Source of the DNA: Protoeuglena noctilucae
Taxonomy: Eukaryota
Length of the DNA stretch: 64,000 nt
Direction of reading: 5' to 3'
Assembly (NCBI GenBank): GCA_958009085.1
Contig: OY253669.1
Span: 434,001-498,000, forward strand
Under the pieces are notes generated by a model, which saw only the letters and a program-made list of their open reading frames with translations, ran no database searches and was not told where the DNA came from. Of this stretch, positions 1-64,000 are shown piece after piece (position 1 is the first letter of the stretch; every line of letters begins with the position of its first letter). Both the position numbers and the translations under genes were made by a program.

Positions 1-3000
1 GTCGGTGGCGGGGGGCACCCCCCGGGGTACGGGCAAGGGGACGGTGGTGGTGAAGCCGCCCGTGCCCCTCGCGATGCTGGCGGAGGCGCGCGACCGCCTG
101 CACCGCCTGCACGCCGTGCTGGCGCAGAGGTGCGTGGGGCAGGGCCAGAGAGATGGGCACCGGCCCTGCCACCTTGGGTGCAAGCCATGCGGAGAGTCAT
201 GAATGCCTGGGTTTTGTTTCATAAATCCCATGATCGCCAAGATGGCTCCGTCGCCTGTCCATTGCTCTTTTCTGACCCCACCGCAGGGAGTCTCCGACGT
301 TCTGGAAGGTGCAGAGCCTGCTGCGAATGGATGGGGACGGCGCGCATTTGGGAAAACGCAAGGGATCTCCGGGGATGTTGTTTGGTGGGGCGGAGGACGC
401 GCTGGGGCGGCAGACGCCGGGACTGCCTGGGTCAGCCTACAAGCGCATGCGTGGGGCGGACGGCGAGCGTGTGGGGTTGGGCCGGGGGGGCGAGGAAGAT
501 GCGGAGGCGGTTGAGGAAGAGGCCATGGCGTCTTTGCAGGCGCTCGTGGCCAGGGCGGCCCAGGTAAGGGGCGCGAGTGCCTCAGTTGGAGGTACCATGG
601 GTGCCTAGTTGGTGGTGGTGGGCAGTGGCCACAGCAGCGTCCCACTGCTCCCCATGACGCCGTCTCATGCCTCTATGCCCACCCACTGTCTCTCCCAGGT
701 CCTCTCCCTGCTCATCCTGGCATCCCGCCAGCGTCTGAGCCCCATGGAGGCACCCACCGTGGATCTGCTCACGCGTTCCACCCTTCGCGCTTTGGTGGTG
801 GAGGAGGCGGGGGAGCAGGCGCTGCGGGCCGTCATCCACGCCATGCAGCCGCAGGAGGCGGACGATGCACTGCGACAGGCGCTCGGGGCCGAGTGCCCGT
901 CCTTCTTCAAGGCGAGTGGGCGTGGCGAGCGGTTGTGCTGCGCTGGCCGGCGTGCGGAGAGAGTGGCAGCCGCAGCCCCCTCGCCGCTGGACGAAGCACA
1001 CGGTGGGCATTTCGGGGCTGAGCGGAAAGTAAGTATGTCAATGCCCATGTGAGAGCCGCGCGGGTGCCTGGCGTGGCTGTGTTTAGCACCTGCATGCGTT
1101 GGCACCGACAGTGCGCAGACTCACTGCAGCATCTGCACCCGAGCGCAGGAAGAGGATCAGAAGGCGCTTCTGGCGACCAAGGCCCTGGCGGAGGCGGATC
1201 GCATGGCAGAGGGGCCGGACAAGCAAGACCGGGCCGCAGCTGCACTGGCGCTGCTCCTGGAGCTGCCGGGCTCGGTGGACCTGGGCGCGGCCGTGCCGAT
1301 CCTGGCGCGCGTCGGGATGATCGACGGATGCGTGCAGCTGGTCGCGAGGCGAGGGATGCTTTGAGATGCTGGACTACTATTGTAGATGTGACGCAACGTG
1401 GGCCTCTGCAGGAGACCAGTGCGCTCAGCTGCGAGTGCCCTGGCCCCGCCCCGCTCGCAGGGCTGCGCATCTTTCCGACCCGGAGCAGCTCGCGGGCCGC
1501 CTGGGCCCGGAGGGAGAGGCGGCGCGGGCCCGCCGCCACCAGTCCTACCGCCACCTGCTGTCGGCCGTGGTGGCGCTCGGCAAGCCGGCCATCGCCAAGC
1601 TCCTCCGGTCGCAAGCCGCGGCCCAGGATCCCTGGCTCGCGGACTTTACGTTCGAGTACCTCGCCGCGGCACGCCAGGGCGACGTGCTGCTGGCCCAGGC
1701 CCCCGCCTCGCGACTGGAGGACTTCTTCCTTCGTGCCGGCGGCATCGACGCGGACCTGACCAGGCCGCTCCCGGCGCTGCTGCCGGCGCAGGAGCAGTGC
1801 TTGCTCCTGCTCTCCGACCTGTACGTCCGGCAGGGGCGGTCCGAGCGGGCGGCGCGTGTGCTCGAGGCGCTGGCGAGGAGGGACGGCCTGGGCATCGCAG
1901 ACCGGAGGGCGCTGCTGGGCCGCGCGAGGTCCGCGGCGGAGTCTGCGGGGGTTCCTAGCGGAGAGATCGCTAACTTGCTAGAAGTGCTGGACCTGCAGGA
2001 GGACGTGCTGCGGCGCGCGGAGCGGGCGGGGGCGGGGCGGGTGTCCCAGGCGAGGGCGTGCGCTGACATTGCGTGCGCTAAATGATGATGCCTGCGCTGA
2101 CTGAGGATGCGCGCCAGCACGTGCACTGGGTTCTCTTATCTCCGCCCAGCAGCGCCTTGCGTTTGCTGCGCCCGCAGGCGACCCTCACGGCGCTGTCTAC
2201 CACGCTCATGACCCTCTCGTCCCTGTACAACGACGTGGCGCACCCGCTGCACCTGTGGGACCTGTGCCTGCGGATTTTGGACGCCTCGGAGCTCCCGGAG
2301 GCGCACGCTGAGGTGGCGCTGGCGCTGTGGACCAACCTGCTCGTGCACCCTGGGAGTGAGGAAGCGGCGGGCGAGCAGGAAGGCGCGCAGTGGGTGGGGC
2401 TGCAGGAGGCAACGGAGACAGTGGTGGGCGTGGGACGCGCGCTGCGGCTTGGGGGGCCCGCGCTGCCGCTGGCTTTCATCGCCCGGCAGGTGACACGCGC
2501 GATGGGTGCACTTTGTCGCTACGCAGGGCGCCTAGCGGCTGGGCAGTGATGGTTGCCTCGTTGCGTTGCACGTGTACACATGTGACGGGCCGCGTCTGCG
2601 TCGCAGCTGTTCGAGGTGGCGGGCGCGGCGCTGGGCGAGCCCGAGTGCGTGAGGATCGCGGAGGCACTGCGGGCGGCGTGCGAGCGCGAGGGAGGCACGG
2701 CCCTGGCATCCGCGGCGCCCGCCATGGCCGCGCTGACGGACGTGGCGCACGCGACGGCGGACACGGGGACGCAGGAGGCCGCACTGGTGGCCGCCGCGCA
2801 TTTGGCCAGGTGAGATGCAGTGCAGCGGCAACAGGTTGCGACTTGCGTGGCTGCTGACGCTGACGGGGGCTAAGCAGAGGAGCTCGTTGGTACTGACGTA
2901 CGTGACCATCGTCGGGATGCGTGGGTTATCTGCTTCTACATTCGCTGCCCCCGCAGTGCCGTCAGTGCTGAGGCGGCGGGCGTGCCTCAGGGTAGCGCGG

Positions 3001-3158
3001 GCCTGCGGGAGCTTGCGGCTCTCCGCGACGCGTGCCAGCGACTGCGGTCCGGCGCTGCCCGTGCGATGTCTGCCGAGCTGGCGGAGGTGGCGGCGGGGGC
3101 GGCCAATCGTGCCATCGCTGCTTTGGACCGGATGGGCCGGGTGGGGTTCCGGGGCTGA
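1..3158 (+). CDS. NUP155: Nucleoporin Nup155/Nup170 family, 3' portion (gene starts upstream of window); 8 exons in window
   Basis: Spliced exons about 1-129, 287-562, 699-911, 1149-1348, 1461-2049, 2178-2489, 2607-2809, 2957-3158. They give CPSFFK|EEDQK..., LLSDLYVRQGRSERAARVLEALA and LMTLSSLYNDVAHPLHLWDLCLRIL, matching remembered Nup155 C-terminal motifs. Three introns start with GC (912, 1349, 2050). Confidence 0.85.
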
Positions 3159-3369
3159 TCTCTCGTCCATATCACTACTGAAACCTCGCCGCTCTGCTCT
3201 CGCATTGATCGTTGAGCATCTAGACTTCGCCATCACCTGACGGGCAATGAAACGTTCGGCACAGCACGTTGCACTGTGCTCGGAAGCAATGGCACACGCC
3301 CCCGTGCACGAAGCTACTAGCGGCTATCAGCATCATTCCCATCTTCATCCATCCACGTGCGACGAGTAT

Positions 3370-3421
3370 GTCACGTCCGCAGCTTGACCAGCACTTGCAC
3401 CGTCACGTCCGCAGCTTGACC
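3370..3421. repeat. Exact 20-bp direct repeat duplicating the last codons and stop of the kinase gene
   Basis: gtcacgtccgcagcttgacc at 3370-3389 and 3402-3421. Confidence 0.9.
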
Positions 3422-6400
3422 GACGCATGCATGCGGATGGTCGCGCCGTGCGCGGGGTCCTCCCCCGCAGCCCCCCGCGCGTCAATCACCATCGTGTCTT
3501 CGTACCTCGCCGCCACCATCTGACGGTGGTACCCCGCCGTGGGTCCACCTGCCGATGGCTTGGCCGTCAGCGCCCAGCGGATGACGCACCGCCAGTGGTC
3601 CTCCTCACCCTCGGCAGGCTGCAGTTTGGGATAAGAGATGAGCCAGTTAGATAAGATACACATCGTGTGAGACATGGCAGTGTGAGTTGTGGAAGAGAGG
3701 GAGCAGAGGGCAGTGGGCAGGCAGGACGCTTTCAGTGTCCATAACCCACCCTCGCTCTCACCTCGACGATGACGCCCGTCACCTCCTGGCGCATGTCCCG
3801 GTTCTGGCACCGCGTGACGCCCAGCTGAGGGCAGACGAGGATGCGACATGTCGGTGGAAACGCAAAGCGCATGGGTGGAGGCATGTGAAAGCAGAGAGGT
3901 AAGGGGAGATAGATGCATGGCATGACACGTTGTTGAGACAGGACGCCTCTGGCGCTGGTTGCAGAGGTGCGCGGCATCGCATCGTTGCTCAGTGTGTCAT
4001 CAGGTGTGACCTATGTCACCTGGTGGAGGGCCTGTGCGATGTCGCCTGCGGTGCGGGAGAGCTCAGCCCCATCCACGGCCACCAGCGCGTCTGGCGCGTA
4101 CATGTACCCTGCCGTGGTCAGGCTGTCCGGGGAGAACATGTGGACGAGGGAGTAGAGGCGGTTGAAGACCTGCGGGTGATGGAAGAGACGTGGGTGATAT
4201 GAGTGACGTCACAGGTACAGGCTGAGGCCCTACCCTAAACGAGTTCGCCATTGGGCTCGTCAAGCACACAAACGACAACGTACAACAACTTGTTGTCTGC
4301 CGTCTGCGGGTACCACCCACCTGTACGGCCTGCATGCCACCGAACTGCCCCACGCCCGGCATCACGGCGCGCACGGACGCCCGAAAGAAGTCAGAGAGGG
4401 CCTCGGGGGTGGAGTTGTAGCGGCGCATGAGGGGGTGAGCTGCAAGGGTGCAGCGAGGGGGCGGTGGTATCAGGCGTGAGCATCACAAGATGGTGCCCAA
4501 GACGGCGCCATATCAGATGCTCTCTTGCATCCATCTCAGCATTAACGCTCGTGCATCTGTCTCAGCAACATCCCTGCGCGTCACGGGTGCCCAGCTCGTG
4601 CCGCCCCTCACCCAGGAGCTCTGCGGCGGTGGGCCGGGCCGTGGGGTCCCGGGCGAGGCACCTCTCCATGAAGTCTCGGAGCTCAGCCGACACGTGGAGA
4701 TCGTCCAAGTGGATCGGCAAGTGCCGTACCATCCACTCGGCTGCGGGGGACGGGTGACGGAGGGACGTGGGCGTAGCCAGGCAAGCCACGCGCAGAGCAG
4801 CTGTTCAGCGACGGCTGACATGGCACATCGCAGCTCCTGATCTGAATAACCGACTGCGCGTGGTGTTCAGCGACCCAGTTTGATCGCAGGGCAGGGCATG
4901 TTCGTGCATAGCTGACAATGGGGCGCTTGAGACGTCACCCACACATCGCAGGCGAGGCCTCACTGGACGGCCCGTCAGATCCTCGGAACGGCGACGCCCC
5001 CCGCACGCATTCCAGCAGCGACGCCCCGAGTGCCCAAATGTCCGCAGCCATGGCCGCCGCGTCCGACTTGGCGGGACCCACCAGCAGCTCAGGCGCGCAG
5101 TAGAGGGGCTTGGCGGCGCCCACATGCAGGCCCAGCTCACGGTACGTTCTGCGGCCGAGGAAGCACAGTCCTCGCGCGTCATGTGAAGCGTGATTACTTG
5201 GAGGCCATGCGACGACACCGCCAGCACCGTCTACGTCACGCACAAGGCACGAGAAGATCATATGATATGAGATTCTGACCCGAGCAACGTCAACCAGACT
5301 GGTTGACGCACGCCATCACAGAGCCACTCCCTCACCCGGGCCCGTCCACGAGCACACGGCCATTGTTGACGTCGATGAGCAAAGCACGTGGCGACAGCGA
5401 CCCGTGGGCGCGGCCCGCCCCGTGGAGCGAGTGCAGGCCCTCCACAGCACCCGCAGCCACCGCCACAACCACGTCCTCCTCCAACCCCGCCCGCTGCGGC
5501 CGCGGGCCCTCCGCGCTGTGCCCCTGCGCCTGCCGTGCCTCGCCCAGCTCTCTCGGGAACAGCTTGGACATGCCCGCCCCCTGCCACTCCACGCCGTTGT
5601 CGAAGCGGCCCCCCGAAGCCCCAAGCGTGCCGTCCGCCGGCCCTGCCGCCTCAGTCCCCGCCTCCGCCTTTGCCAGAGACGCCGCCTGCGCAGAATAACA
5701 GAGAGCACAGGTCCCGGGAGGTGAGCTGCCACTCTCATGCTGTTCACTATTATGGCACGTCGACAGCCCAGTGACGGTGCGCGGCTGCTGGTGACCGGCG
5801 CACGCATGGATATCGAGGTATCGTCACCCTCACCCACGGAGTGTAACACGTGCAAGGCTGGCTGCAGATGGCTGGCGCACGTACGCACCTCCAGCAGGTC
5901 GTCAACAGAGCGGGCCTCGTAGTAGGGCTGCAGGACACACAGGTCCCCCGTCTCCTTGCTTTTGAAGCACCCGAGTGTCGGCGAGACGCCGTCCATGGCG
6001 CGGTATTCCAGGGATGACACAATCTCAGCCACCAAGGCCTTGCGTTGGTCCTTGTTGCACCTGATGCTCTTCATCAGCAGAAACTGGTTGACGTCGGGGC
6101 AAAAGACTCGCCACGTGGAGCCCGACGGACCCTGCGCTACCAGCTCCTGCGGCCAAGCGGGGGCGCTCCCGGCCATTTGGCAGGGAACTGCGCTGGCAGG
6201 GTTGCGCGACCGCCTGCCCACCTGCGGGAGGATACATGCGAGAGGAGGGGACTGGACTCACCTTGAGATAGAAGTCTGCTTCGCTGCATGGGATGATGGA
6301 GAATCCGTCCTCGGATCGGTCCACTCTAAACCCTTGAACGCCCACCGACACGGTCCCCCACGACTGCTTGCACACCAAAGCCTCTTTGACCTGCGGAGGC

Positions 6401-6465
6401 CAGAAACCGGAAACAAGATATTTCAATGCGTCCTGCGGGAGCTGGGCAGGGCGTGGTTCCCGCAT
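3403..6465 (-). CDS. MAPKK-like kinase-fold protein with C-terminal NTF2-like domain (MKK3 architecture), predicted pseudokinase
   Basis: Spliced kinase motifs VAQGPSG, LLMKSI, LVAEI, HGSLSPRALLID, YCAPE, ADIWALG and FMERCLARDPTARPTAAELL. These are followed by an alpha/beta tail (YMYAPDALVAVDG...GDIAQAL...RYEDTMVI) typical of the NTF2/SnoaL fold. Start codon uncertain. Confidence 0.65.
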
Positions 6466-6989
6466 CGGGGCCCGTTGTGAGCTCGCAGGTCTGCAAGGCC
6501 ATCATCGCGGCTGCCGGCGTCGCACCATGCCATAGGTGATCCATTCCAGATCCGAAGCAGGCTTGATGCGGCGAGTGTGCACCGTCTTGACCTCCCGTAG
6601 CGGCTTGCTCGTCCAGGCCTGCGCCCGCGGCGCACCGCCCCACATTTCGCGAGTCCCGCGCAAGCAGCCGCGTCAGCAGCGATCGTGATATGCGCGCCCA
6701 GACTGAAGCAGTCCAGATGCAGGAGCGTGAGCTGAAAACAAGCCTGGAAGAGGCTGCGATGGGAAGTCAGACGGGGGCTTTCCCTGCTCCCCGGTCAGCC
6801 CGGTCCGGGAAACCATCCTGCACGCATCCAAGCTATGCAGTTAGTTCTATCTATGATTCTCAAACGCTCGGTGCCCCCCATCTCTGAGGCGGCCGCTCCG
6901 GCGCGAGCAGCACCTTGACCTTTGCAGCCACGACAGCTGAGCCCGAGCTGAAGCGGGCTGAGCTCCTCCGCGCTTTTCGAATAAGCGAC

Positions 6990-9607
6990 ATGTCAGCCAT
7001 GATGCGGAGCCTGGTTGTCATGCTGCTCATCGCTGCTGTGGCTTGCAGCGCCGTCTGCACGGGCACCCTGGCCTTCTCCAAGCGCATTCTCGTCACCCTG
7101 AGTCCCACGTGACCCGCAAGTGTCTGCTCATGTGGCAGTCAGATTCCCTCAGGTTCTGAACTCTCAATGCGCCACTCTCTGACCCAGGGACCGCGGAGCT
7201 CCAAGCCACGAGTCGGTGTGCGAGCAGCTGCACATCGTCGCAGCCGGGCACCTCGGGAGCATCACCCTGTGTTCCGGTAAGGATAAGATGCCTACATGCT
7301 GCAGGGAGCGGATGCGTTGAGCAAGGTGGAGCCAAAGAGTTTGCCCACACTGCTCGCAGCTACCCTGGGTGTGGCTGTGATCGAGGCCGCAGCCAGACTG
7401 CCCGAGGCGGCCGTGGAGGACTTTCGGCGAGTCTCGGGCGTGGTATTCGTGGAGCGGGATTCTCTGGGTGGGTCCTCGCTGTTCCAGCCTGCACAGCGAT
7501 GCATCGTGCCGGGTGCTCATCAGCGACCAACCTGGCGCCCGCAGTCACTAGCTACGGAGCCCGGGTGGCCAACGTCCACCCGCTGTCAGTCGTGGTCGGT
7601 GGGCCTGAAGCAGAGGCCCGGTCGCCGCCTCCAGCAACCGGTTCGGTGGGTGCCAAACCTTTGCCACTTCTTGGCCCCTCGCGTCCACCTTGGCCTAAGT
7701 TCAGTCCCTGCTGCCGTCACAGGGCACGGAGAACGCGAGCAGAAGATATCGCGGAGCACGGCTGTGCTTCCCGGACGGCCAGGTGGACACATCCCACCCG
7801 GCCCTGCACCGCGCCCACGTCGTGCACTTCGCGCCAACACAGACTCAGAACGTCGGGGACGCCGGCGCCCTCAGCATGTTGATCGCGGGAGTCATCGTCG
7901 GTGAGCGCCGCGCCAAAGGCGTGCCTCATATTCCCTGGCCCGGCCTTTGCTCACCAACGCCGTTCTTCTCCCGTGCCCCGGCAGGTGACGCTGTGCCCGG
8001 TGCCCATCCGGCCCTCGCGGGCTTGGCTCCGGACTCCGAGATCCTCAACTGCGCCTTCTTGTCCCTGGACCGCGTGGGGGCGCTCTCTGACGCCCTCGCC
8101 TGCCTGGCATGGTGCACCGACCTGGGTGCCACCGCGGCACTCGTCACATGGGGGGCACCGGACCGCAGCCCCGCCCTCAGCGCCGCCATCGCATCCCTGC
8201 AAGACATGGTCGTCGTGGCCGCCGCGGGGGACCAGGGCACAAGCCTGAAGGCAGCCCCACGGTACCCGGCTGCCATGAGCTGCCCACCGCCGCTGCCCGG
8301 GTCTCCAAGCGGGTCGGCAGGCCTCTCTTCCGACTGCGCGACCCACGTAATCTCCGTGGGCGCATTAGACACCGCGGGTCAGCTGCTTTACACGAGCAAC
8401 CACGGCGCAGCGGCATGGGGGCCAGACGGGGCGGGGCGGCCGGGCGTGGACCTCCTGGCGCCTGGCGAGTCGGTGATCGGTCCGGGAACCCAGCACCGCT
8501 CCGCCGCGGCCTCGGGAACAGCTGTGTCAGCTGCGGTGGTCGCCGGGGTGGTGGCTGCTCTGCAAGGACAGGGCGGGGCGGCTGCCGCGAGCGAACCGTC
8601 GCCGGCCGCCTTGCGCGCGTGCCTGTTCGCCACGGCTGCCCCCGCGGGGCCAGGGACGCTGGGGCAGAGGCCGGCGCGGTACGGTCGGCTGGATGCTGAG
8701 GCGGTGATGCGCGGCTGGGGCGAAGACGACTGCCAAAGCGTGGAGGTGCGGGTGGTCAAAGAAGGCCTGCACGGAGCTGTTGAGGTGCCTGTGAAAAGCG
8801 AGCGGCCAGCGCAGGGAGAGGCGGGGCCCGCAGTGTCATCCTTGCTGTGGCTGGTGGCGGTGGGTGGCGGTGGGTTCTTGGGGTGCGCGCTGACCTTGGT
8901 CGTACTGGCGGTAGCAAAAAGCCCCGGGCGCGGGCGCATCCAGTCGGGCATTCTCCCGAAGACGTCGCGGTCTCTGCTGATGCCACCGCATGCGCACGCG
9001 CACGTCCCCATCGCGCACCTGCCGGGGCTCAAAGAGGAGCCTGAGGAGACCGACCACGCCCACGGCCACCACGCTGCCAGGCCGCCGAGTCGACTGCCCC
9101 AGGTGACACCCTCATGATGCATGCTGCGCTCATACGTGTGACGCAGCACCTAAAACGTCTCTCAGCCCTCGATCGCCCGCAGCTGATTAGCTGGGTGAGC
9201 TTCAGAGGCGCCGACAAGGCCCACGAGGCGCGAGACGCGGCAGCGGCACCGCAGCGGCCCAGCGACGGTGACGGCGACGACCACGGAGGGCCCAGGGCCC
9301 CGGCAGTCCCGAGGATCACCACGGCGCGGAGGCGGAGCTCCGAGTTCGTGACGGGTGCGTCGAGCCCTGTCGCTAATCGACGGCCCAGGGTCGCAGGGGT
9401 CCCGGTGGCTGACCTGGAGCGATGCACGGGCAGCCCACCGCCTCCGCAGGAGACCGCCGTGCCGTGCGCACCCACCCGTCGCCCCCGCCTGGCCCGGCGC
9501 CTCCGACGGGCCGCCGCGTGTCGAACGAAGACCCCGCGCAGGGGCAGGGCGCTGCGACGCATGGCACTTTGCGGCGCAGGGATTCTCGGGCCATGGACCG
9601 CGTATGA
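6990..9607 (+). CDS. Membrane-anchored subtilisin-like (S8) protein with signal peptide and I9-like prodomain, predicted catalytically inactive
   Basis: Signal peptide MMRSLVVMLLIAAVACSA; prodomain-like FRRVSGVVFVERDS; S8 motifs CFPDGQVDTSHPAL, LAGLAPDSEIL, VVAAAGDQG, YPAA, VISVGA, VDLLAPG, SGTAVSAAVVAG, YGRLDA; TM segment LLWLVAVGGGGFLGCALTLVVLAVA. Introns inferred at 7277-7359, 7468-7544, 7646-7722, 7901-7984, about 9103-9182 and 9355-9449. Confidence 0.75.
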
Positions 9608-10074
9608 CGCTCTTGCGGGGCACGTGCGGGGCCGCTTCTTGCTTAAGCTCCGGTTGCCACGCTCTGGCCATTGGAAAAGGCTGCGCGTGTGGGATAGGGC
9701 ACTGGCAACGTTTAGGGTTCAGGCCCAGTGCGCCCAGGCAAAACACTGAACGAGGCTGCGGCGTGCGAGACACAGTTGGGGGTTGCAGTTAGGGGAGACG
9801 AGGTGTGTTACTCAACGCTTCCTGCCGCTCCAGAGCGCGGTGGGACATCTGGTGCAATCTTGGGGCTCGCGCTCCGCCTTCCGTCGCGCAACGCGCGTGC
9901 CCTCCAGGTGATTGATCGATGCGATGGAAAGCTATGCGTTGCAGGGGGGATGGTCCCCGAACATCCCGCGGTTCGTCTGGGCACTGTGGCGCTGCGTTGC
10001 ACTATGCTGTGCATGCTGCGCACTTGATGCCACCGCTATCGGCGTCGCCGCTGCCCCCAGACGATCTCTGCACC

Positions 10075-10518
10075 ATGAACACCGACGTGGAGGTCACTGC
10101 GGGGACGGTCCTGAACGCACACCGTGCCGTCCGCAACAAAGCGAGGGAGCGCCGCAAGACGATCCAAGTCCGTCTGCTGTCCCGGCTGACTTTCAAGAAA
10201 GCCCGCAGGGGTGTGGGGTCGGGTGTCAAGTACCTCCGCGCTGTCATGCGGTCGCGGGCCATCCCCTTTGCGTCCCGCGAAGTCCTCCGCGACGCAGGCC
10301 TCCCTATTACGGCGGAGGCGGTGCGCATCACAGACCTGCCCAGGCTGCTGCAGGCCATCGAGCAGGTGCCCGACCATGCCTGGGCCCGCGTCATGTCCAC
10401 CCCCAGCATGCCTGTGCATGGCACCTGTGTCATGCTTGTAGTGTAACCTGACGCTGATAGGCGTTGATGCACGCAGGACGCCGCAGAGAGGGGCGTGAAC
10501 CTGCATGCCTTCATCTGA
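10075..10518 (+). CDS. Hypothetical small basic protein (5' end uncertain)
   Basis: Codon-biased ORF MNTDVEVTAGTVLNAH...LLQAIEQ with a GT-AG intron (about 10366-10476) joining to DAAERGVNLHAFI*. Confidence 0.45.
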
Positions 10519-10876
10519 AGACGGCGCCAAAACAATGCGACCGGACCACAGAAAGGGCACGCCGGAACGGCGACGCCAACCCCGCCCCGGCCGCTGCGCC
10601 TGCACACCCTGCCGCGGCCGCAGCTGCTGGCCGCGCCCCGATCGCTGCGCCTGCCGACCCCACCATCACAGCAGGCAACACGGCTGGCGCAGCAGTGAAC
10701 GGACGCGGTGGAGCACGGCAGTTTTTGAAGCGACTCGGGGGCGAGCGACGCCTAAGCATATACAGTACTAGCGCCGGCATATAGGGATAGAAAGATTACG
10801 TCACACAACATGCGCACATATCGCGTGCCAACTCGCATCTCTGCGCACTTGGCTTGCGCGTGAGCGGACGGCGTCC

Positions 10877-12628
10877 TCATCGCACTCCCAAGGTTCCTTT
10901 CAGGACCTCGTAGCAGAGCCACGACACGGCCGTACCTGGCGCAAGGGACGCCACGCGCGCCCCCACCCCCTGCGTGTCACAATGCGGTGCCGACCAGTCG
11001 CACAAATGCTTAAAAGCACCTTCACGCTGCGCATCTCGCATCTCGCGGCCACTCACCCGCCACACCCACCGCGCCCCGTCGCTCCTCCGCAGGTCGCCCA
11101 CAATGCTCGCCACCGTCACTGGCCCCGTGCTTGGGAGGGCCGTCAGCACCTGCACCCACCGAGGCCCCGGCGATCGCTGACCAAACCCTTGGCAGCCAAG
11201 CCAGCCCCTGCGCATTAGCTGCGAGCCCTCCGTCGCCCCTCGCCTGGTACCGGGTCTTAACGATGTCGATGGGGTTGGTCAAGGCCGCCGCCACGCCCCC
11301 CGCCGCCGCCGCCGACGCCGCCACCGCCCACGCCGGCAGAGGGTCCACCGCGGTGCCTGATGCCCCACCATGGCTGCCCAGCAGGGCTGCCAGCGCCCGC
11401 TTGCTGGCCTCATACCCTGCAGCAGCTCAGAGAGACACGTGTCATACGCCCTTGTGTGGCCGCCACAAGCAAGTGAAGTCAGCGGAGTTAGCAGAACGGC
11501 GAGGTTCTCAGCCTCTCTGGCAGCGGGGGTGCAAGCCATTGCCACCAACCCATCCCACGCTTGCACCGTCCCGCCATTCGCACAACACACGGGAGCAGCC
11601 TCACCTGTGACGTACAGGGCGTTCCAAGGAATCCACACAGAGTTGGTGAGCCAGTACCCGCGGAACAGACCCAGAGGGCCATGCTGGGCCACGAGGCTCC
11701 GCACCACAACCCCTGCACTCCCAAAGGAGGCGCCCCTCAGGAAGCCATGCATCTGCGGGAGCCACCCACTGTTTTGTAGACAACGACGAGGCCCTTGAGA
11801 TGCCGTTGATGGCATCTGAGCAGTCCAGTGCACTACTCTTGCGCCCGCCCTCGCCTGCATACGCTCCTTCACCACATCCATCGGAGTGTACAGCAGCCCC
11901 GCCGTCATCTGAGCCACGGCACCTGCGAAAGCAGGTAAGGCAACGCACTGCGTCGCCTCCCTCGCCCTTCCGCACCCGCCACGCTCAGCTGCAACCCTCG
12001 ATGTGATGCGTTGCGTACCTGTGGTGAGGTCCGCTGCTGCGTCGCTGGCACCATCCCACAGCAGCAGCGGCGACGCGCGCTTGCCGACCTCGTACCCCTG
12101 CGTGTGGTGTGTGCGTGTGGTGTGCGTAGGCTGTGGCGCCCATGGGAGCTGCAAAGGCGTACACGCACAGCCAAGCGCCGAGGCACTGACCCAGTAGTAG
12201 GCCATGGTGCCTGGAAGTGCCCCTGCCAAGACGGGAACGATTCCGCGGTACAAGCCTGCAGGGCCCTCGACGCGGAGGACGCATCGAAGGGCATGATGCG
12301 CGGACCGGTACGTCGCCGAGGCCTCCCCCGCGCCCTGGACCTGGATGCGCGCTTTGATAGTATCGGCTGGGTACGTGACGATACGAGAAATGCTTCCTGC
12401 ATTCAGAAAGGCGCGGGAGCGGGGCCATCGGCTGCAGTGAAACCCCACTCTGAACTCCACCCCTCCTACCATACCAGCGTAGCGCTATCTCCGCACTGCC
12501 TTACCGGATACGGCACCGAGGACCAATACGCGCCACTCGGGAAGAGTGAGGGCTCCTAAATTCGATCCTTGGGGCCGCACTGCCTTCACGGCATGGCCGT
12601 CACAGCTCTCTACGCCGGCCTCGGCCAT
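10877..12628 (-). CDS. Mitochondrial carrier family (SLC25) protein
   Basis: Three Px[DE]xxK signatures (YPADTIKARIQ, TPMDVVKERMQ, NPIDIVKTRYQ) plus GLYRG/GLFRGY motifs; about 7 exons; two GC donors (11854, 11243). Confidence 0.9.
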
Positions 12629-12856
12629 GACCGCCCAAGTGGCGCCCGCTGTCGGATCCTGTTCACATAATCGCGCTCATGAGACGACGAGCGGCTGCAT
12701 CGGGAGTCGAGCGGGGTCTCGCTGGCCACTTCTGGCCATGAGGGAACTTCAAGGGACCCTCCCATCCAGCGCGCCCCAGGCCCTTTTGAAGTCTTCAGCT
12801 GTCAAATTGGGCACACCACGCGGCAAACTGCCGCGCCACTGGCCCCACCCCAGGTG

Positions 12857-12877
12857 TTAGGTTTAGGTTTCGGGTTT
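12857..12877. promoter_or_regulatory. Degenerate telomere-like tract in the divergent intergenic region
   Basis: ttaggtttaggtttcgggttt lies between the carrier ATG (12628, -) and the telobox-Myb ATG (12981, +). Confidence 0.3.
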
Positions 12878-12980
12878 GCCAGGGCAGGGTTGTCGAGGGT
12901 TGTGTTTGGCCGCGTGCCACTCGCAAAATGGCAGTCTGAGCTGCCTTCCAGGTCAGTGGGGAGGCTTAAAGTCCCCGAGA

Positions 12981-15900
12981 ATGGCCGGGCACGTCGATCC
13001 CGGGGAGCTGGACGCGCTCTTCGGGGCGCTGAGCACGATTTTCGTGCTGTCGCCCAGCGCCATGGCCCTGGCCCTCAATACCATGCTCGGTGACAAAGTT
13101 CTGGACGGAAGCATGCTCTCCCCCGGCCCAATCCTGGAGTACTACCTCGGCTCCCTCCATCGGTGCGCGGTGGACATCACTCAGGGCAAGATATCGGGCG
13201 ATGACTTCAGGAGCCAGGCAAGGGTCGAGCCACCGCCCGCCCTCGGCCCTCCGTCGCGCCTTTCCGCCCTCGGCACCGCCCCCGCGCTATGCTGAAACCC
13301 TGCCCGCCGCCGCAGGCCTACGCGATGCAAAGCATGAGAGAGTCTCTGGAGAGCATCTTCAAAGCCACGCAGGAGGTCCCCAGAACGCCCCAGATGCGCC
13401 ACCTGCTGGACTCCGTCGCCTCCCCGCATGTCCCCTCGCTCCAGGTGCGCTGGGGCCCCACAGCCGCACCGCCTCATCTATGCAATGGGTTAGAGTTTCA
13501 GAAAGAGATGCGATGGAGCCAGGCTGGGCTGAGCTGGCCCCGTCTACTGGCCCTAGCCCCCGTGACGCAGGCGCCCCTCGTGCACGCCGTGGCCGTGGCC
13601 GAGGCCGCATTCCAGGCGCAGGTGGATGCGCCTGATGCGTTCAGACGCCTCTCAGACTGGTTCAAGCCTCACCTCGTGGTGCCGGACAACGTCAGGTGGG
13701 TTAGGGCTGGCAACCCACGCCAACCCAAAGGGTACCGCGCGGCGTGTCCGCTCGCCGCCGTGCCTGCGATGCGCGGCCGCGCCCTGCACAGATTATGTAC
13801 AGAATGTCCTGTTTCGGTTCCGCGCGCGTGAATATGACGGCCGCACGCGCCCGCGACGTCAAGAGCTGCATGCTGACAACGGACCGCTCTCACCTGCAGG
13901 TCCCACGTCCAGCAGCTGCGCCAGAGCCTCGTCGAGAACAAAGCCGTTCCGGCTTTCATCCTCGCCAGCTACAACGCAGGCGCGCTCGCCAGAGAGGTGC
14001 CACCCTTCGCCGCGCCTTCCACCATGGCGGTCAGCTGCGGTGCCCCCGTGATGTCCGGCCCGTTCCGCGCGCAGGCCCTGGATTACGTGGACCGCGCACG
14101 CCGTGCCGTCAAGGCGGGGATGCGTGGGCCCAGCGCCCCTGCCAGCGCTGCGGTCGTGGCCCTCCCTGCGCCGTCATACGCTCTGGCACCGCCCCGCCCA
14201 GCGCCCTCGTACCCTCTCGTGCCGGCTTACCCCGTCTCCGCGCCTCATCATGCCCTGGACACGTCCACGCGCGCGGTCCCCATCGTGCAGGCGTTTGCAA
14301 CCCCAACCAGGCCCGGGTGAGCCCGCGCCCGCACCCTTGCCATCCGACCACGCCGGCCCCGTGAGGCGCTCACCTCCCTGCTGTCGCGCTTGACGCCCGC
14401 AGTGCGGCAGCCGGCGCCGCCCGCGCGGCCACACCGCCGCATGCGGGGATGCCATCCCACATCGAGGTGACACGGGGTGCAAGCGGCGACCCCCAGGTGC
14501 ACGTGAGGCGGCAGGCAGCCCCACTCGCGCCGCCCCTCCGCTCCCCGCAGCACCGTCAGCCCCAGACCTTGTTGCAAGAGATGGAGGCGCTGAAGAAGCG
14601 CCGGGTGGAGAAGGCCCGGGCCCCCAAGGACCATGCTGAGTTATGGGAGCTGGAGCAGGCTTTCATGAAGCCCTCGGTGCGCTCCCAGGTACCCTCTCAG
14701 GTGCCTTCCCAGCCGGACGTGTGCTTGCAGCATCCCTTCCGCCAGAGACCATCCCGGCCCTCAGCGCCGCGGTCAGCGACGGCCCGCTAATGACTGGGAG
14801 TGATGGGTGCGAATGGCCCGCTCTCGGCACTTCCCCGCAGGCCGCCACCCCCGCGCGTGGGCGACTCGTCGCGCCGTCTGCGGGGCCGTCCCCGAGCCCA
14901 GCGCACAGGGACAAGCGCTTGCGTGTGGGATACGGGGCTGAGCAGGACACCGACAATGAGGGTGAGGCGTGGGGCCGTGGAGGCGGCGCAGGTTGATGGC
15001 TTGGGTGGCACCCGAGCACACCGGCATTGCATTGCTTGTGACGCGGCGCGTCGGTTGGCACGGGAGCCTTACCACCTCGCCGAACACCCGCAGGTACACA
15101 GCAGCTCATGCAGCCGGTCCAGGATCTGGCGAGGATGAGCAAGGCGCTGGCCAGGGGGGGCGCGGGGCCGAGCACGGGTGCGGAGACGGTTGAGGAGGGC
15201 GAGCCGGGCAAGAAGGCTGCGGCGGAGGTGGCGGGTGACGAGAGGAGGGGTGCTGGCGAAGCGAGGGAGGAGGAGGAAGAGGAAGCGGTAGAGCATATCC
15301 AGCTGCCGCACCACAAGAGGCACAAGATCCAGCCACTCAAGGGCAGCGGTCGGGTCGGGGTGAGGGCGCGCCTGGGGAGCGGTGGGGTTTGCAATTCGGC
15401 ACAGGGGCCCCCTCCAGGCAACTGTCGTGGAGGAGATCAGTCTAGTGACCTCGATCGCACATTCTCGCGCGCAGAGGGCCGTCCCAGACCGGGAGCCCGC
15501 TGCAGCCCAAGAGGGCCACTTGATGACGGCGGCAGAGGACCAGGGCGGGGCCGAGGGTGCCGCTGCCGATGGGGCGCCGGGCCCCGCGAGTCAGGGCGCA
15601 GGCGCGGGCGCGGGCGCGGGCGGGGCTGACGGGTTCTCAGGGCTATCCGCGATCAATCGCAGGCGGAAGCGTCTGGCGTGGGTGCAGGCAGAGACGAACG
15701 AGCTGAAGAAGCTGCACGAGAAGCACGGCAACCAAGTGAGTCGGATCGCAGTCGCAGTTGTGGGCGGGATGGGACGGGCGGGTCCCATGGCACATCGCAT
15801 GGCGCTGCAGGTGCTGCCGGGCGGGCCCGTGCGTCCCGCACATGCGAGCGTGGAACACATCCTTGTGTGCGCAGTGGCATGAGATCCTGGAGAAGGGCAA

Positions 15901-16015
15901 GGAGGTCTTCCATCCCAGCCGGACCTCAGTCGACCTGAAGGACAAGTGGCGCAACCTGATCCTCGCTGCGAGGAAGCGTGGCGAGGACTTAAGGGCGTCC
16001 TCAGATGCGGAGTAG
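12981..16015 (+). CDS. TRF-like telobox Myb protein (helical N-terminus, disordered middle, C-terminal Myb)
   Basis: The C-terminal RKRLAWVQAETNELKKLHEKHGNQ|WHEILEKGKEVFHPSRTSVDLKDKWRNL contains the LKDKWRN telobox. Multi-exon with a GC donor at 13218. Joining of middle exons is approximate. Confidence 0.75.
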
Positions 16016-16216
16016 GCGACGGCTCCGTCTCAGCTGCTGGAGCTGCGACTGCAAGCGTGCAAGGCGCCCGGTTGCACTGGTGGGGCATGATGAGACCAGC
16101 AGGGTTAGGGCAGCACGCTCTGGCGTGTCATTGCACCCGTAGTGCGTTCGCGTGAACCATATTCGAAATGAGAGCCAAGTCACGCACTCGTTTGCTATCC
16201 AAACCTACGTGCTCTC

Positions 16217-17148
16217 TCAACCCTGCGCTGCCCCTCCCTGTGCTGCCCCTCCTGCGGCCCCGGCCCCGCCTCCAAAAATCTGCACAACGTTGAGCGCCAC
16301 CATGACGCCGATGGCCACGTAGAGCCAATTCCTGGAGAACCAGCCCCGCTCGTCCTTGGCTGTCTTGGCCTCCGGCGCACCCTTGCCCTGCACAGCACGA
16401 TACACGACTACTTGGGTTGCTGCGACCGCCTCTGCAAACGCCGCAAGCATGCGCAGCAATCACAGTGTCTAAGAAAGCGGAAGGCAACGCCATCGCACCT
16501 TGTCGCTCGGCGCAGTAGCCGGAGTGGCGGCCGCGGGCACGGCGGTCGGCATCGGGGCGTCCTGTAGCTCAGCGACGGCGTCTCGAGAGGGCACGAAGGC
16601 GACGATCTCGGGCGCAGGTCTTGGCCTGACGGTGGTGGGGTGCCAGCTAGCATACTCGCTCGGCAGCTTGGCCAAGTCCGTAGGCACGTTGCACCCCTCG
16701 CCCGTGAGCACACTCAGCCCCGCAGGTCGCCCGTCGCTACCGCTGTACACCTCCACCTTGATGTCCCGGCCCAGCTGGATCATGCCACGAATGCACGACG
16801 CCTGCGCGAGGTGCGGAGAGACCGCTTTGGCTCGACGAGCCGCACGTCATCGACGAAAGAGCCAAGGTTTGCGCTGCAACGCACCTTCGTCACCCCGTAC
16901 AGGTCCCCCATGCGGACCCGGACGATCTCCTCGGGTTCCGTTAGCTTGCTAGCCACTTCATGCGGGGTGAATTGCAGAGTCCTGTGCCCGTCAACGCTGT
17001 CCCCGTAGTCCCCCTCCATCGCGAGCCAGAAGGGCCCGTTGCCCACCGCCACCTCAATCTGCACATCCTTCCGCTTCCCCGCTGCGCTACAAAGCAGCGC
17101 CAGAGGCCCTGCCAGCAGCACGGCGGCCCAGAGCGTGTGCACGCCCAT
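16217..17148 (-). CDS. EMC10: ER membrane protein complex subunit 10-like
   Basis: Signal peptide, VTK|ASCIR motif, and C-terminal ERGWFSRNWLYVAIGVMVALNVV TM followed by a Gly/Ala tail; 3 exons. Confidence 0.7.
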
Positions 17149-17646
17149 TTCCTCCCTTCCCGATGACCAATCGTGCAAGGATACTCTCTGATGATCGCCG
17201 TGCGGCCTGCAGCGAACCTCTCCGCCACGATGAAGGAGCGACTGCTGCTAACTGTGGGCCCAGCAATCTGGCGTTTTGGAGTGCCAGAGGGGAAGCCCGG
17301 GGCCGCCCTGACCTCCCAAGGTCGGGCCTCGCGCGCGGATGCTCGCAATCGCGTCGGTGGAGGACACCGCCGCGGTCACTTTGCCGAGCTACCAAGCCGG
17401 GGCGAGGTGGGCTGTTCGAATAGGTTTTGAAAGTTCTCGACCGCCGGCTGGTCGAATCGACTAAGGGAGCACCGCAGAGAGCTGACGCTCGCCAAGCAGT
17501 CCTGCTGGCCTCGCACCAGCCAGGCCACTTGCGCGCTGCAGCTCCTGCGGCTCTCCTCGGCGTGCACGACTCGGTGACCCTTAGCGTCGTCGAGCGCGAA
17601 GGTTCCGGGCCCTCAAGGCGGCGGATGCTTTGCTAGAGAGGACGCG

Positions 17647-19157
17647 ATGCCGGGAAACGCATCACGGAGGGGTGGCCCAGCCCACGGGTCCCGCTCGGGG
17701 CTCACCGACTTGACAAAGTGCGTGGCTCGAGCGCGGGCGCGCCGCTCGCATTGGCCCATCCTGCGCTGCCATGAGAAAGTGCACGAGAATGCCGTGCCGT
17801 GCGTCGCGTGCCTGAACCAAGGCGTGTGGTCGTTTCTCGCAGCCGAGAGGGCGCAGCCCATGGCCCCAAGGACGCTCACCAGGCCCTCCGTGACCGCATC
17901 CGCGGTCAGATCAACGCCTTTATAGACGGTCGTCTCCCGCTCAAACCATCGATCGATGTGCGGCCCTCGCACGAGGTCGTGGAAGAGGTGACGAGCTGCA
18001 GGCGACGTCACGCACGCACCCTGGCGACACTCGCCCCTCGTCTAACCTGGCAGTTCCCGACCAACCCGCAGGCGGCCCGCGTCGTCCGGCGCGCTCTGGG
18101 CACGGCGCGGCCCGTGCCGCCCTTGCGCCCGGCGCCACCCCGTCCCCTGCGCACTAACCTGGAGGACCGGATGAGCCGCGCCGACACCGTGCCTTGCACC
18201 GGCGCTGGGCAACCCCTCGACGGCCCCGCTACAGAGGACCCCTTGGCGACCGACAGCTCCTCGCTGGGCCTGTCCGAGCTGCTGACGGTGCAGCAGGAGG
18301 TGGAGGCCCTATTCACAGCTGTCGAGGCGGCATCTCAGGAGGCCATGCTGCCGGAGGTGGCAGCGCCGGTGGGGGAGGAGCTGTTCCTGGCCAAGTGTGC
18401 GGCGCGGCTGGCCCAGCGGAGGCTCGAGGAAGCGCTGGCTGCCGCCCAGGAGCTGGCGGGACTGGCGGAGGGGCGGAGGGAGGCGCTGGTGCGGGCCGAG
18501 GAGGACGTCCGGTGAGACCCTCAGCTACCCGGGTGCTGGCAGCGAGTGTGCGGCAAGTGGCATGCCTCAATCGCCGCTGCTGTCGGTGCTGCCCCACAGG
18601 TCCGCGTCGCAGTGGCAGCGGGCGGCGGAGGCGGCTCGGGAGGAGGTGGCGTCGCTGACATCGGCGCTGAAGGACGCCCGGTGCGAGGCGGCGGTGGCGC
18701 GCGCGCAGGCGGAGCAGCGCACGGGGGAGGTGGGGGCCGCCCGTGCCGAGACGGAGCGGCTGAGGCGGGCGCTCCTCGACACCGAGCTCGACCTGCAGCG
18801 TGCCGCAGGGGAGCGGAAGGCCACCGAGCAAGCGGCGCAGGTGCGGAAAGCGACTTGGCACCCTGCGATAATCTGCGTCTTGCCACTCTCTCCTTGTATC
18901 TTGGAGGCTGAGGGCTGAGGAGGCTGACGCTGTGGCTATGGCTTTTGTCACCCATCCGGGCGCCAATGTGCACACAGGAGATTGAGGACGCACGCCGTCG
19001 GCAGCTGCACGCGGAGCACCGGGTGGTGGCGGCCGAGGAGGCGGCGCGGCGGCACCAGGAGCGCTTCCGATTGGTGGAGGGGCAGTTGAGCGAGGCGGCA
19101 GCGCAGGCGGCATCGGCGGGGCGCAGGGCCGCGCTGGCGGAGGAGGAGCTGCGGGGC
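17647..19157 (+). CDS. Hypothetical coiled-coil protein, truncated by the assembly gap
   Basis: Spliced exons rich in E/A/R/L heptads (e.g. EAAREEVASLTSALKDARCEAAVARAQAEQR); runs into the N gap. Confidence 0.6.
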
Positions 19158-19357
19158 NNNNNNNNNNNNNNNNNNNNNNNNNNNNNNNNNNNNNNNNNNN
19201 NNNNNNNNNNNNNNNNNNNNNNNNNNNNNNNNNNNNNNNNNNNNNNNNNNNNNNNNNNNNNNNNNNNNNNNNNNNNNNNNNNNNNNNNNNNNNNNNNNNN
19301 NNNNNNNNNNNNNNNNNNNNNNNNNNNNNNNNNNNNNNNNNNNNNNNNNNNNNNNNN
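19158..19357. other. Assembly gap (200 N)
   Basis: Run of n characters. Confidence 1.
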
Positions 19358-19899
19358 GCGCGCCCGCCCGCGCGGGCTCCTCGCGGCGCCAGGAGCCCTC
19401 CATCACGGGCCCCATGGCCGCCCCGGTCCCAGAGGGCCAGCGAGCGAGGACCCCGCAGCGCCGGCGGCGTCTTCCGCGAGCCTCACAAGCCTCACAAGCA
19501 ATTCAAGTCGGCCTCTGTCGCGTGCCTGCGCGCGGGGCGGCGGGGGGACTCAGCAGGGGCGGGGTCGCGAAGCGAACTCCAAAGAAGGGCGCCGAGCCCC
19601 AGGCAGCGGGCGTGGTGGAGGCCGCCTGCAGCTCCGTCCACGACGCGACCCTCTCAGAAAGCCGGGGGCACCAGGGGACAGGTGGGGGGCAGATCGATAC
19701 CGGGGTGACGCGCGGCGCCGCTCAGGCGGGCAGCGAAGGGAGCGTTCCCTCGCGCAGCATTATTCGTGAGTGATGCGAGGCCCAGGCGCCGACGCGCGGG
19801 GCTGGCTCTGGCGCACCTGGTCGATCTTTGCGCGCTCGGAGCCAGCACCGGCGATGCCGACACACGGTCAGCGCCGAGATCATGCAACGCGGAAAACAT
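19358..19899 (-). CDS. Possible 5' part of a hypothetical gene running into the gap
   Basis: ATG at 19899 followed by donor-like (AG|GTGCGC) and acceptor-like (CGCGCAG|) sites; reading frame not resolved. Confidence 0.25.
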
Positions 19900-20485
19900 C
19901 GCGAGTTGCGGGCGCCTCGGGCGGCAGGGGCGAGGAGTTTACCGGCGCGCCAGCAACGAGGGTCAACCGGCGCGGCAATTTCGACGTCGCCCGGGCAACG
20001 ACGTGACCCAGAAGAGCGAATTCGCGACACCGCGGTGGTCGTCACTGCAGTGATTGCTTCGTCCGTGCCATCGGTTGCGGCCAAAAGCGTCTCGTTCTCA
20101 CAGGTGATTGCTAGCCGCGTTGCCTGGTGGACCTCGGTGGTTCACGTGACCTCCCGAGAGCGGCGAGAGGCGCCCTCGTGCGCGCGGCTGCTTCGGTGCT
20201 GCTCTTCTCGTGCTGCACTGCGAGCAGCGGGACTATTTGGGCTCCCCAGTGTCACGGGGGCACTAGAATGTCCTCGTGCGGTTGACTCCGTTCCTTTGTG
20301 GCGTGGCCGAGCGCCCCGATGGCGGGCAAAGCACGCCTGGGGCACGCTGGTGACCCCCATGTCGAAGGACGCTCAGCCAGTCGCAGGATGACGTCCCCGC
20401 TGCTGCATCGTGTCCACAGATCACCGCGGCGCCTCTGGCGTTCTTCAGGTCGCGCGCCGTGCGCTTGGGTGGGGGGCGAGAAACG

Positions 20486-21093
20486 ATGCCGGTTGGAGGA
20501 AACATTTCGGGGCAGGATTGGGAGCCGGTGGTGTTCAAGAAGAAGACGGGTGGCGGCGGTGGTGGGGGTGGCGGGGGTGGCGTCAACACGCAGGCGGCGA
20601 GGGCAGCAGGGGCGGGGGTGAGTGGTGTCCGGAACATGCCCTGGCCCGGGCGCTCTCGCGCGGCCGCGGAGCAGATGCCCATGGTGCCCGCGACGGGTCG
20701 CTTTCTCGCAGGTCGCCTCCGGGTTAAAGTTCGGGGCGGGGGCCAACAAGCAGCACCAGACGCATCTCAACACCAAGGTGCTGGATGAGGACCACGAGAA
20801 CCTCAAGCACAAGAGCGTCAGCGACAACATGAAGAAGCAGATCATCGAGGCCCGCCTGGCCAAGAAGTGGACGCAGGTCGGTGCCACCCCCGCCGCACCC
20901 GGCTCGATCCGTTCGTGCCTGTTGGGGCCTTCTGACACCCCGTTGCCACTCCTCCGCGACGCAGGCCCAGTTGGCCCAGGCCATCAACGAGCGGCCTCAG
21001 GTCGTGCAGGAGTACGAGCAGGGGAAGGCCATTCCCAACCCCCAAGTCATCAACAAGCTCAGCAGGGCACTGGGCGTGCAGCTGCGCCGCTGA
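20486..21093 (+). CDS. MBF1: Multiprotein bridging factor 1
   Basis: QDWEPVV, KFGAGANK, TKVLDED, IIEARLAKKWTQ|AQLAQAINERPQVVQEYEQGKAIPNPQVINKLSRALGVQLR; 3 exons. Confidence 0.95.
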
Positions 21094-21299
21094 AGGGGAC
21101 GTGGAGTTGCTGGGGTTCAACACTGCATGCTACCAATGGGGGACGCGGCTGCCAAGGGGGGAGCAGTCCATGTCTACACGGCCGTCGACGGGGCTTGCTC
21201 CTGGGGGCTCGCTGGGTTAAAGCTCGCTCTTGCCCTATAGGGGTGAGAAGGGCGGAGATGGACATCGTCACGGTCGCTTCTTCCTGCCATTGAAGCGAG

Positions 21300-22275
21300 C
21301 GTGGCACAAGCTTGAGCGGATGTTGCCGGCGTTGCAAGCACGGAAGGTGCCAGCAAGCAAGAGACAGCGGCGGCGGGGTCGTCACCGTCTGGCTCTTGAT
21401 GAAGGTCGTGAACGAGGCCACGTCACGCGCGCCGCTGTAGCGAGCCACCTCCGCGCCGTTGGCGAAGAACTGCGGAGGGCCGGGGAGCACCGCTGAAGTG
21501 GGCGCTCAGTGGTGCTCTGCCGCCATCTGCCCATTGAGATAGCACCCTCTTTGGCCCCCGGCACACCTTCAGCGTCGGGTAGCCCGTGATACCGTAGGAG
21601 CTGCACGTGTTGCGGTACTTGTCGCAGTCGATCTGGGCGATTGCCACGGTGGGGTCGTTCTGCGTGCGGCCGGTTTCGTTGCGGTCTTCTCCTACCCGGC
21701 CGCCGCGGATGACGCGACGATGGCAGGCGCCTACAGCCGATCACGCGCGCAGCAGCCCATGCGTGCACCTCCCCCGGCATCTCCATCCCTACTCGCCTGG
21801 TACTGCTGGCCCAGGGAGCCCCACGCGGGCGCCATGGCCTTGCAGTGCCCGCACCACGAGGCGTAGAACTGTCAGGCGGGATGGAGGAGGGAGGCTTGGA
21901 AGGTGGCGAGCAGGTCACAGGCAGTTACAACGACAGGGACGTGGAGTTCTGCCGGCGCCGCGTCAGCGGGGCAGATCGGGGGCCGACCCGCGGTCGCCCG
22001 AATCACAGGAAGGCGCCGCGATGCTGCTCGAGCGCGGGGAGCTGCCGGTCGATCGGCCAGGGCTGGGCATCTCTCAGAGAAAGCCCCACCTTCGTGAAGA
22101 CGTAAGGGTTCGACTTGAGGAAGTCGGAGATGGTCGAATCCGTCAAATCCTCGACGCCGGCATGGCTGAACATGCCGTTGGCGCCGGCGGGGACCGAGAC
22201 GTACAGCAGGGTCCCCAAAACGGCGAAGAAGGCGACGACCATACCCGCGATCATGGCGAGCTCCTTGTCGACCAT
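21300..22275 (-). CDS. Single-domain PDI-type thioredoxin (secretory pathway); 3' end unresolved
   Basis: Hydrophobic N-terminus, [40 protein letters not shown] donor at 21796. Confidence 0.85.
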
Positions 22276-22539
22276 CACGCGAAGCGCGTTCCAGCTTCTG
22301 CGCGGGGCGTCGGGGCCGGGGAGCGTGAGACCCGGGACGGAGTTTCTGGCACGGTGGGCAAGCGCCTCGTCCGGGCCGGCGACGCCTGCATGGACGGCAG
22401 AGTCGGACGCACCCATCAGCAACTCGATACCCGCACTGCTCGTCTCGCGCGCGTAGGATTTTTGCTCGGAAGCAAATCGCGGGTGCCCTCCCCTCGCCCG
22501 CCCCGCGTGGATTGCGCTTGCATCGAAATCGCGGTGCCG

Positions 22540-24782
22540 ATGAGCCGCGTGGACGTGGCTTCCCCCGCCTCGTGCTCGGCGCGGTGCGCGGGAGCGGTGG
22601 GGACGGTGGTTTCCAGGCGCCTGTGCTCCGTGCGCTCGCTCCTTCATAGCGGAGCGTCCCGGGACGTGGCCGCGGGCGGGGTCTCGCGCCGGCGCGCCTC
22701 GGCGCAGGTCCACGTCCTGAGCGTGGCCGAGTCGCCCCGCGCGCCCGCATCGCGGCCCGTGGAAGGCCTGGCCGCTGAAATCCGTTATGGCCAGCTGCCC
22801 TGGATGTCCCGGAGCGACGCCGTGCCGTCAGGTGAGGGACCGGATGTCGAGCCTGAATCTCGGCCCCCGGGAGCCGGCCAGGGGAGATTCCGGGGGGTAC
22901 GGCGCTCGGGAGTCCCCACGTTGATCGTAAACGCCCCCCGCGCGACGTCGCGACCCGCCTGACGGGCCGCGCGATCCAACCGCAGGGCAAGAGCTCCAGG
23001 CCGGGGGCGCCGACGCGCGGGCCTCGCTGGAGCGCACGTGGCGGATGCAGGAGGTGCAGACGCCCGGGGTGCGGCCGGGGAGCCGGAGATCGGAGAGGCT
23101 GCGCCCGCGGGAGGCCGCGAAGCCCCTCGTGGACAGGTAGGGATGCGTGCTTTCGTCCCGCCCCGCCGCGGCCGCGCCCGGAACCGCTCTCGCCATGCAG
23201 CGGATGGTTAGCCTTGAGCCGCGCAGCGGCACCGTCCCCGAACCTGCCGAGGCGCCCCGCACGGCGGGGGGGCCCATGTCTCGCACGCACGAGCGAGGCA
23301 ACGCGCCGCTCCTCGCCCCACGCCTCCGCAGGCCGCCCCGGCGCCAGGCCCGTTCGTCTCCTGCGAGCGCGCTGAGGTCCCTGGACCTTCAGGGCTACCT
23401 CCGAGAGACGGCCGTTCCCCTCCCGGAGGGCCTGGGCAACGCGGTGACGCCGGACATGGAGTACCTCATCGACCGGAGGCTTGTGCTGGAGGAGGGGCGG
23501 TTCGCGGCCAAGGCGCTGCGCGGGGGTTCGCGGTCGGAGGGGGCCCGGGCCCCGGCGAGCCCACGGGACTCGATGACCATGTTCATGGCGACGCTGGGGA
23601 CCAACCCTCTGCTGACGCGGGAGCACGAGGGGCGCTTGATGGCCATGGTCAGCCGATGGCACGAGCTCCAGCGGAAGGCGCGGGAGCTGCAGGCGGCGCT
23701 GGGGCGGGAGCCGACCCGGGCCGAGTGGGCGGCTGCGGCGGGGCTGGGGCCGCTCGAGCTGGCGCAGCAGGAATGGTGCGGGCAGGAGGCGCGGATGCTC
23801 ATGGCGCAGTACAACATGCGCCTGGTGCTCCACATCGCCAAGCGGTACGTGAACCGGGGCGTGGAGCTCCCGGACCTGGTGGCCGAGGGCATGGAGGGCC
23901 TCCTGCGCGCGGTGGACAAGTTCGACCACCGCCGGGGCGTCAAGTTCAGCACCTACTCCCACTGGTGGGTCCGCCAGGCCATCACGCGGGCCATCACGAA
24001 CCAGTCGCGCGTCGTGCGCCTGCCCGTCCATGTCTGGGACCTGGCCCACAAGATCCTACGCGTCGAGCAAGAGATCACGGTGAGGCGCTGCGCCCGGGCA
24101 GCGCGACCTGGTGGGCGCCGCACGCGCAAGCCGCGCCCTGACCCGCCGTGCTCTCCTGCTGCAGGCGGCCCGGGGCCTCGAGGGGCGCCCGTTGCCCGAG
24201 GAGGTGGCGGAGGCGATGGGCCTGCCCGTGGAGCGCGTGTCGCAAGTCCTCAAGCTGGCGCGCGTGCCCAAGTCGCTGGACGGCCCCGCCTACACGGAGA
24301 GCCGGATTAAGAAGACGGAGGACGACGTGAGCGCTCTCGTCGACACCATCGCCGTGTACCCGGAGGACCCGGCGGTGCAGGAGGCCAAGGATGAGATCAT
24401 CCGGCAGGACGTAAACGCCCTGGTGAGGCTCAGGGGGCTCTGCTCGTGTCCTGTCGGGGGGCGGTGGCAGCTGGCAGCGGCTCTGGTGGCAATTATGGCT
24501 TTTGCAGGGCCTGGTGGGAGGCGCATCTGACGTTGCGCCGCTCCCCTTCGTTTGCAGCTGTCGACGCTCCCGCCCCGGGAGCGCAACATCATCCGGATGC
24601 GCTATGGCCTCGCTCGGGAGGACGGCCGGGTCATGAACCTCAGCGACATTGGGGCCACGTACGGCCTGACGCGGGAGCGCATCCGGCAGATTGAGGAGAA
24701 GGCCCTCCGCAAGCTGAAGCGCCCCTCGAGCCGCCGCATCCTCCGCTCGCACCTCTACACGGTCGCAGACGCGTCCGACTAA
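22540..24782 (+). CDS. Nucleus-encoded plastid RNA polymerase sigma factor (sigma70 family)
   Basis: Long Ser/Arg/Ala-rich N-terminal extension; region 2 [12 protein letters not shown]...[18 protein letters not shown]...[14 protein letters not shown]; region 4 [15 protein letters not shown]...[18 protein letters not shown]; spliceosomal introns. Confidence 0.95.
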
Positions 24783-24925
24783 GAGCACTTGCCATGCCAC
24801 GTTTGGATGGCCTGCCAGTCAGCCATCGCCGCGCTGTGTTGCCCGCTTTTTTGTCTACGGCCGGTTTTCCTGGACGGCCGCACAATCAGTCAAACTCATT
24901 CCTACATTGAACGGTGACATTGCCT

Positions 24926-25997
24926 CTATCCCAGCGGCCCCAGCCCCAGCCGATTCTCACACTCGACCTTGACGACGCGTAACCCCTCCTCGTCAAGCTC
25001 CCTGCAAACCACAGGGCAGGCTCAGAGCAGGTCGTGGGTGCCTCAGACGCGCGCCTCGGGAAGCGATCAGATTGGCCAGACCCAGGGTGAGATCCACGGC
25101 ATCACCCAAGCACCCGTTGCGCACCTCAGGAGCGCCATGACGGCGTACAAAACGTTCATGCTGCCCGTCGTCGCGCCATCGACCCCCTCCTCTGCTGGTG
25201 TGCCATTCACGGTGCGGGATTTGCTCGGCGCAAGGCCGCTGACCCCTGCCGCCACAGGGCTGACTTGGCTCGCTGCAGGCGGGGCCAACGCGAGACATGA
25301 CACCCGCGCCACGCCCAGGCTCGCGCAACGCCAATGGCACAAACAGCACCCACCTGACCGCCGGGCCGGGCCATTGACCGCCACCGCCACATCCTGGCCG
25401 TCGAGCTTGACTAGGCTGGGGAGGCTCGCGAGGACCTGCTCCCGGTAGTTGGGGTGGCTCGCGCAGGGGTTGTCCGTGAGCCAGAGGACCTTGAGCTGCG
25501 GCAGGTGTTGCAGGTGGCGAATCTCGGCGAGGTCGGCTAGGGCGTTCTTGCGGAGATAGAGCTCCCGCAGCATCGTGCATCCGGTGAAGTCACGCAGCGA
25601 GGAGATGCTGTTGACCGACAGGGACAGCACCTCCACGTTTGGTAGCCTGCGCAGAGGGCGGACAATTCAATCTTATATCAACTCAACTGGCATTGCAAGC
25701 AGCAGCTGCCCCGAGGGCTGTGACCTTGCTCCAGGCTGGAGCACGTCTCTGGAAGGCTCCGGGCGCTTCACAGCGTCACTTGCCTCCGCAAAATCGAGAC
25801 ATCTTCAATGGAGTACCCGCATATGTTGAGCTTGAGCACCTCCTCCAGAGACTTGACCCCTGCGAGTGCCGGCAGCTGCTCCTCTCAGCCCCCCGTGGCA
25901 TGGAGGGAACCACGGCGGAAAACTGTCCGGGTCAGCATCATGGACGTGCCGGCTCACCGGTCTTGGCGAGGATGAGCTCCTCGGTGAGGCTGGCCAT
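24926..25997 (-). CDS. CFAP410: Cilia- and flagella-associated protein 410 (C21orf2-like LRR protein)
   Basis: MASLTEELILAKT...IEDVSILR|RLPNVEVLSLSVNSISSL...LRELYLRKN...LWLTDNPC and C-terminal NVLYAVMALLR|ELDEEGL; GC donor at 25783. Confidence 0.9.
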
Positions 25998-26459
25998 GGC
26001 GCCAGCCCCCCCTGGACGTCCTGCGGGCTCTGATGGGACCCGGAACGCCAAGAGCTCCCTCCTTGCCCGACTACCACGGCAACAGCGAGCCTGCTGGGAG
26101 CGGAGAGCTTTCCCTGCGAGCCAACGACCAACTGAGCCGAGCACAGCCAATGTCAAAACGCTAGGCCCCACCACCGACACATCTGACGCGATACCGCGCT
26201 TGCCTGGCCGCCAACTCGTCCCGGTCAAGCCCGTCACGTTTCGGGCGTCAGGAAACTCGCCTGTGATTTGCTGGCTTCCCCTCCGCGGCGCTGCAGCCGT
26301 GCAGAACGCACGTTCGTGTGGATGCGGCCGCCCTCGGCGCCTGACGCATTGCGGGACAGCTGGGTTTGGGTGGGAAATGGCGTGGTTTATGCCCCAGGTG
26401 AGGTTTGGGGTGTTACAAGCACTTCAGAGGTAGTCACAGATGGGGGTCGGTCGTGTCGG

Positions 26460-28480
26460 ATGGCGGCAGGGGCAGCTGGCTCCGCTGGGGCCCCTGCGGC
26501 AAGCATATGCGGCTCGCCCGAGCTCCCGGCCGGGTCCGATACCGCTCTGCTTGACGTGCCGCGCAATATAATGGCTGACCTAACGCAGGCTTGATTGCAT
26601 CCGGCCCGTATGTCCCGCCTGCGCCCCTCTGCCCGGTGGCCATGCTTCCGACCTGCACGCGGCCCGAGCGCCGAGATGCCTGGATGCCCTTCGTTTCCGG
26701 GGGTCCGCACGCACCTTTTCCCAAAGCAGCAGCTCCGTGGTCGCGCCCGCCTCACTGGGGGCGAGTCCCCTCCGCTGCCTCGTACCTGGCCGTCCCATGG
26801 CGCTGCTCCGACCCCGCCCGCACGGGCCGCCGCGATTCCTCGTCGCATCGCGCGCTCCCTGAACTGATTCTCTGTTGATTCTGCACCGCCTCGCGCCCGC
26901 AGCTCAAGACCGACCTCTCCCCAGCGGGCAGGGGCGGCCATGTCATGGTGTCTCTGGGGACTAAGGTCGTGCTCTACGGCGGCGCGGACCGGGCCCCGAC
27001 GCCATTCGAGGGTGCGCGCCCGCACGCCTCGCCGCCGCGTGCGCCAAGAGCCCCCGGGACGCTCCCACCCCTGCATTCGCTCGCTGCGTCGGCGTTGGAG
27101 TCCCGATGGGCGCGGCCCGCCGTCCCCGCAGACCTCTGGGTGCTGGACACGGAAGCCGACATCTACGCGTGGACCAAGATTACCCCAGAGCCGTCGGAGA
27201 TCGATCCTCTGCCCCGGGGGGGCGCCACGATGACGGTGGTGCAGGGCCGCATATGGATGTTCGGGGGCCAGGACCCTTTGTCAGGAATATCGTTCGCGGA
27301 CTTCGTGGTGTTGGACCCCTCCACGTGGTCCTGGAGCCGGCCGCAGATGCGCGGGGAGCCCCCACCGTCCCGGCACTCGCATGTGGCCGGGGTGTGCCGC
27401 GACCGCCTGGTGGTCGTGTACGGGGGCGCGGGGACGATGGGGACGCTGGGGGACGTGTGGCTCTTCGACACGGAGGCGCTGGTGTGGAGCCGGCCCTCCA
27501 TCTCCGGGCCGACCCCGCCGGCGCGTGAGATGGCGGCCGGGTGCATGCTGGCGGGGGACCGCCTCTTCGTGCACGGGGGTCGCGGGGCGCAGGGGCAGGT
27601 GCTCTCCGACGTGGCCATCCTGGACCTGGAGCAGATGCGGTGGGTCGTGCTGCAGCTCACGCCCTACCCCCGGTGCGCCCACACGGTGGTGGCGCTCCAG
27701 GTGGTGTACGGGGACGAGGAGGAGCAGCAGGCGGAGAACGGGTCGCATTCGCGGAGTCAGGACAGGAGCCACGAGACGGGGTGAGGGCTGGGCAGGCGGG
27801 GCTGTGGAGGCACCGCAGCGTCGCACCCCCGGGGGCGCAACAGCTCCGGGCTTCTGCGGCGCACCGCAGCCAGCGCCTTCGGCTGCTCCCGCAGGCACGC
27901 GGAGCCCTCCGGGCGGCTCGAGACGCAGGGCAGCAACCGTTTCATGCATGGGGCGGCGTCCCACCGCTCGTCGCGCGTGAGCGCCGCGAGCCGGCTGCTG
28001 GCAAGCGAGGACATGACGCCGCCCTTGGACATGGGAGAGGGCGTGGTGCTGTTCGGGGGCTTTACGGGGGAGGAGGTCACGGGAGATGTGGTGGAGATGG
28101 ACCCTGACTCGTTCCTGAGCGAGACGGCGCACTCCACCGCGGGGTTCCATACGCCGCTGGGAACCCAGCACGCGCTCAAGCAGCCCGCGCCGCGATTTGC
28201 GCACGCCTGCGTTGCCGTGTCGGACCCAGGTGACTTGAGGGCGGGCGCGGGGCGGGCGCGGTGGGGATGCAGTGGGGGGTAATATTGCGTGGCATGGCGC
28301 GAGCGGGAGCGTTTCTCAATTCCCGCAGCGTCGCCGGGGACTATGATGGTGGCATTTGGGGGGGTGAATGCCAAGGACGACCTGCGGGACGTGTGCGTGT
28401 GGCGGTACTCGTGGCCGGAGGACGAGAACGAGCACCACGACGCCGTTGACGCGGCTGCGACGCTGCTCAATCTCTTGTGA
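26460..28480 (+). CDS. Kelch-repeat beta-propeller protein (RABEPK/KEL-like)
   Basis: Repeated kelch units (PAGRGGH..VVLYGG, PLPRGGA..IWMFGG, PPSRHSH..VVYGG, PPAREMA..FVHGG, PRFAHA..VAFGG); 5' exons uncertain. Confidence 0.85.
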
Positions 28481-28725
28481 CGAACCTTGCCTCTCGCGCT
28501 GGGCCCTGGCATTGGGATGTCAGTCACTGGCGAGGTTATCAGAGTCAGGCAGCGCGTCTTTTGAACAGACGGCGACAACTTTGTGACACTCGATCTGCTC
28601 GCGTGCAGCTGCTGCATCGGCCGCGCTTGATTCGCGCGCCTGGCCGCACGGTGGGGTCGCCTGAGCTGCAGACGGGCAGGGGCGGGTCGGGGTGGCTCTG
28701 CGGCCTTAGCTGAGCTGTCGCGACC

Positions 28726-31700
28726 ATGTTGAGAGCAAGAAGGCCCGTCCTGCGCGCTTTGGAGGCCATCCGTGGCGCCGGTGAGGGCGTTCCATCGCTT
28801 CATGCGTTGTACTGGGGTGTGCCGGCATCCGCCGTTCCCGCGCGCGGATCTCCGATGCGCTTGCTCCGGTGCATCCGCGATGCACGCTTCTGGCTCGAGC
28901 GATCCTGCGGCCTCGCAGCGGCGCTGTCCGCCGCGCAGGACGCCCAGGGCAGCCATTTGCGGTTCAAGGGGGCCGTGCGTCCCGAATCCGGCAGATGTGC
29001 GACCCCTCTTGGGCCCGCTGCTGTCGTTGCAGAGAAAGTTGCGTGGCGGTGCCGCGGGGACGCGAGCGGGGATTTTGGATGGGCGGTCCTGGCGATCCGC
29101 GGCGGCCACTGCTGCTTCTCAGGTGCGCGCGCCGCGGCTCGTGCGCCCGAGTCGTCGCCCCTGCATGCTTCGCGCCCCTGAACTCGCCGACGGCCCGCGC
29201 GGTCCGCTGCAGCGTCTGCGGCCACGCGCCCCGCCACGGAGGACGAGCGCCGCGCGATGGAGCACGTCCGAAACATCGGCATTTCGGCGCATATTGATTC
29301 GGGCAAGACGACGCTGACGGAGCGCATCCTGTTCTACACGGGCCGTATTGACAGCGTGCACGAGGTCAAGGGCAAGGACGGCGTGGGTGCGAAGATGGAC
29401 TCCATGGACCTAGAAAGGGAGAAGGGCATCACCATCCAGTCCGCCGCGACCTACTGCACGTGGAAGGAGAACCACATCAACATCATCGGTGCGCCGGCAG
29501 CGGACCCGGCCCAAGGCTGGGGCCAGTGGCACGCTGCCCCTTGAGCTTGGCCAATCCACCGCAACGCACGGCCCGGTATTTTTCGTTTCCGCAGACACCC
29601 CGGGCCACGTGGATTTCACGATCGAGGTGGAGCGTGCGCTGCGGGTGCTGGACGGGGCCATCTTGGTGCTTTGCTCGGTGGGCGGGGTGCAGTCGCAGAC
29701 CATCACGGTCGACCGGCAGATGCGAAGGTACAACGTCCCTCGCCTGTGCTTCATCAACAAGTGCGACCGCGTGGGGGCCAATCCGTGGAAGGTCATCGCC
29801 CAGATGCGGGACAAGCTCAGGTGACCTGAGGGCGTGAGCAGGGTGCATGCCACGGACATCTCTCGGCGCACTGCCGGAGGGCATTCCTTTACCTACGAAG
29901 AAAGCGAGGGGCTGGGTATGCTGTAGCAGGGATTGCCTGGCGGGTAGGTTGAAGCAAGGGTCACTTTGCCTTCGTTGTGAGTGCAGGCTGAATGCGGCGG
30001 CCATTCAGGTTCCGCTGGGGCTGGAGGAGCGGCACATGGGGGTGATGGACTTGATCCGCAACAAGGCGTTCGAGTTTGACGGGCCCAACGGCGTCATCAT
30101 CAAGGAGGTGCCCCTGAGCGCGGTGCCAGAACACGTGATCAAGCTGGCGGCAGAGAAGCGACAAGAGCTCATCGAGAAGGTGAGGACGCTGGGAGGTGAT
30201 GGGGCGCTTATGTGCTGAGTGCATGCGAACCCGGAGAACACCCAGCATAACCCCACGCACCCCACGCACCCTACGCGCCCCACGCACCTCACGCACCCCA
30301 CGCCCGCCAGCTCACGCAAACATGCCGGGCGTGGCATCCGTCGCAGGTCGGGGAGGCCGACGAGGGCATCATGGAGAAGTATCTCCTGGAGGAGGAGGTA
30401 TCTGCGGAGGAGCTGCTGGCCGCCATCCGCCGCGCGACGCTCGCCCGGACCTTCGCGCCCGTGCTCATGGGGTCGGCGTACAAGAACCGCGGCGTGCAGC
30501 TGCTGCTGGACGCGGTGGGGGACTTCCTGCCGAATCCCCTCGAGGTTCAGAACGTGGCTCTGGATGCTGCGGCGGGGGAGGAGCGCGTGGTGCTTTCGGG
30601 GTCGCCGTCGGCCCCGCTGGTGGCCTACGCATTCAAACTGGAGGAGGGGCGGTTCGGGCAGCTCACGTACATCCGGATGTACTCGGGGACGATGCGGAAG
30701 GGCGACACGATCCTCAACACGTCGACCAACAAGCGCGTGCGGGTGTCTCGGCTGGTGCGCATGCACGCGAACGAGCTCGAGGACGTGGACAGCGCCCAGT
30801 CGGGCGACATCGTGGCGCTGTTCGGGGTCGAGTGCGCCTCGGGCGACACCTTTACGGACGGCTCCGTCCGGCTCACCATGACGTCGCTGCATGTGCCCGA
30901 GCCCGTCATGCGCCTGGCGGTGGCGCCGACCAAGAAGGACAACATCCAGAACTTCTCCAGGGCGCTGACGAGGTTCCAGAAGGAGGACCCGACGTTCCGG
31001 GTGGAGAACGACGACGAGACGGGTGAGGGGTGGGGACGATGGGGCGGTTGAGGGGTGGGGACGAGGTGAGGGGCAGTGATGATGGGACGGGTGAGGGGCA
31101 TGGGGCATGGCTTGGAGGGTCGATACAGGAGGGCCAAATGGGACATTGCTGGGCTGAGAGGAGGCTATAAACAAAGAGAGTGAGAGGAACACGTGTCAAT
31201 GTGCATTGGCTCTGCTTCGACCGCAGGTCAGATGCTCATTTCCGGCATGGGCGAGCTGCACTTGGAGATTTACCTGGAACGCATGAAATGCGAGTACGGG
31301 GTGGAGGTGGAGACGGGCAAGCCCCGCGTCAACTTCCGCGAGACCATCACGAAGCGGAGCAAGTTCGACTACATCCACAAGAAGCAGACGGGAGGCCAGG
31401 GGCAGGTGAGGTGGCGCTGGTGGCGAGGGTGGTTGTGCGACGGTGCACGCTTGTGCAGGCTAGGCCGGTGGGGTTGTGCTAGCAAGGCCAGCATCTGCGG
31501 AGAGGGCATCACAATGGGCTGGCATAAGATTGGCTAGGAAGCGCTTCTAGTGACACTGAGGTCCGTGGCTGGGCCTCCTACCTCCACTGCCTCGCCCTAC
31601 CCTCGCAGTACGGTCGCGTGATGGGGTACATCGAGCCGGTGGAGGAGGGCGGCCCGACGTTTGAGTTCGCCAACGAGATGGTCGGCAACAACATCCCGCC

Positions 31701-32631
31701 CAACTTCATCCCCGCGATTGAGAAGGGCTTCCAAGAGGCCTGCCAGGCGGGGGCGCTGATCGGGCACCCCGTGGAGCGCGTGCGGGTGGTGCTGCAGGAC
31801 GGTGCGGCACATCTGGTGGACTCGTCCGAGCTCGCGTTCAAGCTCGCGGCCACGGGGGCCTTCCGCCAGGCGTTCGAGGGGGCCATGCCGGGCGTGCTCG
31901 AGCCCATCATGGCCGTCGAGGTCCGCGTGCCGGTGGAGTTCCAGGGGCAGGTCGTGAGCGGTGAGCAGCGTGTGCAGGGGGGGTGGGTGTGGTGAAAAGT
32001 GAGAAGGGGTGGTGGTGTGGTGACAGGTGAGCAGGGGTGGTGTGGTGTGGTGACAGGTGAGCAGGGGTGGTGGGTGTGGTGAGAAGAGAGTGGTGAGCAT
32101 AGCACTTGGTCTTTGCCGTGCCCAGGTCCGACTGGGGGAGCCCCCCTATCGCCCCTTTACACCTAACACGACACCATGCCCGCAGACATGTCGCGTCGCC
32201 GTGGGACGGTGGTGAATTCGACGCAAGAAGCCGACGATGCGGTTCTGATGGTCCACGCGCCCCTGAACGAGATGTTCGGGTACTCGACGGCGCTTCGGAG
32301 CATGACGCAGGCGCGTGGGGGGGTTGGGGTGGCGGGGTGGCACGGTGGCGGTAGCTAGCAGAACGAGGGGCATGCCGGGACTGGCTGTGACAAGCCACCC
32401 CGTGGTTTCCAATTACCCATTGTGTTCCCTGCCAACACACGCCTGCGTCTCGCTTGATGTTCGTTCAACCCCTCAACCCCTCACCGTGACCCTCGGCTGG
32501 TCCCCTCGCTGCAGGGCAAGGGGGAGTTTGCGATGGAGTACTTACGGCACGACCAGGTGCCACGGGAAGTCCAGGCGCAGCTGGTGGCGGAGGAGGCGGG
32601 GAAGCAGGCACAGGCCAGCCGCGCCCCATGA
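28726..32631 (+). CDS. GFM1: Mitochondrial elongation factor G1
   Basis: Basic presequence, [88 protein letters not shown]; about 11 exons; GC donor at 32311. Confidence 0.95.
30251..30305. repeat. Intronic 9-bp tandem repeat (ccccacgca-like, about 6 copies)
   Basis: ccccacgcaccccacgcaccctacgcgccccacgcacctcacgcaccccacgc in an EF-G intron. Confidence 0.85.
31940..32100. repeat. Intronic GT-rich minisatellite (about 30-bp unit containing ggtgagcag)
   Basis: tggtgtggtgacaggtgagcaggggtggt occurs twice exactly, plus degenerate copies, in an EF-G intron. Confidence 0.85.
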
Positions 32632-32890
32632 AAGGTAGCTTCATCACTGCTCCATGGATGTCCACCCCTGCTGATGGTAGCCTATTGCTGCCGGACCGAG
32701 TAACCCAACCCTTGCGCTGAGCTGTCGAAACGGCACACACTTCAACGGCACACCAACCCACACGTCCACCACGCATACAGCGCTGCAGCCTCGGCCGCAA
32801 TGCGACCCTGCCGACGGCACCCGTCGCCACCACGTGTCGCCACCACGCTGCTCTTGCACGGCGGCCCCGCCCGTTGCACCTCCTGCCGCC

Positions 32891-33819
32891 TCACTGCTCC
32901 TTCTTAGCCTTGATGGTCTCGCTCACGGTCGACACCTTGGAGAGGGAGTCCAGGCCCGCATACCGCTTCTTGAACTTGTTCACCGCACCCTCGTCCACCA
33001 CGATGGCGGACGTGACGCCCTGGTAGAAGGGGTGGTTCCCCGACCACAACTCCACGTAGTACTCCTTCTTCGTGCCCCCGACGGTCAGCACCTGCTCCCT
33101 GCGTGGCAGGAAAGCGGACGGCGCAGTGTGCGTGCCCCGGGCGGGTGGCGCAGGGCGGAGGGGCGGCCCGCAACGGTCGCAGATGCGGGAGAGGATGGCT
33201 GGCGATATGTCACGCGTGCCGCACCCGTTGCAGTAGACCGGCGCCTCCTCGAAGAACTCGGGATGGATGCCCGGCCTCATCATCGTCCTCCGCGCCCCGT
33301 TCGAGACCTGCAGGCGCGTCGGCGGCACGCATGAGGTTCTTCATGCCAAGAGGTGCCCAATCGCAGAGCGCGGCGGGCTATCCCGGCCGCGTCGCGGAGG
33401 AGGGCGCGGCGCAGAGCGCGTGGCCGACGGCGAGCTGCCCGCGCCCGCGGGACGGTCAGCAGATGGCCCCGCCGGTGCCCAAACAGGACCGTCTACGTCA
33501 CTTGGAACCAAAAGACGTCGGCATGCCCATCCCAGGCTCTCTCAAGCCGGGAAACCCCCTCGACAAGGGCTGGGCAGGAGGGCGGGGCGGGGCCACGCTC
33601 TCTCGGGACGCGCCCGGCAGTTTGTGGAAAGAAGCGGCGCGGTAGCGCGTCCCCGCGACAGCCCAAAATGCCGTGCGCGAACCGATAACCGAGACCGCGC
33701 CGGTCCAGGCCCCGCCGGGCTCGGCGAGGGACGCCAACCCTCTTCTCATCTTCGAGGGCGGCAGTCACCTTCACGACCCGCGCAGCGGGCTGCGCCGAAG
33801 CGCAGGCGACAGCTCGCAT
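32891..33819 (-). CDS. rpl31: Plastid 50S ribosomal protein L31 (bL31c) with transit peptide
   Basis: MRAVACASAQPAARVVK|VSNGARRTM-MRPGIHPEFFEEAPVYCNG|EQVLTVGGTKKEYYVELWSGNHPFYQG; first exon inferred. Confidence 0.9.
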
Positions 33820-34364
33820 GCTCTCAACCCAAGAAGCCCCCAAAATACAGTCTCCAATACACGTGAGGTGCAAACTTTGCAACCAATTAGCTCAGGGGGG
33901 TAGGGGAGCCTCAAGGGGACAGAATGCACTTGCTGAAGGTATAACCTGCCAGTGGCGTCAGGAACAGGGCCTTTGTCCCTCGATCGCCCTCCAGGTGCGT
34001 GATTGGTCAGAACGGCGACGAGGCGCGACGTGCAGGAGCCGCTGTGCAGCCCCTTCACTTCAGGTGGCCGGCCGCTCCGTCCCTCGCCGCACCCCAACCG
34101 CTTGGCATTGCTTGCGAGAGTTAACGGAAGTTGCGGTGGATCCGCTGCTGCCATCGCCCGGGGCGTCGTGCAGGGGGCTGGCGGGAAGCGCGATTGCGCC
34201 CGGATGCCATCCCCGACGCCCCTCTGACGACGCTCCGTAGATTCTTTCTCCAGTGACCGCGGGAAAGGGGTGCCGGCGAGGGGGGAGACTCGCGAGGACT
34301 CGGGGACGCAGGCCTGGCCTGGCCTGGCGGAGGCACGCGCGCATTGGGAGAGCCGGGAGCGAAG

Positions 34365-36871
34365 ATGGATCGGGACGGTAGCCCTCATGCCTACCGGGAC
34401 CGCTCCCGGTCGCCACCACCCAGGTTCCAGAGCGCGCGGCGTGCCATCGCTTGGGCGCGCGCACCTGCCGCCTCGCTGTCCCCGCGGCCGACGCCTGCCT
34501 CCTGCATGACCTGCGAGCGTCGCTCCGCGGCCCTGGGTTCCCCCATGGGCCCCCGGGGCACGCCCATCCTGGAGCGCGGCGATGTTGCGTGGACGCTGGG
34601 TTTCGCCCTCGCGCTCCTGCCCCGCGCTCCCGCTCCCGCCCTCGCTCGCGAGTTGCGCCGCGCTTCGACGCCTCCGCGCCCCCGCCGGGTCCCGCGCGCA
34701 GGGGATCTCCGGATTACCGCCGCGGGCGGTCGCCGGAGAACGACGACTACTACGGGGACTACGGGCGCGGGCGGAGGGGCCGCGGGCGGTGGAGGGGTGA
34801 CTTCCGCGGTCGTGGGCGCGGGCGCTGGCCAACTCGGGGGCGGGATCGGTCCCCGTCGCCCGGGCGGGGCTCCCCGACGTATGGCCGGCGGTACGGGCAC
34901 GAGTACCGGGACAGCCGCGGCTACGATCGGGATTACGATGGTCGCGGGCGCTACGACGACCGCCGGGAGGCCTCGGAGGAGCGCCGCGGCTACGGGCCCA
35001 GGTCCGCCGTTCGCTCGCATGGCGCCCCGCCTGCCCCCCTGCGCTGCCCGTCCCCCGCTCGCCAACGCGCGGCTCCCCGCCCCGCAGGCCCGACGGTCCC
35101 CGCGACGGCGCGGGCCCGCTGACCTTCAAGGAGTGGATGCTCCGGCAGGTGAAGGATTTGACGCCAACGGAGGCCCAACAGCGGTACGAAGAGTACCTCG
35201 CTCCCTTCCTGGACACCGAGGGCCTGGGCATCTACCGCGCCAAGTTCCAGTCGGTGAAGGACCTGGCCGAGTACCGCGTGCTGTTCCACCCCCTGGAGAT
35301 CCAGCGGGTGCTGGAGGAGCGGCGGGAGGCGGTGCACTGGGGTGCCGAAGAGTTCTTTGCGGCGATGCGGGAGGGGCGGGTGGACCCGCGGGCCGAGGGG
35401 TGGGAGCAGGGCAACGGGCCGTGGAAGGCGACGGACGAGGCGGGGAGGGAGGCGCCCCCGCCGGCGCCCGCGAGCGCGTGGCTTGAGGCGAGGCTCGACG
35501 CCGACCTGCAGGTGGCGATGGAGCTGGCGCGGAGCTTCGACGAGGAGCGGGGGGTGACGGGGAACCCGATGCTGCGGGGCGGGCGGGAGGGGGCGGGCGC
35601 GAACGGGGGGGATGACGTGGAGATGGACGGTGGGGCCGCGGGGGCGGGGGCGGGTGCGGATCCGGAGGTGTTCCAGGGCCTGTCGACGGCTCAGCGGCTG
35701 GACCTGGTACTGACGTACTTGTGGCGCGTGCATGGGGCGGACTACTACGGGGCGCACGAGCTGGTGCCGGGGAGGTTTGAGGACCGGCGTCGTTTGCCCC
35801 GGGCGGTGCGTGGCCCGCAGCCGTCCGGGGCGAGCACGGAGGGCGCGGCGGAGCTGGAGGCGGTGGCCGGGCGGTGGTCGGAGCGCGCACGCACTGGCGA
35901 TCCGCTGGTGCAGGGGGCGAGGGAGCAGGACCTGCAACAGCGGCTGGATGCGTGGGTGGCTGACCAGGTGGTTCGCCACGACGACGCGGTGTGGGGCTGC
36001 ACGCTGTCGAACAAGAAGTTCCGGGGGCAGGAGTACGTGCTCAAGCACATCAAGGGGAAGCACGCCGAGCGGGTGGAGGAGGAGCGCCTGCGCATCGCGG
36101 ATGAGTTGTACGAGGACAACTTCGTGACGATGCACAAGCGGAGGGACGAGGAGGCCGCGGAGGAGCAGCGGAGGGTGATGGAGGCGCAGGCGGCCGGGCG
36201 CGGGAGGGGGCGCGGGGGGCTGGCGGGGCGGGCGGCACGGGGGGCGGGGCGCATGGGTGAGGGATGGATGAGAGCGGAGCGGGAGATACTCAGACTGAGC
36301 GGCGTCGCCCGCGTGGCCCATCTCTCTTCGCACGGCTGCAGACTTGGCTCTGATCGCGCCACGCCCGCTCGCAGGGTTCATGCCGGTGGGCGGGATGGTC
36401 CCCATGCCGATGCCGATGATGGGGCCGGTGGGGATGATGCCCCCGGGCCCCATGATGGGCGTGCCGGGGCCGATGGGCATGCCTATGCCCGTGGGGTTAC
36501 CGCCGCCGGGCATGATGGCTGCCATGGGCAGGTGACGACCCTTGTTTGATGCCAGATGCGCCAAAGCACATTCCGCCCTTCTTGCGCTTCACACACGCTT
36601 CCCACTCTCCCTACGCATCTTCCCAAGCGCAATCCACGCTCCTTTTCTCCCTTCCCAAGGTTCCCTTCCCACTCATGCTCTCATTCCCTCTCTCGCACTC
36701 ACCCACCTAGCACGCCGCACCTCTCTCCGCCCGTCGTCCACCCCGTGGCGCGGTGCACGTCACCCTCGCAGGGGCATGCGGGGGCGAGGACGGGGACGGG
36801 GGTTCAAGGGATACAGAGACCACGACGCCCCATCCAACAACCGCGCGCTCCTCGACTACGGGGACTTGTGA
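34365..36871 (+). CDS. SRRT: SERRATE/ARS2 RNA effector
   Basis: RS/RD-rich N-terminus, GPLTFKEWM...EAQQRYEEY, LDLVLTYLWRVHGADYY, zinc finger WGCTLSNKKFRGQEYVLKHIKGKH, C-terminal YRDHDAP...LDYGDL. Confidence 0.92.
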
Positions 36872-37518
36872 GACCACGGCCTCGCTCGGCCCTGGGTTGC
36901 ATGACAGCCCATGTCGCCAGCCCAGGATGAGTGTCATGTGGGACTTGTGTGGCTTGTGGGGGGGTTACGACGCAAGCGCAGAGGGTCCCCGGCGGGTGTT
37001 TTCGGGGCTTGTGCACTGCGCGATATGCCCGTGAGGGCAGGTGGGAGGCTGGGGCGGTCAATCAGCGTCGCTGTGTCTCAACCAGCGACCCTGGCTGGCC
37101 TTGTCGCCAAGGGTGGGGTGGGAGATGGATTGCTAGGGGATTGCCATGGTACATTTGGAAGGCTGGTGGTCGATAGCGGGTTTGGGTGGAGTGACAGGGG
37201 TATGGGGGCACGAGCGGGGGATAACCGATGCGGCGATGGGCCATGTTGAAGCGTCTGACACCTTACATGCTTCTTCTGACCAGCCATAGTGGACACACAG
37301 GAAGAACTCGTAATAAGAAATCTCGGTGACATCGAACCGGGCTCGCGTGGTGTTGGTAGCTTTGGATAACGAGAGGGACAGGAGGGGCACTGATGACAGC
37401 GAAGTGCGCGAGCTGTGCGACCTATCTAACGCGCGCGTCGCTCCCGCTGATTAGGCGAGAGGTTTCCTTGAGGTCGGCGCCGCGGGTCCCCCGGGCGGCG
37501 TCCCGGGGAGGTGGGACG

Positions 37519-38930
37519 ATGGCCACGTCCGTCTTTCCGCAAGGCGCGCAGCTCTGGGACCGCATCGTGACGGTGTACAAGCAAGCAGGTCCGTGAATTC
37601 GACCGTCTGGAGCGCGACGCGCCGTGATATGCGATTTGCAAACTCACGCCGCGTCCCCTCGGCTGCACCCAGGGGAGAAAGGGGCCGCGTACCAGATGGA
37701 CACGCAGCCGCGCACGCTGCACGACGGGGGCGTGGACTTTGTGGTGCGGGTGGCCACGTCGCTGCAGGACAAGCCCAAGGCCCCGAAGAGCGGGGACACC
37801 AAGTGAGCGACGGGCGACGGTGCGCTCCCAAGCGAACCCCGCACCTCGGGTGCGACCTGCAGCGCGCTCTGCACGCTCTGCAGGAACGTGAACCCGTTCC
37901 TGCCCTACGAGGAGGATCTGTGGGTCGCGCACCTGTCCGAATCGCACACCATGCTCCTGAACAAGTACAACGTCGTCGACCACCACGCCCTGGTCGTGAC
38001 ACGGGCCTTCGAATCCCAGGAGGACCCCCTTAACGCCCGGGACCTGGACGCCGTGCTGCGGGCTGTCTCGTGCTACCCGACGGGAGCCCTGGCGTACTAC
38101 AACTGCGGGCCGGTTTCGGGGAGAAGTCAGCCCCACAAGCACCTGCAGGTTGTGCCATTGCCCATGGCAGGTGAGCACAGAGGCACAGAGTGAGGGCCGC
38201 GGCTGGCATGCGAAGGTGGGTGTCTGTGTCTCTGTGGCCTGTGCTAGTAATCGCTAGTCGCCATGGATGGGCCGCTGCTGTGGCGCCGCATGCAGTGGGG
38301 GGCAGCCCCGACCACGAGCCGCCCATCGCGACGCGGGTGGTGGCCGCGATGGGTGCGGGGCGGGAGGGGGAGGTGACGGAGGTGCGCACGTTGCCCTTCC
38401 AAGCGTTCGCGGTGCTGTTGGGGAATGGGGACCTCACGGGGGCCAAGCTCCAATCTCATTGGTGAGTGGCGGGCACTGGCCAGCTCTAGTCGATGTCAAT
38501 CACCATGCCATGTGTATTGTCCAAAAAGAGGGCGGTTCTGGGTCCTTGCGTTGCAGTGACGCCCTGTTGGAGCGGTGCGAGGCTGCGTCCCGGGCGGCTG
38601 GGCTGCCCAAGCCCTCCTACAACGTCGTGTTGGCGCGCAATGCCGCGCACACGTTCGTGATGATGGTGCCCAGGTCCCAGGTGAGGGCCAGAGGGCAGCA
38701 CGTTCCTGGCAGTGCCGCACCGGTGTGTCTGTTGTGGAGAGAGGGTGTATGATTAGGACATTTGGGAGCCTTGCCACGAATGCTATCCACCGCAGGAGAC
38801 GCACGGGCCCCTGTCCATCAACTCGCTGGGCTTCGCGGGGACCATGCTGGTGCGGACGACTGAGGAGCTGGACTTCCTGCAGCGCGAGGGCTGTATGGAG
38901 GTCCTACGGTCCGTGGGCATCCCTTGGTGA
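37519..38930 (+). CDS. Ap4A phosphorylase / ATP adenylyltransferase (APA1/2-type, HIT-related)
   Basis: NPFLPYEEDLWV, LLNKYNVVDHHALVVT, YNCGPVSGRSQPHKHLQ, SYNV..MMVPR, SINSLGFAGTMLV. Confidence 0.92.
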
Positions 38931-39080
38931 CACTGCTGGATAGCAACAAGCGATATAAACGAACTCCCATTGTGTCTGGGCCGTGCTATCTGTGACTCCC
39001 GTCGCGCGATTCAATCCCTGCGCGCCGCCTGGCAAGCCATGCGAGCAAGGGCCCCGCGTCGGCTTCCGCATGCCACCGGC

Positions 39081-39687
39081 TCAGTCGTCCTGGAGCGTGA
39101 CCTCGACGTCGACGCCGGGGTCGATCTGGCAAGAGTCGGAGATCTTGCGCACGATGTCCTGGGGGCAGTACAGGTCGATGAGGCGCTTGTGGATGCGCAT
39201 CTCGTACCGGTCGAACGTCTGCGTACCGTTACCCGACGGCGCCTTGCGGACCGTCAGGCGGAGGATCTTCGTGGGCATGCGGACCGGGCCCTTGACCTGC
39301 GAGACGAGGCGGCGAGGGTGGGGTCGGGATGGTTCGGAAACCGACAGTACAATCCATCACCGGGGTCGGGCAGTCCACCGTGCAGCGCGGTATGGCGTAC
39401 AGAAGTGGTCACACGCACCTTGAGCTCGTCGCTCTGGGGGTGCATCCGGTAGAGGTCCTTGGTGGTGCGGATCCAGTCGGCGCACGACTTCTCCAGGGAG
39501 CGGACGTTCCGCGAGGAGAGCGTGATGCGGATGCGCGACTTGTCGGCTGCGAGGGGGCGCGGGGCGGCGGATGAGGCGGAGGAGCGCCCGGCGAGGCGTC
39601 CCGGCAGCCGCTGCAGCGACCACACGACCCCCCCGCCGACGGGCCCTCACCCGAGGGGGCCACCAGCTTCGCGGCGTCCTTGCTCAT
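39081..39687 (-). CDS. RPS20: Cytosolic 40S ribosomal protein S20 (uS10), divergent
   Basis: [47 protein letters not shown]; 3 exons. Confidence 0.93.
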
Positions 39688-40363
39688 GGTTGGTGCAATT
39701 GGGTGGGTCTGAGCGTGTCCTCCGAGTCAGCGCCTGGAGGCAAGGGGGAAAGAAAGGTTTTGAGGCTAGAACCTGCTGCATCCCTGCCGCCAGGCGGCCA
39801 GCAGCTACGAAAGAAAGCTGCGCGAATGAGGGCAGCAGCTCCGGTCGCTGCCGTGGCGCGGGCGACGCGCTGGACGGCGGCGACGGGCGGGAGGGCTCAA
39901 GAGAGGTCCTCGCGGGGCGCGAGCGCGGGCGCTACGGCGAGTATGACGGTAGGCAGGTCGAGGTCCCGATCCTCGGCTGCCTGGCTCGGCGGAGGCGCAG
40001 GAAGCGCGCGGGCTCACCTGCTGTGGGCAGGCCTGGGCGAACTGAGAGGACAAGGCACGCGTGGACGACCTGAGGAAGGGAGGGGGATCGTCGGGCCGGG
40101 GATGATGAGCGGGAACTGGCCGGGTTTTCTGGCGTGGGTAGGGCTTTCAGGGCCCCTGCGTGTCTTAACTTCCTTGGGTTATCATTGATGAAAATGCGTG
40201 GGAAACACTGGCGGCGTCGCATGCTCCCGCGCCGACCTTACGCGCATTGAAAGCTCACAACCCCACGGGGTCCGCTTTGAGCGCCCTCCAGCTCACCTTC
40301 GCGTCGTCTTAGAGCTGAGATCGCGTGCCCACCCGGGCCGCTTCGGGAAAGGCACCGGCCAGG

Positions 40364-42548
40364 ATGGAGAGGCTCGGCGAGCTCAAGGAGGTGAGTTTGA
40401 AAAAATTCGGCAGCACCGTTAGCCCCTGCTCCCGCGCGCTGCACCCGCTCGTTCATGTTAGCGTCTGAATCGATGTTCGTCATCGGGTGGGTTGTTCGCC
40501 CCTTGCGCTCGCCGCGGCGCCCCATGGACGCTGCATCTCTGTGCGTCCCGGCCCCTTGCGCAGGCCGTGGTGCGGGTGCTGGAGCGCAAGGGCGTTCTGG
40601 CGCAGATTCGCGCGCAGCTGCGCCACGAGGTATTCAAGGCCATCGACGACGAGGATGCAGAGGACAGCAACTCCGGGTGACCCGCTGCATCGACGCGCTC
40701 GCTGCGCCCGGCGGCTCCCCGCGCGTGCGGACGTCTCACATTGTTCGACAGCTCTCCTCCTCCGCAGGGACGAGGGATGGTCGCTGCGGAGCGTGCTGCG
40801 CACCGAGGAGGGGGCGATGGCGATGGCGCTCGTCAAGGAGTTCCTGCAGTGGGCGGGCTTGCGGATGACGGCGAGCATTCTGGCGAGCGAGTCGGGAGAC
40901 GCGTCGGAGGGGTTCGACCGGGAGGACCTGGAGGGCCGGTGCGGCGTGGATGCGGGGCCGGGCCCGGTGCTGGCGGCGGTGGCGCAGCGGCTCTTGGCGG
41001 GTGGGGCGGGGCCCTCCGGCGCAGGCGGGGCGGTGCAGGCCTCCGCGGTGGCCCGCCCGGCGAGCGCCGCGACGCGCCCGGTGTCCGCGGTCGGCGCCGG
41101 CACCCTCGCCAGCGCTGGGGAGGCAGCAGAGGGCATGGCCGTTGTCAAGGAAAGGAGTTACGGACCAGAGGATACGTCAAAAGATGATTTCCAGCAGCCA
41201 TCCGCTGGGGCGTCTGAGGAGGATGTCTTGGAGCTGGACGAAGAGGGAGAGAGGGGTGCCGGGTCTGAGGGCGGCGGTCGCGGGGGCGATGGGGATGATG
41301 GGGATGGGGCTGGCTTGGAGGCGGAGGTGTCCAAGGGTGCGAGTGCGAGCGGAGTGGTCCCGGCCGGAGTCGAGGCGGCGGGGTCGGCGTCGCGGGAGGG
41401 GTCGGGCCTGGAGGAGCTGGCGTCTGAGGTGGGCAGGGGCGCTGGGGGCTGGGTGGCCTGTTGTGCGTTGCAGGAAGAGGGGAAGAGGCTGCAGGCTGCA
41501 GAATGTTAGACAGTGTTTTCGGAAAGGTGCCATTGGCTTCCAGCTTCACATATGGGCACCTGTCTGTGTGATGTGTAGGTGGAGGACGAGGTCGAGTACG
41601 ATTTTGATGATGAGGAGGAGGCGCCTGAGGGAGAGGCGCAGGAAGAGGGGCGCGCGGGGTCCGAGGGATCCGAGGTGCGAGCCGGGAGGGGCAGGGGCGG
41701 CGCACATGAGGCTTGGCGCTCATAACACAGACTCAACCACCAAGCCACTCCACGCCCACGTACACCCCGCCTCGCCCCCTCCCCGCAGGGCCCCCCTCCC
41801 CTCGAGGCCGCCTCTCATCGCAGCCACTCCGCCTCTGCCTCCGCCTCCGCCTCGCCGTCGGGCTCGTCCAAACACGACGAAACCCCCACCGCCCCCGCCC
41901 CCATCTCTCCCAGCGCCAACCCACTCCTCGACGGCACCCTCCCCCCGCCGGTCAAAGCCCTGCCCAGCCTGGGTGCTTTGGCAGAGGCACGCAAGCCCAG
42001 CACCCTCGCGCCCCTCCGCGGCAGGGGTCTGCCTGCCATCCCCGCGATGCGCGCGGGGCCAGGGACGGGCGCGGAGTCAGAGACTGGCGCCGATGGGACG
42101 CCGGCCTCGTCGCCGGGCGCGGGGGCGAGCGGCGACGTTGGCGCGGGGCTGTATGGGCAGCGTGACGGGAGGGTGGCAGAGCGGGGCGATGTGGGGGGCG
42201 GGTCAGGGCCTGAGGGTAGCGGGGAGATGTCTGGGGAAGTGTCTTACACCGGATTGGGTCGCTCGCTTCGTGGAGAGGGAATCACTGGTCAGGTGGAGGG
42301 AGAGGAGGACGCGGGGGTTGAGGTCGAGGAGGGTGGGCTCGTGTTGGAGTACAGGTGAGGATAGTGTGGTTGGGGGTTATGGTGGGGTCGTGGATGGGAG
42401 TTGCATATGTAAGCTACAATCTCCATGATGTGGGTTCGTTGATTGTTTGTGGATGACTCTGTGCTCGACTTGTCTTTGCAGTGATGTCGAGGGGACGCTC
42501 GAGGACATCCCTCACATGAGGTTCGTCGAGGCGGCGCGCACTCCGTGA
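40364..42548 (+). CDS. FOP/TONNEAU1-family centrosomal/basal-body LisH protein
   Basis: ELKE|AVVRVLERKGVLAQIRAQLRHEVFKAI (TOF motif), LisH ALVKEFLQWAGLRMTASIL, acidic low-complexity tail. Confidence 0.85.
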
Positions 42549-42893
42549 CATTTGGCGGGGGTGGTTAAGCCGAGTTAAAGCCCTGTCTGGGTTCGGGTGT
42601 ATTCCTGACCCTGAAGGACAGCCGTGTCTCTCGGGAATGGTGCTGTGACTGTATGGCCTAAGACGCTGAGCGTTGTGTGAGGCATCGCTAGTATTCAACC
42701 ACGTGTTCAGACCCCGAGACGGGACGATCATCGACTATCAAACACGCACGCCACATCGGGCAATGCAGTGCCCGGACCAACGCATGGCAAACACCGATCC
42801 CACATGCTGGGCGCAACGACGCAACCCCCAACCGCCACCCACATCCCACACGCTTGCAGCCGCGACCCAGCCCCATCCGCCAGGTGCGCCTCG

Positions 42894-45800
42894 TCACCTC
42901 CGGTACCCCGTGCGTTTGAAGTTGAAGTAGAGGTGCAGGATGCCCCTCTCAAACACGCACTTGAAACCCCTCTTCGCCGTGTACTCCCACTCCTTGTTGA
43001 CGATGCGGAATGCGATGTCCTCGTAAGGCGCACCCGCCTTGAATCGAATCATGCACGTTGAGCCGTCCGCCGACTCCGGGTCTCGCTCGAGCACGTACGT
43101 GGGCGCGGAGGACTTGTCGATGAGGTCCGGGTAGAAGATGTTGAACTTGTAGCCCTGGACGACCTTGGGCGGCATGTTGTCGCTGTCGAAGTGGGCCTGC
43201 GTGGGAGTGGGGTGGGAGGGGGCAGTGACGGGCGGGTGGAGTGAGGCTGCGTTGGGGTGCATGCAGTCACCCGGTTGTGCTTGCTCCATTCAACACTCAG
43301 CCCGACCCCAATCAGTCACTCACCCGGTTGTACTTGCTCCACTCGCACCCAACACACACTCACTCACCCGGTTGTACTTGCTCCACTCGAACCCCGTGTG
43401 CACGCGGTTGAAGTACTTGGGCTTGCGCGGCTTGTACTTGTCGTGCCACCAGAACACCTGAGAGTCTAGCGCCACCTCCGAACGAGAGGACAGGTCCAGG
43501 TCTGGGGGCGGAGTCGGCAGGCGTGGGTGGAGGGGCGACGCGTGGTGCAACATGAGCAAGCGGGACCTGGGTATTATAGGTTGACAAGCCATAGGACGCA
43601 ACATCAAGTGCCTTCAGTCAAACAAAGGGAGTGTCACATTGCAGCAGCAGACGACGCCCCGATCGCTCCCGCCCGCCCCGCTCTAACCCCCGCCCTCGCT
43701 CACCTGCTCCCGTGTCGCTTTCCATCATCTTCATCGCCAGCGCCCACAGCGCCTGCGACTGCCGGTCCCCCTCCTCCTCCGCGCCCCGCACCAGGCCCCG
43801 CAGCCCGCCCTTGGCCTTACCCCGCTCCTTCTCCTTCCCCTTGCTCGGCGCGGGCGCCGCCATCGCCGCCGCCGCCGCCGCCGCCCGGAAGCGTTGGATT
43901 GCCCGGAAGCGCACCTGGGCGCGCAGATACTCGAGCTCCCGCGCGTCGTGCGCCCGCAGCACCACCTCTGCGTCTGGCGGTATCGGCACCCGCGGGGGCG
44001 ACCACCGGCCAGGCTCCGTGCGCGGATGAGCTGCAGGAGCGGGCGCGGGGCCCACGGCGAGCCCATCGCCGCCCCGCTCTCCCTCCCGTGCACCCCCTGC
44101 ATCCCCTACACCTCTGTCCCCAGCGCCACTCGCGCCCCCGCCCCCGTCCCCATCCCCGTCGCCCTCTTCCTCGTCTCCGATGTCGATCTCCTCGGCGTTC
44201 GCCAGAAACTCCCCAGGATCCGGAAGCGGGAACTCTTCCTCCCCAACTGCCCCAGACACACCCCCAGCATCGGCATCGGCATTGACAGCGCGGGCGCCGC
44301 CACTTGCGCCCCCGGCTTCGCCACCCTCTTCGTCGTCGAGAGGGATCTCTTCGGCGTTCGCAGTCGTGCCGGGCAACGGCGGCGGCGGAGGCAGCGCGAC
44401 CTGCGATGCTGCGGCGTCCAGGGCCACCCTGCGAGGAGGACAGGGAACGGACCGACAGTCACCCAGGGTTGCCTGGAAGTAACCACACAGCCCAGTTAAC
44501 CACATCCAATGACCCACGCAGCCGCGGTGTCAAAGGCCAACGACGGCCCCACTCTCCCATTCAGCCACGCAGCTAAGCCTCCCGAATTAATGCTGCAGTG
44601 CGCATGCGTTGCCCAGCGCCGCCCTCGCCTCTTCTCCCTCCTCAGCGCCCCCAGGTCCACGACTGTGTCGGCCCCCGCCCCCGTCCTCGCGATGTGACGG
44701 TCCAGAATGTCCGCGTGAATCTCCCGCACGCGCGCCCGTGCCACATGCACCGTCAGCCGGTGCAGCACCGCTCCCCAGTACTCCGGGTCGTCCGCCTCCC
44801 CGCTCTGCAGCATGCCCTGCACCTCCGCGCGAAGGCCCTGCGAGAGAGGCCAAACGAAGGTTTCCGTGTTCAGGCTCAACTGCTTGGATTGAACAGCTGT
44901 GCCGATTGTCCCAAAAACAGCTGTGGCACCTCCCCTGCGGCTCGGCAGACAGCCTCCCCTGCAGCTTCTCACCTGCAGCTCTGCGAAGTTCTTCCCCTGC
45001 AGCATCTCCTGCACGTCCTCCTCTACGCCTGGCGCCAGGGCATCCCCGCGCGGCGCCTCCACCGCCGTGCCCCGGATGCGCGCCTGCTCCTCCGCCTCGA
45101 CCCGCCTCTTCGCCTCCAGCTCATGATCCGCGACTGCAGGAAAGGAAGGGAAGGATCGCAATAGGCCATCGCCAACCGCAAGCTTGCCCAGGTCCCTGAC
45201 GCCCAGCGTCGTCGGCACCTGTGGACAGCGCGGACCAGTATTCGCGGTGGAGCGGATCGTCGGTGTCGAGTTCCACGAACTCGCGGATCTCGTTTCGCAG
45301 CTCCTCCGTCTCCTCGGCGTTGAGCTCATCGAAAACTCGGTAGGGTGCGGACGTGTCGACGCCCAGGCGCTCTCCGAGCAAGATGTTCTTCACCAGCACA
45401 TCGATGGGCTTCGGACGCTGCTCCGACAGGCGAATCTGCAGGGCCAAACGGCGGGGGGAGCATGAGAAGTGTGGTGCAGCCAGGATCCACCAGCACTTCG
45501 CGCCTCCGAGGAGACCGCGCCACCGTGGCAGTGCCTGCGCGTCCGCAAGCTGCAGAAGCGAACGCGGCCTCGACTTCGCACCTCGGAGCGATCGACGGCC
45601 GTCTTGAGATGGAAGAGCGTCTCCTTGCGGTCCAGCTCCGCGGCTTCCGCGCGAGCTTTCTCGCGGTTCAGCAGCTCCTTCTCTATCTCTCGCTCCTGGC
45701 GCTCCCGCTCCCGCTGCTCCTGGAGCTTCTTGACCTTCTCGATCTCCCGGAGGCGCTCCTCCATCCGCCGCTGCTCGGCGTCCGCCTTGAAGTCCTCCAC

Positions 45801-46340
45801 GCGCAAACCGCGCTCCACAATGTCCCGCTCAATCTTCTTTGCCCACACGAAGCGCTGTCGCGGCGCGTCCGGGTCTCCCTCCTGCTCCTGGTGCTCCTCC
45901 AGACGCTTCGCCAGCTTCTGCGCGAGCCGGCGCTTCCTCTCCCGCTCTCGGCTGTCGTCCCGGGCAGATTCCGGAGACCCGCCGCGAGACCGATCACTCC
46001 GCCGGTTCCCACGTTCGCGGCCGCGCGACGGGCTGGGCGACCGCGAGCGCTTTCGTTCACGGTTCCGCCCCCTGCGGACGCGGGGGTTGGCTAGTCGTTG
46101 CGCAGCATCACAGTGCCTACATGAACGTCAGCAAACACGCGGGTGGCGTCACGGGCGAGGAATCTGCGCAGAATGGCCATCAACGCCGAGGCAGGGGAAG
46201 CACACACATTTCCAGTGCAACTGGCCTCTGAAAATCCCAGCCCGCAAGCAAACAAAACTGTGTCATCTTCATTCGCACCTGTTGCGCTCCCGGGACCCCG
46301 ACCTCGACCTCCGGCCCCGTCCATCGTCCCCGCGCCCCAT
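42894..46340 (-). CDS. CACTIN: Splicing factor cactin
   Basis: FVWAKKIE, FHLKTAVDRSE|IRLSEQRPKPID, WHDKYKPRKPKYFNRVHTGFEWSKYNR|AHFDSDNMPPKVVQGYKFNIFYPDL, YEDIAFRIV, FNFKRTGYRR*. Confidence 0.95.
43267..43389. repeat. Three copies of a cactin exon end plus 5' splice site
   Basis: cactcacccggttgtacttgctccactcg is exact at 43361-43389 (real junction) and 43317-43345, and degenerate at about 43267-43291. Confidence 0.95.
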
Positions 46341-46775
46341 CGCGGCCCCTCAGACGCGCATAGGACACCCGGTAGGGCACAAGAGACGAGGCGATGATGA
46401 ATTACTCAGTAAACTGTCGGGGACGGTGCTGCAAGGCATCCACGGATGGGGTAGGGGCAGGCGGAGAGGTCATGAGCCACGGGGACTGCCTAAAGCGATG
46501 CACGTGGTAGGAACGTCGTGCGGGTTGCTGCTAGAACAAACATCTCGACGTCGGGATGGCGAATGAGCATTTACATGGCCCAGGGGTGTCGGGGGGGGGG
46601 GGACACGCTTGCGTGCCACCTGACATGGGTATTGCGATTGAATCTACGCGGCAGTGGGGCTGTGCAGTAACTGAATCTACGTCCACATACCCCTGGTGTC
46701 TCGACTTCCTGGCTTCCCAGCCTCCGCGTGCTTCCAATACGTACAGAGGCAACGGCTTTATCCGAAGCCGATGAC

Positions 46776-48394
46776 ATGAGCGCTTCGAATCGCAACCGCG
46801 GACGTCTGGCCTCCCCGACGTCCGGTAGCGCAGCGCCACAGCCCAGCCAGTCCGCCCTCGAGCCTACACGGGGTGGCCCAGACACGGGCGACCCCGAGGT
46901 GGCGGAGGATGTCGCGGCCTCGGGCGAGGAGCGGAGGTGCGTGGCATGAGCGTCAACTGCAGGCGGATCCCGCTGCTGCGGGAGACCTGGCGATGTGGGG
47001 GCACGTCGAGACGAGACCGCTCCGTCTTGCTCCCGTTCCTCCCAGGGAGGTGCACGAGTCATTGTCAAGCTTTGTGACGGGCCTCGATAGCCTCAAGGGC
47101 TTGGCGGCGAAGGCGCTAGAGGCGATACGGGAGGAGGAGAAGCGCATGCAGGAGGAGCGAAGGGTGCTGGAGGTGGAGCGCGAGGCTCTCCGGGAAGAAA
47201 AGGAGCGCATGAGTCAAGTATTTCGGGACTCGGAGCAGGTGCTGGTTCAATGGATATCGTGCGTGAGCTGTATGGTACCGCCCGCATGCCCCGTGCGGTC
47301 CCATTGTGAGCCTGGCGACAGCTAGTGCAGCTCTGCCGCGGCTGAGGTCAAAGCTGGTCTATTGTCCCATCCCCACAGGTCCATCTGAACATCGGGGGCC
47401 ACTTCTTCACCACCACCGTTGCCACGATGCGCAACGCACCCAGCCCGAGCCTTTTCTCTGCGATGTTCTCTGGGCGCCACACGCTCAAGCCCGACCGGGA
47501 TGGCCGCATCTTCATAGACAGGTCAGGCCAGACAGCCCCGGGACACCTGCTTGCGAGGCCGCCGTCAGAGGTGGCCGGGGCAGGTGCCGGTGCTGCTCAC
47601 ACTCGCACAGCGCCGTGGTCAGTTTCATCTCTCCCCGCCTCTGCTGCTTCGCAGGGACGGCAGGCTGTTCCACGACATCCTCAACTGGCTCCGCGACAGC
47701 CACTTCAGCTACCCCAAAGCCGAGGGCCCAGAGGCGTTCAAGTATCTGTTGGACCTGAGAGCGGAGGCTGAGTACTACGGCCTGGTGGGCCTGGTCGAGC
47801 AGATCGACCGCCAGCCGTGGGGCCTCTCCCGCGTCCGCCGGTGCCTGGAGATGCGCAACGGTGAGGCGCACGGGCACGCATGGGCTGCGCTTGCCGCTTG
47901 CCGCTTGCGGCGAACCATCCGCATTTGCGTGTCGCGCAGAGGAGAGTTGGATTTACGAGGACGGCCCCGACGAGCTCATCTTCACCGTAGACCACCCGTG
48001 CCAGCTCCTGGGCGTTGGCCTCTGCGCTCCCCGGCAGTGGTACAACGTGCGATTGGTGGTCTCGACCGTCGACCCGGACAACTTTGTCGAGACGGTGTCG
48101 GTGCTGCAGACGATGACACAGACCTTCACGTCTGCAGACGCCACGGCGTGTGTGTGTCGCCTCGACCTGCCCCGCCCCGAGGTCCTCCAGCCAGGCTCCA
48201 CCTACATGATCTCGGCGCTCATCAAGGGCGGAGAATCCCTGTGCTGCGATGACTGCCTCCCGCAGGTGGTCGAGCGGGGCGTCACGTTCACGTTCATGTA
48301 CCACGAGAGCCCCAACGGCACGAGCGACGAGCGGGGGCAGTTTCCCGAACTCTACGTGCGCGTGCTCGAGGGCGGCGCGCTCCACTCGGCCTGA
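46776..48394 (+). CDS. Coiled-coil + KCTD-type BTB + PHR domain protein
   Basis: VHLNIGGHFFTTTVATM...LFSAMFSG...IFIDR|DGRLFHDILNWLRD...EAEYYGL (T1-type BTB); WIYEDGPDELIFTVD...GVGL...LQPGSTY...NGTSDERGQFPELY (PHR-like). Confidence 0.8.
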
Positions 48395-48811
48395 CGCTGC
48401 GACTGGCGGCGCGCTTTGCGCATTTGCATTGCTCGGCCATGTGGATTCAACCAAACAGCTGTTGCTACGCGAGGGCATGTGTGGACAGCTTGTGGGGAGG
48501 GAACTGGAAAGAGTCGGCTAGAGACCTGGCTGAGCGTCGATCTCGAGGAACAGCGGGACGGAGAGACGAGAGTGTAGAGTGGCGGCCTTGGGAGCTGCGA
48601 CGCGAGGCACAGCCGTGCTGCGCGGGCGACCCGCTGTGCAGGCTCAGCAGCCACGCACGCCGCCGCGAGGCGTTCGCAGCTGTCGCCGCCCCTACTCCGT
48701 GTCCACTTCCTCCAGGTCTTTGAGGCCACTGCGGCGGTGAGAGCAGCGGCGTTGCTGTCGCCAGGGCCACCACCGTGCTGGCCAAGACTCTTACAGCACA
48801 CGGTTTGTCCC

Positions 48812-49543
48812 TCACCCGAGGTGCTGGACAGCGTCCACCATCTTCTCTCGCTCGATCACCACCTTCCCCACCTGCCAATGGCACAGGGATGGGGTCAGGT
48901 GGGTCAGACCGACCAAGCGGCCTCCGATGCGACCGCAACTCAAAACCCTGCTTTCTCGTACCTTGTACCGCTGTGACTCCTCGTAGGCGTATTCGTACCG
49001 CCAGCCGAGGTTCTGAGCGCACACCCGGCAGAAGATGTCCGACACGGTGTGCTGCGGAAGCGGGGCAGTGGGTGGGGAGGTCCGTTGCTGTGCACTGACG
49101 AGACCTGCTCAAAGCACCTGCCGCCGCCGTAGCAAGCAACTCATCGTTCCTCGTCACCCCTTCTTCATGCCTCACCGCCAGCAGGCCGCTCACCCTCCCC
49201 ATCACCCCTTGACTATCACTCGCCACCAGCCTCTGCGCTGCCTCCTACTATTCCCACTCACCAGCCCCGTCACCATCCGCCGGTCCTCTGGCGACCCGCA
49301 CGAGATGTTCACGACCATCCTGCGCGCCGAAAGGGACGGGGTCTGTGTAGTACAGTGGCACAGGCATTGCGAGCAAAGGGCCCCACTCGCCCCTGCGCTC
49401 GCCCCGCACCGAAACAGATACGCCTTGCCGTTGCGCGAGTGGAACTGGCGCGACTCGATGTCGGAGTGGCGGGCGAGGTGCGCGTTGCAGTGCCGGCAGA
49501 CGTACACCCGGCCCTCCAGGCGCTCCTCATGTAGCCGGCCCAT
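48812..49543 (-). CDS. YPEL: Yippee-like zinc-binding protein
   Basis: MGRL...YVCRHCNAHL...SRQFHSRNGKAYLF, MVTGL|HTVSDIFCRVC...LGWRYEYAYEESQRYK|VGK. Confidence 0.93.
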
Positions 49544-50360
49544 CAGAGTGAGGGGACACCGCCCACGACCTCCCACCGGCGGGACCCCAGGACACCGGGA
49601 AGAACCGAGGCTCCTGAAAGCCTCCCTGGAGCCACACGATACTGCGGGTAAGCCGGGGCGACGGGACGGCGTCAAGGATGCGTCGCTGGGCCCAAGACAT
49701 CCGGGGTGCCTAGGTCAGGGTCGGAATGTGAGCCCGCGAGGGGAGGAGAGTCGACCACGCATTGGCCCAGCGGACATAATCTATGCACGATCACTCGGGG
49801 ATGCCTGGCTTGGCGCGTGCCGTCCGCATCGAGCGGGGCCAACGAGGCATCTCGTCGTTCCGCGCGCACGAAGGCCGAGGCCCCCCGAGAAAGCACCCGC
49901 TGATTTAAATGTCAAATATCGAGCCGTCGTGATGGTCGACGCCGCGTCGCGCTCGCGGAAAATCGATATCCACGGCGAGCCAGCCCGTCTGGGCGAGGAG
50001 ATGCGCTGAAGCCGGCGAGAGCTGCTCGGTCGCGACTCACCGTGCAACAGCAGCGGGCTCGGGGCGGGCGAGGAGCAGGTCCTGGCGAGTTGAGCTGAGA
50101 AGGTCGAAACCGGTCGTTCCAGAGGCTGAAAACGATTGTGCGACGGTCGAGACTGCACCGTTTTGCTTGTTTACGAACAAATGATTTCCGGTGGCCCCTC
50201 AGCGCCTCTGGTTGCGACGGCATGCAGCGACTGGCGCGCGGGCATTCCCCACAGGCCCGTGCGCACCGGCCGGGGCATTCCATCGACATCTCATTCGCGA
50301 TTCCAGAAGTTTCAATCGAATGTGACGGCTGGAGCGAGTACTCAGTGCCTCAGATTGGCA

Positions 50361-51362
50361 ATGGCGTCTAGACCGGCACCTCGGCTCGTGGGCCGCCTGG
50401 CCCTCCAGCTGCGCCACCCAGGCAGTGGGAGTGGCTCGTGGGTCACCAGTAAGGGATTAGCGACTCTCCAGGCACGTTGTTGTTGCCTAGAGGGCGATTT
50501 TCATCCACGCCACGCTTCCAGCCCAAACGACAAACAGGCGTCCGTTCCACACGCCGTCCGCAGATTCTGGGTATTATTGCAGACGGCGCGAGGTGCAATT
50601 TGACGCTGGCGGGGCGCGCAGTGCTGTCTTACGCACCGTGGAGTGGGGCCGCCTGTTTCTGCCTGCGAAGCGCGGGTTTCCTGCTCCTCGCGTCACTGCA
50701 GGGATCTCACAGGTGATGGGACGAGCGAATAGACGCGTCCGTTGAGCTCGGCGTCGTCTCGCGCGGCCGAATGAAGCCCATCGCCCTCGGCGCCCCTCCG
50801 TGCAGTGGGCCGTCCAAGTTTGCGCTCCTGTGTGACAACGACCAAGAGCAAGAGCTCCTTGGCCTCTCCCGTGCGGTCGGCGGGCGCGTTCTCTGGCTGA
50901 CGCCACGCGTGGTCACAGGGCCTGCGGCTCCCCAGGCACCCATGCCTGCCTTGCAAGAGCCAACCAGGGGCCAGGTTGGCACTGCGGAGGCAGTGGGTGC
51001 GGGAGCATCGCAGCGGGGCGCACCCGACGCGGGGGATGCTGCGGTATCAGCGCCAGCTGGCGCGCCGACTGAGGGACCGGGTGTTTTGCAAGGGGAGGCC
51101 GCGGCTGGCGTCACGGCCCACGAGGACGTTCATCGCATCCTCCAGGTGACGGGACTTGCGTTGCAATTTTACATGGTTACTAGTTTGATGCCCTGCCGTC
51201 ATGACTGCGGGCTGCTGAACAGCACAACCTCCCTTGGTCCCAACACAGGAGTACGCTGGCGACCCCTCCTTCCAGCAACTGGTCCGCCGGCTATCAGAGG
51301 AGTACAAAAGTGCCCTGCTCCGCGCGGCTGGCATACCCGAGGGCGCTGCGTGGTGGGATTGA
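50361..51362 (+). CDS. Candidate REC114/PHS1 meiotic DSB accessory protein
   Basis: Exons 50361-50471, 50564-50712, 50806-51145 and 51249-51362 give an open protein of about 237 aa: PH-like N-terminus (GSWVTSKGLATLQILG...FLLLAS...SKFALL), Ala/Gly/Pro linker, and C-terminal EDVHRILQEYAGDPSFQQLVRRLSEEY. Confidence 0.5.
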
Positions 51363-51527
51363 CGACACGAGCTGGCAGCGACATGCAGACGTGTGCAAGG
51401 GGCCACCTCCCGTCACAACATGAACCAGCAGCGTCGTCCCGTTTTTATTCCGACCGAGTAGCACCTCGCGTGGAATCGCTCGTGATTCAAACAGCCTAAC
51501 TTGCCAGCCTCTGCGGCGACCGCCGCG

Positions 51528-54500
51528 TCAGCTGGTGATGATGTCGTGGACCATCTTGGACACGTCGGTCGTGTCGCCGCGGGACGTCACGTGGATGGCC
51601 ACCTGCCCGGCCCCGTCGACCCCGAACCGCACGCGCGCCAGCACCCGCGCCTGCCCCACCACGTTGCCCGACAGCAGCAGCGTGTGCGACCGGGCCGTCA
51701 CGGGCACCACGTCCGTCCCCTCGCACGGCCGCATCCCCAGCGTCGCCGTCACCGCCGCCACCGCCTCCTCCAGAGACTCCCGCGCCCCGAGGCCGTACTC
51801 CTCCGCAATCTGCGAAGCAAGGCGTTGTTACTCCTTTGCTGCCCTGTCCCGCTCACTCGACGACGCCAACAACCATGGCGATGGACGCAGCACCCGGCCC
51901 TCTCCTATCTCTGGCATGACACGGCATACCAGCATCACATTGTGCAGTGACGTTCGCGCATTCCCGACTCACCTCCGACTCGGAGGGCAGCCCCTCCCAC
52001 GCCTTGCGGAAGTTCCCCACGCTCTCGCGCCGGATGTAGTCCGCGGGCGTGATGTGCACCTCCTCCAGGTTGTACTCGTCCTGGTAACCCTCCTCCTGGG
52101 TACAATAAACCAACAGGCGCAGATGGTCGCCTTGGAAAGCACCCCGCATGCACCGCCGCGCACTGCGTCGGTGGCCAACCATGCAAGATGGCAAGACCAG
52201 CGCTCGCCCTGCCACTACGCCCCCAGTCTCACCTCGACCTCCCCCGAGTTGGGGTCGACCTCCTTGAGCGTGAAGGAGAGGGTGCAGCCGACGGCCCCCA
52301 CGCAGAGCGCCCCGGGCGCCTTGCTAAGGCACACGAAGGTGAGCCCCGGCTGCCCCGCGCCCTCCAGCGGCATGGCCGGGAGCGGGATCGCGAACTCCTC
52401 CGCGAGCTCGTCGGCCGCGGACAGGTCCACCACCACGCGCACGTTCTCCAGCACCTGCTCGCGGATGGTGTTGACGCAGGCGAACTGCAGGAGCACAGCA
52501 CGCTCGAAGACGTGCTTCACCAACGACACGCGGTACTCCATGCCCTCCTCCAGCAGCGGCGTCTCCGGGCTGCTGTGCAGCACGGGGCCCAGCGCCGCCA
52601 GTTCTGGCACGGACGCCAGAACGTCCGCGTACCGCGACGGCCCTGCCTCCTCGGCTGCCTCCTCCGGCGCCGGCGCTGCGTCCGCGGAGTCCCCCGCCGC
52701 CGCCACGACGCCGCGCACGGCGGCCGCCAGGGTCGACATCCCCGTCCCGCCCTTGGCCTCCGGGATGGCTGCCAGGTCGAACGGCTCTTGGGTGTCACCC
52801 GCCACGTACTCCTTGAGCTGAGACTCGAGGACGTCCAACGGGAGCTTGCGGGTGGCTGCAAAAATGAAGAATTGGGTGCTGTGAGACTTGTTGCTGGGCT
52901 TGGGTGCGGGAGGCCGGCGTTTGGCTCTAGCAACCGAGACCCCCTGTCGGCCCCACAGGACATCGCCCTTCCACAGCGCTCACCGGTGGCCTTGAGGAGG
53001 TCGGGCGACATGGTCTCGAGGACGCACAGGGCGAGGGCCACCCGGTCGCGCACTTCGTCGTCGTTGTCGTTGACGGCCCTTCGCAAAAGCACCATGACGC
53101 TGGGGCGGACGGCGTCGACGGCGCGCGCGAGCTTGAAGAGCGCGGAGACGGCGGCGGCGCGGACGGCGGCGTTCTCGAGGATGACGCGGTTGAACATGAA
53201 GCGGATGTAGCGGGAGGGCTCGGCCGAGCGCGGCGCCTCCTCCCCCAGCAAATGGAGGATCTGGGCGGAGAGGTAGGGGAACTCGCAGTCCTCGATGAAC
53301 TCGCAGAGGTGCGCCATCCCCGGCTCCTTGGCCTCCGGGATGGCCTCGACCAGGCTCAGGATCGACTCCACCAAAGCACGCTTGTAGTCGAAGCCACCCT
53401 CCTCCCGCAGCGCCCCGGCCAGGAACGTCATCAGCGCGCGGTGCTTGTGCGGGAACTTGAGGCACAGGACGCGGATGGCCGAGACCACGACCACTTTGAA
53501 GTCGTCACTGATGCCGGCCATGAACGTCGACAGCTGCTTGAGCAGCCGGTCCACGCTGGCCTCGGTGCCCGTGCGCAGCAGCGTGGTGATGGCCACGGTG
53601 GCGATGGAGCGGTTGGGGCCCGACACGAGGTTCTCCAAATCCACGTTGCAGGGGGCGATGGCGTCGGGGGACCGCACCGCCACGCGCCCGAGGATGCGGA
53701 CCGTCGCGAAGCGCACCACGGGGCGCGGGGAGGACAGGAACATCTGCAGCGCCGTCACGGCCGGCTTGAGCTCCTGGGGAGAGACGTTGTTGAGGGATGC
53801 AATGGCCCGTGCCGCCTCGAAGACGACCATCTCCGACCGGTGGCGCAGGGACTGCTCCAGGAAGGGGTAGTAGGGGCGCGGCTCGCCCTGCGTGCCGGGC
53901 TGCGGACGCGGGGGCGAGGGGCGGCGTGACGGCGTGGCGGTGGGAATGGGTTTGTGCCTGGTTAGCAAGTGGGGCCCGGGGAAGGGTCGCGAGGCGCCCC
54001 GATACTTCCCTCGCTGTGCTCTCTGTCCTAGATCACCCAGTGGTATCTCCGTGACTGGTTAAAGCATCTTGCCGCCACGCCACTCGCCTGGGAATCCTTG
54101 AGGACCTCCGCCACGTACCGCACTTGCAGGACACTGGGCATGGGGGCGCGCGTGCCGGCCTTCTGCAGGGACGCGACGAGCTTGGACACGGCCTGCCTGT
54201 CCTGCGCCCAGAGCGCGTGCTGCAGGGCAATGGAGAGGAACTGCACGGAAGCATGGGCGCTCTTCATCCCCTCCTGGATCTCCGGCAGCCACCGCCGAAC
54301 CGTCTCGAGGCTCCCGCGCTCGGCGAGCTTGTACGCGGACGCCAGGGCGCTCGACGCCACCGCCGGGTTGCGGTCCACCACGGCCTGCTTGAAGTAGCGC
54401 TCGACTTGCTGCAGCATTCCCGGGTCGATGATCGACGACAGCACGCGGATCGAGTTAGCGCGGTACAGGTCGACGGGGGAGTTCATGTCCTTCATCAGCG

Positions 54501-55457
54501 AGGCGATGATGATGATCACCTCCTCCGGCTGGGCGCTGCGGGGAGCGGGGGAAGTTGGGCGGGCGGTTGGGAGCAGGCGTGGCATCCCGGTGCATGACGC
54601 GAGCGTGTGCACCGCGACCGACCCCGGCGCCACGGCCTCCGCACGGGGACTGTGAGTATCATGACTGCGCGACGGGGATTCGGCGAGCATCTCGCCTGAA
54701 CTCTTTCACCAGGAGGTAGACCAGGCGGCGGAGGTGCTTGTTGGCGAGCTGGAAGAGCTTCGTCGAGGCGAAGAAGACGTCTGTGGCCTCTCGCTTGGTG
54801 AACATCTCGCCCTGGCACTTGAGATAGAGGAGCTGGACGATGACGGGCAGGCACTGCGGGGAGGGAAACGGCTGGGCGGGATTCTGCGCCGATGGACCTC
54901 CCGCGGCGCGCAGCGGGGCGCGCGGCCGGCCCGGGCGGCTCTTCACCTTGCTTGCGGTCACGTCCCGCTCGCCAAAGACCCGGGCGCCCTGCAGGGCCGC
55001 GGCTTTGTCGATGCCGTAGAAGGGCGAGTACATCGCTGCGCAGGGTGGAGGACAAGCGCGCATGTTACGGCACGGATGTCGAGCAAATCGAAAAGATAAG
55101 CAAATGGCCGCGTGAAAAGGGCTTGATGGGGATTGAAAGGGGCAGGCACACAAAGGGGGCAGAGAGAGGGAGGAAGCACGCAAACTCGGCGCTTTGCCGC
55201 TCAAAAGAAGCCAAACTCTGGACAAATGCCGATCTGTGCTCTCGATGAGTGCATCGCAAGCGAGGCATGAGGCCCCCGCGCGCGTAAGATCGCTGGGAAG
55301 TGCAGGTGGCGCAGCGAGGGGCGCCGCTGCCCGCGACGAGGGCGACGGGGCGTGCGGTGAGCGCACCCCGATGCGCAGGCTCACCATCCCCTTCCAGCTC
55401 CTCCTTCTTGCCCCCGCTGCGCAGCGGCGCCTGGTTGTCCTGGGCTGTCGTGGCCAT
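51528..55457 (-). CDS. COPG: Coatomer subunit gamma
   Basis: SPFYGIDKAAALQGARVF, FFASTKLFQ, LMKDMNS...YRANSIRVL, EMVVFEAARAI, HLCEFIEDCEF, LENAAVRAAAV, EGYQDEYNLEE; GC donors at 54695 and 54087. Confidence 0.96.
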
Positions 55458-55907
55458 GATGCCCCGCTCCCCCACCCGTCAGCGCCTTGCGCAGATCCGC
55501 GCTCCCGACCCTGCCAGCTACGACTCCGTAGACCCCTGTCGCCCCGGGAGGCCGCTGAGTAAGGCGCCGGGGCCCACCCCGCGCTGGACGTGGGCCGAGG
55601 GGTATCGCCGAGCGATCCAGATGCGAGGCCGATGGATGCGATGCTTGCGACCGGATCCGCAAACGCAGGATCGAGCGCAGCGGGGCCGGGTCAAAGCGCT
55701 GGGGGGCGTGTCAGACAGGGCATCCAACGGGCGTCAACAGCCCAGCCGGCAGCGCCGCGTGGCCGGACTGCGAGTGCTGCACTGCGTCACCTCCCGCGGT
55801 CGACGGCCGCGCCCCGAGATAGGGAGAGAGCCCCGGATTTGGCCGCGGGCCCCGCTGGAGCTCCTCCCCCTCGTCCTCACCCCGCCGATCGCCCGCCAGC
55901 GTATGAC

Positions 55908-57785
55908 ATGGGTCTCAAAATCCTCATCGCCGGCGGGAGCGGGTACCTGGGCCAGCACCTGTGCCAGCACTTGGCCAGCCATGGGCACAAGGTGCGCAGG
56001 CCTTGTCCCGCGCGCTTCCGGCTCGTTGGCACTCGGCCTCGCTTTTTTGCGAGACGGAGTCCGCATGCGCTGGCCCAAGCACGGCGCTCCCGCTGCCGCA
56101 CGCTGGTTCCCGCGATCTTTGTCATGCGCGAACGGCACACCATCTCTCGGCCACCCTGCGCCGCGGACACCGGTCGCGCGGACGAGTGCTCTCGCGGTCG
56201 TCGTCGCCCCGCTGTCAGCTGCACACGGGCAGCCTCCCGCCCTTTGGCCCAAGCGACCCTGCTCGGATGCGCAGGTTCGCTACACGTTCAACACCACGGA
56301 CGCCGCGGAGCTGGAGGAGGCCACCAAGGAGAATCCTGTGAAGGGATACCAGGCAAATTTCGGTGAGCAGTCGATCGTCGCCGCGCGGCTGCCGCGGGGA
56401 CCAGCGGAGGGATGCGGTCGCAGCACACGGCTTAGCGCGGCTTCCCACCACAGCCACGGGGGAGGGCCTGGACGTGATATGGTCAAAGTGCAAGGTGTTC
56501 GACGTCGTTATCAACTGCGCGGCCGTGTCCCAGCCGCGGCAGTGCGAGGCGGACGAGGAAGGAGCTCTCGCCATCAACGGTGCACACGCTGCCCGCGCAG
56601 GCCCGCGCCGCCGCCGCCGCGCGCGCCGCGCTTTCCAAATTCCTCTCTCCTTTCTCCCGCAGTCCCGCGACACCTGGTGGCCGCGTGCCAGCGGCAGCGG
56701 GAGGAGGAGGGCCTGGCGCCGCTCTTTGTTCACTTCTCGACCGATCAGGTGTACGACGGGAGCAGCAAGCCGGGGGGCGCGTGGGCGGAGGGCGATCCGA
56801 CCGGGCCAGTGAACGCGTACGGGCGCACGAAGCTCGCGGGGGAGCGGTTCCTGCAGGAATCGTGGGACAACCACGTCATCCTCCGCTGCAGCCTGATCGT
56901 GGGCCGCCAGCCACCCGTCCCCGTGTCCCGGCCCCTCTTCGCGCAGTTTGTGGAGGAGGCTCTCCGCGAGCGCAGGCCCACCGAGTTCGCCGCTGACGAG
57001 TACAGGCGAGCGAGCAGTCGTGGATGCGATGGGTCGCTGGCGGCGTGCGGCTCATGAGATAGCCTGTGAGCCTTAGGCTATCTGTGAGATACCTAGGCCC
57101 TTGATGGACTCGATGTAATTCGAACCGTGACCTGCTCTTTTCACAGGTCGCCCATCTTCGTCCAGGACATCTGCCACACCGTCAACATGCTGCTGGTGCG
57201 GGCGGGCATGGCGAACCACACGCCCCTGTCTGTCAGGGACGACTGCAGCTGCCCGCTGGGGTTCAGCCGCCTGATCAACCTGGGGGGCCCGGAGCGACTC
57301 AGCCGCCTCGACATGGCGCTGGCGGTGGCACGGGCGTTCAACTACGATACCGACTCCGCCGTACCGTCCACCAGCGGGGCACTCGACAGGTACGGGCGCG
57401 CGACATCCGGGGCAGTGGCGTTATAAGAGAGTGTTGTCGGTGCTCTGATTATGGATGGGAGAGAAGGGGTGGATGCTGCAGGGTGGTTGTAAGATGGGCT
57501 GGTGAGGGTCCTTGTGTGTTGACGCGCCCACGTGCTCTCCACCGCCCGCATCGCAGGGGCTACGCTTCGCCGCTGGACATCTCGATGGACGTGTCGCGTC
57601 TGACGTCAGAGATCAAGATTCCCCTGACGAGGTTCGAAGATGCCCTGCGCCGCATCTTCAGCATGCCGGAGTCGCCCCCCAGGGACGAGCCGTCCGGGGC
57701 AGGGGCGGGCGAGGGGGCGGGGGCAGCGAACGGGGCGGCTGACGAGAACGGGGGCGGGGCCGCATGTGCAAAGAGCGGCACGTGA
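55908..57785 (+). CDS. RmlD/MAT2B-like NAD(P)-binding extended SDR
   Basis: ILIAGGSGYLG, VINCAA, FSTDQVYDG, PVNAYGRTKLAGE (YxxxK), DEYR|SPIFVQD, NLGGPERLSR, PLDISMD; GC donor at 57006. Confidence 0.9.
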
Positions 57786-58747
57786 GGGGGCGCCCTTGGG
57801 AGAGAGAGAGGGCTGTCGGGATGGTGACGTCGTTGGGGTTCGTAAACCCTGTGGTCCCATCTGCGGTGCTGTCCGCTTGCCGGCCACCCGACGGACAATA
57901 TCACGGCCCACACAAGCGCAGGCGAACTCGGCTGCTGTGCGTTCGCATGTGCAGCCCTCACAGTGCTGCTGCGCATGCGCCCTGCAGGCTGTTCCTCACT
58001 CCCGCTGCCCCGCGCCACAAGCCGGCCCTGCCTTGCCCCCCCCCTTTCTCGCGAGCAGTTTGCGTGTGTTACTCGTCACTCTCGGGATGCCTCGCCTGCC
58101 CCTGTCCGTCGTCCACCGCTCTTGTGCCGAACCCTTTGCTGCCTGCGTGCCTGCCACCCCGCACGTCAGACACATGTCAGACTCGCGCACTGACGCAGCG
58201 GGCGGGTGTCACGTGCCCGTCGCCCTAGTGACGCACGGCGCGGCACCCGCCCCGTAGTAGAGCAGAGAAGGCATGCGCTGCGGGGGTGGGGTGGGTGCCC
58301 ACTCCCACCGCCCCAGCGCCGCCGCATGGCTAGCGCAGTCTGCCCCACTCCTCCCACGCGCCTTTGCGGTGGGCCATGGCCCCGCTCGCTTGTGGTAGCT
58401 GTCACGGTGTAACATCGGCGTGGCCAGCTATCACGGCGCCCACCGCTGTATATGTTGAAGGCGCGCGTGCGGAACTGCCTTGTTCATATCAGCAGCGCTA
58501 TCACGATCGATCTTTCGCATACGACGCTACACACAGCCGCTGACTACCCTCCTGGACACCTCCACTTGCCCGAAAACACAAATTGCTTCCTTCCCCAAAA
58601 GTGACCGTCGCCAATTATCGCAAACAACCTCGACCACCTCCCACTGCATCCCCCACCCTGCTAGACCCCCCGCAGGCTCCTTGTTAATCGCCCTCCCTGC
58701 TTCCTTCATCACCCCCTGCTCCATACCTCAACCCCCTCCCTCTTATA

Positions 58748-61700
58748 TCACCCCCCCATCCGGAAACTCGCCTCCCCTCGGTCCGGGCTGGTCCCGGCAC
58801 TCACCGCCCCCACCCGCCCGTCCCCATGCCCCACCGACGGACTCACTCCGGGGCTCAAGGCGTGCGCCCGCAGCGTCCCCCCCGCACTCTCCGCCCCCCC
58901 ACCACCACTTGGCGACAGTCCCGCCCCAGCCCCCTCCCCCGCACTCCTCGTGCCAGCTGCCACAGCGGCACCCTCGAACTCGTGACTCGCACCACCCGGC
59001 GACGGCCCTGCGTTGTGGGCCACCCCCGAACTGTGGGCTGCCCCCGTATTGTCGGCCGACGTCGGCCCAGCCTGTGCCACGGTCGCAGCCGCGTCCCTCG
59101 CGCGCGCCAGGTGCCGGGGTGTGAGTAAATCCGCGAGTCGGAAGACGGTCTTACGCACCGCAGCGGCGGCGGCGGACGCGGCGGAGGAGAGCGTGGTGGC
59201 CTGGGTGGCGTTGGTGGCGGTGCGGTGGGGGCGGTCGCGGGGGCTGCTGTCTACGGAGCCTGGGGGGAAGAGGAGAGAGAGGGAGAGGTGGGTGGGTGAT
59301 GCGTGGCGTGAGGTGCGACAGCTCCTGAGCTTGTGGGTGTCCCCAGGTGGTAAGGGTGTGTGTGGTCATTTGGTCAAGGCAGGCACCCGTGCACATACAT
59401 GACAGTGCATACACAGGACCATGCATCTCTGTGCTAAATGCATTTCCTCCACACGCATGTCCCCCTCACCGTCGTCTGCGTCCCTGGGCCCCTCCATCTT
59501 GGCCACCCCCCGCTCCCACACGTCCAGCACCCACCGCGTCATCCCCACGGCCGCACGGCTGCACGCGCCCACTGCGGGGTTGACACCGGGGAACGCGGTC
59601 ATACGCGGGTCATGGGTCAAGCGCGTCATACGACTGTCCCTCTGCTGATATGTCCCTCTACTGCTATGACGGAGACCTCGTTGCAGCATGCACTCCCAGC
59701 TGAGTGCCTCATGCAACTTTCCCCTCTCATCGCCCTCTCACCGATGTCCGGATCAAACATGGGGCTCTGCGCGATGTCCCTCATAGCATACATAGCAGTC
59801 ATACTTATCACACATATCATGATTAAAGTCAACCATTGTCATGCAATTCTCATAACCCCCTCACCGATGTCCGGGTCGAAGAAAGGGCTCTGCGCGATGT
59901 CCCGGAGCTTGCGCCACTTGGTGGGGTGCAGCGTGGGCCGCAGCTGCCGGCACTGCCGCATCTGCTCCAGGAAGTCGTCCACGCTGAGCATCGCGCGCAC
60001 GCACGGGGCCCAGTAGTCCTCCTCCATGCGCCGGTTGTAGAAGTCGTGCGTGCGGACGGGCTCTGGGGGGGAGGGGTGTGTGTGGGGGGGGTTGGACCGG
60101 GGGGGTTTGGGGGGGGCTGGGGGGTATGGGGCGTGGGGCATCGGCGTGGTGCGGAGGTAGCTGGTGCCAGCAGTCGGAGTTGGCTCCTGTCGGGAGCCCT
60201 ATTACACGTCAAAAATGTGAATGTCACCCATGTGACACGAAGTGCTGTGGTACCGTCAATATACCCCACTCACCGATGCCCAGCAGTACGACCACGGCGG
60301 ACATGACCAGTTGTGACAGACACGAGACAGTAACACTAGTACAGCCCCACTCACCGATTCCCAATAAAATGGCCACGGCCGACATGACCAGTTGTGACAT
60401 ATACATGAGCTATTACTGCTACTAGTACTATTGACACCATGACCATACTCACCGATGCCTAGTAAAATGGCCACGGCCGACATGACCAGCCGCACGGCCT
60501 TGTCGGGGGAGCGGAGGCCGCGGAGCTCCACCACGTCGTTGCGGGAGACGAACTGCGAATGGAGGGAGGTGAGACGCAATCAGTGTACATCATATACATC
60601 ATAGTTATGAGTTATGGATACCTATGATGACCAGTAGGTGTCCCAGGTACAGTGCCATACATACATCGCTCGATGCAACTACGCATCGCATCTGACCTCT
60701 TCTATACAAATACATCACGAGTACATCCTAATCAAGTGCTGTCAACAATCATACGTTCATCTCATCAGCACCCGTTCCCCTCGCCCCTCGCCTCGATGTG
60801 GTGGACTAGTGGTGTTGACAAGCGTGCATACGCATCATCGCATCAGCACCCCTCATACATCCCCTCGCCTCGATGTGGTGGACCTTCTTGGAGATGCTCC
60901 TCCCATCGACATGGGGCGTGACCATCTTGAGCGCCTTGCTGCTGGTCGTGCGCATGAAGTGGGGCCGCAGGTCGCCCACGATGGCCGGGCTGCGGTACCG
61001 GGAGCTCCGCATGCTGGTGACGCCGCTCTGCCGGCTCTCCACGCTCACCACCGACTGCACATCGCCGTCGCTGCTCAGCGTGCGCGCCTGGCTCATGCGG
61101 CGGCGGCTCGACTGCGATGGGGGAGGGGGGGGGGAGGGGGTTGGTGGGTGAGTGAGTGAGTGAGTGCCATGGCTCATGCGGCGGCGGCTCGACGGGGGGG
61201 GAAGGGGGGGCGGGTGGGTGGGAGTGATGGGGGGTTGCTAGGTGAGTGGGTGGTTGTGGTGGGGGTGCAAGCAGTGACGCGAGCGGTGAGGTGCCGATGC
61301 CAATGCTACTGCCAAAGCCGGTGCTCATGCTCATACTCATGCACATATACCAATGCCAATGTTCATCCCCCCCCATCTCCCAGGTCACCTGCGTGGAGAG
61401 CATGAAGTGTCGGCTGCCGTTCTCCACCGAGTTGCGGCCGGGGGACGAGGCGGCGTCCCTGGGGGCAGGGTGGTGGGGGGCGTGAGGTGCGTGGGAGATG
61501 GTGGTTTTGTGCAAGCGGGCATGTTTGTGAGGGGGAAAGGCCAAGTTCACCTCCTCCCGGCAGATGGAGAGCCTTGCATCTGTCTACAATATCACGACCC
61601 ACCCATCTTGCACTGTATATTCCCCCCCCACCCCAACAATCCCCCCCACCACCCCCCCTTCCCTCGCCTGGCCAGTGACCCCTGCCGCGACCTCAGTGGC

Positions 61701-64000
61701 CCCCTCCCCCTCCTCCCCACCGCACTGCCCGCGTCCGAGTCCGAGTCGTCCAGCGTGCGGGTGCGGAAGGAGGCAGTCGGGAGCATGTACCTGTGGGGAG
61801 GTGGGGAGAGATGGAGGGCGAGGGTAGCATAGCAGCAGGATTGGGCACACGCTGCCAGGGGTGGGAGCGTGCAGTTGAGCAGGGCTGTCGGTGCCTAGTG
61901 CCTACTATTCGCATCTTGCCCGCAACAGCGTCCCAAGCATGCCCCCCTTGCTCGCCTGGGAATGGTCCCATCGCCCCGCGAGTCAATCGATGACATGCGC
62001 GATATCTGAGACACGGACCCCGGTCCGGGGGAGTCGTTGTCATCCGCTGGAGTGGCCTTGAAGGAAGAGGACTTGGTGGGGCGCATGTACCTGGGGGGGG
62101 GGGTGAGGGTGAGGGGGGTGCAAGGCATGGCATTACAGCACGGCATTACAGCACGTGCGAGCATGCAAACAGAGGAGTGGGGTGCCAAAGCCAGAGCAGG
62201 GCGTGGCGGATTGAGGCATACACCCGCTCGCCCTCTCTCGCAATCAATAACAAGAGCGACAGTCGCAACAATCACCCATCCCCATCCCCTCGTCTCTCAC
62301 CCCGGCGTGGGCCCCGAACTGGCCTCCCCCCTCAGGTGCGAGGGGTTGTGCACGCGAGCCTCAGAGATCGCCGTCAGTCCCCCCAGGGTGGGCGCGCTGG
62401 GGCCCGCGGCGGATGCGGCGTCGTAGACCCTCTTGGCCCACACGGCGATGCCCGCAGCGGCCAGGGACACCGTGCGCAGGCTCTGGGGGGGGGGGGTTAC
62501 GGGGTGTGGAATGCGCTGAGGTGCATGAGAAACCGTACGCAGGCTCTGTGTGTGGGGGGGGGGGGGGGGGGGGAGGAGTTAGAGGGAGGGAGAGGTGGGA
62601 TGGTGGGGTGTTGACAGCGCTGAGGTGCATGAGACACCGTGCGCAGGCTCTGAGGTGAGGGGAGAGGGGTTTAAGGGGGGTAGAGATGGGATGGTGGTGC
62701 TTTGAAGGTGGTGTTGACTGCGCTGATGCTCACTAGACACCCAAGTCACCCTATACATGCATGGCACTCCCCCCGCATCGCCATCACCCTCATGCACTCC
62801 TACATACACTCCAACCACCCCAAACTCTCCCTCCCCCGCCCAAACCACCCACCTCCGGCTCCAGCGCCCCCCTCTCCAGCAGCACCCCCACCCTGTGCAG
62901 CGCCTCGGGTGCAATGCTGAGCTTGTCCGCGTCGTTGTGCAGGATACACCGATCGGCCACGTCCTGTAGCCTATTCAAGAACCGATTGACGTCGTGCATC
63001 ATCGATAGAGCCGTCTTCCACCAATCGGGGGCGTGGGTCTTGCCCTTGGGAGTGGCGTTGCGTACGGGAACCATCACGGGGGACTGCCCCAGCAGCAAGC
63101 TCACGGCCTCAAACACCGGGATGACGGCGGGGGAGGGGGTGCGGAGGGCGCGCAGCATGGATATTTCTGGCTTGGAGATGCCCAGCAAGGCGATGTCAAT
63201 CATGCCGGTGTCGTCGGCCTCGGGGGCGGGGGCGGCCGGGGCGGACTCGGCGGCGGGGCGGGCGCGGGCGGGGGTGTCGGAAGCGCGCCTGGGGGGGGAG
63301 GGGGTTGGGGGGTGGATGTGGATGGAGAGGGAGAGGGATGGGGAGGAGGGTGGGGTGGGGTGGGTTTGGAGGGAGGGGGTGTGTGAGTGGATAATAAGGC
63401 GACGGAAGTGGGGGTGTTTGAGGCGCTCCTGGGGGGGGGGGGTTGAGAGGGGTGGGGTGGAGTGGGGGGGTGAGGTGGATGGGTGGCTAACGTGTGGGTC
63501 ACGAGGTGCATGTTGTACAGGGGCAGTTGCGTAGGGATCGACGTCCCGCACCGCACTGCGTTGTGTAAAGGCCGCAGCGAGCACAGGAGGGGTCACCCAA
63601 GCAACCATGCACACGACCACGCCTCGCTCTGTGTATGGCATGCCTAGGCAGGTAGCATGTATGTAGCATGCGTGTCCCTCACTTGAGTTTCTCGATGAGG
63701 GCGGGCTGCGTGGCCTGGTTGAGGCTCCAGATGCCGATGAGGACGGCGTGGAGCTTCTGGATTTCCGGGCCGGCCGTGCGCACCGCTGGAGGGGGGGGGG
63801 GTTGGAGGGCGTATGAGTGAGTGGGCATGTGGTGATGCATACTGCGACAAACGGTGGCTGGCATGACATGGTATAACGTGTGTAATGGAGAAAGACACGA
63901 GAGCCGCAGCGACGGGTGGTGCGGCACCGTTGACGTCGTCACCCCCACGCACGGCTGCACTCCTGCTGCCACCCCACCCCCACCCATACCACCCCCTCAC
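58748..64000 (-). CDS. Large multi-exon protein (5' end outside window) with two dynein stalk-head (MTBD)-like modules and low-complexity linkers
   Basis: Module 1: ISKPEISMLRALRTPSPAVIPVFEAVSLLLG...DWWKTALSMMHDVNRFLNRL...SLRTVSLAAAGIAVWAKRVY. Module 2: VSRNDVVELRGLRSPDKAVRLVMSAVAILLG...DYWAPCVRAMLSVDDFLEQM...PFFDPD...CSRAAVGMTRWV. Confidence 0.65.
59738..62652. repeat. Cluster of intronic copies of adjacent exon/splice-junction segments
   Basis: 59738-59780 vs 59861-59903; 60268-60310 and 60349-60391 vs 60447-60489; 60784-60806 vs 60861-60883; 61170-61193 vs 61089-61112; 62532-62548 and 62633-62652 vs 62466-62485. Confidence 0.9.

What the first reader, a model, noticed from the sequence alone, without database searches (positions are those of the whole stretch)
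59738..62652. Introns carry 'echo' copies of their own exon-intron junctions, with mostly synonymous differences
Seen in sequence: at least five junctions of this gene, plus one in cactin, have 20-45 nt copies of the flanking exon end together with its donor or acceptor, lying about 45-180 nt inside the intron. By hand count about 15 of 21 substitutions between copy and real exon are synonymous in the exon's frame. The rest are mostly conservative (A>V, I>V, F>M). Neutral decay of an intronic copy should give a clearly lower synonymous fraction, although the numbers are small and the copies are not independent. Inference: the copies could be translated through unusual alternative splicing, or be fragments of diverged alleles captured by recombination or repair at junctions, or mark a recurrent junction duplication and turnover process that grows introns.
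Basis: partly seen in the sequence, partly recalled or inferred. Interest (0 to 1): 0.8.

Follow-up and report, generated by a model that had tools for sequence, protein, structure and literature searches.

The report
Tandem splice-junction copies inside introns
Short DNA segments that straddle exon-intron borders were duplicated head to tail, leaving apparently unused spare copies of the border inside several introns; such repeats are already known from human genes, but the mostly silent differences between copy and exon are only partly explained.

Summary
I found eleven copies at eight coding-sequence borders: six in one minus-strand gene, one in cactin, one near 3.4 kb. Each repeats 15-39 nt of exon end, mostly with its splice site, 32-179 nt inside the adjoining intron. 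Twelve such short-range repeat pairs occur, against 0.1 in shuffles.

They are head-to-tail arrays of 32-140 nt units whose outermost unit spans the border. Homologous uninterrupted proteins and a Pfam profile show that the conserved protein comes from the outermost donor or acceptor, so the copies are intronic. They make up 24-46% of six introns.

This is the class described for human F7, CBS, LAMIN B2 and PDGF: a minisatellite whose first monomer spans an exon-intron boundary.

My count is 18 synonymous of 25 differences. Neutral decay of the copy alone predicts 27-37%. Adding purifying selection on the real exon predicts 40-51%. A residual excess remains (P 0.006-0.04), with few and partly dependent events.

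Translation of the copies is excluded by reading frame for all but one. Allele capture could not be tested.

No reads, RNA or whole genome were available. The junction association itself is largely geometry: introns of about 200 nt and units of about 100 nt.

The parts
58748..63785 (-). Gene X (3' part; runs off the window). It has 11 exons, Ea-Ek, that join into one frame of 734 codons with GC3 0.88. It encodes a protein with repeated dynein-stalk-like modules.
   Evidence: colinear with P0002, P0003 and P0015. (Pfam MT stalk: weak in the window, E 2e-6 to 3e-5 in homologs).
59865..59903 (-). J6 real core: last 39 nt of exon Ei. The donor GT is at 59864-59863.
59725..59780 (-). J6 copy. The exon-derived part is 59742-59780, followed by donor-like GTGAGA. 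It lies 123 nt into the intron and has 5 differences (3 synonymous).
   Evidence: (D8)
59625..59656 (-). J6 third unit, decayed, with an internal deletion. Read by eye.
   Evidence: (TRF 59635-59668)
60447..60489 (-). J5 real core: last 37 nt of exon Eh (60453-60489) plus donor GTGAGT.
60345..60391 (-). J5 copy E2 (exon-derived part 60355-60391), 98 nt into the intron, with an intact donor. It has 3 differences, all synonymous.
   Evidence: (D3)
60264..60310 (-). J5 copy E3 (exon-derived part 60274-60310), 179 nt into the intron, with an intact donor. It has 7 differences (5 synonymous). Its upstream boundary is the same as that of E2.
60861..60883 (-). J4 real core: last 15 nt of exon Eg plus GC donor GCGAGGGG.
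   Evidence: In one search, VHHIE|FVSR is conserved in the homologs.
60784..60806 (-). J4 copy: 23 of 23 nt identical, 77 nt into the intron.
   Evidence: (D12). Filler homology z 4.4.
61089..61112 (-). J3 real core: the G of the acceptor AG plus the first 23 nt of exon Eg.
61170..61193 (-). J3 copy: 24 of 24 nt identical, 81 nt upstream in the intron. It is preceded by CG instead of AG.
   Evidence: (D9)
62464..62484 (-). J2 real core: acceptor AG plus the first 19 nt of exon Ec.
62527..62547 (-). J2 copy E1, 63 nt upstream, with an intact AG. It has 3 differences, all synonymous. If used, it would add an in-frame, stop-free 21 aa.
62631..62651 (-). J2 copy E2, 167 nt upstream, with an intact AG. 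It has 1 synonymous difference.
   Evidence: (D4, D6)
62710..62741 (-). Older remnant of the intron-derived part of the J2 unit.
   Evidence: (D4)
63270..63290 (-). J1 real core: acceptor AG plus the first 19 nt of exon Eb.
63410..63430 (-). J1 copy, 140 nt upstream, with an intact AG. It has 4 differences (2 synonymous). This is the weakest case and fell below the threshold of my scan.
   Evidence: (D5)
43360..43388 (-). Cactin real core: last 21 nt of the exon (43368-43388) plus donor GTGAGTGA.
   Evidence: In one search, the Pfam CactinC_cactus profile runs 1-27 then 28-123 across the junction.
43316..43344 (-). Cactin copy E1, 44 nt into the intron. No difference in the 21 exon-derived nt.
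43267..43291 (-). Cactin copy E2, 97 nt into the intron. It has 2 differences (1 synonymous). The donor is weakened to GTGAC.
3370..3421 (-). Two identical 20-nt copies 32 nt apart at the end of a minus-strand coding exon. The border they span is either a GTGAC donor or the stop codon of the gene. This is unresolved.

Best explanation
The copies are the inner units of small head-to-tail repeat arrays, with units of 32-140 nt and 2-4 units per array. The outermost unit of each array straddles an exon-intron border.

Inferred mechanism. A tandem duplication arises through slippage, microhomology-mediated repair or unequal exchange. If it spans a donor or an acceptor, it leaves the mRNA unchanged as long as splicing keeps using the first donor or the last acceptor. 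It is therefore tolerated, and it lengthens the intron. Later expansion of an array reuses the same unit boundaries.

The real exon end is held by protein-level selection, while the inner copies and the intron-derived filler drift. This keeps the exon-derived cores recognisable. It also shifts the copy-versus-exon differences towards synonymous sites. The remaining synonymous excess is most likely small-sample noise.

What is shown:
- the array structure;
- the gene models;
- that the outermost sites give the conserved protein.

What is inferred:
- the mutational mechanism;
- that the copy splice sites are silent;
- the cause of the synonymous bias.
For: Statistical reality: 12 repeat pairs against 0.1 in 30 shuffles.

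Array structure:
- J5 copies E2 and E3 share the same upstream boundary, and their fillers are homologous (z 4.3).
- J4 fillers are homologous (z 4.4), as are J2 intron-derived parts (z 5.6).
- J2 and J6 each carry an older, decayed further unit.

Orientation: every donor copy lies downstream of the real donor and every acceptor copy lies upstream of the real acceptor.

Gene model:
- The 11 exons joined at the outermost sites give one open frame of 734 codons.
- That frame is colinear, with no insert at any junction, with the uninterrupted homologs P0002, P0003 and P0015.
- The Pfam cactin profile is contiguous (27|28) across the first donor.

Intron lengths: without the copies, all ten introns are 165-254 nt. 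The copies supply 24-46% of six of them.

Geometry: random harmless duplications of 63-140 nt in this gene would span a junction 46-78% of the time. No junction-targeted mechanism is needed.

No mobile element: the introns have no other copy in the window and no terminal inverted repeats.

Direction of change: the non-synonymous differences that can be polarised lie on the copy. The homologs keep F in SPFFDP. Conservation of the cactin Y is my recollection, not tested here.

Precedent: human genes with a minisatellite whose first monomer spans an exon-intron boundary. These are F7 (37 bp), LAMIN B2 (100 bp), PDGF (81 bp) and CBS. In F7, LAMIN B2 and PDGF only the authentic site is used (PMC1557585; abstract and Introduction passages).
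Against: 1. The synonymous excess is not fully absorbed. With a neutral copy plus a synonymous-only exon lineage, the expected synonymous fraction is 0.40-0.51. P(at least 18 of 25) ranged from none of 1500 runs to 0.024. It is 0.006-0.04 after dropping J1 and/or collapsing shared events. In three-copy arrays I read copy-specific changes off by parsimony. Five of those 6 are synonymous (hand binomial, about 0.01-0.02).

2. The cores are much better kept than the fillers.
- Cores: 25 differences and 0 indels in 265 nt.
- Fillers: 75 substitutions in 395 aligned columns, plus 195 gap columns.
- 6 of 9 filler comparisons are no better than shuffles (z below 2.5).
- Four copies with identical cores sit next to dissimilar fillers.
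- A single duplication followed by uniform decay does not predict this. Local gene conversion, insertion of the core alone, or indel-prone fillers must be added.

3. Six of 8 arrays sit in one 5-kb gene of a 64-kb window. This is unexplained.

4. Silence of the copy splice sites is inferred only. Ten of the 11 copies keep the splice dinucleotide; J3 has lost its AG. Four of the 7 donor-type copies are identical to the real site from -3 to +6, as I read it.

5. No reads were available to confirm the assembly.
Confidence: 0.68

Rival explanations
1. The cores of the inner units are repeatedly overwritten from a functional template. That template could be the real junction (local gene conversion), a diverged allele (unequal crossing-over between homologs) or a paralog. 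The cores would then carry differences that arose under protein-level selection, while the fillers drift freely.
For: - A residual synonymous excess remains.
- The cores are far more similar than the fillers, with no indels in 265 nt.
- In J2, the far copy E2 matches the real exon over 20 identical nt, while the near copy E1 differs at 3 sites. This non-monotonic pattern is typical of conversion.
- This is the only codon-aware reading that works for out-of-frame copies.
Against: - Conversion from the real exon alone does not create a synonymous bias. Differences after a conversion event accumulate as in the null model (my reasoning).
- Allele capture would need silent-site divergence of roughly 25-50% for J5 and J6. 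That is far above usual within-species diversity (my knowledge).
- No paralog of these exon ends exists in the window.
- No other strain or genome could be examined.
Confidence: 0.15
2. The copies are functional. They would act as alternative or decoy splice sites that regulate the gene, for example through unproductive splicing and decay, or in one case by adding a peptide. Selection would maintain them.
For: - Ten of the 11 copies keep the splice dinucleotide, counting the copy at 3370 as a donor. Four of the 7 donor-type copies are identical to the real site from -3 to +6 (as I read).
- J2-E1 would give an in-frame, stop-free 21-aa insert.
- In human CBS, pseudo-sites of such a minisatellite are used alongside the authentic site (PMC1557585 Introduction).
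Against: - 6 of 6 donor copies and 2 of the 3 acceptor copies that keep their AG would shift the frame or meet a stop.
- The one other in-frame acceptor copy (J3) has lost its AG.
- The homologs show no insert at any junction.
- A splicing signal would not be conserved in a codon-periodic way.
- No RNA data were available.
Confidence: 0.08
3. Assembly artefact: diverged haplotypes or strains were laid in series at the border between conserved exon and divergent intron.
For: - The window comes from a scaffolded assembly with a 200-N gap.
- The pattern of a conserved exon part with silent differences and a diverged intron part is what two alleles would show.
Against: - Arrays have up to 3-4 units.
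- Two J5 copies share exactly the same boundary sequence that is absent from the exon.
- Four copies are identical to the real core, so no haplotype difference would have split the graph there.
- The gap is 24 kb away from the nearest array.
- No reads could be laid.
Confidence: 0.06

Closest known systems
Human minisatellites whose first monomer spans an exon-intron boundary: F7 IVS7 (37 bp, 5-9 repeats), LAMIN B2 (100 bp), PDGF intron 4 (81 bp), CBS IVS13 (PMC1557585; abstract and Introduction read)
   Same: Both are head-to-tail units of tens to about 100 nt. The first unit contains the exon end and the donor, so the donor is repeated inside the intron. In most of the human cases the outermost (authentic) site makes the mRNA, and here it makes the conserved protein.
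   Different: - There are only 2-4 units per array here, and they have diverged. The F7 pseudo-sites are strictly identical.
- Arrays occur at acceptors as well as donors.
- Six borders of one gene are affected.
- The exon-derived part is long (15-39 nt, against 4 nt in F7), so codon-level differences can be read.
- Copy-number polymorphism and splice-site use were not testable here.
Intron gain by tandem genomic duplication (potato RdRp case, PMC4974935, search listing and start of abstract only; the general model is recalled)
   Same: A small tandem duplication inside a gene is made harmless by splicing.
   Different: In that model an exonic segment is duplicated and a new intron runs from the GT of one copy to the AG of the next. 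Here the duplicated unit already contains intron sequence. The intron ends are not copies of the opposite exon. The events enlarge existing introns.
Tandem exon duplication and mutually exclusive exons
   Same: Both involve local tandem duplication within a gene. The same gene has a true duplicated exon pair, Ed/Ee, with a 300-nt period.
   Different: The copies lack the other end of the exon. No in-frame cassette can be built from them.
Introner-type mobile elements (PMC9860276, search listing only)
   Same: Both are repeated sequence associated with introns and splice sites.
   Different: There are no dispersed copies in the window and no terminal inverted repeats. Each copy matches only its own neighbouring exon.
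Small tandem duplications from double-strand-break repair (PMC8355091, search listing and start of abstract only)
   Same: The size class is similar and the outcome is a tandem repeat. This is a possible way for the first duplication to arise.
   Different: No break, enzyme or microhomology rule was tested here. The link is an inference.

Membership tests
Junction-spanning minisatellite (F7 IVS7 type) | Head-to-tail repeat units | tested here: met
   Unit periods are 32-140 nt. J5 copies share unit boundaries. Fillers are homologous in J5 (z 4.3), J4 (z 4.4) and J2 (z 5.6). For J3, J1, cactin and 3370, filler homology is not detectable, so insertion of the core alone is not excluded.
Junction-spanning minisatellite (F7 IVS7 type) | The outermost unit contains the exon-intron border | tested here: met
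   Gene models are fixed by frame, by homolog colinearity and by the Pfam profile. The real cores lie at the borders.
Junction-spanning minisatellite (F7 IVS7 type) | The splice site is reiterated in the inner units | tested here: met
   Ten of the 11 copies keep GT/GC or AG (counting 3370 as a donor). J3 has CG in place of AG.
Junction-spanning minisatellite (F7 IVS7 type) | Only or mainly the outermost site is used | tested here: inconclusive
   The conserved protein needs the outermost sites.
Junction-spanning minisatellite (F7 IVS7 type) | Copy number varies between individuals | not testable with these tools
   No other strain or reads were available.
Intron gain by tandem duplication of an exonic AGGT segment | The intron runs from the GT of copy 1 to the AG of copy 2, so the 3' end of the intron copies the upstream exon end | tested here: not met
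   Copies lie mid-intron and carry their own splice site and intron sequence. The intron ends are not exon copies.
Introner / transposon-derived intron sequence | Dispersed copies with terminal repeats or target-site duplications | tested here: not met
   The only matches of these introns in the 64-kb window are their own neighbouring exon ends. There are no terminal inverted repeats. The genome-wide question is not testable.
Mutually exclusive or cassette exon copies | A complete exon copy with its own acceptor and donor, compatible in phase | tested here: not met
   No in-frame, stop-free cassette ends at any donor copy of gene X. Only 9-nt trivial ones exist in cactin.

The most novel reading that the evidence does not exclude
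Introns in this organism may grow from their ends by turnover of border-spanning repeat units. Under this reading the exon-derived cores of the inner units are not free-running junk. They are kept codon-compatible by recurrent exchange with functional templates, either the real junction or diverged alleles. The inner units would then act as a reservoir that can be swapped back into the exon, feeding silent variants into exon ends. This would explain three things together: the synonymous bias, the absence of indels in the cores and the intact spare splice sites.
Probability: 0.12. Interest if true: 0.7.

Novelty: new member of a known kind. Interest (0 to 1): 0.35.

Why it matters
The window gives clean sequence-level examples of introns lengthened by 24-46% through duplication of their own borders. 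This happens at donors and acceptors alike, without changing the protein. Because 15-39 nt of coding sequence is carried into each copy, the arrays work as dated snapshots of the exon end. A genome-wide set of such copies could measure neutral decay against exon evolution. It could also test whether spare splice sites are ignored by a first-site rule outside mammals. As it stands, it is an ordinary kind of repeat with one small, unexplained statistical oddity.

Tried and rejected
- Whole genome of the window: none is held.
I did not repeat it, so read laying was never used.
- Orthologous loci in metagenome contigs: 10 loci were returned, all weak (38-52% identity over 23-44 residues). None is an ortholog and none was used.
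- Word-index protein search with exon Eb, longer proteins only: it found only the window's own uninterrupted ORF call, P0001.
- Earlier notes of this scan: nothing for this genome or sequence. A word search returned junction duplications in organellar and archaeal introns only. I did not use them.
- Tandem Repeats Finder does not report the arrays, because whole-unit identity is too low.
- Translation of the copies: rejected by frame analysis.
- Mobile element: rejected within the window.
- Length variants among members of the homolog cluster: they do not map to junctions.
- A junction-targeted duplication mechanism: considered, then set aside. Geometry alone predicts that 46-78% of harmless duplications in this gene span a junction.
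- A run of three A/T-ending codons at the end of Eh: it looked like a trace of copy-to-exon transfer. Such runs occur elsewhere in the gene at about the expected rate, so I dropped the idea.
- Indirect purifying selection on copies through frequent conversion: my reasoning is that the silent divergence seen implies conversion too rare for this to work.


Full report
CONTEXT

The window is GC-rich: 62-74% GC in 2-kb bins. It is intron-rich eukaryotic DNA with one 200-N gap at 19158-19357. My impression that it is green-alga-like rests on recalled features and was not tested. No whole genome is held for it. Everything below therefore rests on the 64 kb itself, on protein homologs and on the literature.

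Yes. Reading 59-64 kb and a repeat search show the copies directly. I also scanned the whole window for non-low-complexity direct repeats 25-300 nt apart. The scan found 12 pairs, against a mean of 0.1 in 30 composition-preserving block shuffles. Lowering the threshold added nothing of this kind.

- Seven pairs lie in one minus-strand gene, here called gene X.
- Three lie in the last intron of cactin.
- One lies at 3370-3421.
- One is an in-exon coding repeat of cactin.

Tandem Repeats Finder misses the arrays because whole-unit identity is low.

GENE MODELS

Eleven exons of gene X, joined at the outermost splice sites, give one open frame of 734 codons ending in a stop, with GC3 0.88. Three of the ten donors are GC.

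A full-library protein search with one exon found homologs P0002 (1805 aa) and P0003 (570 aa). A cluster look-up added P0015 (1427 aa). These are uninterrupted ORFs. P0002 and P0003 carry the Pfam dynein microtubule-binding stalk domain at E 3e-5 and 2e-6. The window exon alone reaches only E 0.11.

The spliced protein aligns colinearly with these homologs. No insert appears at any junction. For example, VHHIE|FVSR, LLGI|EPVRTHDF and FFDPDI|VG are conserved.

For cactin, the Pfam CactinC_cactus profile ends at position 27 in the upstream exon and resumes at 28 in the next. In every case the conserved protein therefore comes from the first donor or the last acceptor, and the copies are intronic.

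ANATOMY

On the coding strand each donor copy lies downstream of its real donor. The distances are 44, 77, 97, 98, 123 and 179 nt, plus 32 nt at 3370. Each acceptor copy lies upstream of its real acceptor, at 63, 81, 140 and 167 nt.

The copies are the inner units of head-to-tail arrays:
- The two J5 copies begin at exactly the same boundary, after the same eight bases that are absent from the exon.
- The intervening fillers are homologous in J5 (z 4.3), J4 (z 4.4) and J2 (z 5.6).
- J2 and J6 each carry a further, more decayed unit.

With the inner units removed, all ten introns of gene X are 165-254 nt long. The units supply 24-46% of six of them. These introns match nothing else in the window and have no terminal inverted repeats.

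The repeat at 3370-3421 ends a minus-strand coding exon. The border it spans is either a GTGAC donor or the stop codon of the gene. A convergent gene lies just downstream, and I could not decide between the two.

IS THE JUNCTION ASSOCIATION SPECIAL?

Less than it looks. Take introns of about 200 nt and units of 63-140 nt. A randomly placed duplication that does not disturb the mRNA would then span a junction in 46-78% of cases in this gene. My hand product for six of six arrays is about 0.06.

What remains unexplained is the clustering. Six of 8 arrays lie in a 5-kb gene of a 64-kb window. By length alone my hand binomial is below 1e-4. The window also has no clean short-range repeat that is purely intronic or intergenic.

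THE SYNONYMOUS BIAS

Across 11 copies and 265 exon-derived nt there are 25 differences and no indel. Eighteen are synonymous and 7 are not. Seventeen fall at codon position 3, seven at position 1 and one at position 2. Four copies have no difference.

Simulations conditioned on the observed numbers gave these synonymous fractions:
- Copy decays alone: 0.27-0.37. No run of 1500 reached 18.
- Real exon also evolves at the same rate but accepts only synonymous changes: 0.40-0.51. This was tried across transition bias up to 3 and GC-to-AT bias up to 3. P(at least 18) ranged from no run in 1500 to 0.024.
- After dropping the weak J1 and/or counting shared differences once: P 0.006-0.04.

Selection on the real exon explains part of the bias, and a modest excess remains.

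Two hand checks point the same way.
- In three-copy arrays, 5 of the 6 changes that parsimony places on a copy lineage are synonymous (read).
- Non-third positions differ at 8 of 178 sites (4.5%). Fillers differ at 75 of 395 aligned columns (19%) and carry 195 gap columns besides.

The events are few and partly dependent. The finding was also picked out because it looked striking. I therefore treat the excess as suggestive, not established.

WHAT THE BIAS IS NOT

It is not translation.
- Using any of the six donor copies shifts the frame or meets a stop.
- No in-frame cassette exon can end at a donor copy of gene X.
- Of the acceptor copies, only J2-E1 (+63 nt, 21 aa, stop-free, AG intact) could be read in frame.
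- The other in-frame acceptor copy, J3, has lost its AG.
- The homologs have no such inserts.

Simple two-way gene conversion with the real junction would not make a synonymous bias by my reasoning. It could, however, explain why cores stay near-identical beside diverged fillers. It could also explain why the far J2 copy is closer to the exon than the near one.

Capture of diverged functional alleles would explain all the features. It needs very high silent divergence, and it could not be tested.

An assembly artefact is unlikely. The arrays have several units, the J5 copies share an exact boundary, and four copies have identical cores. I could not check reads.

COMPARISON WITH WHAT IS KNOWN

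The structure belongs to a described class. Borensztajn et al. 2006 (PMC1557585; abstract and passages of the Introduction and Discussion read) describe human genes with minisatellites whose first monomer spans an exon-intron boundary:
- F7 IVS7: 37 bp, 5-9 repeats, only the most upstream donor used.
- PDGF: 81 bp monomer, a similar situation.
- CBS: pseudo-sites are also used.

The present arrays differ in several ways. They are short and diverged. They occur at acceptors too. They affect six borders of one gene. They carry enough coding sequence for codon-level reading.

They do not fit intron creation by duplication of an exonic AGGT segment (PMC4974935; listing and start of abstract only), mobile introners, or duplicated cassette exons.

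Four keyword searches showed me no description of multi-junction arrays in an alga or of a synonymous bias in such copies. These were limited keyword searches of an open-access library.

VERDICT

The finding is a real feature and a new member of a known kind. It is of moderate interest because of the density in one gene and the partly unexplained silent-site bias. RNA reads, long genomic reads and a genome-wide count would settle the open points.

Noticed in passing
window 58748-63785 (-): Gene X encodes a large protein built of repeated modules that resemble the dynein heavy-chain stalk. The homologs are P0002, P0003 and P0015. P0002 and P0003 pass or nearly pass the Pfam MT threshold. P0004 joins one such module to a TLC domain. 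Its function is unknown.
   Followed up: partly
window 61955-61954, 61667-61666, 60868-60867 (-): Three of the ten introns of gene X use GC donors of the form GCGAG. All three are needed for the open frame. Conserved flanks in the homologs clearly support two of them, Ed|Ee and Eg|Eh.
   Followed up: partly
window 61668-62090 (-): Exons Ed and Ee are a tandem exon duplication with a 300-nt period. They share the same first 8-10 nt, the same GC donor context and the same phase. Both copies have counterparts in homolog P0015, so the duplication is old.
   Followed up: partly
window 62483-62545 (-): The copy acceptor J2-E1 has an intact AG. If used, it would insert 21 residues in frame that begin with the same six residues as exon Ec. 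It is a candidate alternative 3' splice site.
   Followed up: partly
window 3370-3421 (-): A 20-nt exact repeat lies at the end of a coding exon. It may span the stop codon and the start of the 3' UTR rather than a splice donor. A plus-strand coding-looking ORF converges just downstream, at about 2874-3158.
   Followed up: partly
window 60524-60551 versus 60781-60805 and 60866-60885: The start of exon Eh is 76-80% complementary over 20-25 nt to the end of exon Eg and to its intronic copy. This pairing would bridge the intron in the pre-mRNA. It may be chance.
   Followed up: no
window 44185-44361 and 44805-45018 (-): Cactin has in-frame repeated coding motifs, both within one exon and across two successive exons. 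These are protein-level repeats and are unrelated to the junction copies.
   Followed up: no
window 59572-60868: The three introns that carry the donor-side arrays are the least GC-rich of the gene (0.49-0.57, against 0.58-0.65 for the other seven). Their fillers are rich in indels.
   Followed up: partly
window 19158-19357: A run of 200 N, which is a scaffold gap.
   Followed up: no

Follow-up and report, generated by a model that had tools for sequence, protein, structure and literature searches.

The gene described here, which lies in a window of 64,000 nucleotides from Protoeuglena noctilucae (contig OY253669.1, positions 434,001 to 498,000), likely encodes a non-motor protein with dynein microtubule-binding domains (MTBDs) in tandem, a putative multivalent microtubule-associated protein (MAP). 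It is probably an undescribed kind of MAP. As modelled from the sequence, the window carries the last two MTBD modules of the gene and the tail of the fourth. This 3' part occupies window positions 58748-63785 on the minus strand, where 11 exons of a hand-made model join into a single open frame of 733 codons with a stop codon at 58748-58750:

63683-63785, minus strand: exon A, final helix of the degenerate MTBD-like module before module 5 (the orthologues' module 4); RNA joint 63287/63682 (cut +1), loose RNA end at 63786
62853-63288, minus strand: exon B, Pro/Ala-rich linker, then module 5 from H1 over the flap to H5; RNA joints at both ends
62301-62482, minus strand: exon C, module 5 helix H6 with its S.AA.G...W motif, then linker start; RNA joints 62482/62853 and 62088/62299 (cut +2)
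61956-62090, minus strand: exon D, basic linker; RNA joints C/D and D/E
61668-61790, minus strand: exon E, basic linker; RNA joint D/E, border E/F by loose ends at 61462
61389-61458, minus strand: exon F, basic linker; RNA joint G/F, border E/F by loose ends only
60869-61111, minus strand: exon G, basic linker, its end being the start of module 6; RNA joints G/F and H/G
60869-62090, minus strand: exons D to G together, forming with the end of exon C the Ser/Arg-rich linker (model residues 203-426)
60453-60552, minus strand: exon H, helices H1-H2 of module 6; RNA joints 60552/60869 and 60062/60453
59865-60062, minus strand: exon I, flap and H3-H5 of module 6, last residues SPFFDPDI; RNA joints
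59470-59571, minus strand: exon J, helix H6 of module 6; RNA joints 59571/59865 and 59258/59469 (cut +1)
58748-59259, minus strand: exon K, low-complexity C-terminal tail, conserved in one short helix-like stretch, and stop; RNA over 58982-59258
62414-63197, minus strand: module 5, the first module of the original prediction; model residues 65-202, split by the intron 62483-62852
59507-60880, minus strand: module 6, the second module of the original prediction; model residues 427-551, made up of exons H to J and the last part of exon G

The two modules were thus found on the minus strand where they had been placed, with borders refined to 63197-62414 and 60880-59507. The splice donors after exons D, E and G are GC instead of GT. 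In marine metatranscriptomes (runs X1-X3 of one study) nine of the ten introns were seen as exact joints of RNA contigs at the model borders, with 0 differing letters, and the tenth (E/F) was supported by loose ends of 8-14 letters only. The RNA chain consists of overlapping contigs, none of which covers both modules by itself, and regions without RNA cover (58781-58961 and all introns) were left out of the evidence. Run X4 gave mainly unspliced or repeat-derived pieces, and in runs X9-X12 the sampled words were next to absent. One RNA contig extends 133 letters past exon A, and these letters match nowhere in the window; the next exon upstream lies past position 64000, and the N-terminus falls outside the window as had been stated. 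We conclude that this is an expressed, intron-rich nuclear gene of a marine photosynthetic eukaryote.

Both modules follow the order acidic-x-x-LR...P..V...AV..LLG, D(W/Y)W...FL..L and S.AA.G...W. In the motif order described originally the elements LR..P, DWW/DYW and S.AA.G...W hold for both modules, but PxFDP is literal only in module 6 (SPFFDP), while module 5 reads LEPE. A phmmer search of the PDB with the module-5 exon returned 18 sequences at E<=10, 14 of which were dynein heavy chains (best E=6.4e-5), and the remaining four non-dyneins all had E>=0.45. With the 65-aa middle exon of module 6 (exon I) the top two of eight sequences were dynein (2rr7, the DHC9 MTBD, E=0.0015) and the other six had E>=0.44. 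A profile of both window modules and their orthologues (profile A1) matched 2rr7 of Chlamydomonas DHC9 (1.3e-18), DHC2 (1.9e-14), DNAH1 (5.8e-14) and DNAH7 (1.2e-10); among the matches listed, 60/60 were dynein chains or MTBD constructs. The match to cytoplasmic dynein was confined to H1-H2 (~2.5e-5). Moreover, the true dynein fragment P0005 scored 57.3 bits with a local HMM of the modules, and dynein stalk fragments were the sole look-alikes in the ESM Atlas. The comparison with the Pfam MT profile (PF12777), proposed earlier as a check, had a mixed outcome: module 6 of the orthologue P0003 scored 27.5 bits against a curated cut-off of 24, but P0002 stayed under it with 23.5 bits. This match covers profile positions ~99-207 of 344, which is the MTBD part only. 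No match to MT, even at E<=1, came from seven raw unspliced frames of this region on the minus strand, a result that says little because the modules are interrupted by introns. When aligned with DNAH1 and DHC9, the modules retain the H1 basic pair (E-L/V-K/R-x-x-K/R-x-P) and the D-[YW]-W opening H3; together with S.AA.G...W these are the best-conserved positions of the modules, common with real dynein MTBDs. Judged by sequence, the two modules are genuinely homologous to the dynein MTBD, in line with the derivation that had been proposed, and they seem to derive from a flap-bearing inner-arm dynein of the axoneme and not from cytoplasmic dynein.

Structure prediction followed by Foldseek had been set beforehand as a test, and the outcome agreed with the proposed origin. 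AF2 models were made on orthologous modules, which are 66% (module 6) and 49% (module 5) identical to those of the window. The orthologous module 6 was predicted with a pLDDT of 87.2 and a pTM of 0.83 in the order helix-helix-beta hairpin-helices. Its Foldseek matches included 8i3j (human DNAH1 MTBD; TM 0.82, rmsd 1.9) and 6rza (human DNAH7; 0.77), and among the matches listed only dyneins appeared to rank 44, the first non-dynein having a probability of 0.11. For the orthologous module 5 (pLDDT 90.9) the best matches were 8i3j with a TM of 0.70 and 6rza with 0.67. These models support a predicted fold of the modules as an H1-H6 MTBD bundle superposable on solved MTBDs. Besides, an insertion between H2 and H3 comprises ~16 residues in module 6 and ~20 in module 5, with a predicted beta hairpin at E44-48/E53-57 and E46-49/E62-65, respectively; module 5 has an additional insertion between H4 and H5. 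According to PMC6629372, flap-bearing MTBDs have an 18/19-residue H2-H3 loop and occur in the Chlamydomonas inner-arm dyneins a-e and outer-arm gamma as well as in DNAH7, and in DNAH7 the flap contacts the microtubule. According to the models, both modules fit this flap-bearing axonemal subtype, with the predicted hairpin at the place of the flap.

The window model is colinear with two longer proteins, P0016 (1427 aa; residues 740-1424, E=9e-128) and P0002 (1805 aa; residues 1026-1794, E=3e-101), and exon A aligns with P0016 residues ~740-760. The P0016 frame is bounded on its 6824-base contig to 1499 residues at most. In Pfam, MT was the only match at E<=1 both in full-length P0002, where no AAA family was found, and in P0003, the 570-aa C-terminal fragment of P0016. 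In a dynein heavy chain a ring of six AAA+ modules, a linker and a tail precede the MTBD and take up over 3,000 residues. These parts are absent from the orthologues, as judged by the Pfam results and the bounded length of P0016, which supports the non-motor nature originally proposed. Of the MTBD-like modules in the orthologues, four are well supported and two are degenerate; the weak modules 2 and 4 reached hhalign probabilities of 13.5% and 32.9%. Both modules predicted in the window are real, but the count of two does not describe the protein, which as a whole probably has six MTBD-like modules, four well supported and two degenerate. The modules are far better conserved than the linkers: module 6 shares 82/125 residues with each of both orthologues and module 5 shares 58/138 and 67/138, compared with 67/208 and 72/220 in the inter-module linker.

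The segments between the modules do not resemble a stalk. Within 60 residues to each side of a module there are 3-8 prolines, and the longest runs free of Pro and Gly in these flanks measure 11-36 residues versus 69 in CC2 of a true dynein fragment. An antiparallel coiled-coil stalk (CC1/CC2) is not found in these Pro/Gly/Ser-rich flanks, and each module is cut off right at the stalk base. Ser, Pro, Gly and Arg abound in the linkers, and the earlier description of modules joined by Ser/Pro/Arg-rich linkers without a coiled-coil stalk is correct. The inter-module linker has a net charge of +15 and a pI of 11.4, whereas a single module is mildly basic with a net charge of just +2. Exons D to G encode four [YF]M[RL]xTxS motifs, and the Arg/Ser-rich linkers also contain one RRxS site.

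The family appears to be small. HMMER against 1.84 billion representatives found five proteins at E<=0.001, namely the window's own frame, P0002, P0003, P0004 and P0005, the last being one true dynein fragment. The module occurred in only three further protein clusters, two of orthologues and one, P0004, in which a module-5-like domain is fused to a TLC membrane domain. In word-indexed searches the module-5 exon retrieved the window's own frame alone among 829 candidates, and profile A1 retrieved only P0002, P0003, P0001 and P0004 among 8000 scored candidates; as these searches are limited by the word index, they show the small family size weakly. A metagenome scan with P0016 gave 39 pattern stretches and two confirmed loci, both from the P0016 species itself, and no confirmed locus from the species of the window. 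In the full-text literature searched, a family of motor-less or MTBD-only proteins was not described; the papers retrieved dealt with TTLL11, with engineered or dynactin contexts, or with unrelated subjects.

A role as a microtubule cross-linker or dynein competitor, as suggested originally, is plausible. In the mechanism we propose, each module would dock on the microtubule lattice like a dynein tip, at the tubulin intradimer site, and its flap would reach the adjacent protofilament. As there is no stalk to switch the affinity, each module would bind constitutively yet weakly, and several modules on flexible basic tethers might provide avidity. Such a multivalent MAP could bundle or stabilise microtubules and incidentally occupy binding sites of dynein, and the Arg/Ser-rich linkers with their RRxS site and [YF]M[RL]xTxS motifs would be the likely place of phosphorylation control. 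More specifically, and with the chances slightly against it, we may be dealing with a lineage-restricted MAP family with as many as six flap-bearing MTBDs tethered by basic segments, in which autonomous, stalk-independent modules bind the lattice site of dynein and bundle microtubules or sense their curvature. Points against this mechanism are the weak binding to microtubules in vitro that dynein MTBDs show in isolation when the stalk registry is not fixed, and the mildly basic nature of a single module.

In a different reading, the dynein-derived fold no longer binds microtubules and the modules are re-used as protein-protein or other interaction units in a large scaffold. In the orthologues, modules 2 and 4 are strongly diverged, module 5 has its extra H4-H5 insertion and a replaced PxFDP-type motif, the TLC fusion in P0004 indicates that the module is used in other contexts, and the net charge per module is just +2. 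Nevertheless, we regard a non-binding scaffold as rather unlikely, since the H1 basic pair, D-[YW]-W and S.AA.G...W that are conserved best are the positions common to real MTBDs, and many lattice binders share the strongly basic character of the inter-module linker. Moreover, both modules have a predicted hairpin at the flap, a microtubule contact in DNAH7 according to PMC6629372.

The ancestry of the domain could also be taken to mean that the protein is a regulator of the axoneme or flagellar apparatus and not a general MAP, sitting on B-tubule protofilaments used by flap-bearing inner-arm dyneins as a brake, spacer or competitor. The closest solved relatives are indeed the single-headed inner-arm dyneins DHC9, DHC2, DNAH1 and DNAH7, cytoplasmic dynein matches in H1-H2 only and a flap is present; however, the ancestry of a domain does not determine its present place of use, and we give this reading little credence. 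It is highly improbable that we are dealing with a pseudogene, a chimera of the assembly or a dynein heavy chain, whether conventional or decayed. The gene reaches beyond the window with its N-terminal part, and its introns carry duplicated junction pieces that indicate local instability, but the transcripts are spliced in frame without a differing letter, the frame is open over 11 exons and it is colinear with complete proteins of 1427 and 1805 aa, the latter without AAA+ in Pfam. The better conservation of the modules than of the linkers also argues against decay, and two stalkless MTBDs in one chain cannot arise by simple decay of a single gene. Judged from the full-length orthologues and the 3' part in the window, the protein is no dynein, be it conventional or decayed, and its modules are predicted to fold like an MTBD, which takes the ground from both objections foreseen in the original proposal. 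A tandem-MTBD MAP remains the preferred reading.

To our knowledge and in the full-text literature searched, the dynein MTBD has so far been treated as a part confined to the end of the stalk, its affinity being set by the stalk registry. A conserved and expressed multi-MTBD protein implies that the MTBD can be under selection by itself, and it would offer a natural test of how the MTBD behaves once it is free of allosteric control. A new MAP family is indicated, and its flap-bearing modules might sense or alter protofilament curvature, as reported for DNAH7. For binding assays and structural studies, the family supplies MTBDs that lack a stalk by nature.

In comparison with known systems, the modules resemble the MTBD of dynein heavy chains (DHC9, 2RR7; DNAH7, 6RZA; DNAH1, 8I3J; the centre of PF12777) in the six-helix bundle with the same helix order, in the conserved motifs of H1, H2, H3 and H6 and in the 16-20 residue H2-H3 insertion with its predicted hairpin. 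Unlike a dynein heavy chain, the family has no CC1/CC2 stalk, AAA+ ring, linker or tail and contains several MTBD copies per chain joined by disordered linkers. Since there is no stalk, the stalk-registry affinity switch of dynein cannot operate in these modules. The repeats of tau, MAP2 and MAP4, tandem doublecortin domains and the TOG arrays of XMAP215 are non-motor MAPs in which small binding units are arrayed on flexible basic linkers. We infer a similar design here, with repeated units, with linkers that are basic, Ser-rich and probably under phosphorylation control, and with avidity. However, the binding units of these MAPs are related to the MTBD neither in sequence nor in fold, and we know of no multivalent MAP that uses the dynein MTBD. 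Another dynein-derived protein that is described as not acting as a motor is DNAHX, presented as a 'non-motile dynein heavy chain subfamily' (bioRxiv 10.1101/2025.01.18.633724 / PMC11785096). By the title of that study DNAHX is a dynein heavy chain, whereas the family described here keeps the MTBD alone, in several copies.

The window protein is expressed and conserved, lacks a motor and is built of stalk-less, flap-bearing dynein microtubule-binding domains (MTBDs) of the axonemal type. Its gene (58748-64000, minus strand) is eukaryotic and has many introns. Eleven exons were located by eye from their AG/GT or AG/GC borders:

Exons of the window gene, placed by eye
63785-63683, minus strand, exon A
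63288-62853, minus strand, exon B
62482-62301, minus strand, exon C
62090-61956, minus strand, exon D
61790-61668, minus strand, exon E
61458-61389, minus strand, exon F
61111-60869, minus strand, exon G
60552-60453, minus strand, exon H
60062-59865, minus strand, exon I
59571-59470, minus strand, exon J
59259-58748, minus strand, exon K

Joined by coordinates, these exons gave a single open frame of 733 codons with the stop at 58748-58750. Of the ten introns, three (following exons D, E and G) are of the GC-AG type, with GC in place of GT at the donor (61955-61950, 61667-61662 and 60868-60863, minus strand; sequence gcgag). The G+C content of the window is about 65% throughout, and a 200-N run at 19158-19357 represents a scaffold gap.

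Four metatranscriptomic runs with a marine label, which come from a single study and no more than three samples, contained sampled words of the 58748-64000 region; the word shares, 0.11-0.28, match exons only. RNA contigs of runs X1-X3 aligned to the window without a differing letter. Moreover, nine of the ten introns were seen as RNA joints at the exact predicted borders (stated ambiguity 1-2 bases), including the GC-AG intron after exon G (60552/60869), for which the contigs contain a direct CT..GC joint. For the intron between exons E and F the support consists of loose ends only, which lie at 61462, measure 8 and 14 letters and run into the end of exon E. Both modules were never found on one RNA contig, and the chain was built from overlapping contigs. 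A loose end of 133 letters beyond 63786 has no match anywhere in the window; therefore, the transcript runs on into an exon past 64000, where the minus strand opens with a donor-like gtgagg.

In four introns, the end of the neighbouring exon and its splice site recur as pseudo-copies, one or two in tandem and 65-86% identical:

Pseudo-copies within introns of the minus-strand gene
60264-60502, exon H donor end, two extra copies
59725-59903, exon I donor end
61089-61221, exon G acceptor end
62485-62669, exon C acceptor end

Since the RNA contigs join only at the outermost, true sites, the inner pseudo-copies are removed with the intron. Besides, the F/G intron carries a (GTGA)n microsatellite (61134-61166) covered by very deep short contigs of run X4; this depth of about 610 is repeat cross-matching, not expression.

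Judged by sequence comparison, the two modules of the original prediction, here modules 5 and 6, are homologues of the dynein MTBD, as had been proposed. At E<=10, the contiguous exon of module 5 (123 aa) matched 18 PDB sequences: 14 are dynein heavy chains at the stalk tip (best E=6.4e-5) and four are non-dyneins, all with E>=0.45. The middle exon of module 6 (65 aa) matched the MTBD of Chlamydomonas DHC9 (2rr7) at the corresponding position with E=0.0015, and six non-dynein rows all had E>=0.44. A profile built from the two modules of three species and one related domain retrieved 80 PDB sequences at E<=1. The best 60 of these 80 were all dynein heavy chains, constructs of the MTBD, or axoneme-entry chains of some 4,000 residues whose match fell at the stalk tip. 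The order was 2rr7 (1.3e-18), DHC2 (1.9e-14), DNAH1 (5.8e-14) and DNAH7 (1.2e-10); cytoplasmic dynein reached only about 2.5e-5, confined to helices H1-H2.

Structure prediction led to the same assignment. Complete orthologous modules were folded with the window exons as alignment rows, rather than the window's own joined sequence. Module 6 of P0016 (1427 aa), one of two full-length orthologues, was predicted with a pLDDT of 87.2 and a pTM of 0.83 as two helices followed by a beta hairpin and a further helical bundle. In Foldseek against the PDB its top match was DNAH1 (8i3j; TM 0.82, rmsd 1.9 over 125 columns), the other top matches being DHC9 (2rr7) and microtubule-bound DNAH7 (6rza; TM 0.77). 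Among the matches listed, dyneins were found throughout to rank 44, and the first non-dynein had a probability of 0.11. Module 5 of P0002 (1805 aa), the other orthologue, reached a pLDDT of 90.9 and a pTM of 0.86 and had the same top three (TM 0.70, 0.67 and 0.59). The predicted hairpin sits between H2 and H3, which is the location of the flap in inner-arm dyneins. In their description of the inner-arm flap, Lacey et al. (2019) place 18/19 residues between H2 and H3 and report that the DNAH7 flap touches the adjacent protofilament (PMC6629372).

A HMMER scan of the module-5 exon against 1.84 billion representative proteins (E<=0.001) matched five: the window's own frame, P0002 with four matched stretches, P0003 (570 aa), P0004 (407 aa) and P0005, a true dynein fragment. 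The complete form P0016 belongs to the cluster of P0003, which is its C-terminal fragment. Over its whole length, the spliced window protein can be aligned to the C-terminal halves of P0016 (residues 740-1424; E=9e-128, 36% identity, 783 columns) and of P0002 (residues 1026-1794; E=3e-101), and from this colinearity about 740-1030 of its residues lie upstream of the window. P0002 starts with Met-Gly and a Ser/Lys-rich stretch, which resembles a membrane signal of the myristoylation plus polybasic type; P0016 has another start, Met-Ile-Arg-Arg. P0004, with six near-identical members on several contigs, combines in a single frame one MTBD-like module, closest to module 5 and scoring 59.4 bits with the module HMM, and a TLC / TRAM-LAG1-CLN8 membrane domain (PF03798, E=2.1e-43); such a protein might be membrane-bound and anchored to microtubules.

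A pseudogene, a chimera or a dynein, whether conventional or decayed, can be all but ruled out as the explanation. Pfam does assign the dynein family PF12777 'MT' to P0003 (27.5 bits, cut-off 24) and P0002 (23.5 bits), but as the sole family and limited to profile positions 99-207 of 344, i.e. the MTBD without its coiled-coil arms. No AAA family was found by Pfam in P0002 or in P0003, the C-terminal part of P0016, in line with the predicted lack of AAA domains; the upstream part of the window protein itself lies outside the window. The linkers are not coiled-coil stalks either, as anticipated: each 60-residue flank of a module in the window protein contains 3-8 prolines, compared with a Pro/Gly-free run of 69 residues after the MTBD of the true dynein fragment. 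Furthermore, the P0016 frame is unbroken on its 6824-base contig (maximum 1499 residues). The gene (1173-5669 on this contig) has no interruption over 4.3 kb and a coding G+C of 74.6%, whereas at least 10 introns divide its orthologue in the window. The contig represents either a transcript or DNA of an intron-poor relative.

The two predicted modules are both present in the window, but the count of two did not extend to the orthologues, where an HMM built from modules 5 and 6 gave six matches each, in the same order in P0016 and P0002. In profile-profile comparison, module 1 (95.1% probability) was supported, as was module 3 (96.6%). Module 4 (32.9%, 100 columns in register), whose last helix corresponds to window exon A, and module 2 (13.5%, H1-H2 only) are doubtful MTBD copies.

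Identity of the window protein to its orthologues
Module 6: 82/125 to P0016, 82/125 to P0002
Module 5: 58/138 to P0016, 67/138 to P0002
Inter-module linker: 67/208 to P0016, 72/220 to P0002

The linker between modules 5 and 6 has a net charge of +15 and a pI of 11.4. It contains one RRxS site and, in four copies, the motif [YF]M[RL]xTxS (window model residues 241, 286, 344 and 401; exons D, E, F/G and G), with four copies at matching places in P0016 and two of a looser form in P0002.

Pfam was run on 38 of the 68 window frames of at least 230 aa, and eight of the 38 had matches: subtilase, mitochondrial carrier, Sigma70_r2, ARS2, FOP-dimer (sub-threshold), cactin, adaptin N and RmlD/epimerase. 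The frame with sigma-70 region 2 (23141-24310, plus strand; E=3.1e-20) presumably belongs to a nuclear gene encoding a plastid sigma factor, and such a gene points to a photosynthetic eukaryote. The FOP N-terminal dimerisation domain, from a centrosomal protein family, matched weakly at 40469-41509 (plus strand; 23.7 bits, cut-off 29.4). Among the 38 scanned frames there were no dynein- or cilia-related neighbours, this weak FOP match being a possible exception.

We consider it probable that the protein acts as a multivalent MAP. Each module would dock on the lattice at dynein's own site, and without a stalk there would be no registry switch; where Lacey et al. treat this domain, the MTBD is permanently primed and H1 alone moves (PMC6629372). 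With several such weak binders held on basic tethers, the protein would be able to bundle microtubules or stabilise them while taking up dynein's sites, and the Ser/Arg linkers are likely phospho-regulatory elements. The main rival, in which the dynein MTBD fold is re-used for a different partner, appears distinctly less likely; positions common to the modules and real dyneins in the alignments include the H1 basic pair, the D-[YW]-W that opens H3 and the S.AA.G...W of H6. A narrower version, a flagellar regulator in competition with inner-arm dyneins, seems improbable to us, though the flap, which speaks for it, lies where it does in these dyneins. Full-text literature searches, whose coverage leaves out about 1.7 million PMC articles and the subscription journals, turned up no natural non-dynein protein described as having a dynein MTBD. 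What is new here is a known domain in a motor-less, multi-copy architecture.
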